From Octopus vulgaris (lineage: Eukaryota), in NCBI GenBank assembly GCA_951406725.2, contig OX597816.1, forward strand, positions 15,004,001 through 15,068,000: a DNA stretch of 64,000 nucleotides, given 5' to 3'. This document shows positions 1-64,000 of this stretch, one piece after another. The position numbers and the translations under genes are program-made. Under the pieces are notes generated by a model, which worked only from the letters and a program-made list of their open reading frames with translations, was not told the DNA's origin and made no database searches. Within the stretch, counting starts at the first letter, position 1, and each line of letters opens with the position of its first letter.

Positions 1-224
1 TCTTGCATCAACTAAATATTTGAAAAGGTGATGTGTTAAGAAATAAATGGCTTCCTGGGGAGTAACAATCTCCTAAATTCCAGCAAGCATGGCTATATTT
101 GTGGCAGAAACTGCCTAACACGACTTCCGCACACTCAAGTTTGACTTGGTCTTCTTCTCCAGAGATAATCTTTTGAAACTAGGAGTCATCAACAAATAGT
201 TTTATTTTATTATGCTTAAATATA

Positions 225-620
225 AGCATAGGAGTGGCTGTGTGGTAAGTAGCTTGCTTACCAACCACATGGTTCCAGGTTCAGTCCCACTGTGTGACAC
301 CTTGGGCAAGTGTCTTCTACTATAGCCTCGGGACAACCAAAGCCTTGTGAGTGGATTTGGTAGACGGAAACTGAAAGAAGCCCGTTGTATATATGTATAT
401 GTGTGTGTGTGTGTATGTTTGTGTGTCTGTTTGTCCCCGAACATCGCTTGACAACCGATGCTGGTATGTTTACGTCCCCGTAAGTTAGTGGTTCAGCAAA
501 GAGACCGATAGAATAAGTACTAGGCTTATAAAGAATAAGTCCTGGGGTCGATTTGCTCGACTAAAGGCGGTGCTCCAGCATGGCCACAGTCAATTGACTG
601 AAACAAGTAAAAGAGTAAAA
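225..620 (+). mobile_element. tRNA-derived SINE, family A (full length)
   Basis: A box TGGCTGTGTGG, B box GGTTCAGTCCC, CORE-like CCTTGGGCAAGT, internal TA/TG microsatellite, (AAAGAGT)n tail; more than 12 copies in the window. Confidence 0.85.
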
Positions 621-670
621 ATATACATTATTATCATAATGATTTTAATGACCACTTTTCCAGGCATTAA

Positions 671-880
671 CCCTTTTGTTACTGTATTTATTTCTGTGTT
701 TCTTTCAATTAATTTTAAATATAACAAAGAATTTAGTAAAATAACTTTGTTATCATTAAGCAAGTTTTAGGAACATAAATTGTGACTAAGGTTTGGAAAA
801 TTTTAATTCAAAACTTATGAAAACAAGACATTTGTACTACAGAACCAGAGGTGATTTCAGCCAAGTTAGTATCAAAAGGG
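671..880. mobile_element. TTAA-flanked MITE (piggyBac-type ends), family P1
   Basis: TTAA|CCCTTTTGTTAC...ATCAAAAGGG|TTAA; five copies in the window. Confidence 0.8.
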
Positions 881-904
881 TTAAAAATATCATGGTGACT
901 TTAA

Positions 905-1125
905 CCCTTTTGTTACCACATTTCTGATGAGATGTTCTGTGTTTCTTTCAATTACTTTAAATATAAGAAAGAATTTAGTAAAATAACTTAGTTATCATTC
1001 AGCTAGTGTTAGGAACATAAATTGTGACTAAGGTTTGGTGGAAGATTTGAATTCAAAACTTATGAAAACAAGACATTTGTATTACAGAACCAGAGGTGGT
1101 TTCAGCCAGGTTGATAACAAAAGGG
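905..1125. mobile_element. TTAA-flanked MITE family P1
   Basis: TTAA|CCCTTTTGTTAC...ATAACAAAAGGG|TTAA. Confidence 0.8.
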
Positions 1126-1967
1126 TTAAATAGGCGAGATGGAATTCATTGAGGAAGATTTTCTATGGCTGGATGTCCTTCTCATCACCGACCCTTATCC
1201 ATTTCCAATTAAGGTAATATTTACCTTGATTGGACACTTTCAGGAAAATCTGGAAATAAATGACACCACTGAGGATGATACTTTTTCTTCACAACTAGCA
1301 CAATGTCAAGACAAGGAAACACAAGCTCTTTTCATCAACATCATCTTCATTTAGGGTCTGTGTTCTATGCTGGCAGCATGTGTTGAACAAATTACACAAC
1401 ATCATCATCATCGTTTAACATCTGCCTTCCATGCTGGCATGGGTGGGACGGTTTGATAGGAGCTAGCCAGGCAGAAGCTTTCACCAGACTTCTGTGATCA
1501 TTCTGGCAGGATTTTTACAGCTGGAAGCCCTTCTTAATGCCAACCACTCAGCAGAATGGACTTAGTCCTTTTTACATGGCATAAGCACATGCAAGGTCAG
1601 TTTTGGCAAGGTTTTTACAGCCAGATGCCCTTCTGAACACCAACCATTGTTTTAGCTTCAGCATGGAAAATGGACGTTAAACGATGATGATGAATGAATG
1701 ATGCCACCTCACTGGCTAGACAAGCAGGCCAACACTCCTTCTTTATCAGAGGCTATACTGTTACAAGGGTACCCATTTACAGCTGAGTAGACTGGGGCAG
1801 CATGAAATGAAGTGCTTTGTTCAAGAACACAACATGCCACCTAGTCCAGGAATTGAACCCATGATCTAGCAATTGGGAACACAATGCCCTGACCATTATA
1901 TACACACAAACACATTAAATAAATACACACACACACACACACACATATATATATGTATATATATATA

Positions 1968-2172
1968 TCATCATCATCGTTTAATGTCCGCTTTCCATGC
2001 TGGCATGGGTTGGACGGTTCGACCGGGGTCTGGGAAGCCTGGAGGCTGCACCAGGCTCCAGTCTGATCTGGCAGTGTTTCTACAGCTGGATGCCCTTCCT
2101 AACGCCAATCACTCCATGAGTGTAGTGTGTGCTTTTTACGTGCCACTGGCACAGGGGCCAGAGGAGGCTGGC
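1968..2172 (-). mobile_element. RTE-LINE 3' UTR fragment (family B)
   Basis: Same terminal sequence and (GAT)n tail as the RTE copy at 23318-24268. Confidence 0.75.
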
Positions 2173-2489
2173 ATATATATATATAACCTATATAGTAAAT
2201 TTATAAATGGAATTGATTTAGTTGTTTCTCTGTAGACTGAAAGAAATGAACAACGTAAATAATTTATCAAATCTTATTGGATTCTCATCAGAGGAATTCT
2301 ACATGAATTTGAAGACTCCCAGAGAAACAAGCAGCCAATCCGTTTAATCCAAGGTGTGTCTTTATCAGGCATACCTGTCTATGTATGCCAGTAATGAAAT
2401 GTATACAGGTAGAGGCTTTACTTTGAATGAGAAAAATCATATATACAGGGTTGGCCAAAAGTCACCTGACAGTAAATCAAAATTCCATA

Positions 2490-2982
2490 ATCGTAGCTGT
2501 GGCCAGTGCCCCCTGACTGGCTCCCTCTCTGGTGGCACATAAAAAGCTCCATCTGAACGTGGTTGATGCCGGTACCCCCTGACTGGCTCCTGTGCCAGTG
2601 ACATGTAAAAAGCACTATCCGAACATGATCAATGCCAGGACTGCCTGACTAGCCCCCATGCCAGTGGCACATGAAAAGCACCATCTGAACGTGGGCGATG
2701 CCGGTACCCCAACTGGCACCTGTGCCGGTGGCATGTAAAAAGTACTATAAGCACTATCCAAATGTGATTAGTGCCAGGACTGCCTGACTGGCCCCTGTGC
2801 TGGTGACATGTAAAAAGCACCCACTACACTCACGGAGTGGTTGGCATTAGGAAGAGCATCCAGCTGTAGAAACATTACCAGATGAGATTGGTTCCTGGTG
2901 CAGCTGCTGGTTCTCCAGGCCTCAGTCAAACCCTCCAACCCATGCCAGCATCAAAAACGGTTAAATCATGATGATGATGATA
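2490..2982 (+). mobile_element. RTE-LINE 3' UTR fragment (family B) with about six internal ~60 bp tandem units
   Basis: Repeating AAAAGCACCATCCGAACGTG...GGTGGCACAT units, then the family B terminus and (GAT)n tail. Confidence 0.75.
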
Positions 2983-3989
2983 ATTATCTGTAATTTTGTA
3001 TTGACTTGAATGGAAAAATGTGTTACACAAGATGGACTTCAGTTTGAACAATTTTCATGATGCTTCATATTTAGATGCTTTTATTAAATTCATTCACTTG
3101 TTAAAAACAAATGAATCTTGGAATTAAATGGTTCTGATTTGGCCAACCTTGCATAATTTGAGATACCTTGTGTATTTCAATATTTGTTGATTAAGTATAC
3201 AAAAGAAACAAAAATAAATTTGTGGTATCATTTTAATTCTGCGTTACATAAGTTCCATTACACGTGCAACACTAAATTAAAGTGGTACCATACAAGGGGT
3301 TGCTGATAAGTTCCAAACTTTAAGGGTATCGCAAAAGGCCCGGTGGGAGGGCCAACCTTCCAAGATCTTTTAAAATGCTTAGAAAAACTGAAGGACCACT
3401 GCAATGTGTAAATCTGAGAGGGGAATATGTTGAATAGAATCAGAATTAACTGATCCTCAAGAGTAGATATATATATTTCATACATATATATATTAATAAT
3501 GAGTTTGGAGACTTGTACATCCACAATATTTATTTTATAGCTATATACAGTATATTACAATGGCTCAAGGTACCAGCAACTCGGGCAGTCACCCGCGGCA
3601 CCATGTGATTTGATTTTTAGTCTACATTTTCAGTTTTTTACCTTGTGAAAGTTTTAAAAAATTATACTTGTAAGGGTGCTAAAATTCAGCTTACCCAGGG
3701 CACCAGCAACCTTAAGGCAGGCCCTGACTGACCTATTTGTGTTTCCAGAGCAACAATTGCACATTGTTGCAAATGCATCCTTGCAGTGGAAACACATGTA
3801 GGTCATTGTAATGTGCTGTATATAGGTATAAAAGAAATATTGTGGAAGTTTCCTTACTCATTATTATTATTAATATTATTATATAATCTAAGGAACTTTT
3901 AGAGTCTTAAGTAGGACACATGGAATTACAAACGGAATTACCCAACTTATCATCAGACCCCAAGATTTGTTGGCTTATATTCAAGTGAG

Positions 3990-4765
3990 GTCGTTGCCAG
4001 TACCGCCTGATTGGTCCACATGCAAAAGCACCCACTACACTCTTGGAGTGGTTGGCGTTAGGAAGGGCATCCAGCTGTAGAAACTCTACCAGATCAGATT
4101 GGAGCCTGGTGCAGCCATCTGGTTCACCAGTCCTCAGTCAAATCATCCAACCCACACTAGCATGGAAACCAGACATTAAACGATGAGGCAATGGCGAAGG
4201 ACCGAGATCTTTGAAGATATGCTGTGACTGCAAAGACCTGGGCTGCTTCCTGCACCAGTTCCGCATAGCCCCTGCCCATTCAAAGTACCTTGGATTCCGG
4301 AACAACCCGCTGTGCTTGCGGAGACCTATTGAGTCATACATGAACATGAACATCGAAATAAATATCAATGGAAATAGTAGTTGTGATACCTGTGCCGGAG
4401 GCACATAAAAAGCACCATCCGAACGTGGCCGATGCCAGCGCCGCCTCGACTGGCTTCTGTCCCGGTGGCACATAAAATCACCATCCGAACGTGGCCAATG
4501 CCAGCGCCGCCTTGACTGGCTTCCGTGCCAGTGGCACGTTAAAAGCACCAACTGATCGTGGTCAGACTCCCCTGGCACCTATGCCGGTGGCACGTAAAAA
4601 GCACCCACTACACTCACGGAGTGGTTGGCATTAGGAAAGGCATCCAGCTGTAGAAACACTGCTAGTGCAGACTGGAGCCTGGTGCAGCCCCTGGCTTCCC
4701 AGACCCCGGTCGAACCGTCCAACCCGTGTTAACGCGAAAAACGGACGTTAAACGATGATGATGAT
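3990..4765 (+). mobile_element. Two adjacent family B RTE 3' fragments
   Basis: Two termini (ending near 4185 and 4765) with GGCGTTAGGAAGGGCATCCAGCTGTAGAAA and AAACGATGA tails. Confidence 0.75.
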
Positions 4766-4774
4766 ATATATTAA

Positions 4775-4998
4775 ACCACTTAGCATTTACAGCAGCCATA
4801 TCCAGCCAAATTATTCCAGGTGTATTATGCTCAAATTGGCCAAATCTGGCATCTCACACCAACCCTACAATGTCATTCTAAAAAAATGAACAATTACCTC
4901 ATCAAAATATGAAAGCTACAAGATTAATTCATGATTAATTCAAAGCAATATGAACAAATAAGCATCGCTTTTGACAGAATAATCTAAGTGTTAAAGGG
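4775..4998. mobile_element. TTAA-associated MITE family P2 (diverged)
   Basis: Body shared with 19765-20581 and 45860-46080. Confidence 0.55.
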
Positions 4999-5288
4999 AT
5001 ATGTGTGTGTGTGTGTGTGTGTATACACACACATATCCCTTTACATATATACACACCCATACATACATACACACATATATATACACACATACATACATAT
5101 ACACACAGATACATACACATATATATATATACACACACATACACATATATATATACGCATACATATATACACACACACATACATATATATACACACATAC
5201 ATATATATACACACACATACATATATACACACACATATATATACACACACATATATATACATACACATACACAAATATATACACACAC

Positions 5289-5320
<32 letters not shown>
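4999..5320. repeat. Compound (CA/TA/CATA)n microsatellite
   Basis: Direct reading; source of several spurious ORFs. Confidence 0.95.
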
Positions 5321-5323
<3 letters not shown>

Positions 5324-5377
5324 GTGAATGGAAGAAATGGAGTTGAACGAAGATTGTACAGAATTCCTTTTATTACA

Positions 5378-5457
5378 TTCTACACATGTTTCAAAGGCCA
5401 CAATTTTCCAAATTCTGATTAAATAAGGATACCATATTGCAGCTTTCTCTTCAGGAA
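5378..5457 (-). ncRNA. Type I hammerhead ribozyme-like motif in a (TA)n-flanked insert (about 5320-5745)
   Basis: Minus strand: ttc CTGAAGA [gaaagctgcaat...attgtggccttt stem II] GAAA catgtg TA gaa. Intact core, palindromic ACATGT stem III, GUA site. Confidence 0.65.
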
Positions 5458-5742
5458 AAACCAGGAATTACGTTGTCAGAACAAAACAAAACAGAGGCGC
5501 AGCAAAGCAATTCGAACGAAGACGCTCCTTAAGAGCCCATGGGTGATTTCAACGTACATTGATAAACATTTCTTCCATTCACTAATTATATTAAACTTCA
5601 ATTATCCGCGCCAACGCACGGTTGCAACACCATATGGTCTTATCTCCAACCGTGTTTTTTCTGCTGTGATTTTTGCTACCCAGGTATCGGTTAAACTTTT
5701 GAATAATCCGTAACAAGATAATTCATCTTTCCATTTCAACAA

Positions 5743-5787
<45 letters not shown>

Positions 5788-6057
5788 AATATATATATAC
5801 ACACACATATACAAATATATATATACACACACATATACAAATATATATATACACAAACACACATACATGTATGCACACACACACACACATATACACATAC
5901 ATATTACTTTAAAACAAGAACGTTGTTGACAGTGATTCCGAAGTTTTGGCAGCTAAGCCATCATTGAACTGCAATGCACTTGAATTAGTGTCTGCTGAGT
6001 AAAAATCATCTTTGGGTGTCTTAATTTGACTGGGGTATATATGTATGTGTGCGTGTA

Positions 6058-6093
<36 letters not shown>

Positions 6094-6227
6094 CATACAT
6101 ATATACCCCACGCAAACCCATACACTCATTACGCCTGTAATGAATTGACACCAGTAAGTACATCATTGTTACTCATTTATATTCTGTTCACCTAACTTGG
6201 AATCTGCCACTTTGGAAATACTATAGA

Positions 6228-6592
6228 AATGGAAGCACTCCGTCGGTTATGACGACGAGGGTTCCGGTTGATCCGAATCAACGGAACAGCCTGCTCGTGA
6301 AATTAACGTGTAAGTGGCTGAGCACTCCACAGACACGTGTACCCTTAACGTAGTTCTCGGGGATATTCAGCGTGACACAGAGAGTGACAAGGCCGGCCCT
6401 TTGAAATACAGGTACAACAGAAACAGGAAGAAAGAGTGAGAGAAAGTTGTGGTGAAAGAGTACAGCAGGGATCACCACCATCCCCTGCCGGAGCCTCGTG
6501 GAGCTTTAGGTGTTTTTGCTCAATAAACACTCACAACGCCCGATCTGGGAATCGAAACCGCTGCCCTAACCACTGGGCCATTGCGCCTCCAC
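6228..6592 (-). mobile_element. tRNA-derived SINE family C, tail variant 1
   Basis: Head GGAGGCGCAATGGCCCAGTGGTTAGGGCAGCGG...TTTCGATTCCC shared with 22712 and 51750; 3' half differs. Confidence 0.8.
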
Positions 6593-6810
6593 TCCTATAG
6601 AAAGTATCTTTATAAAAGTACATGTCTGAATTACCAAGAATGGATGTCTTCACTTAGCTGGACTACATTGTCTGCACACATGGCAGGACAAACACCCCTA
6701 CACAGCATCAGAATATTCAATATTCAATTTATACTGTTTGGGTGACCGGATTATACTAACCTAGTAAGGTGCCTCAATTTAAGCACCTAATTCAACTTAA
6801 TCTTAATCTT

Positions 6811-7287
6811 TCTATATATAAAGCTGAAGTTGTCTGTGTATGGCGGGTTTGGTAGCCTTCAACTATCACTATCTCCTCCAAGACTCTGCAGAGCAAGTTG
6901 ACCAAAATTGAGAGTATGATAGAAGAAGGCTTGCTCTTCCTTCTGTATAAAAAAAAAATTCAAATCGGACCATGTTAACACCAAAAATTATTTACATCAA
7001 AAAGGTGCTTTTTTTTCTATGAAAATCCCAATTTTTTACGATTTTTTGACTGCTGTGTCGCCATTTTTCGGTGTATTTCAACCAGAAAAATGTTCACTTA
7101 AAGAGAATAACAAGCTACATAATGCAAAATTTTTACTTTTCAAAAATTCCAATTCTAAAGGGTCGAAACAAACCCGAGCAACGCTGGGTGATACTGCTAG
7201 TATATATAAATGTTAAAATTATTTTATCTACTATTCCAATTCTAAAGGGTCGAAACAAACCTGAGCAACACCGGGCGATACTGCTAG
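6811..7287 (+). mobile_element. Non-autonomous Helitron with duplicated 3' terminus
   Basis: 5' TCTATATATAAAG; 3' GC-rich hairpin CCCGAGCAACGCTGGG then CTAG|T at 7200; second hairpin and CTAG|T at 7287; no TSD. Confidence 0.7.
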
Positions 7288-7558
7288 TTTTTATATATAT
7301 TACACATATATACATGCATACATACATGCACAATAGTCTTCTTTCAGTTTCTGCATACCGAATTCCCTGAGAAGCCTAAAAGTCAGTTCATGGCTATAGT
7401 ACCAAACACTTGTTTAGTGTTACTCGGCCACACATCGGTACTAAACACCAAAGAATTTGTGTGGTTGATAAACAGAACTTCCTGCCCATGCATGTATGGA
7501 TTGATACAAATATACATACATACACAAATAGACTTGTGTGTGAGTGTCTATATTCGAT

Positions 7559-7957
7559 GGTGATGTGGCTGTGTGGTAAGTAGCTTGCTTACCAACCACA
7601 TGGTTCCGGGTTCATTCCCACTGCATGGCACCTTGGGCAATTGTCTTCTACTATAGCCTCGGGTCGACCAAAGCCTTGTGAGTGGATTTGGTAGAGAGAA
7701 ACTGGAAGAAGCCCGTCGTATATATGTATATGTACGTATATGTTTGTGTGTCTGTGTTTGTCTCCCCCACCATTGCTCGACAACCGATGGTGGTGTGTTT
7801 ACGTCCCGTAACTTAGCGGTTCGGCAAAAGAGTCCAATAGAATAAGTACTAGGCTTACAAAGAATAAGTCCTGGGGTCGATATACTCGACTAGAAGGCAG
7901 TGCTCCAGCATGGCTGCAGTCAAATGACTGAAACAAGTAAAAGAGTAAAGAGTAAGA
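7559..7957 (+). mobile_element. SINE family A
   Basis: Colinear with 225-620. Confidence 0.85.
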
Positions 7958-8376
7958 GTATATATGTAAATGCTATCCCAAATAAACTTGCACTTCATCC
8001 TTGAAGCTCCAAGGAAGCTATAAGGTAATGCACGGACATTCAGCTTTGAGTGCACTGCATCCTATGGCAGAAACAACTGTAAGCTGATGAGGTTCATTGC
8101 ATTATTTTTAATTTCATAAATATCATATAAACCCACATGTATATGCAAACATGTGTGGGTAAAGAACCATGTCTGCAGACACATTATATACACATGTGTA
8201 CAGATATACACATGATACACTTACATATACAAGCATATATATATACATAAAGATGTATGTATACAAGCATATATATATATATATACATACAAGCATATAT
8301 ATATATACATACAAAGATGTATGTATACATACACATATACACATGCATATCTAATCTATCTATCTATCTATCTATC

Positions 8377-8416
<40 letters not shown>

Positions 8417-9019
8417 CAAATAGACAGGCAGATAGATAGATAGATAGATAGATAGATAACAAATAGATAGATAGATGGATAGACAGATAGGTTTCTTTAT
8501 TGGCCACGCAGCGCAGGGCTAAACACACAAGGGACAAAATACAAAGTAGAGCTTTTCTTTTGGGGAAGAAGAGAAGGGGGAAAAGGTGGGAGGAAATTCC
8601 GATCAAAAGGGATCGTGAAAAAAAAGACAGATAGATAGATAGATGCGTGCATTTAAGTATATGGAAGTGTGGGTGTCCAAGTGTACTACAATATTCTATA
8701 TGATGATTTGAAAGCTGAGATATACATCATGCTATACACACATCCATTTTATACAAGATTTACGTGTTTGACTTATACATACACACACACACACACACAG
8801 AGGTTTGCATACACGCATGTGTGTATAATATAGATATTTTTTTCCGTTTTAATTTTTTCAATTTTGTTTTCTGTTTTGTTCAATTTTCTAATTTAAATTT
8901 GTAAAAACTTACATAGGAATCATTTTTTAGAATGAAAAAATAAATATTCATGTATGTATACATGTGTATGCACAGATGTTTGTATATGCGTGTTTGTAAA
9001 CAACGTACACAGATGTACA

Positions 9020-9386
9020 TATACAGACACACACATATATATACACAGACAATTATATACACTCAATCATATATATGTATATACACACACACATATATAT
9101 ACATACACATACACATATATACATACACACACATATATATACATACACACACACACATATATACATACACACACACACATATATGCATACACACACACAT
9201 ATATGCATACACACACACATATATATATACATACACACATATATATACATACATACACACATATATATACATACATACACACATATATATATACATACAT
9301 ACCCACACATATATACACACACACACATACCCACACATATATACACACACACACACACATATATACACACACACACACACATATAT

Positions 9387-9421
<35 letters not shown>

Positions 9422-9438
9422 CATACCCACACATATAT

Positions 9439-9469
<31 letters not shown>

Positions 9470-9805
9470 CATACCCACACATATATACACACACATATAT
9501 ATATATATATACATACCCACACATATATACACACACACACATATATATATATACATACACACACATATATATACACACACACACATATATACATACACAC
9601 ACATATATATACATACACACATATATATACATACACACACACACATATATACATACACACACACATATATATACATACACATACACACACATATATATAT
9701 ATATACACACATACATACACACACACATATTTATAATTTATACCCAGTCACCAACTTTAGCGTACACATACAAACACATTAATACATACACACACACACA
9801 CACAC
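9020..9805. repeat. Long compound (CA/TA/CATA)n microsatellite
   Basis: Direct reading. Confidence 0.95.
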
Positions 9806-9982
9806 AGGCATTCCAATATTTATTCGAGCATTTTCTTGAGTACAAACATGAAAAATATTCCCCCCCCCTCTTCAAAACTTTTTGGTAGATTCCGTTGCCT
9901 AACTTTCTTTTCCCACTCAAGACGTAGTAACCCTACTATGTGTAGGTGTAGGTGGGTGCCTGTGTGAAGTTCTACACAAAAC

Positions 9983-10879
9983 TATTTTAACATGAAACTG
10001 ATGAAAATGCTCAATACTCATTTATTAGTCTGTTTCAAAGAAATACTGAGTCACTCCGAAGTTTCGGTTTGGCTGCCTTGATCTGTGTGTGTGTGTGGTG
10101 TGTGTATATGTGATGATGGGCAATCTTTCGTCTCTAGTAGACCTTTCCGTCGATTTCCGTAAAAAAAATTTTTTTTTTTTTACATATGGGCTTGCGGGAA
10201 CTTTTGAAGTAATGAGAGCGAAAGAGACTAAGAGAAAGCGATTGTATGACGAGGGAAGTTCTTTTGAAGTTACCGTCCAGGGGAAGCATTGATGTACATG
10301 TGTGTGTGTGTGTATGTGTGTTTGATGGGGTGTGGGAGACAGACAGTGTGTTGTGTAATCGACGGAAAGGTCTACTAGAGACGAAAGATCGCCTATGTGA
10401 TGTATATATGTGAGTATATAGATGTATATGTGAGTATATATATATGTATGTGAAAGATGTTTCGTTCTTTGAAAACAAGGCGTGTATTAATAAAACAATT
10501 CTAATTATCGCAAACGAATGAAGTTAATTAGAAAAGTTATAACGACTAACTAAAGAATTATTAATTATTTTAACATTAAACTGATGAAATGCTCAATACT
10601 CATTTATTAGTCTGTTTCAAAGAAATACTGAGCCACTTCAAAGTTTCGGTTTGGCTGCCTTGATCTCTGTGTGTGTGTGTGTGTGTGTTTGTATGTGTGT
10701 ATGTATATGTGATGTATATATGTGAGTATATAGATGTATATGTGAGTATATATATATGTATGTGAAAGATGTTTCGTTCTTTGAAAACAAGGTGCGTATT
10801 AATAAAACAATTCTAATTATCGCAAACGAATGAAGTTAATTAGAAAAGTTATACCGAATAACTAAAGAATTATTAATTA
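9983..10879. repeat. Tandem duplication of about 310 bp of intronic sequence (9983-10565 and 10566-10879)
   Basis: AAACTGATGAAA(A)TGCTCAATACTC...CTAAAGAATTATTAATT occurs twice; the first copy carries a MITE. Confidence 0.9.
10119..10393. mobile_element. Mutator-like MITE (37 bp TIR, 9 bp TSD)
   Basis: TIR GGC(A/G)ATCTTTCGTCTCTAGTAGACCTTTCCGTCGATT with 1 mismatch; TSD TATGTGATG at 10107-10115 and 10394-10402 (an extra ATG on the left); empty site present in the duplicate copy. Confidence 0.85.
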
Positions 10880-10903
10880 AAACTAATAAAAACAACATCT
10901 TAC

Positions 10904-11668
10904 CTGATAAGCATCCGGAATATTAAGACGTTCTCCGGTTTTGGCAACGTATCCAATAATCCCTGTGCCCCATTCTATGCGAATTTCTTCCATGCTGTTC
11001 CGGCATTGTTCATAGTTACTACTCGAACTGACATCAAAGAGTTTCGAAACTAGCATTTTCTCACCTGCATAGTTATACTGAACAAGGAAAAGAGAACAGC
11101 AATCGGCATTGAGTAGAATACAGACATTCTGAAGAATCTTAAAACATAAACAGGTCACATCAAGTTCTTCAGAGGCGTCTTTGACTAATTCATACATGAG
11201 TTCTTTTTCGTCTAATGCCTGAAGTTCACTCCGAGAACGTCTCCGAAGTTTTGTTTGCGGTTGACAAACCGATTGATTTGTATTAGAGTAAGGAGCTAAA
11301 AACGTCGGAGTTCCATCAACAGTAGAGACCATAGGATTTAATAAACTACCACGATCCAATTCCTGCGTAGAAATTTTTCTTACCGGTGTGTTAGACCCCG
11401 AGTTAGATCTCGAACCTGTAGGGTTCTCGGACTGACCAGCACTCCAAGAGCTCTCAGATTGTTGAAATAGCCACTCGTCAACCGTCTGTCTTTGAGCTTT
11501 CCGGACGAAATAATTGTGGCAGAATTGTGGATGTGCATCGAGCCATCGCTCCATACGTTCATATTCTTCCTTTTCAGATATGTTACCATCGTTTTGAGAA
11601 GGTAGTCTGTTCTCATCTTCAGCCGATTGAAGTTCAGAGCTATGATAGGGATAGTGGTGACTTGACAT
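10904..11668 (-). CDS. Pde11: First coding exon of a GAF-domain cAMP/cGMP phosphodiesterase (PDE11/PDE5 family): N-terminus plus start of GAF-A
   Basis: 255 codons from ATG at 11668 (in-frame TAA upstream at 11750-11752). Family motifs YERMERWLDAHP..YFVRKA.RQTVDEWL, TPVRKISTQELDRG, DGTPTFL, LDEKELMYELVKD, KILQNVCILLNAD.CSLFLV, LVSKLFDV, WGTGIIGYVAKTGERLNIPDAYQ. Phase-0 donor CAG|GTAAGA directly after DAYQ; polypyrimidine tract plus CAG acceptor at 11885-11925. Downstream exons were not found in the window. Confidence 0.92.
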
Positions 11669-11884
11669 GCCGATGCGATAGAAACCTTTATAAAGAGTTC
11701 CTCTTAATGCCAAGTTTTTTTTATATGGCAGCAGCTTGGAATTCCAACGTTACATACAATTAGGTGAGGTTCAATTGGCACCAGTTAGTTTTGTTTCTTT
11801 GGTCAATAAGATCCGTTTTTGTGTTGTTGTTTTGCCTCGATTTTTTTTTTCTTCTTAATTTATTAGGTCACTTAAAAGTTTGGT
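11669..11884 (-). other. 5' UTR part of the PDE exon (whole exon 10904-11884)
   Basis: Minus strand reads cttttattcttctctctatcccttttccttcctactttttacAG|acca at 11885; an in-frame stop lies between this acceptor and the ATG. Confidence 0.7.
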
Positions 11885-12837
11885 CTGTAAAAAGTAGGAA
11901 GGAAAAGGGATAGAGAGAAGAATAAAAGTCTGAAGTGGAAGTCTAAGATAATTATCAATGATGGTATTTTCAGAAGGCGCGAAACAGAAAGAAAAAAAAA
12001 ACTATAGATAGAGAACGAACACAAATCGAACTCTATCAACAGTCAGTGTGATCATATAAAGAATGTAATGATGAAGTATTGGCAACTGGGAATATATAGT
12101 GGAAACTACAACTGTTTATAGCTTGGATTAAACGACCTTCATAACTGGAACTATGGATTTATAACATACTATGTATGTTTACTGGTGTAATAAAACGAAT
12201 ATCTATAGAAAAACATGATAGTTACATTTTAAATTCTAAAGTAAGATATAGAAAAAAATGATAGAAGAACAAAGGAAATGAATGGATGAAAAGCCAACTG
12301 AACTACATTATAATTAAATATAAATGGTCGTAATTAATTTATAATATTAAAAGGGTGTCGATGATAAGTTTTTAAGCTAGAATCTTTGAGCACCTTTTCC
12401 CTTTTATTTTGTTATTATTAAGCCACGTGCAAACATGTATACAATCCATCGTCAATAGAAGTGAACGAATAAATAAAAAGATAACAAGAGTGGAGCTTAC
12501 TGATAATTCTAACAAGGACAGTACGAGTAAACTGATAGGTGGATTGAAATAGATAAATAATTATATTACGGGTGGTAGTCCTGTGTGGTAGAAGAATTGC
12601 TTCTGAAAAGATTATTTCGAAGTCGAAGGAATGAGTTGTAAACCTTTGGGGTTTGAAAGAAACAGTGAACAATTCATAGCTGTGAGATTTAAAAACAATT
12701 ATGTCGACTGTAGTTTGTAGTTATAGAAGTAACAGTACAGTTCACATCTAGTGGGAGGGAGAGAGAGACAGAGAGAGAATATAAAAGTTGGTATAATGAC
12801 AGTAAACCGGCAATATAACAGAAGATAGTTGTTGCGA

Positions 12838-12868
<31 letters not shown>

Positions 12869-14279
12869 CTGACAGACGGAAAATGAGGAAGAAAGAAGTG
12901 AGGATGGATGGATGGATGAGAAATAGTTTCAAACGTTATGAGAAAAATGTATATAACTAACAAAGTATGAGGAAATCAATACATTTTTATGGAAAAGGTG
13001 AGGCTAAGAGGAGAAAAAGAGGGGATGATAGCCTCAGGATACGTTTCCACTTCTTAAAAAAACGAGAAGTGTGAACGTAAGTCAGTTGGAATTTTCGAAA
13101 TATTTATCACGTTCACACGAACAACTTTGAAGCATTCACTGGAAATAACTTTGATAACTTGCAATTTTATAAGTAAATTAAGGACACTAATGTTAAACTT
13201 TTAAATAAGAACTTATGCAAAAAAAATGTTTAATATATATTTCCATATATACGTGTATTTATCGATGTTCTGTATGTATATGATTAGTGAATGTAACTAA
13301 GATAAACTGAATAGGTCGTAGGAGTTTAAGAAGACGTTTATGTAATTCAAAGAGTTTATAAAAGCCAGCACCAACGGAATAATGGTATATAAAAGTCGTT
13401 GAAGTAGGTAAATCGTTTTAAACATGGTCAGAATTACTAAGTGACGCGCGGAAAAAAGTTACAAAACAAAGAGAAGTGTTAGCTACAGGTTTTGAAGAAG
13501 CTATTTTAAATAATAATAAATAAATTGCATAACAGCTACCATGTCATAATTAGAAATCAAATTGTGAAATGAAGTTTTTTTTAAAATATAACACTGATAC
13601 CGGCCGACTTTGTTGTTGAACTTAGAAAAGTATCTATTTTCTTTTGCCATGGTTTGTAATTAATTTCCTTCCATTCGGTAAACAGGAAATTTTGAATTTG
13701 TAGTTGGAGTCATCAGGCATAATTTTAGAATATTTTATATGTTCGTATATAAAATACAGATGATATAAACACAGAAGGAGAGGGTGAGAGCGGGCAATTA
13801 GAGCTAGTTGTGTGTATGTGTGTTAATTTATCTACATATATAAATATATTGTGAAAAAAAAGACAGTTCACGTAAACAGATAGGTTGAAGTATGATCAAC
13901 TTTGAATGTATGTCCCTAGATTATTTATTTCCTTGGTTTGTAATTCACTTGGTAACAGTTGGTAAAAGTAGTAGACGTACAGCTTTTATCCAAATAAAAA
14001 TGAGACGCAAAAAATAAACAAAGTAAAAACTTTTTTCTTCTTTTTTTCCCCAAATAAAAACAATACAAGTACGTCATACAAGTATTATAAGTCAACGTTC
14101 ATTCACGAAATTCTGCCAAGCAGCACATAGCTTCACTGGAACGGAACGACATACATATCCATATATACACACATACACGCATGTATATGTATGTACATTA
14201 CATACATTATATATACATTATATTATTACTATTATATATATATATGTGTATATATATTTTTCCTTTTAACAAATTACAT

Positions 14280-14570
14280 AGTGGTCGTGGCTAGAGAGGA
14301 GCGCAAATTTAAACAAAAGCAGTTAAACGAAGGGCAACTGTGCAAATGACACGATCTGGTATGGTAAATATACAAGAGTGAGAATATAGTTTGACATTGG
14401 GCTTTTCCATTCCGAATAGCGGTAATTCCTAAACTGGTGTTCCGAAAAAAAAAAAAATCACATTAAAACTGCTTTAATTGCTCCGATGTGATTAGCTGCC
14501 AACGGGCACGTGACATTTCGTGTATCCATAATGAGCATGTCGGTAATTCGGGGAGGCCAATAGACGTGTG
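14280..14570. promoter_or_regulatory. Candidate promoter/enhancer core upstream of the PDE exon
   Basis: Unique CpG-rich patch between microsatellites, with E-box CACGTGAC (14507-14514) and CCAAT (14557-14561), inside a TE-depleted region. TSS is not identifiable from sequence. Confidence 0.35.
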
Positions 14571-14766
14571 TGTGTGTGTAGACGCACATTCAGACACACA
14601 CATATGTAAATAGACATATTTATGTGCATATATATTTATATATATGTATATATAGGTACATGCGGGTGTATGTATGAATATGTATATGTGTGTGTGTATA
14701 TATAATTACATATATATATATATGTATGTATGTCTGTAATTATATATATATTTGTTTGAGTATATA

Positions 14767-14805
<39 letters not shown>

Positions 14806-14987
14806 GAATTTCAACCGTGTTTCGTGGTCTGCTACCCCAACAGCTCCTTTATAGGATCCAGTTAGCGCAAGACATCATATATGTATGTATTGTGTATATA
14901 TATTTGTATACATATATATATGTGTGTGTGTGTACGTGATCAACATGTAATATCTACTCCTAACAGTTTATACATACATATATAAAC

Positions 14988-15027
<40 letters not shown>

Positions 15028-15208
15028 ATGTATATATTTGTGTATATATGTATATTTATATGTGCGTGTGGTGTATTGTATATATACGTGTGTGTATGCA
15101 CACACAAATATACGCACATTGAATGTACAACAAAATATATATATATATATGCCATATATAAATACACATGTATACATATAAACATACATACACACACGCT
15201 TTCTCTAC

Positions 15209-15240
<32 letters not shown>

Positions 15241-17649
15241 AGTGCGCGCACGCACGAGTGTGTATGTATACCTATATATATATTTTGTTTACTTTATGCA
15301 TAAATTAAATATATATATATATATATAATTTTATAGTTTCACATTTGTGTTTTATTTTTACAAGGAAAAGGTTTGACAGTTTCTTTGAAGTTTTTTCGAC
15401 GACGAAATCATTTTTTATTTTTTTATTTATTTTCTTTAACGAGTTAAGGTAAACGTTTATTTACATGAAAGAAAATTACCGAAGAACTTTCATCTAATTC
15501 TTCCAAATCTTTCTCTTAAAACTGCCTTGAAACCATTTGTAGGGAATATTTTCTCTTTTTTTTTATCGGACTTGTAGTCCGATAAAACACACACACACGC
15601 ACACAAACGGTTATATAATGATATAACTACATATGTTGTAGACTAAATGTGTTGTGTTTGTGGGTATGTATAAGACTATTTTACTCACCTCTCTTATTTT
15701 GTACAATACTCATACATTCTAGTTCTCACCCTCTTTCTTTCACTTATCCCACATTCTGTTTCACTTCTTTCTCACTGACACATACAAACACAACCACACA
15801 CGCACACGTATATATTCACATATACACTCAATCTGTCTGTGTCTTCTTTCCTCTCTCTATCTCTCTATCTCTTCCTCTCTCTTTCTCTTGCTCTAAAAGA
15901 ATTTGGTAAATGTTTACATGGCATTGACTGTAGGGAAACTTTATTGATTCGTTAAGTTAGTCGGAGCCAAGTTGTTTAACTTTGAAAGCAGATCTGAGAA
16001 ATGGATTGCTAGCAACTGATGCTTCTCACATCAAAGGAACTGACTACCTTTGTAAAACGATGGTAAACATAAAAATACGGTAATGAATTAACAACTAGTC
16101 TCGTAAAAAACAGTCAACTGAAATATGCAGTTTCTTTAATACACTCACTCGCGCTCTTATAAGGTTTCTATCAAGCGGATTAATTTCTTATTCTTTATAA
16201 ACAAATCTTTTTACTCCACTTTGTCGTTATCTTCTTATAAAATTAAAACAAAAACTAAACATTTGGAAGCAAGCAATATTTAATCATATATTTCGAATAC
16301 GAATCGCACACACACACACAAGGAAAAGAAAAAATAAGGGCGATGTTTCGTTTTATGATCCATTTAATAAAATCTACCTATGTCGGAAGACGGAAACTCG
16401 ACAGTGAAACGAAAATGAAAGGATTGTCTTGCTTTGAAATGAAATAAAAAATGGTGTAAACCTTTAGTAAAAAGAAAATGTAATTGTAAAATGAGATTTC
16501 TTTTTGTTGTAAAATTCTTTTATTTTATTACAGCTTGTTTATAAATTTTTAAAAAATATAAAAATTAGTATATGTGGAAGGTTTTTAACAAACAATCTAA
16601 AAGCATTTTCTTTGACTGTCACCAAGTAAATTCTGCAAGCCATCACCATCATCATCATCATCATCATCATTTCATGTTTGTTTTCCCCATTTCGAGCAAT
16701 CAATGACAATCTGAGTCTTTGAAGACAGTTGCTCCCATAAATGCCAAAATAAAGAAACCAAATGAGTTAAATACGTAAATAACGAGAGAGAAAAAAAAAA
16801 GGACAAGTAATACAAAGAATGAGCAAGCAACAACAATATGAGTCTTCAAAGACAGTTGTACATCAGTCAAACCTCCAAGACATCAGACTCAGCAATGACA
16901 CCCCAGTCTTGCATCAGTTCACCTCTACCAGTCTTTCACTACAACACTTGTCTGTGTTTAGATTGTCTCTGCACAGGGGCCATCCAGACTCCCAGCTTCA
17001 CTGTGAACAGGAATTAATCTTCTCTCTTAGCTCCTTTGCACTACATGGGCTCAACTCCCATCCTCTCTTCATCTAACTCCCCTCTTCTCCTCTCTTCATC
17101 TGATACCTACTTCCTCTCTTCACTCCTACCCACCTTCTCTCTTAATTGATACCCCCTCCATCCCCACCTCTACCCCAACATCTATATGACAGTTAAAAGT
17201 TTTCATTGCAAAATATATTCTGGTCATTTACATGAAAACTGTCCATTGGAATACTTCCCTTCAGGTTTCCCGCTTATTTGACTACACAACAGGCAATCTG
17301 ATTGGTCAAACCATGTTTGCATAGGCATTAATGCATGTATGATAACAATTAATTTCTCATAGCTGATCTTGTTTTTATGGTAACATAGTTAGGCCAAGCT
17401 CTTAATCTGGCAAAAATGAGTAAGTTTAGTATTTGGCAGAAGCTTTGCTACTAAGAATTGGATTATTTTATTTTTGATAGCTGACTAATTTTTGTCAAAG
17501 TTATAAGAGACAACCTCATTTCATTCTATTGTATATAAATATTTTGACTAACACTCATGTGTATGTATGTAGATATGTATGTGTGTATATATGTATATAT
17601 GTGTATGCTTATATGTATAAGTGTGTGTATGCATGCATGTAAATGCATA

Positions 17650-18160
17650 TCATCATCAACATTTATTGCCTGTTGTCCATGCTGGCATGGGTTGGACAGT
17701 TTGTCCAGGGCTGGCAAGCTGAGAGGCTGCACCAGACTCCAGTCTGATTTGATACAGTCGCTATGGCTGAATGCCCTTCCTAACACCAACCACTGCAAGA
17801 AAATAATGGGTGCTTTAATGTGCCACTGGCATGGGTGTCAGTTGTGTGACACCAGTATCTGCCAGACTGTGATTTCACTCGGCTTCATGGATCTTCTACT
17901 CAAATACGGCATGTTACCAAAGGTCTCAGTCATTTGTCATTGCTACCATGATGCCCAACGTTCAAAAGTGCTTTTTATGTGCCACCAGTACAGGTGCTAG
18001 TTGTGTGACAGTGACATCGACCACATTGCCTCCATGAGGCCCAATGCTCAAAAGGTGCTTTTTATGTGCCACCAGCACAGGTGCTACTTATACGATACCA
18101 GCATTGCCCATATTGCCTCTGTGAGGCCCAACACTCAATAGGTGGTTTTTATGTGCCACC
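17650..18160 (-). mobile_element. Diverged family B RTE 3' fragment
   Basis: Family B terminus and AAAAGCACC-type units. Confidence 0.65.
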
Positions 18161-18177
18161 ATATATATATATATAAT

Positions 18178-18374
18178 GTGACCGCGTGTGTACCGTTGGT
18201 GATTTTTTTTCCTCTGTCTTCCCTTCTCTGGATCTTTCCTTCTCCTATGTTTCCGATGAAGAGCTCCGCTCGAAACGTTAAACCCTCCTTCTTTCCTGAG
18301 CGTCCAATAATACTATATTTGTTCCACGTCCTCGCGTTGTTGTGTTTTTTTGTGCTTTCTTGTTTGGATTAACT
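18178..18374 (+). mobile_element. ~200 bp (TA)n-flanked element carrying a minimal hammerhead-like motif (family H1, Penelope pLTR/retrozyme-like)
   Basis: gttt CCGATGA a gagc tcc gctc GAAA cg TT aaac at 18249-18283; same ends as 20123-20326 and 47918-48121. Confidence 0.7.
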
Positions 18375-18486
18375 TTATATATATATATATATAAACCAAG
18401 ATATAATTTCAGTTCTATCTCAATCCTCGTTCAAGCGTGACACAAACACACACACCAAGGTCAACTTTGCCTTTCATATTTTCATA

Positions 18487-18900
18487 TTTTCATGGTCAAT
18501 AAAATAAGACACAACTCTACAAACTGCTGTCAATCATATCAACTAGCCCCTCCCCTAAAGATTGTGTGACAGTGACATCAACCACATTGCCTCCATGAGG
18601 CCCAATGCTCAAAAGGTGCTTTTTATGTGCCACCAGCACAGGTGCTACTTATACTTTTCATGGTCAATAAAATAAGACACAACTCTACAAACTGCTGTCA
18701 ATCATATCAACTAGCCCCTCCCCTAAAGATTGTGTGACAGTAACATCAACCACATTGCCTCCATGAGGCCCAATGCTCAAAAGGTGCTTTTTATGTGCCA
18801 CCAGCACAGGTGCTACTTATACTTTTCATGGTCAATAAAATAAGACACAACTCTACAAACTGCTGTCAATCATATCAACTAGCTCCTCCCCTAAAAATTG
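18487..18900. repeat. 168 bp chimeric tandem repeat (about 2.5 units)
   Basis: Units start at 18487, 18655 and 18823; each fuses a SINE tail to a copy of 18001-18093. Confidence 0.85.
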
Positions 18901-19012
18901 CTGGCCTTGTACCCAAATTAGAAACCATTCTTGTACCAGCCTGTATGCTTTCCCTCAGCAGGTAAGCTATGGAATATACAGATGTGCCAAGTAAGTTTTA
19001 TCTATCTATCTC

Positions 19013-19063
<51 letters not shown>

Positions 19064-19199
19064 CCCATGCTAGCATGGAAAGCGGACGTTAAACGATGAT
19101 GATGATGATGATGATGATGATGATAGGCTTCTTTCAGTTTCTGTCTACCAAATCTACTCACAAGGCTTATATATGTATACATGCATACATGCATGCATA

Positions 19200-19235
<36 letters not shown>

Positions 19236-19764
19236 CATTCACTTATACTTTAGTCTCCCTCCCTGCCTCTAACCCACAATCCTTTATTATAATTTGTTCA
19301 CAATTGGGATGCCTCGTAGGATTATCAAATCAACCCTGGTAATCAATCTGGAAAGATAAGTAAATACCAGAGGCACTTTATCTGACTCTCTAATGATTAT
19401 GCAAATCAATTGCCATCGCCTTGTTTGTGTCCACAATAAGAGCATTGCCTCCTTTCATAATCATGACACATCTGTATATTCCATAGTTTACCTGCTGAGG
19501 GAAAGCATACAGGCTGATACAAAAATGGTTTCTAATTTGGGTACAAGGCCAGCAATTTTTAGGGGAGGGGCTAGATGATATGATTGACAACAGTTTGTAG
19601 AGTTGTGTCTTATTTTATTGACCATGAAAATATGAAAATATGAAAGGCAAAGTTGACCTTGGTATGTGTGTTTGTGTCACGCTTGAATGAGGATTGAGAT
19701 AGAACTCAAATTATCAAAGGGAGTGACTTCCTTCGATTACAGTTTTTTTGGTAAAGAAGTTTAA

Positions 19765-20581
19765 TCCTTTAGCATTTAAACTGGACACATCCAGCCAAAA
19801 TATTCTACCTGCTTTATGGTCAGACTGGTCACATCTGGTCTCTCTCTACCATACAATGTAGTTCTAAAAATTCTAACAATCACATACTTTTTTACTCTTT
19901 TACTTGTTTAAGTCATTTGACTGTGGCCATGCTGGAGCACCACCTTTAGTCAAGCAAATCAACCCCAGGACTTATTCTTTGTAAGCCTAGTACTTATTCT
20001 CTCAGTCTCTTTTGCCGAATTGCTAAGTTATGGGTACGTAAACACACCAGCATCGATTGTCAAGCGATGTTGGGGGACAAACACAGACACACAAACACAC
20101 ATACACACACATATATATATATAGTTACTCCAAACATGAACAAAGAGAAAACACAACAACGCAAGGACGTGGAACAAGTATAATGTCATTGGACGCTCAG
20201 GAAAGGTAAGAAAGAAGGAGGATTTAACATTTCAAGCAGAGCTCTTCATCAGAAACATAGAAAAAGGAAAGGTCCAAGGAAGGGAAGATGGAGAATGAAA
20301 ATCGCCAATGATACACACGTGGTCACATACATATACATATATACGACGGGCTTCCTTTCAGTTTCTGTCTACCAAATCCACTCACAAGGCTTTGGTCGGC
20401 CCGAGGCTATAGTAGAAGACACTTGCCCAAGGTGCCACTTACTGGGACTGAACCCAGAACCATGAGGCCACTCCTGCGCCTCAAAATCTTGAAACTACAA
20501 CTTGATTTATGATTACTTCAAAATAATACAATGTGAATAAAGAAGCATTAGATTTGACAAAGTAATCTGAACACTAAGGGG
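19765..20581. mobile_element. P2 MITE containing a family A SINE (19889-20480, minus) that contains an H1 element
   Basis: TTAA at 19761-19764 and 20582-20585; MITE halves colinear with 45860-46080. Confidence 0.7.
20123..20326 (-). mobile_element. H1 hammerhead-bearing ~200 bp element
   Basis: Minus strand gttt CTGATGA a gagc tct gctt GAAA tg TT aaat (20222-20256); CpG-decayed relative to the other copies. Confidence 0.7.
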
Positions 20582-20895
20582 TTAAGGATTAACGTTACCA
20601 ACATGGGATTTTGTAAAGGCTCTTACAGTCATTCCAAGTGCATGAAATGTAGACAATGGAAAAATTTACTGGAAAATTTCTACAAGGGTGACTTGGTCTC
20701 CTGCTGTAATATATGGAAGCTGAGCTATGTAGTGCCACTGTAGATCTCCAATTGCTTTTAGCATCTTCAGTGAAGGAGTTTTAAGTAGGAATACCTCACT
20801 GCCATATGATGCTACAAGACTTGGTGGTTCCAATTTTCTGTGCAACCTATCTAGTAATGTTGACAGAAAAGAAATAAAAAAGATGATGGATTTAA

Positions 20896-21115
20896 CCTTT
20901 TCGTTAACAACCCAGCTGAAACCGGCTCTGACTCTGAGTACAAATGTCTTGTTTTCATATGTTTTGAATTAAAATCTTCCACCAAACCTTAGTCACAATT
21001 TATGTTCCTAACGCAAGCTGAATGATAACTAAGTTATTTTACTAAATTCTTTGTTACATTTAAAGTAATTGAAAGAAACGGAGAGCACCTCAAAATAAAT
21101 ACAGTAACTAAAGGG
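20896..21115. mobile_element. TTAA-flanked MITE family P1
   Basis: TTAA on both sides; reverse complement of 671-880. Confidence 0.8.
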
Positions 21116-22193
21116 TTAATATAGAATATGCAAACATGGCTGGATGGGTACAGGACAAATAGATAAGATATTGTGACAAAGTAGTTCATCATATTTATGA
21201 GGAGGAAGGGCATGTGGTAAAAGAAGTTGTAGCAAGGCTCTACCAGAGTTTTGAACTATTGCACTCAAATTCCATAGCTCAGGACCACAGCTACCATGCT
21301 GCCATAAAAGACAAGGCCATTTATGAAAAATAAGTTGCATAGCCATAAATGGTATTAACACCTACATGAATATGGCTTGGCCAATCAGAATTTGCTATTA
21401 AAGAAAGTTGGAGAAAACTTTTCAAATATAAATGTATACAAAAAAAGTATACAAAAATAAGCATTAATTTCTTTTTTACTGTTATTTTTGTTTCGTTTTG
21501 GAAAATAAAAATTTTGTCTTATGGTTTATTAGTGTTTACGTTTTGAATTACATATATATATGGGGATGTCAAAATCTTTTAAGCGCTTAGGACTGCTAAG
21601 GGTCGTAATCTGGCCCTGTGTGTGCATTAGTGTGTGTGTGTATGTAATATATATAGTGAGAGAGTGAGGGTGAGAGAGAAATGTCAAATGGATGATTGCG
21701 GTAATCTGCAATAAAAAGAAGACACTTCAACAAAACAAACAAAGCAGGAATATTTGATTTATTGGCTCCATACAACGTAGGCAGGTGTTTCAATTCTCAT
21801 TTCAATTAAAATACCTGTTAGTGTATTTGTATACACAACAATATGAAAATAGAAATATGTTTCCCTTGTATGTTGTATATAAATACATATATATATATCC
21901 ATACACACAAAAATATCAGTATTTGATACTACGGATTCTTACATATTTGTGCATATGTGTTATTGCATGTCTTTTTTTATTTGATTTTTTAGTTGTTTCA
22001 GTCATTAGACTGTGGCCATACTGGGGCACCACCTTGAATTTTTGGTCGAATGAATCATCTCCAGTACTTCTTTTTCTTTTTCTTTTCAATATGGTACCTA
22101 TTCTATCAGTCTCTTTTGAAGGGGATATAAACACACCAGCACTGGTTGCCAAGTAGTAACAGGGAGAGAACACTGACACAAAAACACACACAC

Positions 22194-22263
<70 letters not shown>

Positions 22264-22276
22264 ATATATATATATA

Positions 22277-22603
22277 TCATCATCATCATCATCATCATTT
22301 AACGTCCGCTTAGCATGGGTTGGACGGTTCAACTGGGGTCTGGGGAGCCCGAAGGCTGCACCAGGCCAGTCAGATCTGGCAGTGTTTCTACAGCTGGATG
22401 CCCTTCCTAACGCCAACCACTCCGAGAGTGTAGTGGGTGATTTTATGTGCCACCGACACAGGTGCCAGACGAGGCTGGCGAACGGCCACGCTCGGATGGT
22501 GTTTTTATGTGCCACCAACACAGGTGCCAGACGAAGCTGGCGAACGGCCACGCTCGGATGGTGTTTTTATGTGCCACCGACACAGGTGCCAGACAAGGCT
22601 AGC
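22277..22603 (-). mobile_element. Family B RTE 3' fragment with about three near-identical ~62 bp units
   Basis: TTTTATGTGCCACCGACACAGGTGCCAGAC occurs three times. Confidence 0.75.
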
Positions 22604-22615
22604 ATATATATATAT

Positions 22616-22666
<51 letters not shown>

Positions 22667-22711
22667 CATGTATCATCATCATCATATATATATATATATA
22701 TATATATATGT

Positions 22712-23011
22712 GGAGGCGCAATGGCCCAGTGGTTAGGGCAGCGGACTCGCGGTCGTAGGATCGCGGTTTCGATACCCAGACCAGGCGTTGTGAGTGTTTA
22801 TTGAGCAAAAACACCTAAACGCTCCACGACGCTCCGGCAGGGGGTGGTGATCCCTGCTGTACTCTTTCACCACTCTTTCTCTCTTTCTTCAGTTGGCCTG
22901 CTCGCTTAGCCAGCGGGGTGGCATCATTCGAAGGCTAAAACAATGCGAAGCGCATTGTGACCAGCGATGTGTAACAACATCTGATGGTCTGGTCGGTCAC
23001 GTGATCACGTG

Positions 23012-23012
<1 letters not shown>
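22712..23012 (+). mobile_element. tRNA-derived SINE family C, tail variant 2
   Basis: A box TGGCCCAGTGG, B box GGTTTCGATACCC; ends in (TCACGTGA)2; CpGs intact, so young. Confidence 0.8.
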
Positions 23013-23058
<46 letters not shown>

Positions 23059-23317
23059 CAACAAGAATAATATTTGTCTCTTATTACAGAAACAAAATGG
23101 TTTATAGGACTGCAAAAGAAGTGCTCAAATATAAATGAGATGAAGATAAAAAAGCATTAGCTATAGAACATTAATTTTGGGTCAATGACTTTACATACAA
23201 AACCACCCTTCAAACATTTAATCATATATAAAAAACACCATGGTCTACAAACACATAAAAAAGCAAAAAAATATTACATATACATAAAATCACAAAGTGT
23301 TAAAGTATATATATCCT

Positions 23318-24268
23318 ATCATCATCATCATCGTTTAACATCCACTTTCCATGCTAGCATGGGTTGGACGATTTGACTGAGGACTGGCGAACCAGAAGGC
23401 TGCACCAGGCTCCAATCTTGATCTGGAAGAGCTTCTACAGCTGGATGCCCTTCCTAACGCCAATCACTCTGAGAGTGTAGTGGGTGCTTTTCGTGACACT
23501 GGCACGAGAGCCAGTCTTGCGGTACTGGCAACGGCCACGCTCAAATGGTGATTTTTTACATGCCACCTGCACAGGAGCCAGTCCAGCGGCACTGGCAACA
23601 ACCTTGCTCCAATGTTTTTTCACGTGCCAGGAAGGCAACGCTGGTAACTATCATGCTTGAATGGTGCTTTTTATGTGCCACCGGCATAGAAGCCAGTTAG
23701 CTGCTCTGGCAATGATCATGCTCGGATGGTGCTTTTAGTGCTCCACTAGCATGGATGCCAGTCATTGAATTTGATTTCGATTTCACTTGCCTCAACAGGT
23801 CTTCGCAAGCAGAGTTTAGTGTCCAAAGAAGGAAGGGTACGCATGAGTGGGCTGGTTACACCCCTGGCATAAGCCACGGGTTATGGTCTCACTTGGCTTG
23901 CCAGGTCTTCTCAAGCACAGCATATTTCCAAAAGTCTCGGTCACTAGTCATTGCCTCAGTGAGGCCTAATGTTCAAAGGTTGTGCTTCACCACTTCATCC
24001 CAGGTCTTCCTAGGTCTACCTCTTCCACAGGTTCCCTCAACGGCTAGGGTGCGGCACTTTTTCATGCAGCTATCCTCATCCATTCTCACCACATGACCAT
24101 ACCAATGCAGTCGTCTCTCTTGCACACCACATCTGATGCTTCTTAGGTCAAACTTTTCTCTCAAGGTACTAACACTATGTTGAGTATGCACACTGACATT
24201 ACACATCCATTGGATCATACTAGCTTCATTCCTAGTGAGCTTACGCATGTCCTCAGCAGTCATGGCCC
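23318..24268 (-). mobile_element. 5'-truncated RTE-clade LINE (ORF C-terminus, 3' UTR, (GAT)n tail)
   Basis: ORF 23973-24263: RRLHWYGHVVRMDEDS...GRGRPRKTWDEVV, typical of the RTE C-terminus; contiguous with the family B 3' UTR. Confidence 0.85.
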
Positions 24269-24287
24269 ATGTTTCTATATATATATA

Positions 24288-24333
<46 letters not shown>

Positions 24334-24379
24334 TATATATATATATATATATACATATATATGTATATATATATATATA

Positions 24380-24810
24380 CATACAACAAGAATAATATTT
24401 GTCTCTTATTATAGAAGCAAAATGGTTTATAGGACTGCAAAAGAAGTGCTCAAATATAAATGAGACGAAGATAAAAAAGCATTAGCTATAGAACATTAAT
24501 TTTGGGTCAACGACTTTACATACAAAACCACCCTTCAAACATTTAATCATATATAAAAAAACACCATGGTCTACAAACATAAAAAAAGCAAAATAATATT
24601 ACATATACATAAAATCACAGAATGTCAAAATATATCCTATCATCATCATCGTCGTTTAACGTCCACTTTCCATGCTGGCATGGGTTGGACAGTTTGACTG
24701 AGGACTGGCAAACCAGATGACTGCACCGGACTCCAATCTGATCTGGCAGAGTTTCTACAGCTGGATGCCCTTCCTAACGCCAATCTCTCCGAGGGTGTAG
24801 TGGGTGCTTT
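24380..24810. repeat. Direct duplicate of 23055-23490
   Basis: CATACAACAAGAATAATATTTGTCTC... through the RTE tail is present twice. Confidence 0.85.
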
Positions 24811-24832
24811 TACATGCCACTATATATATATA

Positions 24833-25223
24833 GGCGCAGGAGTGGCTGTGTGGTAAGTAGCTTGTTTACCAACCACATGGTTCCGGGTTCACACCCACTG
24901 GTGGCACCTTGGGCAAGTGTCTTCTACTATAGCCTCGGGCCGACCAAAGCCCTGTGAGTGGATTTGGTAGACGGAAACTGAAAGAAGCCCGTCGTATATA
25001 TGTATATATATATGAGTGTGTGTGTGTCTGTGTTTGTCCCCCTAGTATTGCTTGACAACCGATGCTGGTGTTTTTATGTCCCCCGTTACTTAGCGGTTCG
25101 GCAAAAGAGACCAATAGAATAAGTACTGGGCTTACAAAAGAATAAGTCCTGGGATCGAGTTGCTCGATTAAAGGCGGTGCTCCAGCATGGCCGCAGTCAA
25201 ATGACTGAAACAAGTAAAAGAGT
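24833..25223 (+). mobile_element. SINE family A
   Basis: Full-length copy starting TA|GGCGCAGGAGTGGC. Confidence 0.85.
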
Positions 25224-25612
25224 ATATATATATACATACGCATCCATTTCCAAGTAAGTTAATCTTAACCTCTTCCCCGGCAACTTTTTTGGTAGAAACC
25301 TTTCATTTTCAGACGAATTTTCTTATTGCTTTTTTTTAATAGTATTTTTTATGCTGTTTATGGAAATAACTTTTGTTTTTATCTATTTCCTATATTTTAC
25401 CTGAAATTTTATTTTGGAGATACTATTTTCGACAAAAACAAGATAACTCGTCATCCCATATTTTTTTCATATTTTTTGTTATTTACTGCTTTTTTTCCCA
25501 ACTTTATCATCAAAAGTAAAGAATTACTCATTTATTTTACTTATTTTTAGCATGTCTTCTCAAAAATCTTTTTCTTTATATATTTATTTTTCTGAGCTTT
25601 GACATCTATCTA

Positions 25613-25650
<38 letters not shown>

Positions 25651-25653
<3 letters not shown>

Positions 25654-25862
25654 CTCTTTTACTCTTTTACTTGTTTCAGTCATTTGACTGCGGCCATGCT
25701 GGAGCACCACCTTTAGTCGAGCAAATCGACCCCGGGACTTATTCTTTGTAAGCCCAGTACTTATTCTATCGGTCTCTTTTGCCGAACCGCTAAGTGACGG
25801 GGACGTAAACACACCAGCATCGCTTGTCAAGCAATGCTAGGGGGACAAACACAGACACACAA

Positions 25863-25895
<33 letters not shown>

Positions 25896-26064
25896 CATAT
25901 ACGACAGGCTTCTTTCAGTTTCTGTCTACCAAATCCACTCACAAGGCATTGGTCGTCCCGGGGCTATAGCAGAAGACACTTGCCCAAGATGCCACGCAGT
26001 GGGACTGAACCCGCAACCATGTGGCTGGTAAGCAAGCTACTTACCACACAGCCACTCCTGCGCC
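25651..26064 (-). mobile_element. SINE family A
   Basis: Full-length reverse copy. Confidence 0.85.
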
Positions 26065-26091
26065 TATATATATATGATTGATTGATTGATT

Positions 26092-26225
26092 CTAGTTTCA
26101 GCTCACGAGCTGTGGCCATGCTGGGGCACCGCCATTTGGTGTTGCTACATGGTTTTACTTCACGAATGCTTTTTAGCAACTGCCATTTGGTGCATGAGAG
26201 AGTTCGATGCAGCTGCCCTCATCTG
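26092..26225 (-). mobile_element. Extreme 3' end of a CR1/L2-like LINE
   Basis: Minus strand encodes QMRAAASNSLMHQ followed by GGTGCCCCAGCATGGCCACAG, matching the end of 58130-59637. Confidence 0.55.
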
Positions 26226-26714
26226 TATATATATATATATATTATATTTTATATATTTTATCTAGTTTCAGCTCACAAGCTGTGGCCATGCTGGGGCACT
26301 GGGTGTAATTTGTAAAAAAGAAGACAAGAAATGCCGAATATTGATCTATAAACTCGTCTGTGGCTGTTTTTGAAATTATATATTTTGGACAAATTTACTT
26401 GTCACACCCTGCAAAAGACAAATTGGGCGAAGACGAGTTAACTCGTCTTTGCCAGGTAAGGGGTGTAGGAAGAAAAATAACTATTGTTTATTGACTTCTG
26501 TGGGATAATATGTGCCCAGTCAGACAATCTGTTGCTTTTCTGGACACTGAAGACAATGAGATTATTATGAAGGCAATGTCTGTGGGAACCACAAAATGTG
26601 CAACAGGCTTTTGAGATCCATTCCTATTGTATAGAGAGTATCCAGCAGATGTTCATTGAATCAATCAGTCTTCCAAACAAACTTATCTTTCTTATCTCAC
26701 TACCATCCACGCAC

Positions 26715-27325
26715 TTCTTTCTCTCTTTCTTTCTTTCTTTCTTTCCTTCTTTCTTTCCTTCTTACTTTCTTTCTTTCTTTCCTTCTTTCTTTCCTTCTTA
26801 CTTCTTTCTTTCTTTTTCTTTCCTTCCTTCTTTCTTTTTTCATTCTTTCCTTCTTTCTCTCTTTCCTCCCTTCCTTCCTTCCTTATTTCCTTCTTCCTTT
26901 CTACTTTCTACTTTCTTTCTTCCTACCTTCCTGCTTTTCTTTCTTTCTTTCCTTCTTTCCTTTTCGTTCTTTCTTTCTTTCCTCCCTTCCTTCTTTCCTT
27001 CCTTTCTAATTTCTTTCTTCCTTCCTACCTTCCTGCCTTTCTTTCTTTCCTTCCTTCCTTCTTTTTTTCCTTTTCCTTCTTTCCTTCTTCCTTTCTACTT
27101 TCTACTTTCCTACCTTCCTGCCTTTCTTTCTTTCTTTCTTTCCTTCCTTCCTTTTTTCCTTTTCGTACTTTCCTTCTTTCTTTCTTTCCTTCCTTCCTTC
27201 CTTCCTTCCTTCTTCCTTTCTACTTTCTACTTTCTTTCTTCCTACCTTCCTGCTTTTCTTTCTTTCTTTCCTTCCTTTCTTCCTTCTTTCCTTCTTTCCT
27301 TCTCTCTCCCTTTCTCTCTTCTGCT
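26715..27325. repeat. ~600 bp polypyrimidine (CTTT/CCTT)n tract
   Basis: Direct reading; explains the F/L/S/P-rich 280 aa ORF. Confidence 0.95.
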
Positions 27326-29570
27326 CTACAACTCACTCCCACATACAACCTGGCCATTTATATTACCTGTCACTACATTCTATACCACCACATATTTCTC
27401 TTTTTTACTCATGATCCACAGACACTCATCAATCCATTAGATTCCTCTCTGCCAGAAACCATATACGAAACCCCTTCCCTTATCCATTCCATTACCGCAC
27501 ACAAAATACATTTCTCGAAATCCTTCACATTTTTCATTCATTTTTTTTCTCCTCTCTTTGACAAAGAACTTCTTGTATGAATGCTGACATCTCTTCGTTT
27601 CTCCTTCTGCTAATTTTGCTTTCCAGATTTTTCAATAAAAAATTATCCAGCTGCTTTGATGTGTGTGTGTGTGTGTGTGTCTGTGTGTCTGTGTGTGTGT
27701 GGGTGGAGAGATAGAGAGAGATAGAGAGAGAGATCACTATAAATATATAGATTCTTTTATTCTTTTATTTGTTCCAGCCATTTGACCGTGGCCATGCTGG
27801 AGCACCACTTTTAGTCGAACAAATCGACCTCAGGACTTATTCTTTGTAAGACTAGTACTTATTCTATTAGTCACTTTTGCTGAACTACTAAGTTATGGAG
27901 ATGTAGACACGCCACCATTGGATGTCAAGCGATGGTGCGGGACAAACGCAGACACACATTTTGTGAAATTTGATTTAGTATTTCTAAATTGAATTTTTCC
28001 CTGTAAGTTTGGAATAATATTCCCTCATATTATATATATATATATGTTTATGTCTGTATATGTTTGTGTATCTGTGTTTGTGCCCACACTGTCGCTTGAC
28101 AACCAATGTTGTTGTGTTTATACCCCTATAACTTAGCAGTTTGGCAAAAGAAACCAATAGAATAAGTACTAGGCTTATAAAGAATAAGTCTTAGGGACAA
28201 ATTATTCGACAAAAGGTAGTGCTCCAGCATGGCCGCACTCAAGTGACTGAAACGAATAAAAAAAAGAATATATATATATTATATATATAATTAATATATA
28301 TATGTAATATATATATATGAATATATGTAGTTACACATGTCTATATATATATCTATGTGTATCTATATATATACGTACGTATTTATATGTGAAGCCTAAT
28401 CGTGTTTATCTGTGTCACTATCTCCATTTTAGCTTACCTGGATTTCTCTTACAGCCACTCTTGACGCTGTGGACCTAGTCCTAGATAACGAATTCGGTGT
28501 TTAAGTTCATTTCATTTGAGAACTACTACGTGTTTTCTATACACCCCATATCTAGCTCTCACCTATTGCCTGTGCACACACACACATACACACATATTTG
28601 GAATTAGTTCAGAACATATTACTCTGACTTCCATATATACCCCAGAGAATATTCATAGTGAATTGGGCGAGATCCCTAATGCCACAGGCTTAAAATTATC
28701 CAATACCACATGACTCATGGGGTTGTTTTATATGAATAATGTGATTCTAGAATCTTCTATTTTCATGATATGTTTCATGATGACAGTGTTAATACTTCAT
28801 GTTTACAAACAACGTTAAACGAATCAAATGTTTTTATATTATTCAGACCCTTCCAAAGACTATCAGAGTTCATAGTCTCATTTTTTATCTCATTTGTAAC
28901 TGTGTCATAATATATTTTTTCAATAAATAAATCTTCATTGAAGATAATAATTGTGAAAAAGTATATCTTTGAATGAAGCCATGAATTGGCATAATTTTTG
29001 TTATTTTCATTATCACCTATAATGGCCTGTGATTGGCTCAAAAACAGATTTTTATTTTGTTGTATACCTGACAGGGGTTAAGTTGTTTCAAAGCGTGTAA
29101 AAGTTATTTGTGGGACATTCTTGTTCAGTTAAGCTTGAGTTCAGTCAGCTGTCATGCATGAGCGATTATGGCCTAGTAACATGGATTATGTTTTTTATCA
29201 TTTGTGTTTGAATAAGGTGGTAAGCTGGCAGAACATTACCTTTCTAGACAAATTGCTTAGAGGCCTCTCTTCTGGGTTTTTATATTCTGAGTTCAAATCC
29301 TGCCATGGTCAACTTTGCTTATGAATCCTCCAAGGATGCGGCTGGGGGTTGATAAAATAATGTACCAGTCAAATAATAGGGTTGATAGTATTGACTAACA
29401 TCCCCACCTCTAAATTGTTCCAAAGTCAAAAACAATTATTATTATTATTATTATTATTATGTATGTATGTTGTTGTTTTGTCTTACACAAACGGTTCCAA
29501 GTCTCACCCAGAAACCTCAACTATCAGCAAGTTGGACATTTTACTACGATTGTTAAATATGATTAGCAAT

Positions 29571-29969
29571 AGGTGTAGGAGTGGCTGTGTGGTAAGTAGC
29601 TTGCTTACAAACCACATGATCCCGGGTTCAGTCCCACTGCATGGCACCTTGGGCAAGTGTCTTCTACTATAGCTTTGGGCCAACCAAAGCCTTGTGAGTG
29701 GATTTGGTAGACAGAAACTGAAAGAAGCCTGTCGTATATATGTATGTGTGTGTATATGTTTGTGTGTCTGTGTTTGTCCCCCCAATATCGCTTGACAACC
29801 AATACTGGTGTGTTTACATCCCCGTAACTTAGCGGTTCGGCAAAAAGAGACCGATAGAATAAGTACTAGGCTTACAAAGAATAAGTTCTGGGGTCGATTT
29901 GCTCGACTAAAGGCGGTGCTCCAGCATGGCCACAGTCAAATGACTGAAACAAGTAAAAGAGTAAAAGAG
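29571..29969 (+). mobile_element. SINE family A
   Basis: Full-length copy. Confidence 0.85.
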
Positions 29970-30284
29970 CAATGATTATTTTTATTATATGAAAACTCAC
30001 AGCTTATTTGGGGGCGGGGGTGAAGTCAATAAAATAAGTTCCCTCCCCTGAACTTGCTGGCTCTGTGCCAAAATTTGAAACCATTGTTGTTGTTATTATC
30101 ATTATTATTATTGAAGACGGTGAGCTGGCAGAGCCATTAACGCACTGGACGATATGCTTAGTGGTATTTTGCTCGTTGCTATGTTCTGAGTTCAAATTCC
30201 ACCGAGGTCAGTTTTGCCTTTCATCCTTTCAGGGTCAATAAATTAAGTACCAGTGAAACACTGAGGTTGATGTAATTGACTAAA

Positions 30285-31320
30285 CCTTTCATATCCCACC
30301 AAACAGATAACAACACCTTACATGGGTGAAGACCTTCTTTAGCCTGGGGTACCAGTGTTTCTCCTTTCCTTACCCACTGTCTTTGGCACTTGACATTATT
30401 ATAGAGAACCCATTTCTCATTACAAGTCACTATTCAGTTCAAAAGAATTTCAGTTGTGAGATGCGATAGCAAAAGAAAAGCATACATTCACTCTCTGCAC
30501 ACAATTAGACATGGAAAGTTTGTGAAGAACACATTGACCCAATTTGCCGACCTTTCCGGTGGCACACAGGTTTTAATGAATGGTTCAGTGACCAAATCCA
30601 AGCTTCTCTGCTAGTTCCTCAACAGTTACAATGGGATTTTGTTCCACCAGAGTTTGCAGGACATCCTCATCGAGCTCTACAGATCTTCCAGGATGAGGCT
30701 TGTCTTCTAGACTGTAGTTTCAAGGCTTGGAATTTCTGGAACCACCATAGAAACTCATTGTTTGATCCCCATAGACTATATTATTTGCCATATTCTGAAC
30801 GCCTTACTTCCCTGGGCATGGATACATTGAAACTCCGACGTCTAGCAGCTGACTTGGTAGACACCCATAAAATTATTAACCATCTTACTAACAAAAGCTC
30901 TAAGCACCTTTTCAAACTCCACCTGTCTAACACCCGTGGACATGTTTACAAAGTCAGAAAACAGCACAGGCTCCCATGACTTTTGGAAACATTTTTTCAC
31001 GCTAAGAGTTGCTGAAGCATGGAACAAACTGCCAGCATCAGTTGTTAGTTGTCGGAGCGCTGCATCCTTCAAAACTTCCATGCTTCCTGAGATTCACCAA
31101 CACTACACCTGATTTTCTCTCCTCCATACACACGCAAGCATGTATCTGTCTCATACACTGTTCACTTCCCAGACATTTGTACATTACTGCGTATGCTTTA
31201 TACTCACTTTTGACAAGTTGTTGTGCACCTGAGCAGTGTGTACAATAATTTCATTATTATTATTATACCTCACACTTTCCATTATGTTATCACCTTTATT
31301 GAACTCATAAAGCAAGGTAA
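30285..31320 (-). pseudogene. Decayed mariner transposase interrupted by a LINE
   Basis: VTCNEKWVLYNN...LHPCKVLLSVWWDMKG (30285-30430); N-terminal LLYEFNKG at about 31285-31315. Confidence 0.75.
30722..31266 (+). mobile_element. CR1/L2-like LINE 3' fragment with (ATT)n tail
   Basis: YSERLTSLGMDTLKLRRLAADL..TRGHVYKV..FFTLRVAEAWNKLP..SFK. Confidence 0.8.
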
Positions 31321-31629
31321 CAATAACTGTTAAAATCCCAAAAGACACAGCGTTTGGTTATTAGATGTTATTCTTCCAAAACATCTCAACTGCTATTTCT
31401 CCATTTTCTGAATTTTAATTTGAATATTTATAAACCAAGATTTATACTTCAACCTGTTATTCTAGGAATATTGCTATTCACAAAAAAATACGAGGCAACA
31501 AAGCAGTAATTCACTGGACATTTTTATCCCTTAATGGGGCTATTTTAACCTCTCTCCCTCTCTCTCTATATATGTGTGTATGTGTGTGTGTATATACACA
31601 TACACACATAACAGGCTTCCAGCCAATTT

Positions 31630-32027
31630 CATCATCATCATCATCATCATAATCACTGTTTAATGTCCGTTTTCCATGCTAGCATGGGTTGGATGGTTCA
31701 ACTGGGGTCTGGGGAGCCAGGAGGCTGCACCAGGCTCCAGTCTGATCTGGCAATATTTCTACAGCTGGAAGCCCTTCCTAACGCCAACCACTCCGTGACT
31801 GTAGTGGGTGCTTTTTATGTGCCACTGGCACAGGGGCCAGGGGAGGCTGGCAACAGCCACAATCGGTTAGTGCTTTTTACGTGCCACCGGTACGGAAGCC
31901 AGTCAAGGCGGCACTGGCATCGGCCACATTCGGATGGTGCTCTTTACGTGCCGCTGGCACGGGTATCACAACTACAATTTCCATTTGATTTTTATTTTGA
32001 TGTTGATGTACTTAACTCAATAGGTCT
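31630..32027 (-). mobile_element. Family B RTE 3' fragment
   Basis: Reverse complement of 44265-44660 and 4320-4765. Confidence 0.75.
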
Positions 32028-32727
32028 TTCCATCTACCAAATTCTTTTGCAAATTGTAATAGAAGACGTTTGGCCAAGGTACCGCATGGTTGAATTGAAC
32101 TCAAAATCATGCGGATGTAAAACAAGCTTCTTAACCACAGAGCCACACCTGAACCTATGAAAGAAGATTGGAAAAACCACATAAGAGATAGGTTTAGTGA
32201 TTGTCATGCTAATGCATATCAATAAGAGATAGTTTCAGCTCGGTATAAAACACGAGTAAATAAAGTCAATGCAGTTATTGTCTTCTGGAACAGAAAGTAA
32301 CATGACATTATCGGTTGTTGTCAAGATGGATAGCCTTGCTCTAGCTTCAGGTAATTGAAGATTGTCAAAGGGAAAATTGATATATATTGAAAGGGATAAG
32401 TTAAACAACACTTGTTACACCAAGAGATATCGATGAGAAAAATATAGCTTGATATGGGTGGAATGTAAGTACATTATATGCATGTGATATATATTTGGCA
32501 AAGATAGAAAAAAGAAAAAAAATTGTATTTTTCTTTCGTTATGTAATTCTTGCTTGTGCAGCATACTCTCCGTTATGTGAATTCGGTAAAGTGTTTACTC
32601 TGGATAATTGCATAAGAACTTCAGTCGCTGAGGCTATGCAATTAAGCAGAATCAACAGCACTAATGACTGTCAAGAATTTTAAAACCATGTTCTGTTAAT
32701 GAAGTTCCCGTGTGTGCGTGTCTGCAT

Positions 32728-32840
<113 letters not shown>

Positions 32841-32876
32841 CAGGCATATATATATAGATAATTATACATACATACA

Positions 32877-32912
<36 letters not shown>

Positions 32913-32994
32913 TGTATATATGTGTGTGTGTGTATCTCCATTTATCTATATGTCTATGTATGAATGTATGTATCTCTTTCTCTCTCTCTATCTA

Positions 32995-33038
<44 letters not shown>

Positions 33039-33744
33039 GTCTATCTATCTATCTATCTATCTATTTATTTATCTGTTTATCTCTCTGTATGTATGTATAT
33101 GTGTATGTATGTACATTCATACGTATGTCCATATATCAGCCTGTGCATATATATATGTTTGTACATTCATATATATGTCCATATGTCAGTCTGTAATCAT
33201 GTATATCAATCTATATATATATATATAGAGAGAGAGAGAGAAAGAGAAAGTAAGAGGGGTAGAGAGAGGTAGGAAAATGAGTGTGATAAAGTCGCAAGAG
33301 TTATCCAAAGCATAGAAAGTGTACAGTGGTCCTCTATCATACAGGGTCACTGTCCTCCACTGCCTTTGATCACTGTCTTCCACACAGAGAAATTGTAAAT
33401 TATGGCCACTAATTTCATGATACAATCCTTAATTCTGTTCTTTACAGAAATTCTTGCAAATTTGACCAAACAAAAACCCCAGATCATTATGTCTGTGTGT
33501 AGGTGTAATTTTGGGGAGTTTTAGAAATAGTACATATTTGGCATTGGTTTCTTGTCTCTTGCCACTACAGTTGTACTCAACTTTTACATGTGCTACATTT
33601 TCTTTATTCAAGATAGAAGACAGTAGCATAAAAAATAACGATAGAGGGATTGTTAAAATTGATGCTATACAAAGGTTTAAACTTTAAACCTTTGGATGGG
33701 TCCAGGGATGGGCAACTTTTCTCCAACTGCAGGCTGCATCATAC

Positions 33745-34157
33745 CTATTTCTTTACTACCCACAAGGGGCTAAACACAGAGCGAACAAGCAAGGACAGAC
33801 ATAGGTATTAAGTCGATTACATCGACCCCAGTGCGTAACTGGTACTTAATTTATCGACCCCGAAAGGATGAAAGGCAAAGTCGATCTCGGCGCAATTTGA
33901 ACTTACAACGTAACACAGACGAAATACCTATTTCTTTATTACCCACAAGGGGCTAAACATAGAGGGGACAAACAAGGACAGACATAGGTATTAAGTCGAT
34001 TACATCGACCCCAGTGCGTAACTGGTACTTAATTTATCGACCCCGAAAGGATGAAAGGCAAAGTCGATCTCGGCGGAATTTGAACTCACAACGTAACGCT
34101 GACGAAATACCGCTAAGCATTTTGCCCGGCGTGCTAACGTTTCTGCCAGCTCGCCGC
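33745..34157 (-). mobile_element. SINE family D (MetaSINE-like core), partial tandem dimer, inserted in a hAT-type MITE remnant (about 33702-34592)
   Basis: Core GACTTTGCCTTTCATCCTTTCGGGGTCGATAAATTAAGTACCAGT twice about 182 bp apart; decayed relatives near 29215, 30115, 36842, 53462 and 53650; host begins CAGGGATGGGCAAC. Confidence 0.7.
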
Positions 34158-34624
34158 ATCACACCATTTTCAAGTAGGAGAGGGTTGCATGATAAAACAC
34201 ATATGCATGGAATATTACTTGCCCAATTTACACTGAATTTTTTGCAGTTCTTCTTAATTTTATTTGTCTTGGTGTGAAAGTTTACATTAAGCTGGCATCT
34301 CTTTCGTTACTTCCTAACGATGATAATGACGATTACTAGTGATAAATAAATTTTAGTTTAAAATTTTGAGGTAAAAAAAAGAAAAGATAATTCATTGATA
34401 TTTTATTAAAGAACAAATCTCATTATCTGTATCATTGAGATTTTTGCATTTTCACATTCTTTACCATATTTTCAACATTAGGAAGAATTTGAGATGCTAT
34501 TACCCTTAGGTTATGCTGCAGATTAGTAACCTAGAAACTAATAAGGGCTGCATGACAGCATGTTGAGGGCTGCATGCGTCCCACAGGCCGCATTAAAGGT
34601 TATGCTTCAACAATACACAAATAT

Positions 34625-35263
34625 TTACTCTTTTATTCTTTTACCTGTTTCACTCATTTGACTGTAGCCATGCTGGACCACTGCCTTGAAGGGTTTTAGT
34701 CAAACAAATCAACCCCCCGGGACTTATTGTTTGTAAGCCTAGTACTTATTCCATCGGTCTCTTTTGCTAAACTGCTAAATTACAGGGATGCGTGGCTTAG
34801 AGTGTCAGCATCATGATCATAAGATTGTGGTTTCGATTCCTGGACTGGGTGATGTGTTGTGTTCTTAAGCAAAACACTTCATTTCACGTTGCTCCAGTCC
34901 ACTCAGCTGACAAAAATGAGTAACGCTGCGATGGACTGGCGTCCTGTCCAGCTGGGGAACACATATGCCATAGAAACCAGGAAACCAGGCCCATGAGCCT
35001 GGCTAGGCTTTAAAAAGGGCACATTTATTTTATAATTAAACGCACCAAAACTGGTTGTCAAGCAGTGGTAAGGGACAAACACAGGCATAAAGACACACAG
35101 ACAGACATATATATATGTATGTGGACTTCTTTCAGTTTTCATCTACCACATCCACTCACAAGGCTTTGGTTAGCTCAAAGCTATAGTAGGAGACACTTAC
35201 CCAAGCTGCCATGCAGTGGGACTGAACTCGGAACCATGTGGTTGGGAAGCAAACTTCTCACCA
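34625..35263 (-). mobile_element. SINE family A interrupted by a different tRNA-derived SINE (about 34785-35025, plus)
   Basis: Family A halves flank a segment with B box GGTTTCGATTCC and CTGCGATGGACTGGCGTCCTGTCCAG. Confidence 0.7.
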
Positions 35264-35330
35264 AATGGTCATGAAAGTCCACCTGAGTAAAATAGGAATC
35301 AAAGAAATGGTTAAGAAACACTAGTTTTAA

Positions 35331-35804
35331 CCCTTTCGTTACCAACCCGGCTGAAACTGGCTCTGGCTCTGAGTACAAATGTCTTGTTTTCATAAGTTTT
35401 GAATTAAAATCTTCCACCAAACCTTAGTCACAATTTATGTTCCTAACACTAGTTTAATGATAACTAAGTTATTTTACTAAATTCTTTGTTATATTTAAAA
35501 TTAATTGAAAGAAACACAGAGCATCTCAACAGAAATATGGTAACAAAAGGGTTAAAATATATAATAAAGAAACAATTCTTAACCCTTTCATTACCAACCC
35601 GGCTGAAACCGGCTCTGGCTCTGAATACAAATCTTTTGTTTTCATAAGTTTTGAATTAAAATCTTCCACCAAACCATAGTCACAATTTATGTTCCTAGCA
35701 CTAGCTGAATGATAATTAAGTTATTTTACTAAATTCTTTATTATATTTAAAATTAATTGAAAGAAACACAGAGCATCTCAAAATAAATACAGTAACAAAA
35801 GGGG
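35331..35804. mobile_element. Two tandem P1 TTAA MITEs (35331-35551, 35583-35804)
   Basis: Each has TTAA|CCCTTT...AAAGGG|TTAA. Confidence 0.8.
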
Positions 35805-36680
35805 TTAAAGAAGAAAAACTAAGCCATTTTGCAGACAATATTAAAGCTTGCAACATCTTTCATGAAAGAAATATGTGACAAGACAAAATTAGGAAAATTG
35901 CTCTGCCAACTACACCATTAACTGCCTGGATATTGTTTTATCAAAGAACTGGTCTGATGCTTAATATCAAACAATTTCTGAGAATGTGAGTTGGCTATCA
36001 TTTGCTTAAGTCCTTTGCTCTTGGTGGAGTATGGGCCAGAGATGTCTTTTCTCCCTTGTTCTTGAATCTGGGCTTTCTTTTCCTGCTTCCTCTCCCAAAT
36101 CTTGTTGGTTTTGAATTATCATCAATGCTTCAATAACTTTGCCTTTTTTTCTAAGTAGGGTTGTTGGCCTTACCTAAACCCATTTTTACCTCTGCAAACT
36201 GATGGTCTATATTTGTCCAGGCTCTTCTTTCGTTTGACTTGTCCAGTATAAGAGGCCTTATCAGGAGCTTGTACTCCTCAGGAATAACTCTCAGGGCCAT
36301 TGACATCTATAAGCCAATGGACCTTACAGTGGATTCAAATGAATGATAAACATTTATTCTTATTTATTCTTTAATGAGTGTCATCATCATCATTTAACGT
36401 CTGTTTTCCATGCTGGTATGGGTTGTACAACTTGACAAGGAGCTGGCAAGCAGGAAGCCTGCACCAGGCTCCAGTTGTCTGTTTTGGCATGGTTTTATGG
36501 CTGGATGCCCTTTCTAATACCAACCACTATACAAATTGTACTGGGTGCTTTTTATGTGGCACCAACATAGCTGCTTTTTACATGGTGCCAGCGTGAATGT
36601 TCTCTCCATGGTGCCAGCATGGGTGTTGTTGATACATCACAGCAGCATGGTTGCTTTATTCGTTTCTCTTCAAACAACAA

Positions 36681-36713
<33 letters not shown>

Positions 36714-37489
36714 GGGTTGGACGATTCGACTAAGGTATGGCAAACCAGATGGATAACATTGTTTATTATGTTGTACTGTGAGTGTGTGTATGAATGTGTT
36801 TAAAAATTGTTATTTTCATTTATAAAATTCAATTATTTATGAGGTGGTGAGCTGACATGATCCTTAGCATGTCAGACAAAATGCTTAGCAGCATTTTGTC
36901 CATTTTTACATTCTGACTTCAGATTCCACTGAGATTAACTTTGCCATTCCTCATCTCAGAATCGATAAAACAAGAAACAATTGAACACCAGGGTCGGTAT
37001 AATCAACTTAAATCCTCCCCCGAAATTGCTGGCCTTGTGCCAAAATTTGAAATCATTATTTTGTTTATTTCTGAAAATACTTCATATAAACGCATTTCAA
37101 TTTATAGTATGAATGGTAACTGGAAAATAAGTTTCAGAATTCCAAATTATGATGAAACTTTCACGAACAGAATCCTTCATCAACATGGGAAACAGTGTAC
37201 TCAATACATTTTGGAAAGTAAAATATTTATTAGTATATATTAGTAGTTGTTAACTACTGAACCATGTCTTTAAGCTGCATGTTGATAGAAAACAATTTGT
37301 ACATAGCAATCATCTGGGAAGATTAGAAAATAAAGAATCTTTGTTAAGTATGTAATTAGATTTCTAAAATACAAATTACTTATTTTTCGGTCGTTCTGTC
37401 TTATCAGATCCACTCAAAAACTGTTGTAAGCAAAGTGTTTAATATACACATGGAACTTAAAGTTATGGACTGGTAGTCAATAACAATTA

Positions 37490-38146
37490 GAGTATAATTA
37501 TAGATACTGCATGCCCGAGAGAGGATAGGGTATCAGACAGAGAAGAGAAGCTGGATAGATATGATGATTTGAAACAGGAGATAAAAAAGACAGTGGTCAG
37601 TGAAGAAAGTGAGTGTTATACATGTTGTTGTTGTTGTTGTTGGTGCCTTGGGAACTGTAAGTATTATGATTGCAGTCTGGATTGAAAAGATAGGAGTTAA
37701 ATGTGAAGATAAAGCATCTACCGATGAAAAAAAGTATTGCTTGGAATTGTACAAAATCATGTGAAGAGTTCTTGAAGTCTGAACGAACAGTGTTACCTTA
37801 GTCCACTGGTTGCGGACAGCTATAACCTTGTTACATTCTCCAGTGAAGTTGCTGTGTGAAACAACATTAATAATAATGATAAATAAATAAATAATAATAA
37901 TAAATAAATAAATAATAATAATAAATATATAAATAATAATAATAACGACGACGACGACGACGACGACGGGGCTTACAAACACATATAACATACAGAAAAT
38001 TGCACTACTAGGCACTGCACACATCCTACGCAGAACACTTTTCATACAATAACCATCAGAGCATCACAACAAATCACAGCACATACCCAAGGCACACAGA
38101 GCTGCGCTCGGTAGTGAAGTGAAAGCACGCTATAAAAATAAAACTA

Positions 38147-38150
<4 letters not shown>
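37490..38150 (+). mobile_element. Two R4/Dong-like (RLE-type) LINE 3' fragments with (TAA)n tails
   Basis: IDTACP.ED..EKLDRYDDLKQEI..VVVGALGTV; IYNIQKIALLGTAHILRRTL followed by (AAT)n. Confidence 0.7.
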
Positions 38151-38182
<32 letters not shown>

Positions 38183-38211
38183 CATAATAATAATAATAAT
38201 AATAATAATTT

Positions 38212-38637
38212 GTTCGTTTATTGGCCACAAGGGCTAACAAAAATCAATTAAAACATAAAGGGACAAAACACAGGATGAAAGTTACAAAGGGTTTTGTCCG
38301 TTTGAAAAAGTCCGTGTACAAAAGCAGGATGACAACGAAAAATAAGTTACAATTAAAACTCCCAATAGGGGGAGGCGCTTCAAAAGGTTACTCGTGGAAA
38401 AACCCATAAAAGCCATGGGAGCCTGGTCAAAAGCGGGGTAGAGAGCCCCTTTCTCCTTTTATATTTCCTTTTAATTCTCACAGGTGTATCCTCAGAATTT
38501 GTGCGTTCATACTGGCCATTCTTGCGACATTCACCCACCTTTCAATAAACTTGCTACCAGACATCACTTCCCTCTCTACTCTCATCTTCCTTTTCAAGTG
38601 AAACTTGAAAAAGTTGATGAGGCCTTGGCCAAAGAGA
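38212..38637 (-). mobile_element. Tx1/L1-like LINE 3' fragment
   Basis: Minus strand LINFFKFHLKRKMRVERE..FIERWVNVARMA; AATAAA-containing tail similar to 8490-8620. Confidence 0.55.
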
Positions 38638-38654
38638 ATGATGATAATAATAAT

Positions 38655-39192
38655 TGATGCAGTACCTAGCAGTGGCTCACGTGGCTTCCGATCTTAACTG
38701 ATTGGAAATGTTATCATGTACATTGTTTTGTCTTGGTATAAAAGATGGGCTACAGCAAATATTCTGTTCAATACCACAAATTTGCTTGTCAGTTGTTTGA
38801 CCTTAACCAGTTGAGCATGTCCCTTAGTGGCTGATGATATGTGCATCTCTGATCACGAGAAGAAGTAGTGGGAGAGCATCAAAGCCATGTGTTGAGAAGG
38901 ATTCTTTGGGGGTTGGGTAATTCACCTCTGGAAGCATGGGTGTTTCGTTCATCATCCTTAAACAAACCTTATTCAGGGACCTTTTGAGTGGGATGGGTTA
39001 CTCCACCTGAAGAAAATTCTAAATGAGCCTCACCTGCAAGGTCATGCGCTGTTTATCTTGATATGAAATCACCATGTTACGTACTGCTTGTGCCTGGTGT
39101 ACCCTTATCAGACGAGTAGTCATGATGGGTATACTGGGCTTCGTATATTTTTCACCAGTGTCACTTTGATGGCATGTACTGCTCTCTCACTC
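38655..39192. repeat. Insert flanked by (AAT)n, class unresolved
   Basis: Higher-GC block bounded by AAT microsatellites next to R4-like fragments; single copy in this window. Confidence 0.3.
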
Positions 39193-39253
39193 AATAATAA
39201 TAATAATAATAATAATAATGATGATGATGATGATGATGATGATGATAATGATC

Positions 39254-39285
<32 letters not shown>

Positions 39286-39314
39286 TATAATAATGATAAT
39301 AATAATAATAATCA

Positions 39315-40025
39315 CACTCTCTCCATTCCTATTCTGCTTAGCACTGACATCTTTACCTGACTTGCTAAATAGAACTGGATGTGGATACAGCTGTTATGGC
39401 AAAACAATCAGCCATCTCTTGTATATGGATAATCTAAAACTGTATGCTACAAATGATAGATAGCTAGAAACATTACTACAGACAGTTAAATGGCTTTATC
39501 AAAGAAATAAACGTGAAATTTGGATTAGAAAATGTATCAAAGCAACCTTGAAAAGAGGAAAACTAGTTAAGAGTAGCAACATCACACTAGATAAAGCAAA
39601 TGAATTAAGAGAATTAAATCAAAGCCAGATATACAAATATTTAAGAACCAATGAACTAGATATGATTCAATCACACACAAATGAAACAGAAGATAAGAAA
39701 GGAATACTATAGATGAGTTAGATTAATACTGAAAACAGAGCTCAATGTGAAAAACAAGATAATAGCTATCAATACTCTAGCCGTCTTAGTTATAAGTTAT
39801 AGCTACAATATTTTAAACTGAACTCTAGCAATGAACTAATCAAATTAGACAGGAAAACAAGAAAGATAATGAGAGGATTTAAGATGTATCACCCAAAACC
39901 TGACATAGAAAGGCTATATATATACAACATATTGAAAGTGGTAGAGGCTTTATACAGCTTGAAAACTATTAATAAATAACTACCATAGAACTACAGAAAT
40001 ACCTACTTCAGAAGCAAGGAAAACT
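39315..40025 (+). mobile_element. R4/Dong-like LINE reverse transcriptase remnant
   Basis: ISHLLYMDNLKLYA (YxDD-like box), KFGLEK, YKYL; frameshifted; overlaps in sequence with 50720-51140. Confidence 0.8.
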
Positions 40026-40026
40026 A

Positions 40027-40690
40027 TTAGGTTGTTTCGAAAATAATGATCGATTTCAGAAACATAATTTTATTCTGGAAAAATTAACAATAGAAATGTT
40101 TTGATTAAGTCGAAGTATGAGCCATGAACATCTATACATCTCTAACATCGATCAACGAGATTATTTATACTTCATTAATAAAAAATTATTGGCTTTGATG
40201 CTAAGAAATCTTTGAAAGCTGATTCCACCTTTGGTTTGGACCTGAAAGTTTTATCACTTAAAATTGTGTTTAAACACTTTAAGAAAATGGTAGTCAGTGG
40301 GTGAAAGAACAGGTGAATATGGAGGATGTGGTAAAGTCTCTTGCAACATGTGGCTTTGCATTATCATGGAGCAAAATTAGGCCATGCTGATTCACCAATG
40401 CAGGTCACATTTTTTTGCAAGTGGGCATGCATTTCAGCAAGTTGACTGCAGTAAACCTCTGCTGTAATGCTCTGATTGGCTTCCAGAAAGCTGTAATGGA
40501 CAACACCAATTGCAGACCACCAGACAGTCACCATAATTTTTGTTGATGCAACTTTGGCTTTGGGAAATGTTTGGGGGACACGTCATGATGAAGCCATTGA
40601 CCCGATCTTTTACAGTTATCATAAAGGATCCACTTTTTGTCACAAGTGACTATATGGTCAAGAAAAGGATCATTGATGTTTCGCAGACAG
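40027..40690 (-). pseudogene. Decayed mariner element
   Basis: HPPYSP..SPTDYHFLK motif near 40280-40330; TIR-like TTAGGTTG end at 40027; stops and frameshifts. Confidence 0.65.
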
Positions 40691-40699
40691 CATTGAGCT

Positions 40700-41505
40700 C
40701 ACTTGGTCAAAATAGGTCCAGGGTGGGATGATGAGGGGGTGTGTGTAAAAAAAAGGAGTTTTTAAAACTTTTTCATACAAAGATGCCCCCACTACATCAT
40801 TTCAAAGGCTGTGGTTTAATAAAAAATGGGGGAAATTCCTGAAAAAATTTCTGTCACAAATTTCTCTATAATTGTGATCTATACTGACTGAAAGAGATTT
40901 GTATAAATTTTCATTAAAAGATACCCATCTTCCTGAAAGTTATGAGGGAAATAAGTCAGATCATGTGAATTTTCGAAAACTCCTCTCTCTATCCCCTCCG
41001 AAAATTTCTTTCCTATAAATCCCTGTATACCCTGAAGCCATATCTAAGCATTATTTGTAGAAAATGTTTTTAAAAAGTACCCATTTCTCTGGATGCTAAT
41101 GAAGCAAGAAAGTCGGGGACGTATACATCTGTAGTAAAGCCATTTTATTTATTCGAATTTTTCATTCCATGTTTATTTCATTCATTGTTCAAAATGTCCT
41201 CTCTCCTGCCCTCTCTCTCTCACACACTGCATAGCTCACAGATAAGCTGCTGAACTGAAATCTCTATGATGTTTTGAGGGGAAGGTAAAACTCGATATTG
41301 TTGGATTACCATGATGTTTGTTTAAAAAAAGAGAGATTATGAAAGTGATGAAATAATGAAAGCAATATTTACTAAGCAAGTGACCACTATTATACAAAGA
41401 AATAGTTAGACGTAAAGCATAAAAATTATTAGAAATGGGAATCAAATGTGGAAAATATTACCAAGTGGCTAGAAGGAAACCTCCCGGAGGGCAGTCTTTC
41501 TGCTA
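40700..41505 (+). mobile_element. Possible Helitron-like remnant
   Basis: Ends in hairpin CCTCCCGGAGG then CTAG|T; 5' end unclear. Confidence 0.35.
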
Positions 41506-41506
41506 G

Positions 41507-41540
<34 letters not shown>

Positions 41541-41787
41541 TGTATGTATGTATGTGTATATATAAATATATGGCTGGCTGCTAACAAATTTTTCTGCAAT
41601 ATAAGGATGTTCTATCCTGTGTATGCTATTCAACATTATTATTATGCGTTTGAGAGTAAATTATTTCCATATCTGTATATTTCAATACATCTCAATGCTT
41701 CTGAAAAAGCAAACTTTGTTTACAAACATCGTAACTATATATATATACACACACATACACATGCACACATATATATATAAATATATA

Positions 41788-41823
41788 TGTCCGACGAACA
41801 GGAACGTGAAACTCAGAGTAACA
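41788..41823 (+). ncRNA. Minimal hammerhead-like motif (family H2) in a (TA)n-flanked insert 41788-41930
   Basis: tgt CCGACGA ac aggaac gt GAAA ctcagag TA aca; related copy at 48236-48466. Confidence 0.55.
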
Positions 41824-42461
41824 GGTTTTGTTGAATTTTCTGCTGCTTTTAAATAAAGCATATTACTCTACCTCTGGTATTTGAGTACTCTTTTTTCCAC
41901 CTTGTTTCACATTTATGTGCTTACTCCGGTATATATATATATATATACATACACATGAAGTTAAGTATACGTCTGGTCATAGAGTGACCAATGGTTTCGC
42001 ATCCATAAAACGCTTAGCTTTATGGACTACTTGTCAGTCACTAATGGTGAAGGCCTTGTATCTCTTCAAACTGTAGAGGTAGAATTCCATTATGGTCAGT
42101 CAGTTAGTAAACAAAGAATAAACATTCCGGGTCGGTGAGGACAGGTTATCTCCCTCAGATCAATTCAGTTGGTAGACCATATGGGCTAAAATGGCAAACT
42201 GGAAGCTCTGCTCTCAAGCTGCTTCTAGCTTGTGCAGACTTTTTCAGATCTAATCAATGATTGGGGAATCCCATGTTTGCAGCAGGTGGCATTTGAAATA
42301 TAAGCAGGGGCTATAAGTCTCATGTCAGAAATTTAATAATCCTAGTTCCAGGGTATCTTTGAGGGCCATGACATTGTGTGATGGCTGTAAGCAAGTGTTA
42401 CTGTCAAACAACTGAACCATTTGGCTATAGATAACGGATTTTCCATAAAATATATATATAT

Positions 42462-42665
42462 AGGGAGAGTTTACGACAAAATCAAAAGACGAAGACAGGT
42501 GGTGTACAAAACAAAAAGATGTATTAGTATAACGCTCAGGAATTGAAAAAGTCTTTTACATTTCGAGCCTATGCTCTTTTGCAGAAAGGGACATGGAAAA
42601 AACAAGGAGAGAAACAAGGAGAGAAAAAATTGTGTGTAGTGGCTAACGATGTATCATGGCAACTG
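42462..42665 (-). mobile_element. ~200 bp (TA)n-flanked H1-like element with degenerate hammerhead core
   Basis: Minus strand cttt CTGCAAA a gagc atag gctc GAAA tg TA aaag (42553-42588). Confidence 0.5.
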
Positions 42666-42727
42666 ATATATATATATATTTTATGGAAAATCCGTTATCC
42701 ATGGCCACATGGTTCAGTTGTTTGACA

Positions 42728-42780
<53 letters not shown>

Positions 42781-43439
42781 GTGGATGATAATATTTTCAA
42801 CTGAGAAGTTACAGTTGTGTCTTATTGTTCAAGTGTTTCAATTCTCTATGTATGTACATATATTTCCTCAACTCAATTTTGCTGACATTTATCAATGGTT
42901 TTCTCAATGGTTTTGATGTGCCATTTCTCTTATTAATAAAGCTGTCAGCATTTAGACCATGGAAAAGCAGATGTTTCATATAATATATATACATGTATGT
43001 ATTATGTGGACAGTAATATTTTCAACCGAGAAGTTACAACCACATTTGATGGTTCAAATGATTCAAATTCTGTGTATGTACCTATTTGTCCTCAAATCAA
43101 TTGCTGGCATTTATCAATGGTTTTCCCCACTAGTTTTACTGTGCCATTTTCTTTCACTATTAAAACTGTCGGTATTTTTGATAACACAGGTATGTCAGTT
43201 TCCTCATATTACCCATGATTGTAAAAGTGCATTGATTTTTTTTGTAGCAATTGTAGTGATAAATTCATTTGAAAGAGTCTGCTGTAGATTCTTAAATAAG
43301 TGAATACCCTAGTGATTAATACAACGTAAAACATTGCTCTGCTAATAAGCAGCTTGCCAAGAAATCATCTAGGGAAACTATTTTGTCATGAAAATATTAA
43401 TGATTGCAGGGTTTTTTTTTTTCACTTTAGTCTTAGTCT

Positions 43440-43832
43440 TTTAGTCTTTTACTTGTTTCAGTCATTTGACTGTGGCCATGCTGGAGCACCGCCTTTAGTC
43501 GAGCAAATCGACCCTAGGACTTATTCTTTGTAAGCCCAGTACTTATTCTATCGGTCTCTTTTGCCGAACCGCTAAGTGACGGGGACGTAAACACACCAGC
43601 ATCGGTTGTCAAGCAATGCTAGGGGGACAAACACAAACACACAAACACACACACATATATACATATATACGACAGGCTTCTTTCAGTTTCTGTCTACCAA
43701 ATCCACCCACAAGGCATTGGTCAGCCCGGGGCTATAGCAGAAGACACTTGCCCAAGATGCCACACAGTGGGACTGAACCCGGAACCATGTGGTTGGTTAG
43801 CAAGCTACTTACCACACAGCCACTCCTGCGCC
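43440..43832 (-). mobile_element. SINE family A
   Basis: Full-length reverse copy. Confidence 0.85.
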
Positions 43833-44264
43833 TACAGCAAACTACTTAGTCAAATACTTCCACTTTCCTTTTTCTTTTGTCTCTAAGTGTCTTAGTGTCT
43901 TAGGATGTGTGTGGAGCTTTCCCTTACTCAGTGCTTGCAACAAAGCCTATCATGTGCAATCATCGTGCACCTCTTATTTAAACTCTCATTTCGTCTCACT
44001 TTCACCCTCTCTCTCCTTCTTTCTCTCAATACGATGTAAAGCCTTGGTTCCCAAACTTGTTCAAATTTTTCTTCCTACAGACACCCTCCCATTTTTCGAG
44101 GCTTCTCAGACCCTCACCATCTCCTCCCCAAACTGAAAAAAAACCATGAGAAGACGAACAAAGCAAAATGACCTTGTATAAAATAACTTTTCATGAGATA
44201 TGAGACAGGTGAACTTGTTTGGTCAGTAATGTATCCTCAATATTAGGCTGCATTTTTGATCTCT

Positions 44265-44660
44265 GCTTACGAAGACCTGTTGAGGCAAGTGAAATTGGAA
44301 TCGAAATCGAAATCACTCAAAAATCAACAGAAATTGTAGTTGTGATACCAGTGTCGGTGGCATGTAAAAGAACCATCCGAATGTGGCCATTGCCAGCACC
44401 GCCCCAACTGGCCTCCGTGCCAGTGGCATGTAAAAAGCACCAACCGATCGTGGCTGTTGCCAGCCTCACCTGGCACGTGAAAAGCACCCACTACACTCAC
44501 AGAGTGGTTGGCGTTAGGAAGGGCATCCAGCTGTAGAAACACTGCCTGATCAGACTGGGCCTGGTGCAGCCTCCTGGCTTCCCAGACCCCAGTTGAACTG
44601 TCCAACCCATGCTAGCATGGAAAACGGACGTTAATCGATGATGATGATGATGACGATGAT
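44265..44660 (+). mobile_element. Family B RTE 3' fragment
   Basis: Family B terminus plus (GAT)n. Confidence 0.75.
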
Positions 44661-44664
44661 GACC

Positions 44665-45852
44665 CTCATGTCATGCGCAACATCTAATTTATTGCGAGCC
44701 TTTGTGTTAATTCAAGTAGGGTTGCAAAACCATCTCACATTCGTACATTTTTGCAAATGGGCCGATGATTTTGAGGGCCAATTTGGCTACATCTGGATAG
44801 GACTGCATCATTTCAGTCCAGAATTCACTGCAACACATGTTATGGAAGGTGTTTTTAGCACCTCCATCATTCAGCAAGTTGATGAACTGTCCCTGAATGA
44901 CGTAATCTTCTCTCAGAAGACCAACAACAGAGATTGCAAAGGAATTGCTGATGAAATGATGAACTGTTTCGAAATTTTGTAGGCCAGGAAAGTATCTTTG
45001 AATTTCAGCATGAAGATTTAAGACATGCTGTTTTATTATGTCAAAGATGTCAGCATCAACTCGAAGGCTATCTTAATCAAAGAAAGTATTGAAGTTCGGA
45101 AATGGTGCAAAATTCACTCATTCCAATTTAGAATGCCACAAATGGAGCTTCAGTTTAAGGGCAGTCATTTTTTTCATAACAGTGGACAACGGTGATGTCC
45201 TTTCCTTGTAATGCTAAGTTATCAGAATTAACTGATTCAAAAATGTTGAACAAAATGGAGAGACATACAAGGAACAAAGTATTGGAGAATTGTCTGTGCA
45301 GTTCCTTTTTAGCACCATGAAGAAATTCGTGTATCTCATTTCGTAGAACGAATACTCTTTTCAATACTCTCCACTTCGATAACCACCTTGCATGCAAGTA
45401 CAGTAAAAGCATTTAAAAATCGGAGCCATTGTCCTTGTACATGTCAGCGAAAGGCTGCGAGTTTAGAGAACTGACTCTGATGAAATTACCACTTTGACCG
45501 CATCCTTCAAAACGGTTTTTTTTAACCATCAATGTTTGGCGATGAAATGTAAAATGCATACTGATTGCATTAGGAGACTTCTCCTTCACCATTGTCTGAA
45601 AGCCAGAGCAGCAACCAAGCATCACTGGAGCAGCGTTGGGGCACACACCCTAACAAGTGTTCGCAGTTTATGCCATGTGTGTTAAAGAATTGATCCACTT
45701 TCTGGAATATATCATTTGCAGTAGTTTGAGTGTTGAGGCTTTCGCAAACAAGGAATTCATCTTTCAGACACTTGTTATGCATGTAACGTACATAAACATA
45801 AAGCTTTGCTAAATCCGTCACGTCAGTGGTTTCATCGATTTGGATGGTGATA
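44665..45852 (-). pseudogene. Decayed hAT (Buster/ZBED8/FAM200-like) transposase
   Basis: IQIDETTDV..LYVYVRY..DEFLVCESL..TTANDIF; APVMLG..SGF; H.TFHRQTL; RWLSK.RVLKRVF.LRNEI; multiple frameshifts. Confidence 0.85.
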
Positions 45853-45859
45853 TAGTTAA

Positions 45860-46080
45860 CCCTGTAGTGTTTGCATTATTCTGCCAAAATTTATGTTTTT
45901 TTATCCAAATTGTTTTAAACTAATCATGAATTATCTCATAGCTTTGAGATTTTGATGAGGTAGCTGTTAATTTTTAAAACGATATTGTAGGGTTGGTGTG
46001 AGAGATCAGATCTGGCCAGTTTCACCATAAAACAGGCAGAATACTTTTGGCTAGATATGGCTGGTTTAATTGCTAAATGG
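45860..46080. mobile_element. TTAA-flanked MITE family P2
   Basis: TTAA|CCCTGTAGTG...TGCTAAATGG|TTAA. Confidence 0.7.
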
Positions 46081-46142
46081 TTAAGTACTGATGTTTCTTT
46101 TTTTTTTGAGATGACCTTATGTGAAGTCGTGTGTTGAAACAG

Positions 46143-46672
46143 ATATTGTTATATTTTGGAATGGTCATTTTGCCAGTTTAACCAATAAAAAAACATGCAC
46201 TATATATTTGGTGTTACTTTGCTTCAGTGTTATTTATTTTTTACATTAAGCTTAATCTTATTTCGGCCAGAGTTCTTTCACACTCCTGTGACCGCATCAG
46301 TGGTCCTTTGTTTTCTTCTTTCTTATTTGTGTGTCTCTCCTTACTAACGTCAGCTATTTTGTATTTCTATTGTATGTCTTCATTTGCGCATGCTTATATC
46401 TCTATGTGCGTCTATGTTTATTTAGTGTGTGTGTGTGTGTGGGGATGCCTGTAATATTTGTATCTTTTGTTTATATACGTTCATGTAATTTGTTTTTGTT
46501 GTTGTTGTTTTTGTTTATTCTTATTTTGTTCATGCGGTCACAGGAGTGTGACGAAAGAACTCTGGCCGAAATAAGATTAAGATTAATGTAAAAAATAAAT
46601 AACACCAAATATATAGTGCGTGTTTTTTATTGGCTAAACTGGCAAAATGACCATTCCAAAATATAACAATAT
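46143..46672. repeat. Long inverted repeat (46143-46297 / 46532-46672), Penelope-like inverted pLTR with degenerate hammerhead
   Basis: About 140-155 bp near-perfect arms; minus strand CTGATGC ggtc...ggcc GAAA. Confidence 0.75.
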
Positions 46673-46974
46673 ATATACATATTGATAGAAATGGTAATAC
46701 AACAAAAGAATGAAAGAGACCTCGATATTATGTAAATAGAGGAATTTATCTGTAAATGTAATATGTGACAATTATTCATGGCTACCTAATAATTGTTACA
46801 TATTACATTTACACACACACACACATATATATGTATATATACACACACAAGATATTTTCCAAAGCATGGTAAATCCTTATTCATGCAAAAGTTACCCTTG
46901 AAATTGATTAATTTTGTTTTACTTCAATATCCTCATTTTAGTATTCAGTTGGACTTAGGTCAAGTTTCTTACCA

Positions 46975-47220
46975 CTGTAAAAAACACCATTTGAGTGTGG
47001 CCATTGCCAGTACCACATGACTGGTCCTCGTGCCGGTAGCACGTAAAAGCACCCACTACACTCTCCAAGTGGTTGGCGTTAGGAAGGGCATCCAGCTGTA
47101 GAAACTCTGCCAGATTAGATTGGAACCTGGTGCAGCCATCTGGTTTGCCAGCCCTCAGTCAAATCGTCCAACCCATGCTAGCATGGAAAGCGGACGTTAA
47201 GCGATTATGATAATGATGAT
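46975..47220 (+). mobile_element. Family B RTE 3' fragment
   Basis: Family B terminus. Confidence 0.75.
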
Positions 47221-47239
47221 ATATCTATATCTATATTTA

Positions 47240-47285
<46 letters not shown>

Positions 47286-47861
47286 TATATACATATTTAT
47301 ATTGGAAGACAATACTGAGGTTAAGTTGACTGTTCTTGCCTCTGTCACCCCCCCAACCCCACATGCACACGATACATAATGTCATGATAATTCTAGAAGT
47401 CATACACAGCTCATATTCTCACTGCATTATATTACTGGAATGATTCGAAGCAGGAGGAAAAATTAATTACATCAGTGTTTTTCATCATCTCATAGGTAGT
47501 CGTATGATTTTCTTTACAAAATAATAGTAATGGCTTCTTTTGTGTTTTCGCTGGAATTCAATTATAAAAAATACAAAAAAAAATTGCAATATTCTCTTAT
47601 CATGATAAACATATTTTTCTTTGCACCGAAACACTTTTTGTACTTTGGTAATAAAAAATATCTCATCTTTGCAAAGAATTGTGTAAACCTAGACAAACTG
47701 CATTGCATTTGCAAATGCATGTGTAAAATAATTCGATAAAATGGCAAAGAACTCCTCCTAAAATATTACTCTTTTTTATTGCAAAAAAGAATGGACGTTG
47801 GACATTGTAGCCCCTAATATAAAAAAGACTGATTGGTCATATGCAATTGTTCTGATTGAAG

Positions 47862-48466
<605 letters not shown>

Positions 48467-48480
48467 ATGTGTGTATTTGA

Positions 48481-48514
<34 letters not shown>

Positions 48515-48558
48515 ATGTGTGTATGTTTATATACATATATGTGTGTGTATGTATATGT

Positions 48559-48629
<71 letters not shown>

Positions 48630-49037
48630 GTTACAAATTGAGATAGGGGTTGTAAATGCAACCCACCATGGGATACCATATATCCAATATACTGCTAGTG
48701 AGGTACCCAACAAAGTTAATACATAAATGTTAAGAATTGCGATACAATTAATTCATTTATTGTATTATATGGGCAAAGGTAAAATGTTTTACCACAAATT
48801 CATAATACAAAATAAGAAAATGGAGAAATACATCGAAATCAAATATCAATTACCAGATAATACTCAATCACATACTTTATTAAACCACTACATAAGAAAC
48901 TATAAGGTTAAACATAATAATGCAGGGTAAAACAGTGTACATGAAGGAGTGTATATAAAATAGTAATGTTATACAATAAGTAGAATACGTATAATAGAAC
49001 ATAAATATAAGTACACATAAATATAAATATAAACTAT

Positions 49038-49164
49038 ATCTTACAGCTGTTTCGGCCATGTAGATAAGCATGTCTCATTCAACTCATATTAGCCATTTAT
49101 GGTAGGTCAATATGTAGTAATAAATGAGACATTTACAAAAATATCCTAAGGCCTCTTCGGAGAT
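49038..49164 (-). ncRNA. Hammerhead-like motif with extended stem II
   Basis: Minus strand atct CCGAAGA ggcc..atgtctcatt..aatgagacat..ggcc GAAA cagctg TA agat. Confidence 0.6.
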
Positions 49165-49813
49165 TACAAATTAGATTACATATATACTTATAAAGGTGTG
49201 GGTATATACCCATAATAAAACATATACATATACATATGAGTGCATATACTCATACTCATATACATATAAATATAAATATACATAATGATATAAATAATAA
49301 AAATTAATAAACATACATATACTCCACATTCAATGTTACAGTTTTTCAACTTAAAGTTGTGATAATTACAATGTAGAAAAACATACACATATTAATATCT
49401 AAATGCAGATATAGAGAGTCAAGGCTACTTTCTATTAGTTCTTATTAATTTCCAAAATGTCATTAATGCTAGCATCATTATCATTGTCGTTACCACTAAT
49501 GCTACCAATATCATCATTCATATTATTATTAATAACGCTAATACTAGAGAAACAATACATATATTCATTATTAACAACATAGTCACTATAGTATTACAAA
49601 ATCGTGCAAAGTGTTATATATCCGCATATACATACGAAATATGAAGTACCAGCATTCTGTTTATACTACATTAAATCCACAGGTGTACATATGTAAGTCC
49701 GATTTTAAGTTTATAATTTTCCTTGTAACATAAATACACTACTATTTCAGAAATAATTATGGATCTAGCGCTAAATTATGATTGGCCTGTGGGTTTGAAT
49801 TTAAATTACCATA

Positions 49814-49862
<49 letters not shown>

Positions 49863-50320
49863 TTATATATATATATGCATATATGCATGCTTCATCTGTA
49901 CACTCATATGTACACATGCACTTAGAACCAACAAGGGAAGATACTTTGTGCAATGTAATAAAAAAAAGACAGGATGGTCATAAATGGAATTGCTTTGACG
50001 TAGTCTGCTAGTTTAGAACAACAACAAAGAAGAACACTTTATACAATACGATCCTTGCAGGGACGTATATTCCGGATGTGCTAAGTGTGTGCCATGCGGT
50101 TCTAAGTAAATTCCACCACGGTATATTCCACCATGGTAAATTCCACCCATGGATAGACTTCCAATATAAGCTGCATCTGCTAATAATCACCAAGGTCAGT
50201 TTATCTAGACTGTAGGTCACTACCTGTGATTTAATCTGTCTGTCTCTCAATTCTTAAGAAGAGAGAGAGAGAGAGTGACAGCAGAGAGAGAGAGAGAGAG
50301 AGAGAGTGAGAGCAGAGAGC

Positions 50321-50352
<32 letters not shown>

Positions 50353-50719
50353 TCTGAAGGTGAGATAGAAACTAATCTTTATAATCTACTCGAGTTGAGA
50401 TGGGATCACTTTAATGTCCTCCCATCAAGCAAGAATTTATGAAAAAGACTCATCACAAAATTTCAAAAATAATATAATTTGGGAAAAAGAAAGAAAAGAT
50501 TAAATTTTAGCACACGCTGTATTCACCATGTATTCCTTTGTGTGTTTGTTCCTTAATTATATTTTCTCCCTCGTATTTTTTGTATTCAATGACATTATTG
50601 ACATTATTTTTTATGCATTCTTTTTTCATTTCGATAATATCGTAACCCATATAATATAAAGATAATCATAATCATAACCATAATAATAATAATGATGATG
50701 ATGATGATGGTGATGATAA

Positions 50720-51137
50720 TAAGAGAATTAGACCAAAGCCAGACTTGCAAATATTTAGGAATCCATGAACTAGATATGATACAACACACACAAATGAAAG
50801 AGAAAATGAAGAAAGAATACTATAGACGAGTTAGATCAATACTAAAAACAGAGCTCAATGCTAAAAACAAGATAATAGGTATCAACACTTTAGCCATCCC
50901 AGTTATAAGTTACAGCTACAATATCATTAACTTGGCACTAAATGAACTGACCAAAATAGACAGGGAAACAAGAAAAATAATGACAGGATCTAGGATGCAT
51001 CACCCAAAATCTGACATAGAAAGGCTATATATACAATGTATAGAAGGTGGTAGAGGCCTTATACAGCTGGAAAACTGTTATAAAATAACCACCATAGGAT
51101 TGCAAAAATACCTACTTTAGAAGCAAGGAAAACTGAT

Positions 51138-51140
<3 letters not shown>
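50720..51140 (+). mobile_element. R4/Dong-like LINE RT C-terminal fragment
   Basis: CKYLGI..EYYRRVRSILKTELNAKNKIIGINTLAIPVISYS..HHPKSDIERLY..GGRGL. Confidence 0.8.
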
Positions 51141-51198
<58 letters not shown>

Positions 51199-51208
51199 TG
51201 TATGTATG

Positions 51209-51248
<40 letters not shown>

Positions 51249-51749
51249 TATATGTGTTTGTGAGTCTGTGTTTGTCACCCCACCATCGCTTGACAACAGA
51301 TGCTGGTGTATTTACATCCCCATAACTTGGCTGTTCAGCAAAAGGGACTGAGAGCATAAGCACTAGGCTTACAAAGAATAAATCCTGGGGTCGATTTGCT
51401 CAACTAAAGGTGGTACTCCAGCATGGTCACAGCCAAATGACTAAAACAAGTAAAAGAATAAAGAATATAATTTTGGTATAGAAGTGGGAGGCTTTGAAGC
51501 TGTTGTTTGCAGTCATCCACTTTCTCTTTGATGTTCAGAGAGATTCATATCAGATGGACAGCTGATCTCTATGGCACTACATACTTCCTTCTGGCCTGTC
51601 TAAAATGACAATATTTGGCATGTTATGTTTCTATTTGGTAGAAGCTTTGATAGGAATATTCCACTGGTATTCCTCGTGTTTATGTTTATATATGAATTCA
51701 ATAACACAAGCATTCTCTTTATTTCTCTCTCTATATGTTTTTATGTAGT

Positions 51750-52050
51750 GGAGGCGCACTGGCCCAGTGGTTAGGACAGAGGACTCGCAGTCGTAGAATC
51801 GCGGTTTCAATTCCCAGAGTGGGCATTGTGAGTGTTTATTGAGCTAAAGCTCCACAAGGCTCTGGCAGGGGGTGGTGGCGATCCATGATGTACTCTTTCA
51901 CCACAACTTTCTCTCACTCTTTCTTCTGTTGGCCTGCTCGCTTAGCTAGCAGGGTGACGTCATTTGAAGGCTAAAACAATGTGAAGCGCATTGTGACCAG
52001 CGATGTGTAGCAACATTTGATAGCCTGGTCAGTCACAGTGATCACAGTGA
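51750..52050 (+). mobile_element. SINE family C, tail variant 2
   Basis: Colinear with 22712-23012. Confidence 0.8.
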
Positions 52051-52183
52051 TATGTTTTATGTGTGTATGTATGTATGTACATGTACACACACATACACAC
52101 ACACACGTCTACTGAGATGAAGTGAAAATTCCAGAAAACTGAAACATCATCTCTGTGTAAATTCTGCCTCGTGCATATATGTG

Positions 52184-52242
<59 letters not shown>

Positions 52243-52407
52243 CCTATCTCTTTCCCACTCACTCTCTTTCTTTTGCAAGTTATTTTTTTCTTATATAAAA
52301 TGCATATGTTGTTTTTGCTGATATGTAAAATACAGTATGATAGATAGCAACATTTCAAAGTTATATCACAGTATATAGCTTTGAAATGTGTGTATATATA
52401 TATACAT

Positions 52408-52460
<53 letters not shown>

Positions 52461-53065
52461 TACAGTTATATATATATATATAAGGATAAGATCGTTAATT
52501 TAAACTAATTAATTTAAACCTTTGAGGGTCTTATATATATATCTATATATATATATATACATTTCTCTCTATATATACACACACACACACAAGTATACTC
52601 ACATACATACATACATATATATATATATATACATACATACACACACACACGCACACACACAAATACACCTGTACACACACACACACATACATATATATAT
52701 ACCCACACACACACATATATACCTATATACCTGAACTGCTATAACAGCAGTCATGTCTTTGGAGCCGTGTAAACATTATTATCAGCAATGTTTGAGTTTT
52801 ACATCAATTTCAATGGTATTATTGATAAGATAGTAAATGTTTTGTTAAGTGTGGCTACCATTGACCTATTAGCGTCTTGCTTTCCTTTCAGTTCTATTTT
52901 TGGTATCATGATGATGATGATGATGATATGTGTGTAGGCATGTGTGTGCACGTGTGTGTGTGTGTGTGTTTGTCATTTGCTTTGCATTCCTTTATCACTG
53001 AGTAGAATTTTCTTGCTGCCTAACTTAAGGAATCTTCCCATATTTTTTTATCTTTTTTTTCAATA

Positions 53066-53228
53066 GGCGCAGGAGTGGCTGTGTGGTAAGTAGCTTGCTT
53101 ACCAGCCACCTGGTTCCGGGTTCAGTCCCACTGCATGGCACCTTGGGCAAGTGTCTTCTACTATAGCCTCGGGCCAACCAAAACCTTGTGAGTGGATTTG
53201 GTAGACGGATACTGAAAGAAGCCCATTG

Positions 53229-53263
<35 letters not shown>

Positions 53264-53460
53264 ATGTATGTGTTTGTGTGTCTGTGTTTGTTCCCCCAAT
53301 ATCGCTTGACAACCAATGGTGGTGTATTTACGTACCCGTAACTTAGCGGTTCAGCAAAAGAGACCGATAGAATAAGTACTAGGCTTACAAAGAATAAGTC
53401 CTGGGGTCGATTTACTTGTGTAAAGGCAGTGCTCCAGCATGGCCACAGTCAAATGCCTGA
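53066..53460 (+). mobile_element. SINE family A
   Basis: Near full-length copy. Confidence 0.85.
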
Positions 53461-53894
53461 AAAGCTTAGCGGTATTTCATCTGCCATTGTGTTCTGAGTT
53501 CAAATTCCACAAAGGTCACTTTTGCCTTTCATCCTTTCAGGGTTGACTAAATAAGTGTCAGTCACGCACTTACCCCTTCCCCCAAATATCAGGTCCTGTT
53601 CCTATAGTAGAAAGGATTATTATTATTATTATTAGTTAGGTGGAAAAAGGCAGCAAGATGGCAGAATCATTAGCATGCTGGGCAATACATTGGCAGTATT
53701 TCGTCTGCTGCTACATTCTGAGTTCAAATTCCGCCGAGGGTCACTTTGCCTTTCATCTTTTTGGGGTTGATAAATTGAGTATCAGTAAAACACTTGGGTC
53801 AGTGTAATCGAGTAGTCCTCTCCCCATCAGTTTCAGGCCTTGTGCCTTTAGTAAAAAAGATTATTACTATTATTATTATTATTATTATTATTAT

Positions 53895-54212
53895 GGGTTT
53901 TCTTCTTTCAAATTTGCTTCCATTTCTTGCCGAGTGTCTTCCCGACTCCTAGGGCAAAGAAACTCAGTATATACATTGGTAGGCCTTTTTTTTTCTTTTT
54001 TGATAGAAATAAAGTTAATTTAAAATACATGGGTAGTAATAGTTCTCACATCGACAATGCTCTTCTCAATACGTGTGATGTACCAGTTAAGACAATCTTT
54101 TGCACTTCTTGCAGGGATGGTAAGCCAGGGATCATTCTCATATAATTTTCGGTTCCCTTCTTGATCATTCCTAGTGCTCCTACGATCACTGGTATTGTAA
54201 CCGCCTTGAGAT
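53895..54212 (-). mobile_element. R4/Dong-like LINE 3' end in (AAT)n
   Basis: Minus strand LKAVTIPVIVGALGMIKK..QEVQKIVLTGTSHVLRRAL. Confidence 0.75.
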
Positions 54213-54494
54213 ATTATTATTATTATGTAGGTACGCGTACGTATGTGTATATACGTGAATGTATGTAGATGTATGTATGTATGAATATAACGCATGGGAG
54301 CGTGTATGTGTATGAGTGTACGAATGAGTGAGTGTACGTGCTAAAGAGTGTGCGTGAGTGAATGAGTGCTTGTTTTCCAGTAGACAGATAAATGGACTGG
54401 CTGTCATAGCCAAGATGTTTGTGACCAGCGGTCAAAGATAACAAAAGTAATAAATGAAGATAATAAAATTAAAATTAGGGAATGGGTCTGTATT

Positions 54495-54935
54495 TGTATG
54501 TGTATATATATGTGTGTATGTGTAGGTATGCATAGGTACACATATGTATATATATGTATATATATATATATATGTATGTATATGTATGTGTGTGTATATA
54601 TGTGTGTATGTGTATATATGTGTATATAGGGACTAGTGTGCTGTGTGTGCATGTGTGTGTGTGGATATGTGTGTGTATGCGTGTATGTGAGTATGTGTGT
54701 GTATGTGTATATATATTTTTCTGTGTGTATATGTATGTGTGGTCGTGTGTGTATATATACATGTGTGTATACGTGTATGCATGTGAGTGTGTGTATGTAT
54801 ACATATATGTGTATGTGTAGATATGTATATGTATGTGTAAGTGTATATATATGTATATATGTGTGTGTGTATGTATGTGTGTATGTATATGTATATATGT
54901 TTGTATGTGTGTGTATATATGTATACATATGTGCA
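54495..54935. repeat. Compound (TG/TA/TATG)n microsatellite
   Basis: Direct reading. Confidence 0.95.
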
Positions 54936-55176
54936 TAGGTATAAGTGAGAATCTCCTTATTTACCTAAAACTCTATTCCCTTTCTTTTATATATATTTTT
55001 ATATTTTTTTATATTTTTTAATTTTTTTATTTATTCTTCTATCTAATTTAACACTGACTCCTTGACCACTCCCCCAAGTATGATATTTTGCGCTATGCCT
55101 ACCCCCAAAAAGTCCCCCACCAACACCCCTTTAAACCTGCCTAAATGTATAAATGCCAATACAATTCTTGTTAACT

Positions 55177-55227
55177 AGCTTCCTGAAGATTTCTCTTGAA
55201 TGAAACAGTTCTAGTCCTGTAGAAGCT
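55177..55227 (+). ncRNA. Type I hammerhead ribozyme-like motif (canonical core)
   Basis: agcttc CTGAAGA t ttc tctt gaa t GAAA cag ttctagtc ctg TA gaagct: 6 bp stem I, 3 bp stem II (first pair mismatched), closed stem III, GUA site; insert about 54937-55312. Confidence 0.72.
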
Positions 55228-55313
55228 CCTTCTATATAATAAATTAATTTTACTCTGCTATGTATTGAGTACCTTCTTTACTGTGGTTAACCCCGAATCA
55301 ACCCGGGACCTAC

Positions 55314-55347
<34 letters not shown>

Positions 55348-55634
55348 GTATGTCTTTGTATCTGTGTTTGTTCCTCATCACTGCTTGACAGACAATGTTG
55401 ATGTATTTATGTCCTTGTAACTTTGCAATACAACAAAAGAGGCTGATAGAATAATTAGCTAACTCCAATGAGTGTAAGAAGTAAAAGCTAAAAGATAAAC
55501 TGAAATTATTAGTACAAAATAAAGACTGCGAAACAGCTGTAATCCTATGGATATCAAGTAGTTAAATAAGAGTTACTTTTATATACTATAACTCAGCATC
55601 CATGATTATCACTATTCTTCTTCTTCTTCTTCTT

Positions 55635-55706
<72 letters not shown>

Positions 55707-55818
55707 GAATTAAAATAAAAGTGGTAATTTTAATAAATGTGTACACACATACATATACATAGACACATAATAAACATGTCTATATTTTCTGAGTATGTAA
55801 TTCATATTGTCCTTTGTA

Positions 55819-55921
55819 CACCCCGATGATTCTCCATCCAAGGTATTTAAAATGTAAAATTATATATTTATATATGTTTTGTAATTTTAATTTTGTTTGT
55901 GAAATGAAACAATTGTAGGTG
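55819..55921 (+). ncRNA. Hammerhead-like motif, CCGATGA core
   Basis: cacc CCGATGA ... GAAA caattg TA ggtg; palindromic stem III; stem II decayed. Confidence 0.55.
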
Positions 55922-56020
55922 AATATGATAAATAATTAATAAATTAATTTGTATCCATTAGATCTCTTTGTTTCCTAACTCAATAATAATGTTTGATATT
56001 TTACGATATTTTGTATAATA

Positions 56021-56106
56021 TATTCATTGACGAAATATCTCTTTAAAGTATAATGTATGAAACCAGTGTATCTTGGATAAAAATATCCCTGTAAGAGGTT
56101 TGAATA
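56021..56106 (+). ncRNA. Degenerate hammerhead-like motif
   Basis: tattca TTGACGA ... GAAA cc..gg TT tgaata; stem I perfect, C3 mutated. Confidence 0.4.
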
Positions 56107-56313
56107 TCCTCATTATTACTATATGTGTGTGTGTGTGTGTTTGTGTATGTGTGTGTGTATAAAAATAAAATGGAGATATACAATTGTCAATTCAAAAATT
56201 AAAATTTATTAACATTATATTATATTATATTATATTCTTATAATGATATAATATAATATAATATGATAAATTACATACAATGTGTCAATTTTTACCCATA
56301 ATATCTGCGAATG

Positions 56314-56357
<44 letters not shown>

Positions 56358-56363
<6 letters not shown>

Positions 56364-57104
56364 CACTTGATTTTTTTTAATGTTTTTTTCCCCCATACTT
56401 TTGCGAGTTGGTTTAGGCAAACACTATCTGAGAGAGATCTTCTTTAAGTATTAGAAATAGCTGAAGAAATTTCTTTAGCTGCTATTTCTAATGAGTTCAG
56501 TATGTGGCAAAGTAATTTATTTTACTAAGCCCTTATATATAATGTAATATTTTGAATTCGCCTAAAATGGTCCCTTTACATACTGAATACTTGGTGAAAT
56601 TGATTAATAATTAATTAATTTTACCCTCAATTGTTGAAATTATAATTCATCTCTCTCTGTTAAATGCTGCGGTTTTCACCGTTAATACATGGTGTTTGTC
56701 AATTTTAACCCACGCTGGTGGAAAGGGGAGAGCAGAAATTCTTCGCTTGCATATTCGAATTTGATAGCACTTTTAGTTCGAGCAGAATTCTAGAGGTGAT
56801 TAGAAGCCGAAAGGGTATGCTCCCGACTTTCAGTGTTCCCAAATCCGATTCAAGGAATTCTGAGCTGACGAAAGAAATGTCGAATTGACTAATCTAGAAA
56901 CGTACGTTCTCAAATAACCTTTGCACTTGATTTTTTAATGTTTTTTTCTCCCATACTTTTGTGAGTTGGTTTAGGCAAACACTATCTGAGAGAGATCTTC
57001 TTTAAGTATTAGAAATAGCTGAAGAAATTTCTTTAGCTGCTATTTCTAATGAGTTCAGTATGTGGCAAAGTAATTTATTTTACTAAGCCCTTATATATAA
57101 TGTA
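56358..57104 (+). mobile_element. (TA)n-flanked element with ~187 bp terminal direct repeats (56358-56545 / 56918-57104) and an internal hammerhead
   Basis: CCTTTGCACTTGATTTT...AAGCCCTTATATATAATGTA twice at a 560 bp period. Confidence 0.75.
56861..56912 (+). ncRNA. Type I hammerhead ribozyme-like motif (canonical core)
   Basis: tgag CTGACGA a aga..gtc gaatt gac..tct a GAAA cgtacg TT ctca; palindromic stem III, GUU site. Confidence 0.7.
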
Positions 57105-57330
57105 TATATATATATATATATATCATGCTTGCGCTGACGATTAAAAAATGCATTTTGTGCACTAATTATGAAATCATATGATCTGCAGCTGAATCTGTTT
57201 TTAAAAGGCTTGCTTTGAGAGTTGCATTCCCTCGCATTCGGTACAATGTGCTTATTATGGTAGTTTTGTTAGTCCCTCCTAACATGAAGCATTTATGTAT
57301 AGTAATGCCCTTAATATAGATATAAAAAAA

Positions 57331-57381
<51 letters not shown>

Positions 57382-57404
57382 ACATACATATATACATACA
57401 TCAT

Positions 57405-57639
57405 CATCATTGTTCGACCGTGGTCGAGACAATGGAATTTACTATGTTACGCCAGACCTCACGATCCATCATAGCATTACAGAGGTCCTGTTGCTGGATG
57501 CCTGTATCCCTGGAGATTACATCAGGTTAGGAGAGCGTGCGCCCTCTGGTACTGCGAGCAGATGGCTTCCAGAGGAGAAGAGTAGAAATTACCTCGTTTT
57601 CAGCTCTACAACAATGTCCAGCAAACTGGACTTTTCTGC
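57405..57639 (-). mobile_element. RTE/RTE-X-like LINE 3' end
   Basis: Minus strand QFAGHCCRAENEVISTLLLW..AMMDREVWR; (GAT)n tail. Confidence 0.7.
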
Positions 57640-58509
57640 ATACATACATACATACATACATACATACATACATACATACATAGATACATACATACATACA
57701 TACATACATACATACATACATACATACATACATACATACATACATACATACATACGTACATATTTATGTGTGTGCATGTCTGTAATACAATATTGGGCTC
57801 CATGTAAAACAAAAAATAATGGCTGGACTTGTTTGGTCTGTCTTTGATCACAGTCTGCTCAATCAGGACTGACCCTGAATAAAGAACACCAGAAATTCTA
57901 CGTGGTTTATGGTAACCTATACCCTATTTTTATTTAGACTCCTGTCAGTCCCAGTTGAGCAGACCCATGATCAAAGGAGCCCTGTCTGTGACCATCCTGT
58001 ATTTTTGTTCATAAGGGTCAAAAATATTCAAGTATTGTTCTTCATTTAAAACAGTAGACTGAGATGTGAGGGAGATTTGTTATCCATTTTAAGCCAGTTT
58101 GGTGCTTTTATTTCTTGTGACATGGCAGAAAATCAGTCAAAGATCCCAGAGTTAGAATCAATGCATGACCTGGGAATCCACTTGAGCAGTGATGCAACAT
58201 TCTATGTGCATATTACTAGGATGACAGCACTGTGCAGGCGAATAGCTTGATGGATCCTTAGATCATTCAGAACAAGAAATAAGGATTCCTTGCTACTCCT
58301 ATGGAGGACATTTGTCCTCAGTTGTCTGCATTACTGCTCCCAACTGTGGTCACCACAGTGCATCAAATTGGTGGAGGAACTTGAGGCAATCCAGTGCCAC
58401 TACACAAAGAAGATTGACTCAGTAGAATGGATGAGCTACTGAGAGAGTCTACAAAAGAAGCTCTACTTCATGGGGAGAAGGTGAGAAAGGTATGCAGTGA
58501 TATACATAC

Positions 58510-59231
58510 TCTCTCTCTTTACTCTTTTACTTGTTTCAGTCATTTGACTGCGGCCATGCTGGAGCACCGCCTTTAACCCCTTACCCGGCAGAAACGAATA
58601 TATGCGTTTTGAACGAAATCGTTTTTTTCTATCTTTGGTGAGTTAACTCGTCAAAAGATAGACTCGCCAAAATCGACAGCAAACGAGTTCCTTCGTCTAA
58701 AAACAGGTTAACTCGTTTCTGCCCAAAGCGGTAATTTAAAATCAATATTATTGAATTAAAATTCATAATAAATAAGGTTTGAAATATACCTCGAAATCAC
58801 CATTCAAAACATAGTAAAATAAAACAATTAAAAAATATGTCTGAAAAAAATACATTTATTTTCAAAATAATTGTTGGGTAAAGGGTTAATCGAGCAACTC
58901 GACCCCGGGACTTATTCTTTTTGTAAGCCCAGTACTTATTCTATCGGTCTCTTTTGCCGAACTGCTAAGTGATGCGGACATAAACACACCAGCATCGGTT
59001 GTCAAGCAATGCTAGGGGGACAAACACAGACACACAGACACACACACGCATATATATACATATATACGATGGGCTTCATTCAGTTTCCGTCTACCAAATC
59101 CACTCACAAGGCTTTGGTCGGCCTGAGGCTATAGTAGAAGACACTTGCCCAAATGTGCCACGCAGCAGGACTGAACCCGGAACCATGTGGTTGGTAAACA
59201 AGCTACTTACCACACAGCCACTCCTGCACCT
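58510..59231 (-). mobile_element. SINE family A interrupted by a piggyBac-type MITE
   Basis: SINE sequence resumes exactly after the duplicated TTAA. Confidence 0.85.
58577..58885. mobile_element. piggyBac-type MITE (family P3)
   Basis: TTAA TSD at 58573-58576 and 58886-58889; ends CCCCTTACCCGGCA / TGTTGGGTAAAGGG. Confidence 0.85.
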
Positions 59232-59641
59232 ATGGAAGATCCTGGAAGGTTTAGCTCCCAACTTTCGAATTAAAAGCTATACCAACCACTGAACTTGATG
59301 GCACTGCATAATACCAAAAATTCCATCTTCTTCATCTCAGATAAGGACCCAGAATTGCAACAGCTTGGGTTTCAGGGGGCCAAAACTATTTAACATCCTA
59401 AGTAATCAGCAAGGTGTAGATGTGGAAACGTTCAGAAAGCATCTGGACAAATTTCTATGGGAAATCCCAGATGAGCCCACATAACGGCAGGAGGCACAAA
59501 GAAGAACAGCTTCATCCGACTCACTTCTTCATCAAAAACAGTTCTGAAAGGAGACCCAAAAGCATTGAAAGGCAGTGCTCCAGCATGGCCCCAGCCTCTG
59601 GTTGAAATCAGTAAAAGGAGAAAAGATAAAGAAAAGACATA

Positions 59642-60911
59642 TAGGGGTTGGACAAAATAATGGAAACACTTAGCATCATAGCATCATAATTTTGAAATAT
59701 CTGTAAAACTGTCAAAAGCTTGTTTATTTTTATGTCTTTTTGATTTATTATTTGTGTTGCTTAATATATTTTGCTAAAATTGCTGTTTCTTTTCAGATAT
59801 CATCAGAAAAAGCTAATTAAAATTCATCATAATGACAGAACTGTTATTCGACTTTCAAAGAGACCAAATTGTTGGTGCTCATATGGCAGGTGCTAGCATA
59901 GCGAAATCAGCCAAAATGTTTGGTCTTGAAACTAATGACAGCCTTTGAGAAAGAGGGAAAAGCCTCTTCGTCAAAAAAAAACTATGGAAGAAAATGAAAA
60001 CTTTCAGATAGAGACTGTTGGATTCTTACATGAATTGTTAGAAAGGATCACAAAAGTACAACACAAAAAATTACTGCAGAGCTTAATGACCACTTTGAGA
60101 ACCCAGTTTCCACAAAAACTGTTTGCCAGGAGCTGCACAAAGCCGAATTTCACGGGAGGGCTGCAATCAGAAAACCACTACTTTCAAAAGCGAAAGTTAC
60201 AAAGCCTTTAGAGTGGGGTGAAATCCTACAGAATTGGTCCCTAGAGCAGTGGAAGAATGTTATTTTCTTGGACAAGTCATCCCTTACCTTATTTCCGACC
60301 AGCAGCTGAGGATACATGTAGAAACAACCAATAGAAGATTTGACCCAGACTGCCTTCTTCCAACATGGAGGAACATGGAGGAGGATGTGTGATGATCGGG
60401 GGTTGGTGGGGGAGCTATATCTTGGAAATCCGCTGATACAATAGTTTCCCTTCATGGCAGAATTAATAGTTCAGACTATTTAAGCATTTTATCTGATCAA
60501 ATTCATCCTATGCTTGCGGAACTGTTTCCAGAGGGAAACGCAATCTTTCAGGATGATGATGCACCAATTTACACAGCTAAAGTTGTTGCTGAATGGCACG
60601 AGGAACATTCTAGTGAAGTTGAACATCTTATCTGGCCACCACAGTCCCCAGATCTCAATATTATTGAACATTTATGATGCATTTTAGAAAAACAAGTAAG
60701 GAGTCGATATCCTCCACCATCATCCTACAAGAACTGGAGACAGTTTTTGTTGAAGAATGGACAAAAATTCCTTTGGAAACAATTCAAACTTTGTATGACT
60801 CCATACCTCATAGCATTCAAGCTGTAATTACTGCCAAAGGTGGTCCTACCCCATATTAAAATAAATTTGTTTGAAATTTTAAGGTGTTTCCATTATTTTG
60901 TCCAACCCCTG
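59642..60911 (+). mobile_element. Full-length decayed Tc1 transposon
   Basis: TIR (C)AGGGGTTGGACAAAATAATGGAAACAC at both ends, TA TSD; frameshifted transposase with DFQRDQIVGA, FLDKS, FQDDDAPI, WPPQSPDLNIIEH. Confidence 0.92.
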
Positions 60912-60959
60912 TACATCCATCCATCCATCCATCCATCCGTACATACATACATGCATGCA

Positions 60960-61008
<49 letters not shown>

Positions 61009-61227
61009 ATGTATATAGCTAGCTAGCTAGCTAGATAGATAGATAGATATGTATTATATGTATGTATTTAAATGAATATAAAAAATGAAATTGTACCCTT
61101 GAATTTTGGAACGATTCCTCCTCCACCTCTTCCATCATAAGAAGGTGTAAGTAGAGCCTCTGATGAAAATAGACCTGCTCTTTGAGTCAAAGCAGACCGA
61201 GGGTTGAACAACTACATCAACATCAAC

Positions 61228-61443
61228 TACTACTATTACTATTACTATGAATGACACTACCACCACCACCACTACTACTAATAATAATGACAGGACAATG
61301 ATGACGACTGCTGCTGCTACTACTACTACTACTACTACTATAAATGACACGATGCCGACAACGACTACTACTTCTACTACTACTACTACTACTAGTGCTA
61401 CTACTGCTGCTGCTGCTACTACTACTACTACTACTACTACCAC
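61228..61443. repeat. (ACT)n/(GCT)n trinucleotide repeat
   Basis: Direct reading. Confidence 0.9.
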
Positions 61444-62156
61444 GTACGTGATTTTTACTCTTCTATGTCAGAAAGGACATTTTGTTTTGCTTTGCTATCA
61501 GTAGGTCAAGCTCCATCCATAAATACAATAATAAATCATCAACCACAATTATTTGTGGAATTGGAAAGGTTTCCGCTTCTTGTCTGTCTGTCTGTTTGTC
61601 TGTCTAGGATTTGAGACAAGGATTGGCTCCAAGTAGAAACACTTCAGACACTTGATCGGGGCACTGAGTGCTGGAATTGGCCATTGTTATATCACCAAAG
61701 TCTTTAAATGACAAAGAGAAAAATATGCTCGGAACAATAACAGTATTTTGCACTCACATATATTGGGTTACGTCTCCGTAACTTAGTGGTTTGGCAAAAG
61801 AGACTGATAGAATAAGTACTAGGCTTACAAAGAATAAGTCCTGGGGTCGATTTGCTCGACTAAAGGTGGTGCTCCAGCATGGCCACAGTCAAATGACTGA
61901 AACAAGTAAAAGAGTAAAAGAGTAAAAGTATGGCAATGAAATAATGACACCTTAATATGTGAAATCTTAATTAAATTCATCTATATTAAAAATGAATTAA
62001 TATATGAAGCTTGCTTCCAGACCACATGGTTCCGGGTTCGGTCCCACTGCGTGGCACCTTGGGCAAGTAAGTGTCTTCTACTAAATCTTCGGGCAGACCA
62101 AAGCCTTGTGAGTGGATTTGGTAGAAGGAAATTGAAAGAAGCCCATTGTGTATATA

Positions 62157-62722
62157 TTGGGTTATCCAGAAAGTTCATGCCAATTTTTAAAGGAAAGAAA
62201 AAAGTCAATAAATACTTGCCATTACATTTTTAATCAATCAAATATGAACCATTTTGTTGCACAATGCGTCTCCATCTTTCCTTTAACTTGAAAATACTCT
62301 CTTCCTAGATTTGAGGTGGTTTCATGGCAAAGAATTCATCAAGGTATCTTTTTACGTCATCCAAAGAATTGAAATTTTTAACATTAAGACTATTCTGCAG
62401 AGACCTGAATAAATGGAAATCCGAAGGAGCAATATCTAGTGAATGTGGAGGGTGGGGTAACACATCCCAGCCAAGCTGCAGCAATTTTTGTCTGGTTCCC
62501 AAAGCATCAAGTGCCGAAAATGAACTTTCTTATCTTCCATTTTAAAGGGTTACAAAATTAACACAGGTTCTAGGAACATAAACCTTCTTCCATGAAAAGA
62601 TAGCTTAAACTGTGCTCTAAATGGAGGTGGAGTCAAATCCTATTTTATAGACTCAACCATGTTCTAAAATAAGTCGAAAGGTTAGCTGCTATAAATCAGC
62701 ACGAACTTTCCGGACAACCCAA
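62157..62722 (-). mobile_element. Internally deleted mariner element
   Basis: TIRs TTGGGTTATCCAGAAAGTTC / GAACTTTCCGGACAACCCAA, TA TSD; LGWDVLPHPPHSLDIAPSDFHLFRSLQNSL. Confidence 0.9.
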
Positions 62723-63229
62723 TACGTTATCTTTTACTTGTTTCAGTCATTAAATTGTGGCCATGCTGGGGTACCACCTTGAAGGATTTTGGTCAAATGA
62801 ATTGATTTCAGTATTTATGTTTCTTTGGAATTGGAAAAGGTTTCTTTTTCTTCTCTGTCTATATATATTCATAGACACAGATATAAGTTGTATGGTAAGA
62901 CTGTCATTTCCCAATTACATGGTTCCAAGTTCAGTCCTATGGCATGGCACTTTCAGCAAGTGTCTTCTATAGCCTAGGGCCAAGCAAGGCTATGTGAGTG
63001 GATTTTATAGATGATCCGGACTGTTGCCATAGTAACGAAGCTAAAGTATGAAGAGTAAAGCTGCTTGGCACAGATTGAGCTTGAGCACTGTTGTGAAACC
63101 GTATGGCATATTACCAGCCAATGTATGCCACTAGCCCAGAAGGAATATAAGAGACGCCACAGCTTCTAATGCGGGAGATCTTATTACAGTGTCAGGTGTT
63201 CACTACCAGTGAACTAAGGTAACATCCCT

Positions 63230-63655
63230 TATTTTTCGAGCACTATCCAAAGTATTTGAGTGGTTCCAAGCAGTGCTGTTTTCTGCAAGTGCTCCACCCT
63301 TATTTGTTCCATGTACTTCTCAAGATTTTTACATACTGTTCCCAGGGCTCAGACAATTATTGATACTACTACCACATTTTTCATCGACCACAACTGCTTA
63401 ACTTCCCAAGCTAACCTGTCATATCTATCGACTTTACTTTCTTCCTTATCACATACCTTGTTGTCAGCTGGGTATGTTATATCTATGATCCTGCATAGTT
63501 TGCTTTCTTTCTCAATTAACACTATGTCTGGTTTCCTATTCTCTATCTCATGGTTGCACTGAATCATAAAATCCCATAGGATCTTTGCATTATCATTTTT
63601 GATAATGCCTTTGGGCTTACGTTTGTACCACTTTTTTGCTCTGTCTAGTCTATAT
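63230..63655 (-). mobile_element. R4/Dong-like LINE restriction-like endonuclease fragment
   Basis: RKPDIVL..IIDITYPAD..EESKVDRY..LAWEVKQLW (PD-D/ExK pattern). Confidence 0.75.
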
Positions 63656-64000
63656 TTGTTATGTATATATTAATATTACTATTATTATCAGTTTGTTCAT
63701 TGTTGCTGACGATGACCAAAGCCATCATGTTGCAGAGGAAGACGGGTCATGGTGTGTCTGGTTGTGGTCAATAAGTCCTTTGTATCCTTGGAAGGCTTGG
63801 CTGCAAGTCAGGCACCAAGGACTGAAGGCGAGAAGTTGGCTCTGGACTTGCACAGTTTGTATTCTCTTTGTGCTCCTGCAATCCTGTTCTGTTTGAAGGA
63901 GGTGGAACCTCTAATGATGCAGTTTTACCAGGCAAAGAGGTCTTGTGCTTGTATTTCCCAGATGTCAGGGTTGATCTCAAAATCACTATCCCTAGCCACT

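What the first reader, a model, noticed from the sequence alone, without database searches (positions are those of the whole stretch)
55177..56912. Cluster of up to five same-strand hammerhead-ribozyme-like motifs in 1.8 kb, from unrelated sequences
Seen in sequence: plus-strand motifs at 55177-55227 (CTGAAGA, 6 bp stem I, closed stem III), 55465-55545 (CCAATGA..GAAA cagctg TA, weak), 55819-55921 (CCGATGA), 56021-56106 (TTGACGA) and 56861-56912 (CTGACGA). Four of the five have their own complementary stem I, and stem III is usually a different 6 nt palindrome (CAGCTG, CAATTG, CGTACG). Different stems with the same pairing argue against chance. Established: Penelope-like elements and metazoan non-LTR retrozymes carry minimal type I hammerheads whose palindromic stem III allows dimeric cleavage. 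Inference: this is an insertion hotspot where any plus-strand transcript could be cut into defined 300-900 nt pieces that might circularise. None of this is visible in the ORF track.
Basis: partly seen in the sequence, partly recalled or inferred. Interest (0 to 1): 0.75.

Follow-up and report, generated by a model that had tools for sequence, protein, structure and literature searches.

The report
Pile-up of Penelope-type hammerhead elements
This stretch is a pile of five separate jumping-gene insertions, each from a family carrying a predicted self-cutting RNA motif, which likely landed one after another in the same short repeats; only two motifs are intact here, so it is ordinary transposon debris rather than an RNA-cutting device.

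Summary
The motifs are mostly real but the cluster is transposon debris. Five dispersed repeat families abut here. Motif 1 is the intact type I hammerhead of the terminal repeat of a young Hydra-clade Penelope-like element (PLE); other copies flank an intact 713-aa RT/GIY-YIG frame. Motif 5 is the intact hammerhead of a young, non-coding 558-nt tandem unit (retrozyme type) with compensatory stem changes and the same two-armed (TA)n insertion footprint. Motif 3 is a family hammerhead with a private U4C change. Motif 2 is only the 3' half of one. Motif 4 is a chance look-alike: its G12 is absent from 28 of 29 other copies. A decayed half hammerhead lies on the minus strand, so 'same strand' fails. 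Strict hammerheads occur about once per 50 kb in this genome and 2.5-fold more often beside other hammerhead elements, without strand bias. Cutting into 300-900-nt circles is not supported. Cleavage and expression were not tested. The scan has found such retrozyme families on other DNA of this genome before. Known kind, new members.

The parts
54226..55312 (+). F1: 5'-truncated 3' end (pseudo-LTR) of a young Hydra-clade Penelope-like element, ending in (TA)n
   Evidence: 1,005 first-look candidates, best 40 at 99-100%; many copies align from 54226; 97% to the 5' repeat of a full element with an intact ORF in L147; same link in L354, L355
55177..55227 (+). Motif 1: intact type I hammerhead of F1; 6-bp stem I, U.U plus 3-bp stem II, 4-bp stem III with near-palindromic loop; predicted cut after 55221
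   Evidence: same layout as Hydra hammerheads in File S2 of PMC8557442
55353..55457 (.). Fragment of a common SINE-like repeat whose microsatellite tail adjoins the F1 end
   Evidence: 12 further matches in the window, many in the genome; SINE label is recalled, not tested
55495..55570 (+).
   Evidence: 221 candidates, 78-89%
55700..56120 (+).
   Evidence: 1,063 candidates; alignment of 30 copies
55819..55921 (+). Motif 3: family type I hammerhead, 76-nt stem II region, palindrome CAATTG; this copy has a private U4C core change at 55824
   Evidence: 28 of 29 other copies have T at 55824; 15 of 29 other copies keep the whole core
56020..56107 (+). Motif 4: chance look-alike inside F3, not a hammerhead of the family
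   Evidence: G at 56059 in 1 of 29 other copies, G at 56102 in 3 of 29; U at core position 3 in 29 of 29
56160..56304 (-).
   Evidence: 270 candidates, 80-91%; alignment of 15 copies
56357..57104 (+). F5: 1.35 copies of a young non-coding 558-nt tandem unit (retrozyme type) between two (TA)n tracts
   Evidence: 2,158 candidates, best 40 at 99-100%; tandem and inverted arrays; longest open frame 62 codons, circular fold z -5.1; two fixed ends
56861..56912 (+). Motif 5: intact type I hammerhead of F5; 4-bp stem I, A.A plus two-part stem II, palindrome CGTACG; predicted cut after 56908
   Evidence: compensatory changes in 2 pairs across 16 variants

Best explanation
The region is a stack of five independent insertions from different repeat families that each carry a type I hammerhead motif, likely placed one after another by Penelope-like (Hydra-clade) enzymes into (TA)n-type microsatellites. 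Shown: the five families, their copy numbers and ages, the link of F1 to an intact Hydra ORF, the damage to three of the local motifs, and the genome-wide excess of hammerheads next to hammerhead elements. Inferred: the GIY-YIG endonuclease cuts (TA)n, the RT copies the element RNA from both ends of the cut (two arms, two fixed ends), most copies are 5'-truncated so that only the hammerhead-bearing 3' end lands, and each insertion leaves new (TA)n flanks that are targets for the next. In source copies the hammerhead would free the element RNA from a longer transcript, probably as a dimer through the stem III palindrome. At this locus the motifs are passengers: F5 has one hammerhead only, and motifs 2, 3 and the minus-strand half are decaying neutrally.
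For: Each piece is a dispersed family. F1 flanks a 713-aa frame with RWR, DKT, YRDD, CxCX5C, YIG, CxxC and CxH, the Hydra marks of PMC8557442 section 11; nearest Atlas clusters carry HTH_animal, GIY-YIG and RVT_1 on part of their members. Hydra-type endonuclease fragments have 32,266 first-look candidates; the F1 RT has dozens of 95-99% copies and a second young Hydra family has intact frames with flanking hammerheads. F1 arms end at 55312 (31 cases) or 55243 (8 cases) before (TA)n in 34 loci. Of 24 F5 loci, 8 show both end types, all 8 on opposite strands; 14 show one end; 2 none. An F5-related two-armed piece is nested in the microsatellite 3' UTR of the F1 element itself. Strict hammerheads: 12 in 600 kb of evenly spaced samples against 0-4 in 5 shuffles; 19 in 380 kb of flanks of 147 family loci, 2.5-fold higher, p 0.009, 11 same and 8 opposite strand. 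F5-lineage stems covary: 97.7% of cells paired, 14 cells with double changes against 4.5 in shuffles.
Against: No autonomous element with terminal repeats like F2, F3, F5 or F6 was found beside 30 Hydra-type, 30 Neptune-type or 30 Nematis-like endonuclease hits or 8 loci of the second Hydra family, so their mobiliser is inferred from the footprint only. The tails (about 69 and 97 nt) are longer than the 30-40 bp given in PMC8557442. F2 is not flanked by (TA)n here. The hammerhead fold of motif 1 lies 2.8 kcal/mol above the predicted minimum and vanishes in a longer context; full F2 copies do not fold as hammerheads by energy minimisation. The covariation rests on two pairs in related subfamilies (pairs measure: 87 of 500 shuffles reach it). 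The flank enrichment could reflect regional tolerance of insertions rather than targeting.
Confidence: 0.85

Rival explanations
1. The cluster is a co-opted processing cassette: a plus-strand transcript is cut at several hammerheads into defined pieces that circularise.
For: Four hammerhead-bearing families lie on the plus strand within 1.8 kb; two motifs are intact. A U4C core lowers but need not abolish activity in a viroid (PMC3088659 passage).
Against: Motif 4 is not a family motif, motif 2 is half, motif 3 is privately mutated; a half motif lies on the other strand; no strand bias elsewhere; F1 and F5 are 99-100% identical to dispersed copies, hence recent arrivals; stem III palindromes differ, so dimers between the motifs are not predicted.
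Confidence: 0.04
2. The pieces are hammerhead-bearing repeats that met by chance or because the region tolerates insertions, with no shared targeting.
For: At about 2 strict motifs per 100 kb a pair within 1.8 kb has P about 6e-4 per stretch, roughly a thousand such places in the genome; one of 60 sampled 10-kb stretches held two different hammerheads 459 nt apart.
Against: Five families abut with microsatellites at most junctions; flanks of family copies are 2.5-fold enriched; Hydra elements are reported to target (TA)n (PMC8557442 section 11).
Confidence: 0.09
3. All motifs are chance matches in AT-rich DNA.
For: No Rfam hammerhead match; one-mismatch descriptors give 5-12 false hits per 600 kb of shuffled DNA; motif 4 is such a case.
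Against: Shuffle controls, family-wide core conservation with the only common F5 change at the free position 7, compensatory changes, position in the terminal repeats of an intact PLE.
Confidence: 0.02

Closest known systems
Hydra-clade Penelope-like elements (Craig et al. 2021, PMC8557442; sections 6 and 11, passages, supplement part 2 of 59 seen)
   Same: F1 parent: C-terminal GIY-YIG, DKT, CxCX5C linker, CxxC and CxH, hammerhead in the terminal repeat with U.U at the base of stem II, (TA)n target, inverted arm, tail at one end. Hydra-1_Obim from an octopus is listed there with a hammerhead.
   Different: Different hammerhead sequence from Hydra-1_Obim; RWR instead of RWK; about 5 kb with a microsatellite-rich 3' UTR against 'generally <3 kb'; tail about 69 nt; no tree was built.
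Metazoan non-LTR retrozymes (Cervera and de la Pena 2020, PMC7229834, passages seen; Li, Clavereau and Pollet 2026, 10.64898/2026.07.22.740005, parts 1-3 of 5 seen)
   Same: F5: non-coding, low-GC (34%), structured tandem unit with one type I hammerhead per unit, dispersed as monomers to short multimers; PLE-like footprint agrees with the proposed PLE origin.
   Different: Unit of 558 nt is longer than the 220-390 nt of coral, mussel and axolotl but within the 51-972 bp range of Li et al.; A.A or U.U at the base of stem II; circles and cleavage not tested; this locus has one hammerhead and so fails Li et al.'s 'active' criterion.
Minimal PLE hammerheads with palindromic helix III (Cervera and de la Pena 2014, PMC4209133, parts 1-2 of 4 seen)
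   Same: Type I, short stem I, palindromic stem III predicted to work as dimers, mostly solitary remnants of truncated elements, thousands per genome in many families.
   Different: F2, F3 and F6 have stem II regions of 123-130, 76 and 52 nt, longer than the 6-8-bp helices described in the parts read; G10.1-C11.1 is replaced in F1, F3 and F5.

Membership tests
Type I hammerhead (motifs 1 and 5) | Core CUGANGA, GAAA, UH with stems I-III | tested here: met
   base of stem II is U.U or A.A; U.U is tolerated per PMC3088659 section 8
Type I hammerhead (motifs 1 and 5) | Stems kept by compensatory change | tested here: met
   Motif 5 lineage: 2 pairs, 14 cells. Motif 1 copies are too alike to test
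Type I hammerhead (motifs 1 and 5) | Self-cleavage at the predicted bond | not testable with these tools
   no assay; no raw RNA reads
Type I hammerhead (motif 3, this copy) | Invariant core | tested here: not met
   private U4C; 28 of 29 other copies have U
Type I hammerhead (motif 2, this copy) | Both halves of the core present | tested here: not met
   5' half missing
Type I hammerhead (motif 4) | Core conserved in the family | tested here: not met
   G12 in 1 of 29 other copies
Hydra-clade PLE (F1 parent) | Single ORF with RT and C-terminal GIY-YIG | tested here: met
   713 aa, YRDD at 347, YIG at 603; Atlas neighbours; Pfam scan found no RT or GIY-YIG family
Hydra-clade PLE (F1 parent) | RWK, DKT, CxCX5C, CxxC and CxH motifs; no GxKF/Y | tested here: met
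   RWR variant, DKT 116, CxCX5C 567, CxxC 667, CxH 695, no GxKF/Y
Hydra-clade PLE (F1 parent) | Hammerhead in terminal repeats, (TA)n target, inverted arm, tail | tested here: met
Hydra-clade PLE (F1 parent) | Placement in the Hydra clade on an RT tree | not tested
   reference proteins were not obtained
Non-LTR retrozyme (F5 family) | Non-coding tandem unit with a type I hammerhead in each unit | tested here: met
   arrays of 2-5 units; longest frame 62 codons
Non-LTR retrozyme (F5 family) | Expressed and processed to unit-length linear and circular RNA | not testable with these tools
   no run on record as RNA; contigs only
Non-LTR retrozyme (this locus) | [quoted passage not shown] | tested here: not met
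   1.35 units, one hammerhead
Non-autonomous PLE derivative (F2, F3, F5, F6) | Sequence shared with the terminal repeat of an autonomous PLE | tested here: inconclusive
   none found in the PLE loci sampled; footprint fits for F5

The most novel reading that the evidence does not exclude
This genome carries on the order of 50,000 type I hammerheads in many families, a large share with a 45-130-nt stem II and a 6-nt stem III palindrome that standard models miss; the few palindromes are shared across unrelated families (CAATTG in F3, F6 and others, CATATG, CGTACG), so they could act as a pairing code that lets different Hydra-mobilised retrozymes cleave one another as mixed dimers, with microsatellite pile-ups like this one bringing compatible partners onto one transcript.
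Probability: 0.12. Interest if true: 0.65.

Novelty: new member of a known kind. Interest (0 to 1): 0.28.

Why it matters
As a locus it matters little: it shows how hammerhead-bearing retroelement ends stack up in microsatellites and how a neutral mutation can fake a ribozyme. As a sample of the genome it is useful: young Hydra-clade PLEs with intact frames and young retrozyme-type families share one insertion footprint, which makes the proposed PLE mobilisation of animal retrozymes testable, and the long-stem-II hammerheads escape Rfam. The searches made returned no paper on cephalopod retrozymes; PMC8557442 lists one octopus Hydra family with a hammerhead, PMC6962438 (passage) counts 235 Hammerhead_1 hits in giant squid, and the main text of PMC13282606 has no occurrence of ribozyme, hammerhead or retrozyme (its supplement was not seen).

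Tried and rejected
Rfam scans gave no hammerhead: 35 matches in the region, and none among the 150 of 282 rows shown for the whole window. Pfam did not recognise the Hydra ORF. Idea that F1's parent is a Naiad, or that the long-stem-II hammerheads are the 'half cores' of Naiads: F1's parent is Hydra-type; no Naiad protein was found to test the rest, and a search by Pfam family PF26215 was not possible because the library lacks it. Neptune-type and Nematis-like elements are not linked to F2, F3, F5 or F6 in 30 loci each (12 of the 30 Nematis-like downstream stretches were printed, all 30 were compared by BLAST). Idea that F5 insertions begin at the cleavage site because this copy starts about 8 nt after it: 5' ends in other loci vary widely. 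RNA: no RNA holder listed; contigs of three guessed-RNA runs and one other run cover F5 and F1 but cannot show ends, strand or locus; neither evidence for nor against expression. One search used a structure string out of register and is void; one search is the corrected count. One search's F5 end probes were misplaced; one search is the corrected count. One search counted overlapping loci twice (21 hits in 363 kb); one search drops 18 overlapping or self loci and adds F6 loci. The CAGCTG/CGGCCG alternation in F2 (18 and 3 of 30) looks compensatory but copies were picked by likeness to the window and CpG decay can contribute, so it is not counted. Weak AT-rich likeness between F1, F3 and F5 tails (21-38 nt) is not taken as homology. 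PMC5785218 is not held; only its title was seen. A host gene around the cluster was not looked for.

Full report
Setting. The window lies at G000:C3:15004001-15068000 of a 2.8-Gb animal genome, rich in microsatellites and without long coding frames. That it is a cephalopod is my guess from recall and from earlier notes; it was not tested and nothing below depends on it.

Observation. A type I hammerhead descriptor finds motifs 1 and 5 with perfect cores and motifs 3 and 4 with one mismatch. Against dinucleotide shuffles of the region the counts are 2 versus 0.0015 and 4 versus 0.025. Motif 2 does not pass. Rfam reports no hammerhead in the region. The signal is therefore real but not seen by the standard models.

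Each piece is a dispersed repeat. Searches of the genome gave 1,005 first-look candidates for the motif 1 element (F1), 221 for the motif 2 piece (F2), 1,063 for the stretch with motifs 3 and 4 (F3), 270 for the gap at 56160-56304 (F6) and 2,158 for the motif 5 element (F5) (40 scored each; these are not copy numbers). F1 and F5 are 99-100% identical to their best copies; F2, F3 and F6 78-91%. A SINE-like fragment (label recalled) lies between F1 and F2. Microsatellites mark most junctions.

Motif 1. F1 spans 54226-55312. In L147 the same sequence lies directly before an intact 713-aa frame and again after it; L354 and L355 repeat the link. The protein has RWR, DKT, YRDD, CxCX5C, YIG, CxxC and CxH and lacks GxKF/Y, the marks given for the Hydra clade in PMC8557442 section 11. 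The U.U at the base of stem II matches many Hydra hammerheads in that paper's File S2, which also lists an octopus family with a different hammerhead. Pfam did not recognise the protein; the Atlas puts it near clusters with HTH_animal, GIY-YIG and RVT_1 on part of their members. The window copy is a 5'-truncated 3' end. Its hammerhead fold is 2.8 kcal/mol above the predicted minimum and is lost in a 213-nt context; stem III can also self-pair between two molecules (-12.8 kcal/mol).

Motif 5. F5 is a 558-nt unit, 34% GC, longest frame 62 codons, circular fold z -5.1 against 60 shuffles. Other loci hold tandem runs of 2-5 units and inverted arms. The only common difference within the hammerhead among close copies is at the free position 7. 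With a sister family (3,011 candidates) 16 variants keep 97.7% of stem cells paired, with double changes in two stem II pairs (14 cells against 4.5 in shuffles; pairs measure reached by 87 of 500 shuffles). Stems I and II dominate the local fold, stem III does not form in the monomer, and the 8-nt palindrome self-pairs at -9.8 kcal/mol: a dimer is predicted, as for PLE hammerheads in PMC4209133. Of 24 loci, 8 show two arm ends, always one of each type on opposite strands, each followed by (TA)n; F1 shows the same two-end pattern. The window holds 1.35 units and one hammerhead.

Motifs 2, 3, 4 and a sixth. In F3 the family core is CUGAUGA; the window's C at 55824 is T in 28 of 29 other copies, and 15 of those 29 keep the whole core. 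Motif 4 rests on G56059, found in 1 of 29 other copies, and G56102, found in 3 of 29: it is an accident of decay. F6 has a clear family hammerhead on the minus strand; the window keeps a decayed 3' half.

Is the cluster special? Sixty evenly spaced 10-kb stretches from contigs C1-C11 hold 12 strict motifs against 0-4 in five shuffles, which extrapolates to the order of 50,000 per genome (wide margin). Flanks of 147 family loci hold 19 motifs of other families in 380 kb, 2.5 times the background (p 0.009), 11 on the same and 8 on the opposite strand. Hydra-type endonuclease fragments have 32,266 candidates, Neptune-type 13,071. An F5-related insertion is nested in the 3' UTR of the F1 element itself. 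Clustering is thus general here, and strand carries no signal.

Mechanism. Shown: five families, their state, the F1-Hydra link, shared footprint of F1 and F5, neighbour enrichment. From the literature: Hydra elements target (TA)n and carry hammerheads; animal retrozymes are proposed non-autonomous PLE derivatives; eight of nine elements tested there did not cleave. Inferred: serial insertion into microsatellites renewed by each event; hammerheads work, if at all, in source transcripts with two copies. Not shown: cleavage, expression, the mobiliser of F2, F3, F5, F6 (not found). No RNA run was on record.

Verdict. Observation partly confirmed, interpretation partly supported. New members of known kinds: one Hydra-clade PLE end, one retrozyme-type insertion, three decayed hammerhead remnants. 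Earlier notes of this scan describe other retrozyme families with the same footprint in this genome; none matched F5 by sequence. Interest 0.28. The bolder reading, a palindrome pairing code among long-stem-II hammerheads, is not excluded but has no direct support.

Noticed in passing
L286-L315, about 200-270 nt after the endonuclease stop: An abundant Neptune-type PLE family has a conserved hammerhead-like motif in its 3' UTR with A and U at core positions 3 and 8 (a swapped 3-8 pair) and a CCGG-type palindrome; CUGANGA descriptors miss it.
   Followed up: no
L346-L353: A second young Hydra family (about 46% identical RT) with intact frames of 651-767 codons and a compact hammerhead with A.A at the base of stem II in both terminal repeats.
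   Followed up: partly
L147:4239-4456 (also L148-L150, L354, L355): A two-armed F5-related mini-insertion sits in the microsatellite 3' UTR of the F1 element and is carried along in its copies.
   Followed up: partly
L211-L270 and flanks of family loci: Many further hammerhead families with 45-70-nt stem II regions and 6-nt palindromes (CATATG, CGATCG, CAATTG, GAGCTC, TGGCCA).
   Followed up: no
window 53880-54225, minus strand: Between two (ATT)n tracts, reads by eye like the C-terminal end of a non-LTR retrotransposon frame; F1 begins at its edge. Label recalled, not searched.
   Followed up: no
window 54226-54960: The TG/TA-rich low-complexity tract is part of the F1 element and is copied with it, so the element spreads microsatellite-like DNA.
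   Followed up: partly
window 56450-56492 and 56598-56627: Long hairpins inside the F5 unit, near its two insertion ends; possible recognition signals.
   Followed up: no
L316-L345: A Nematis-like PLE family (label recalled; 1,996 candidates) ends in (TA)n with no obvious hammerhead in the 12 downstream stretches printed.
   Followed up: partly
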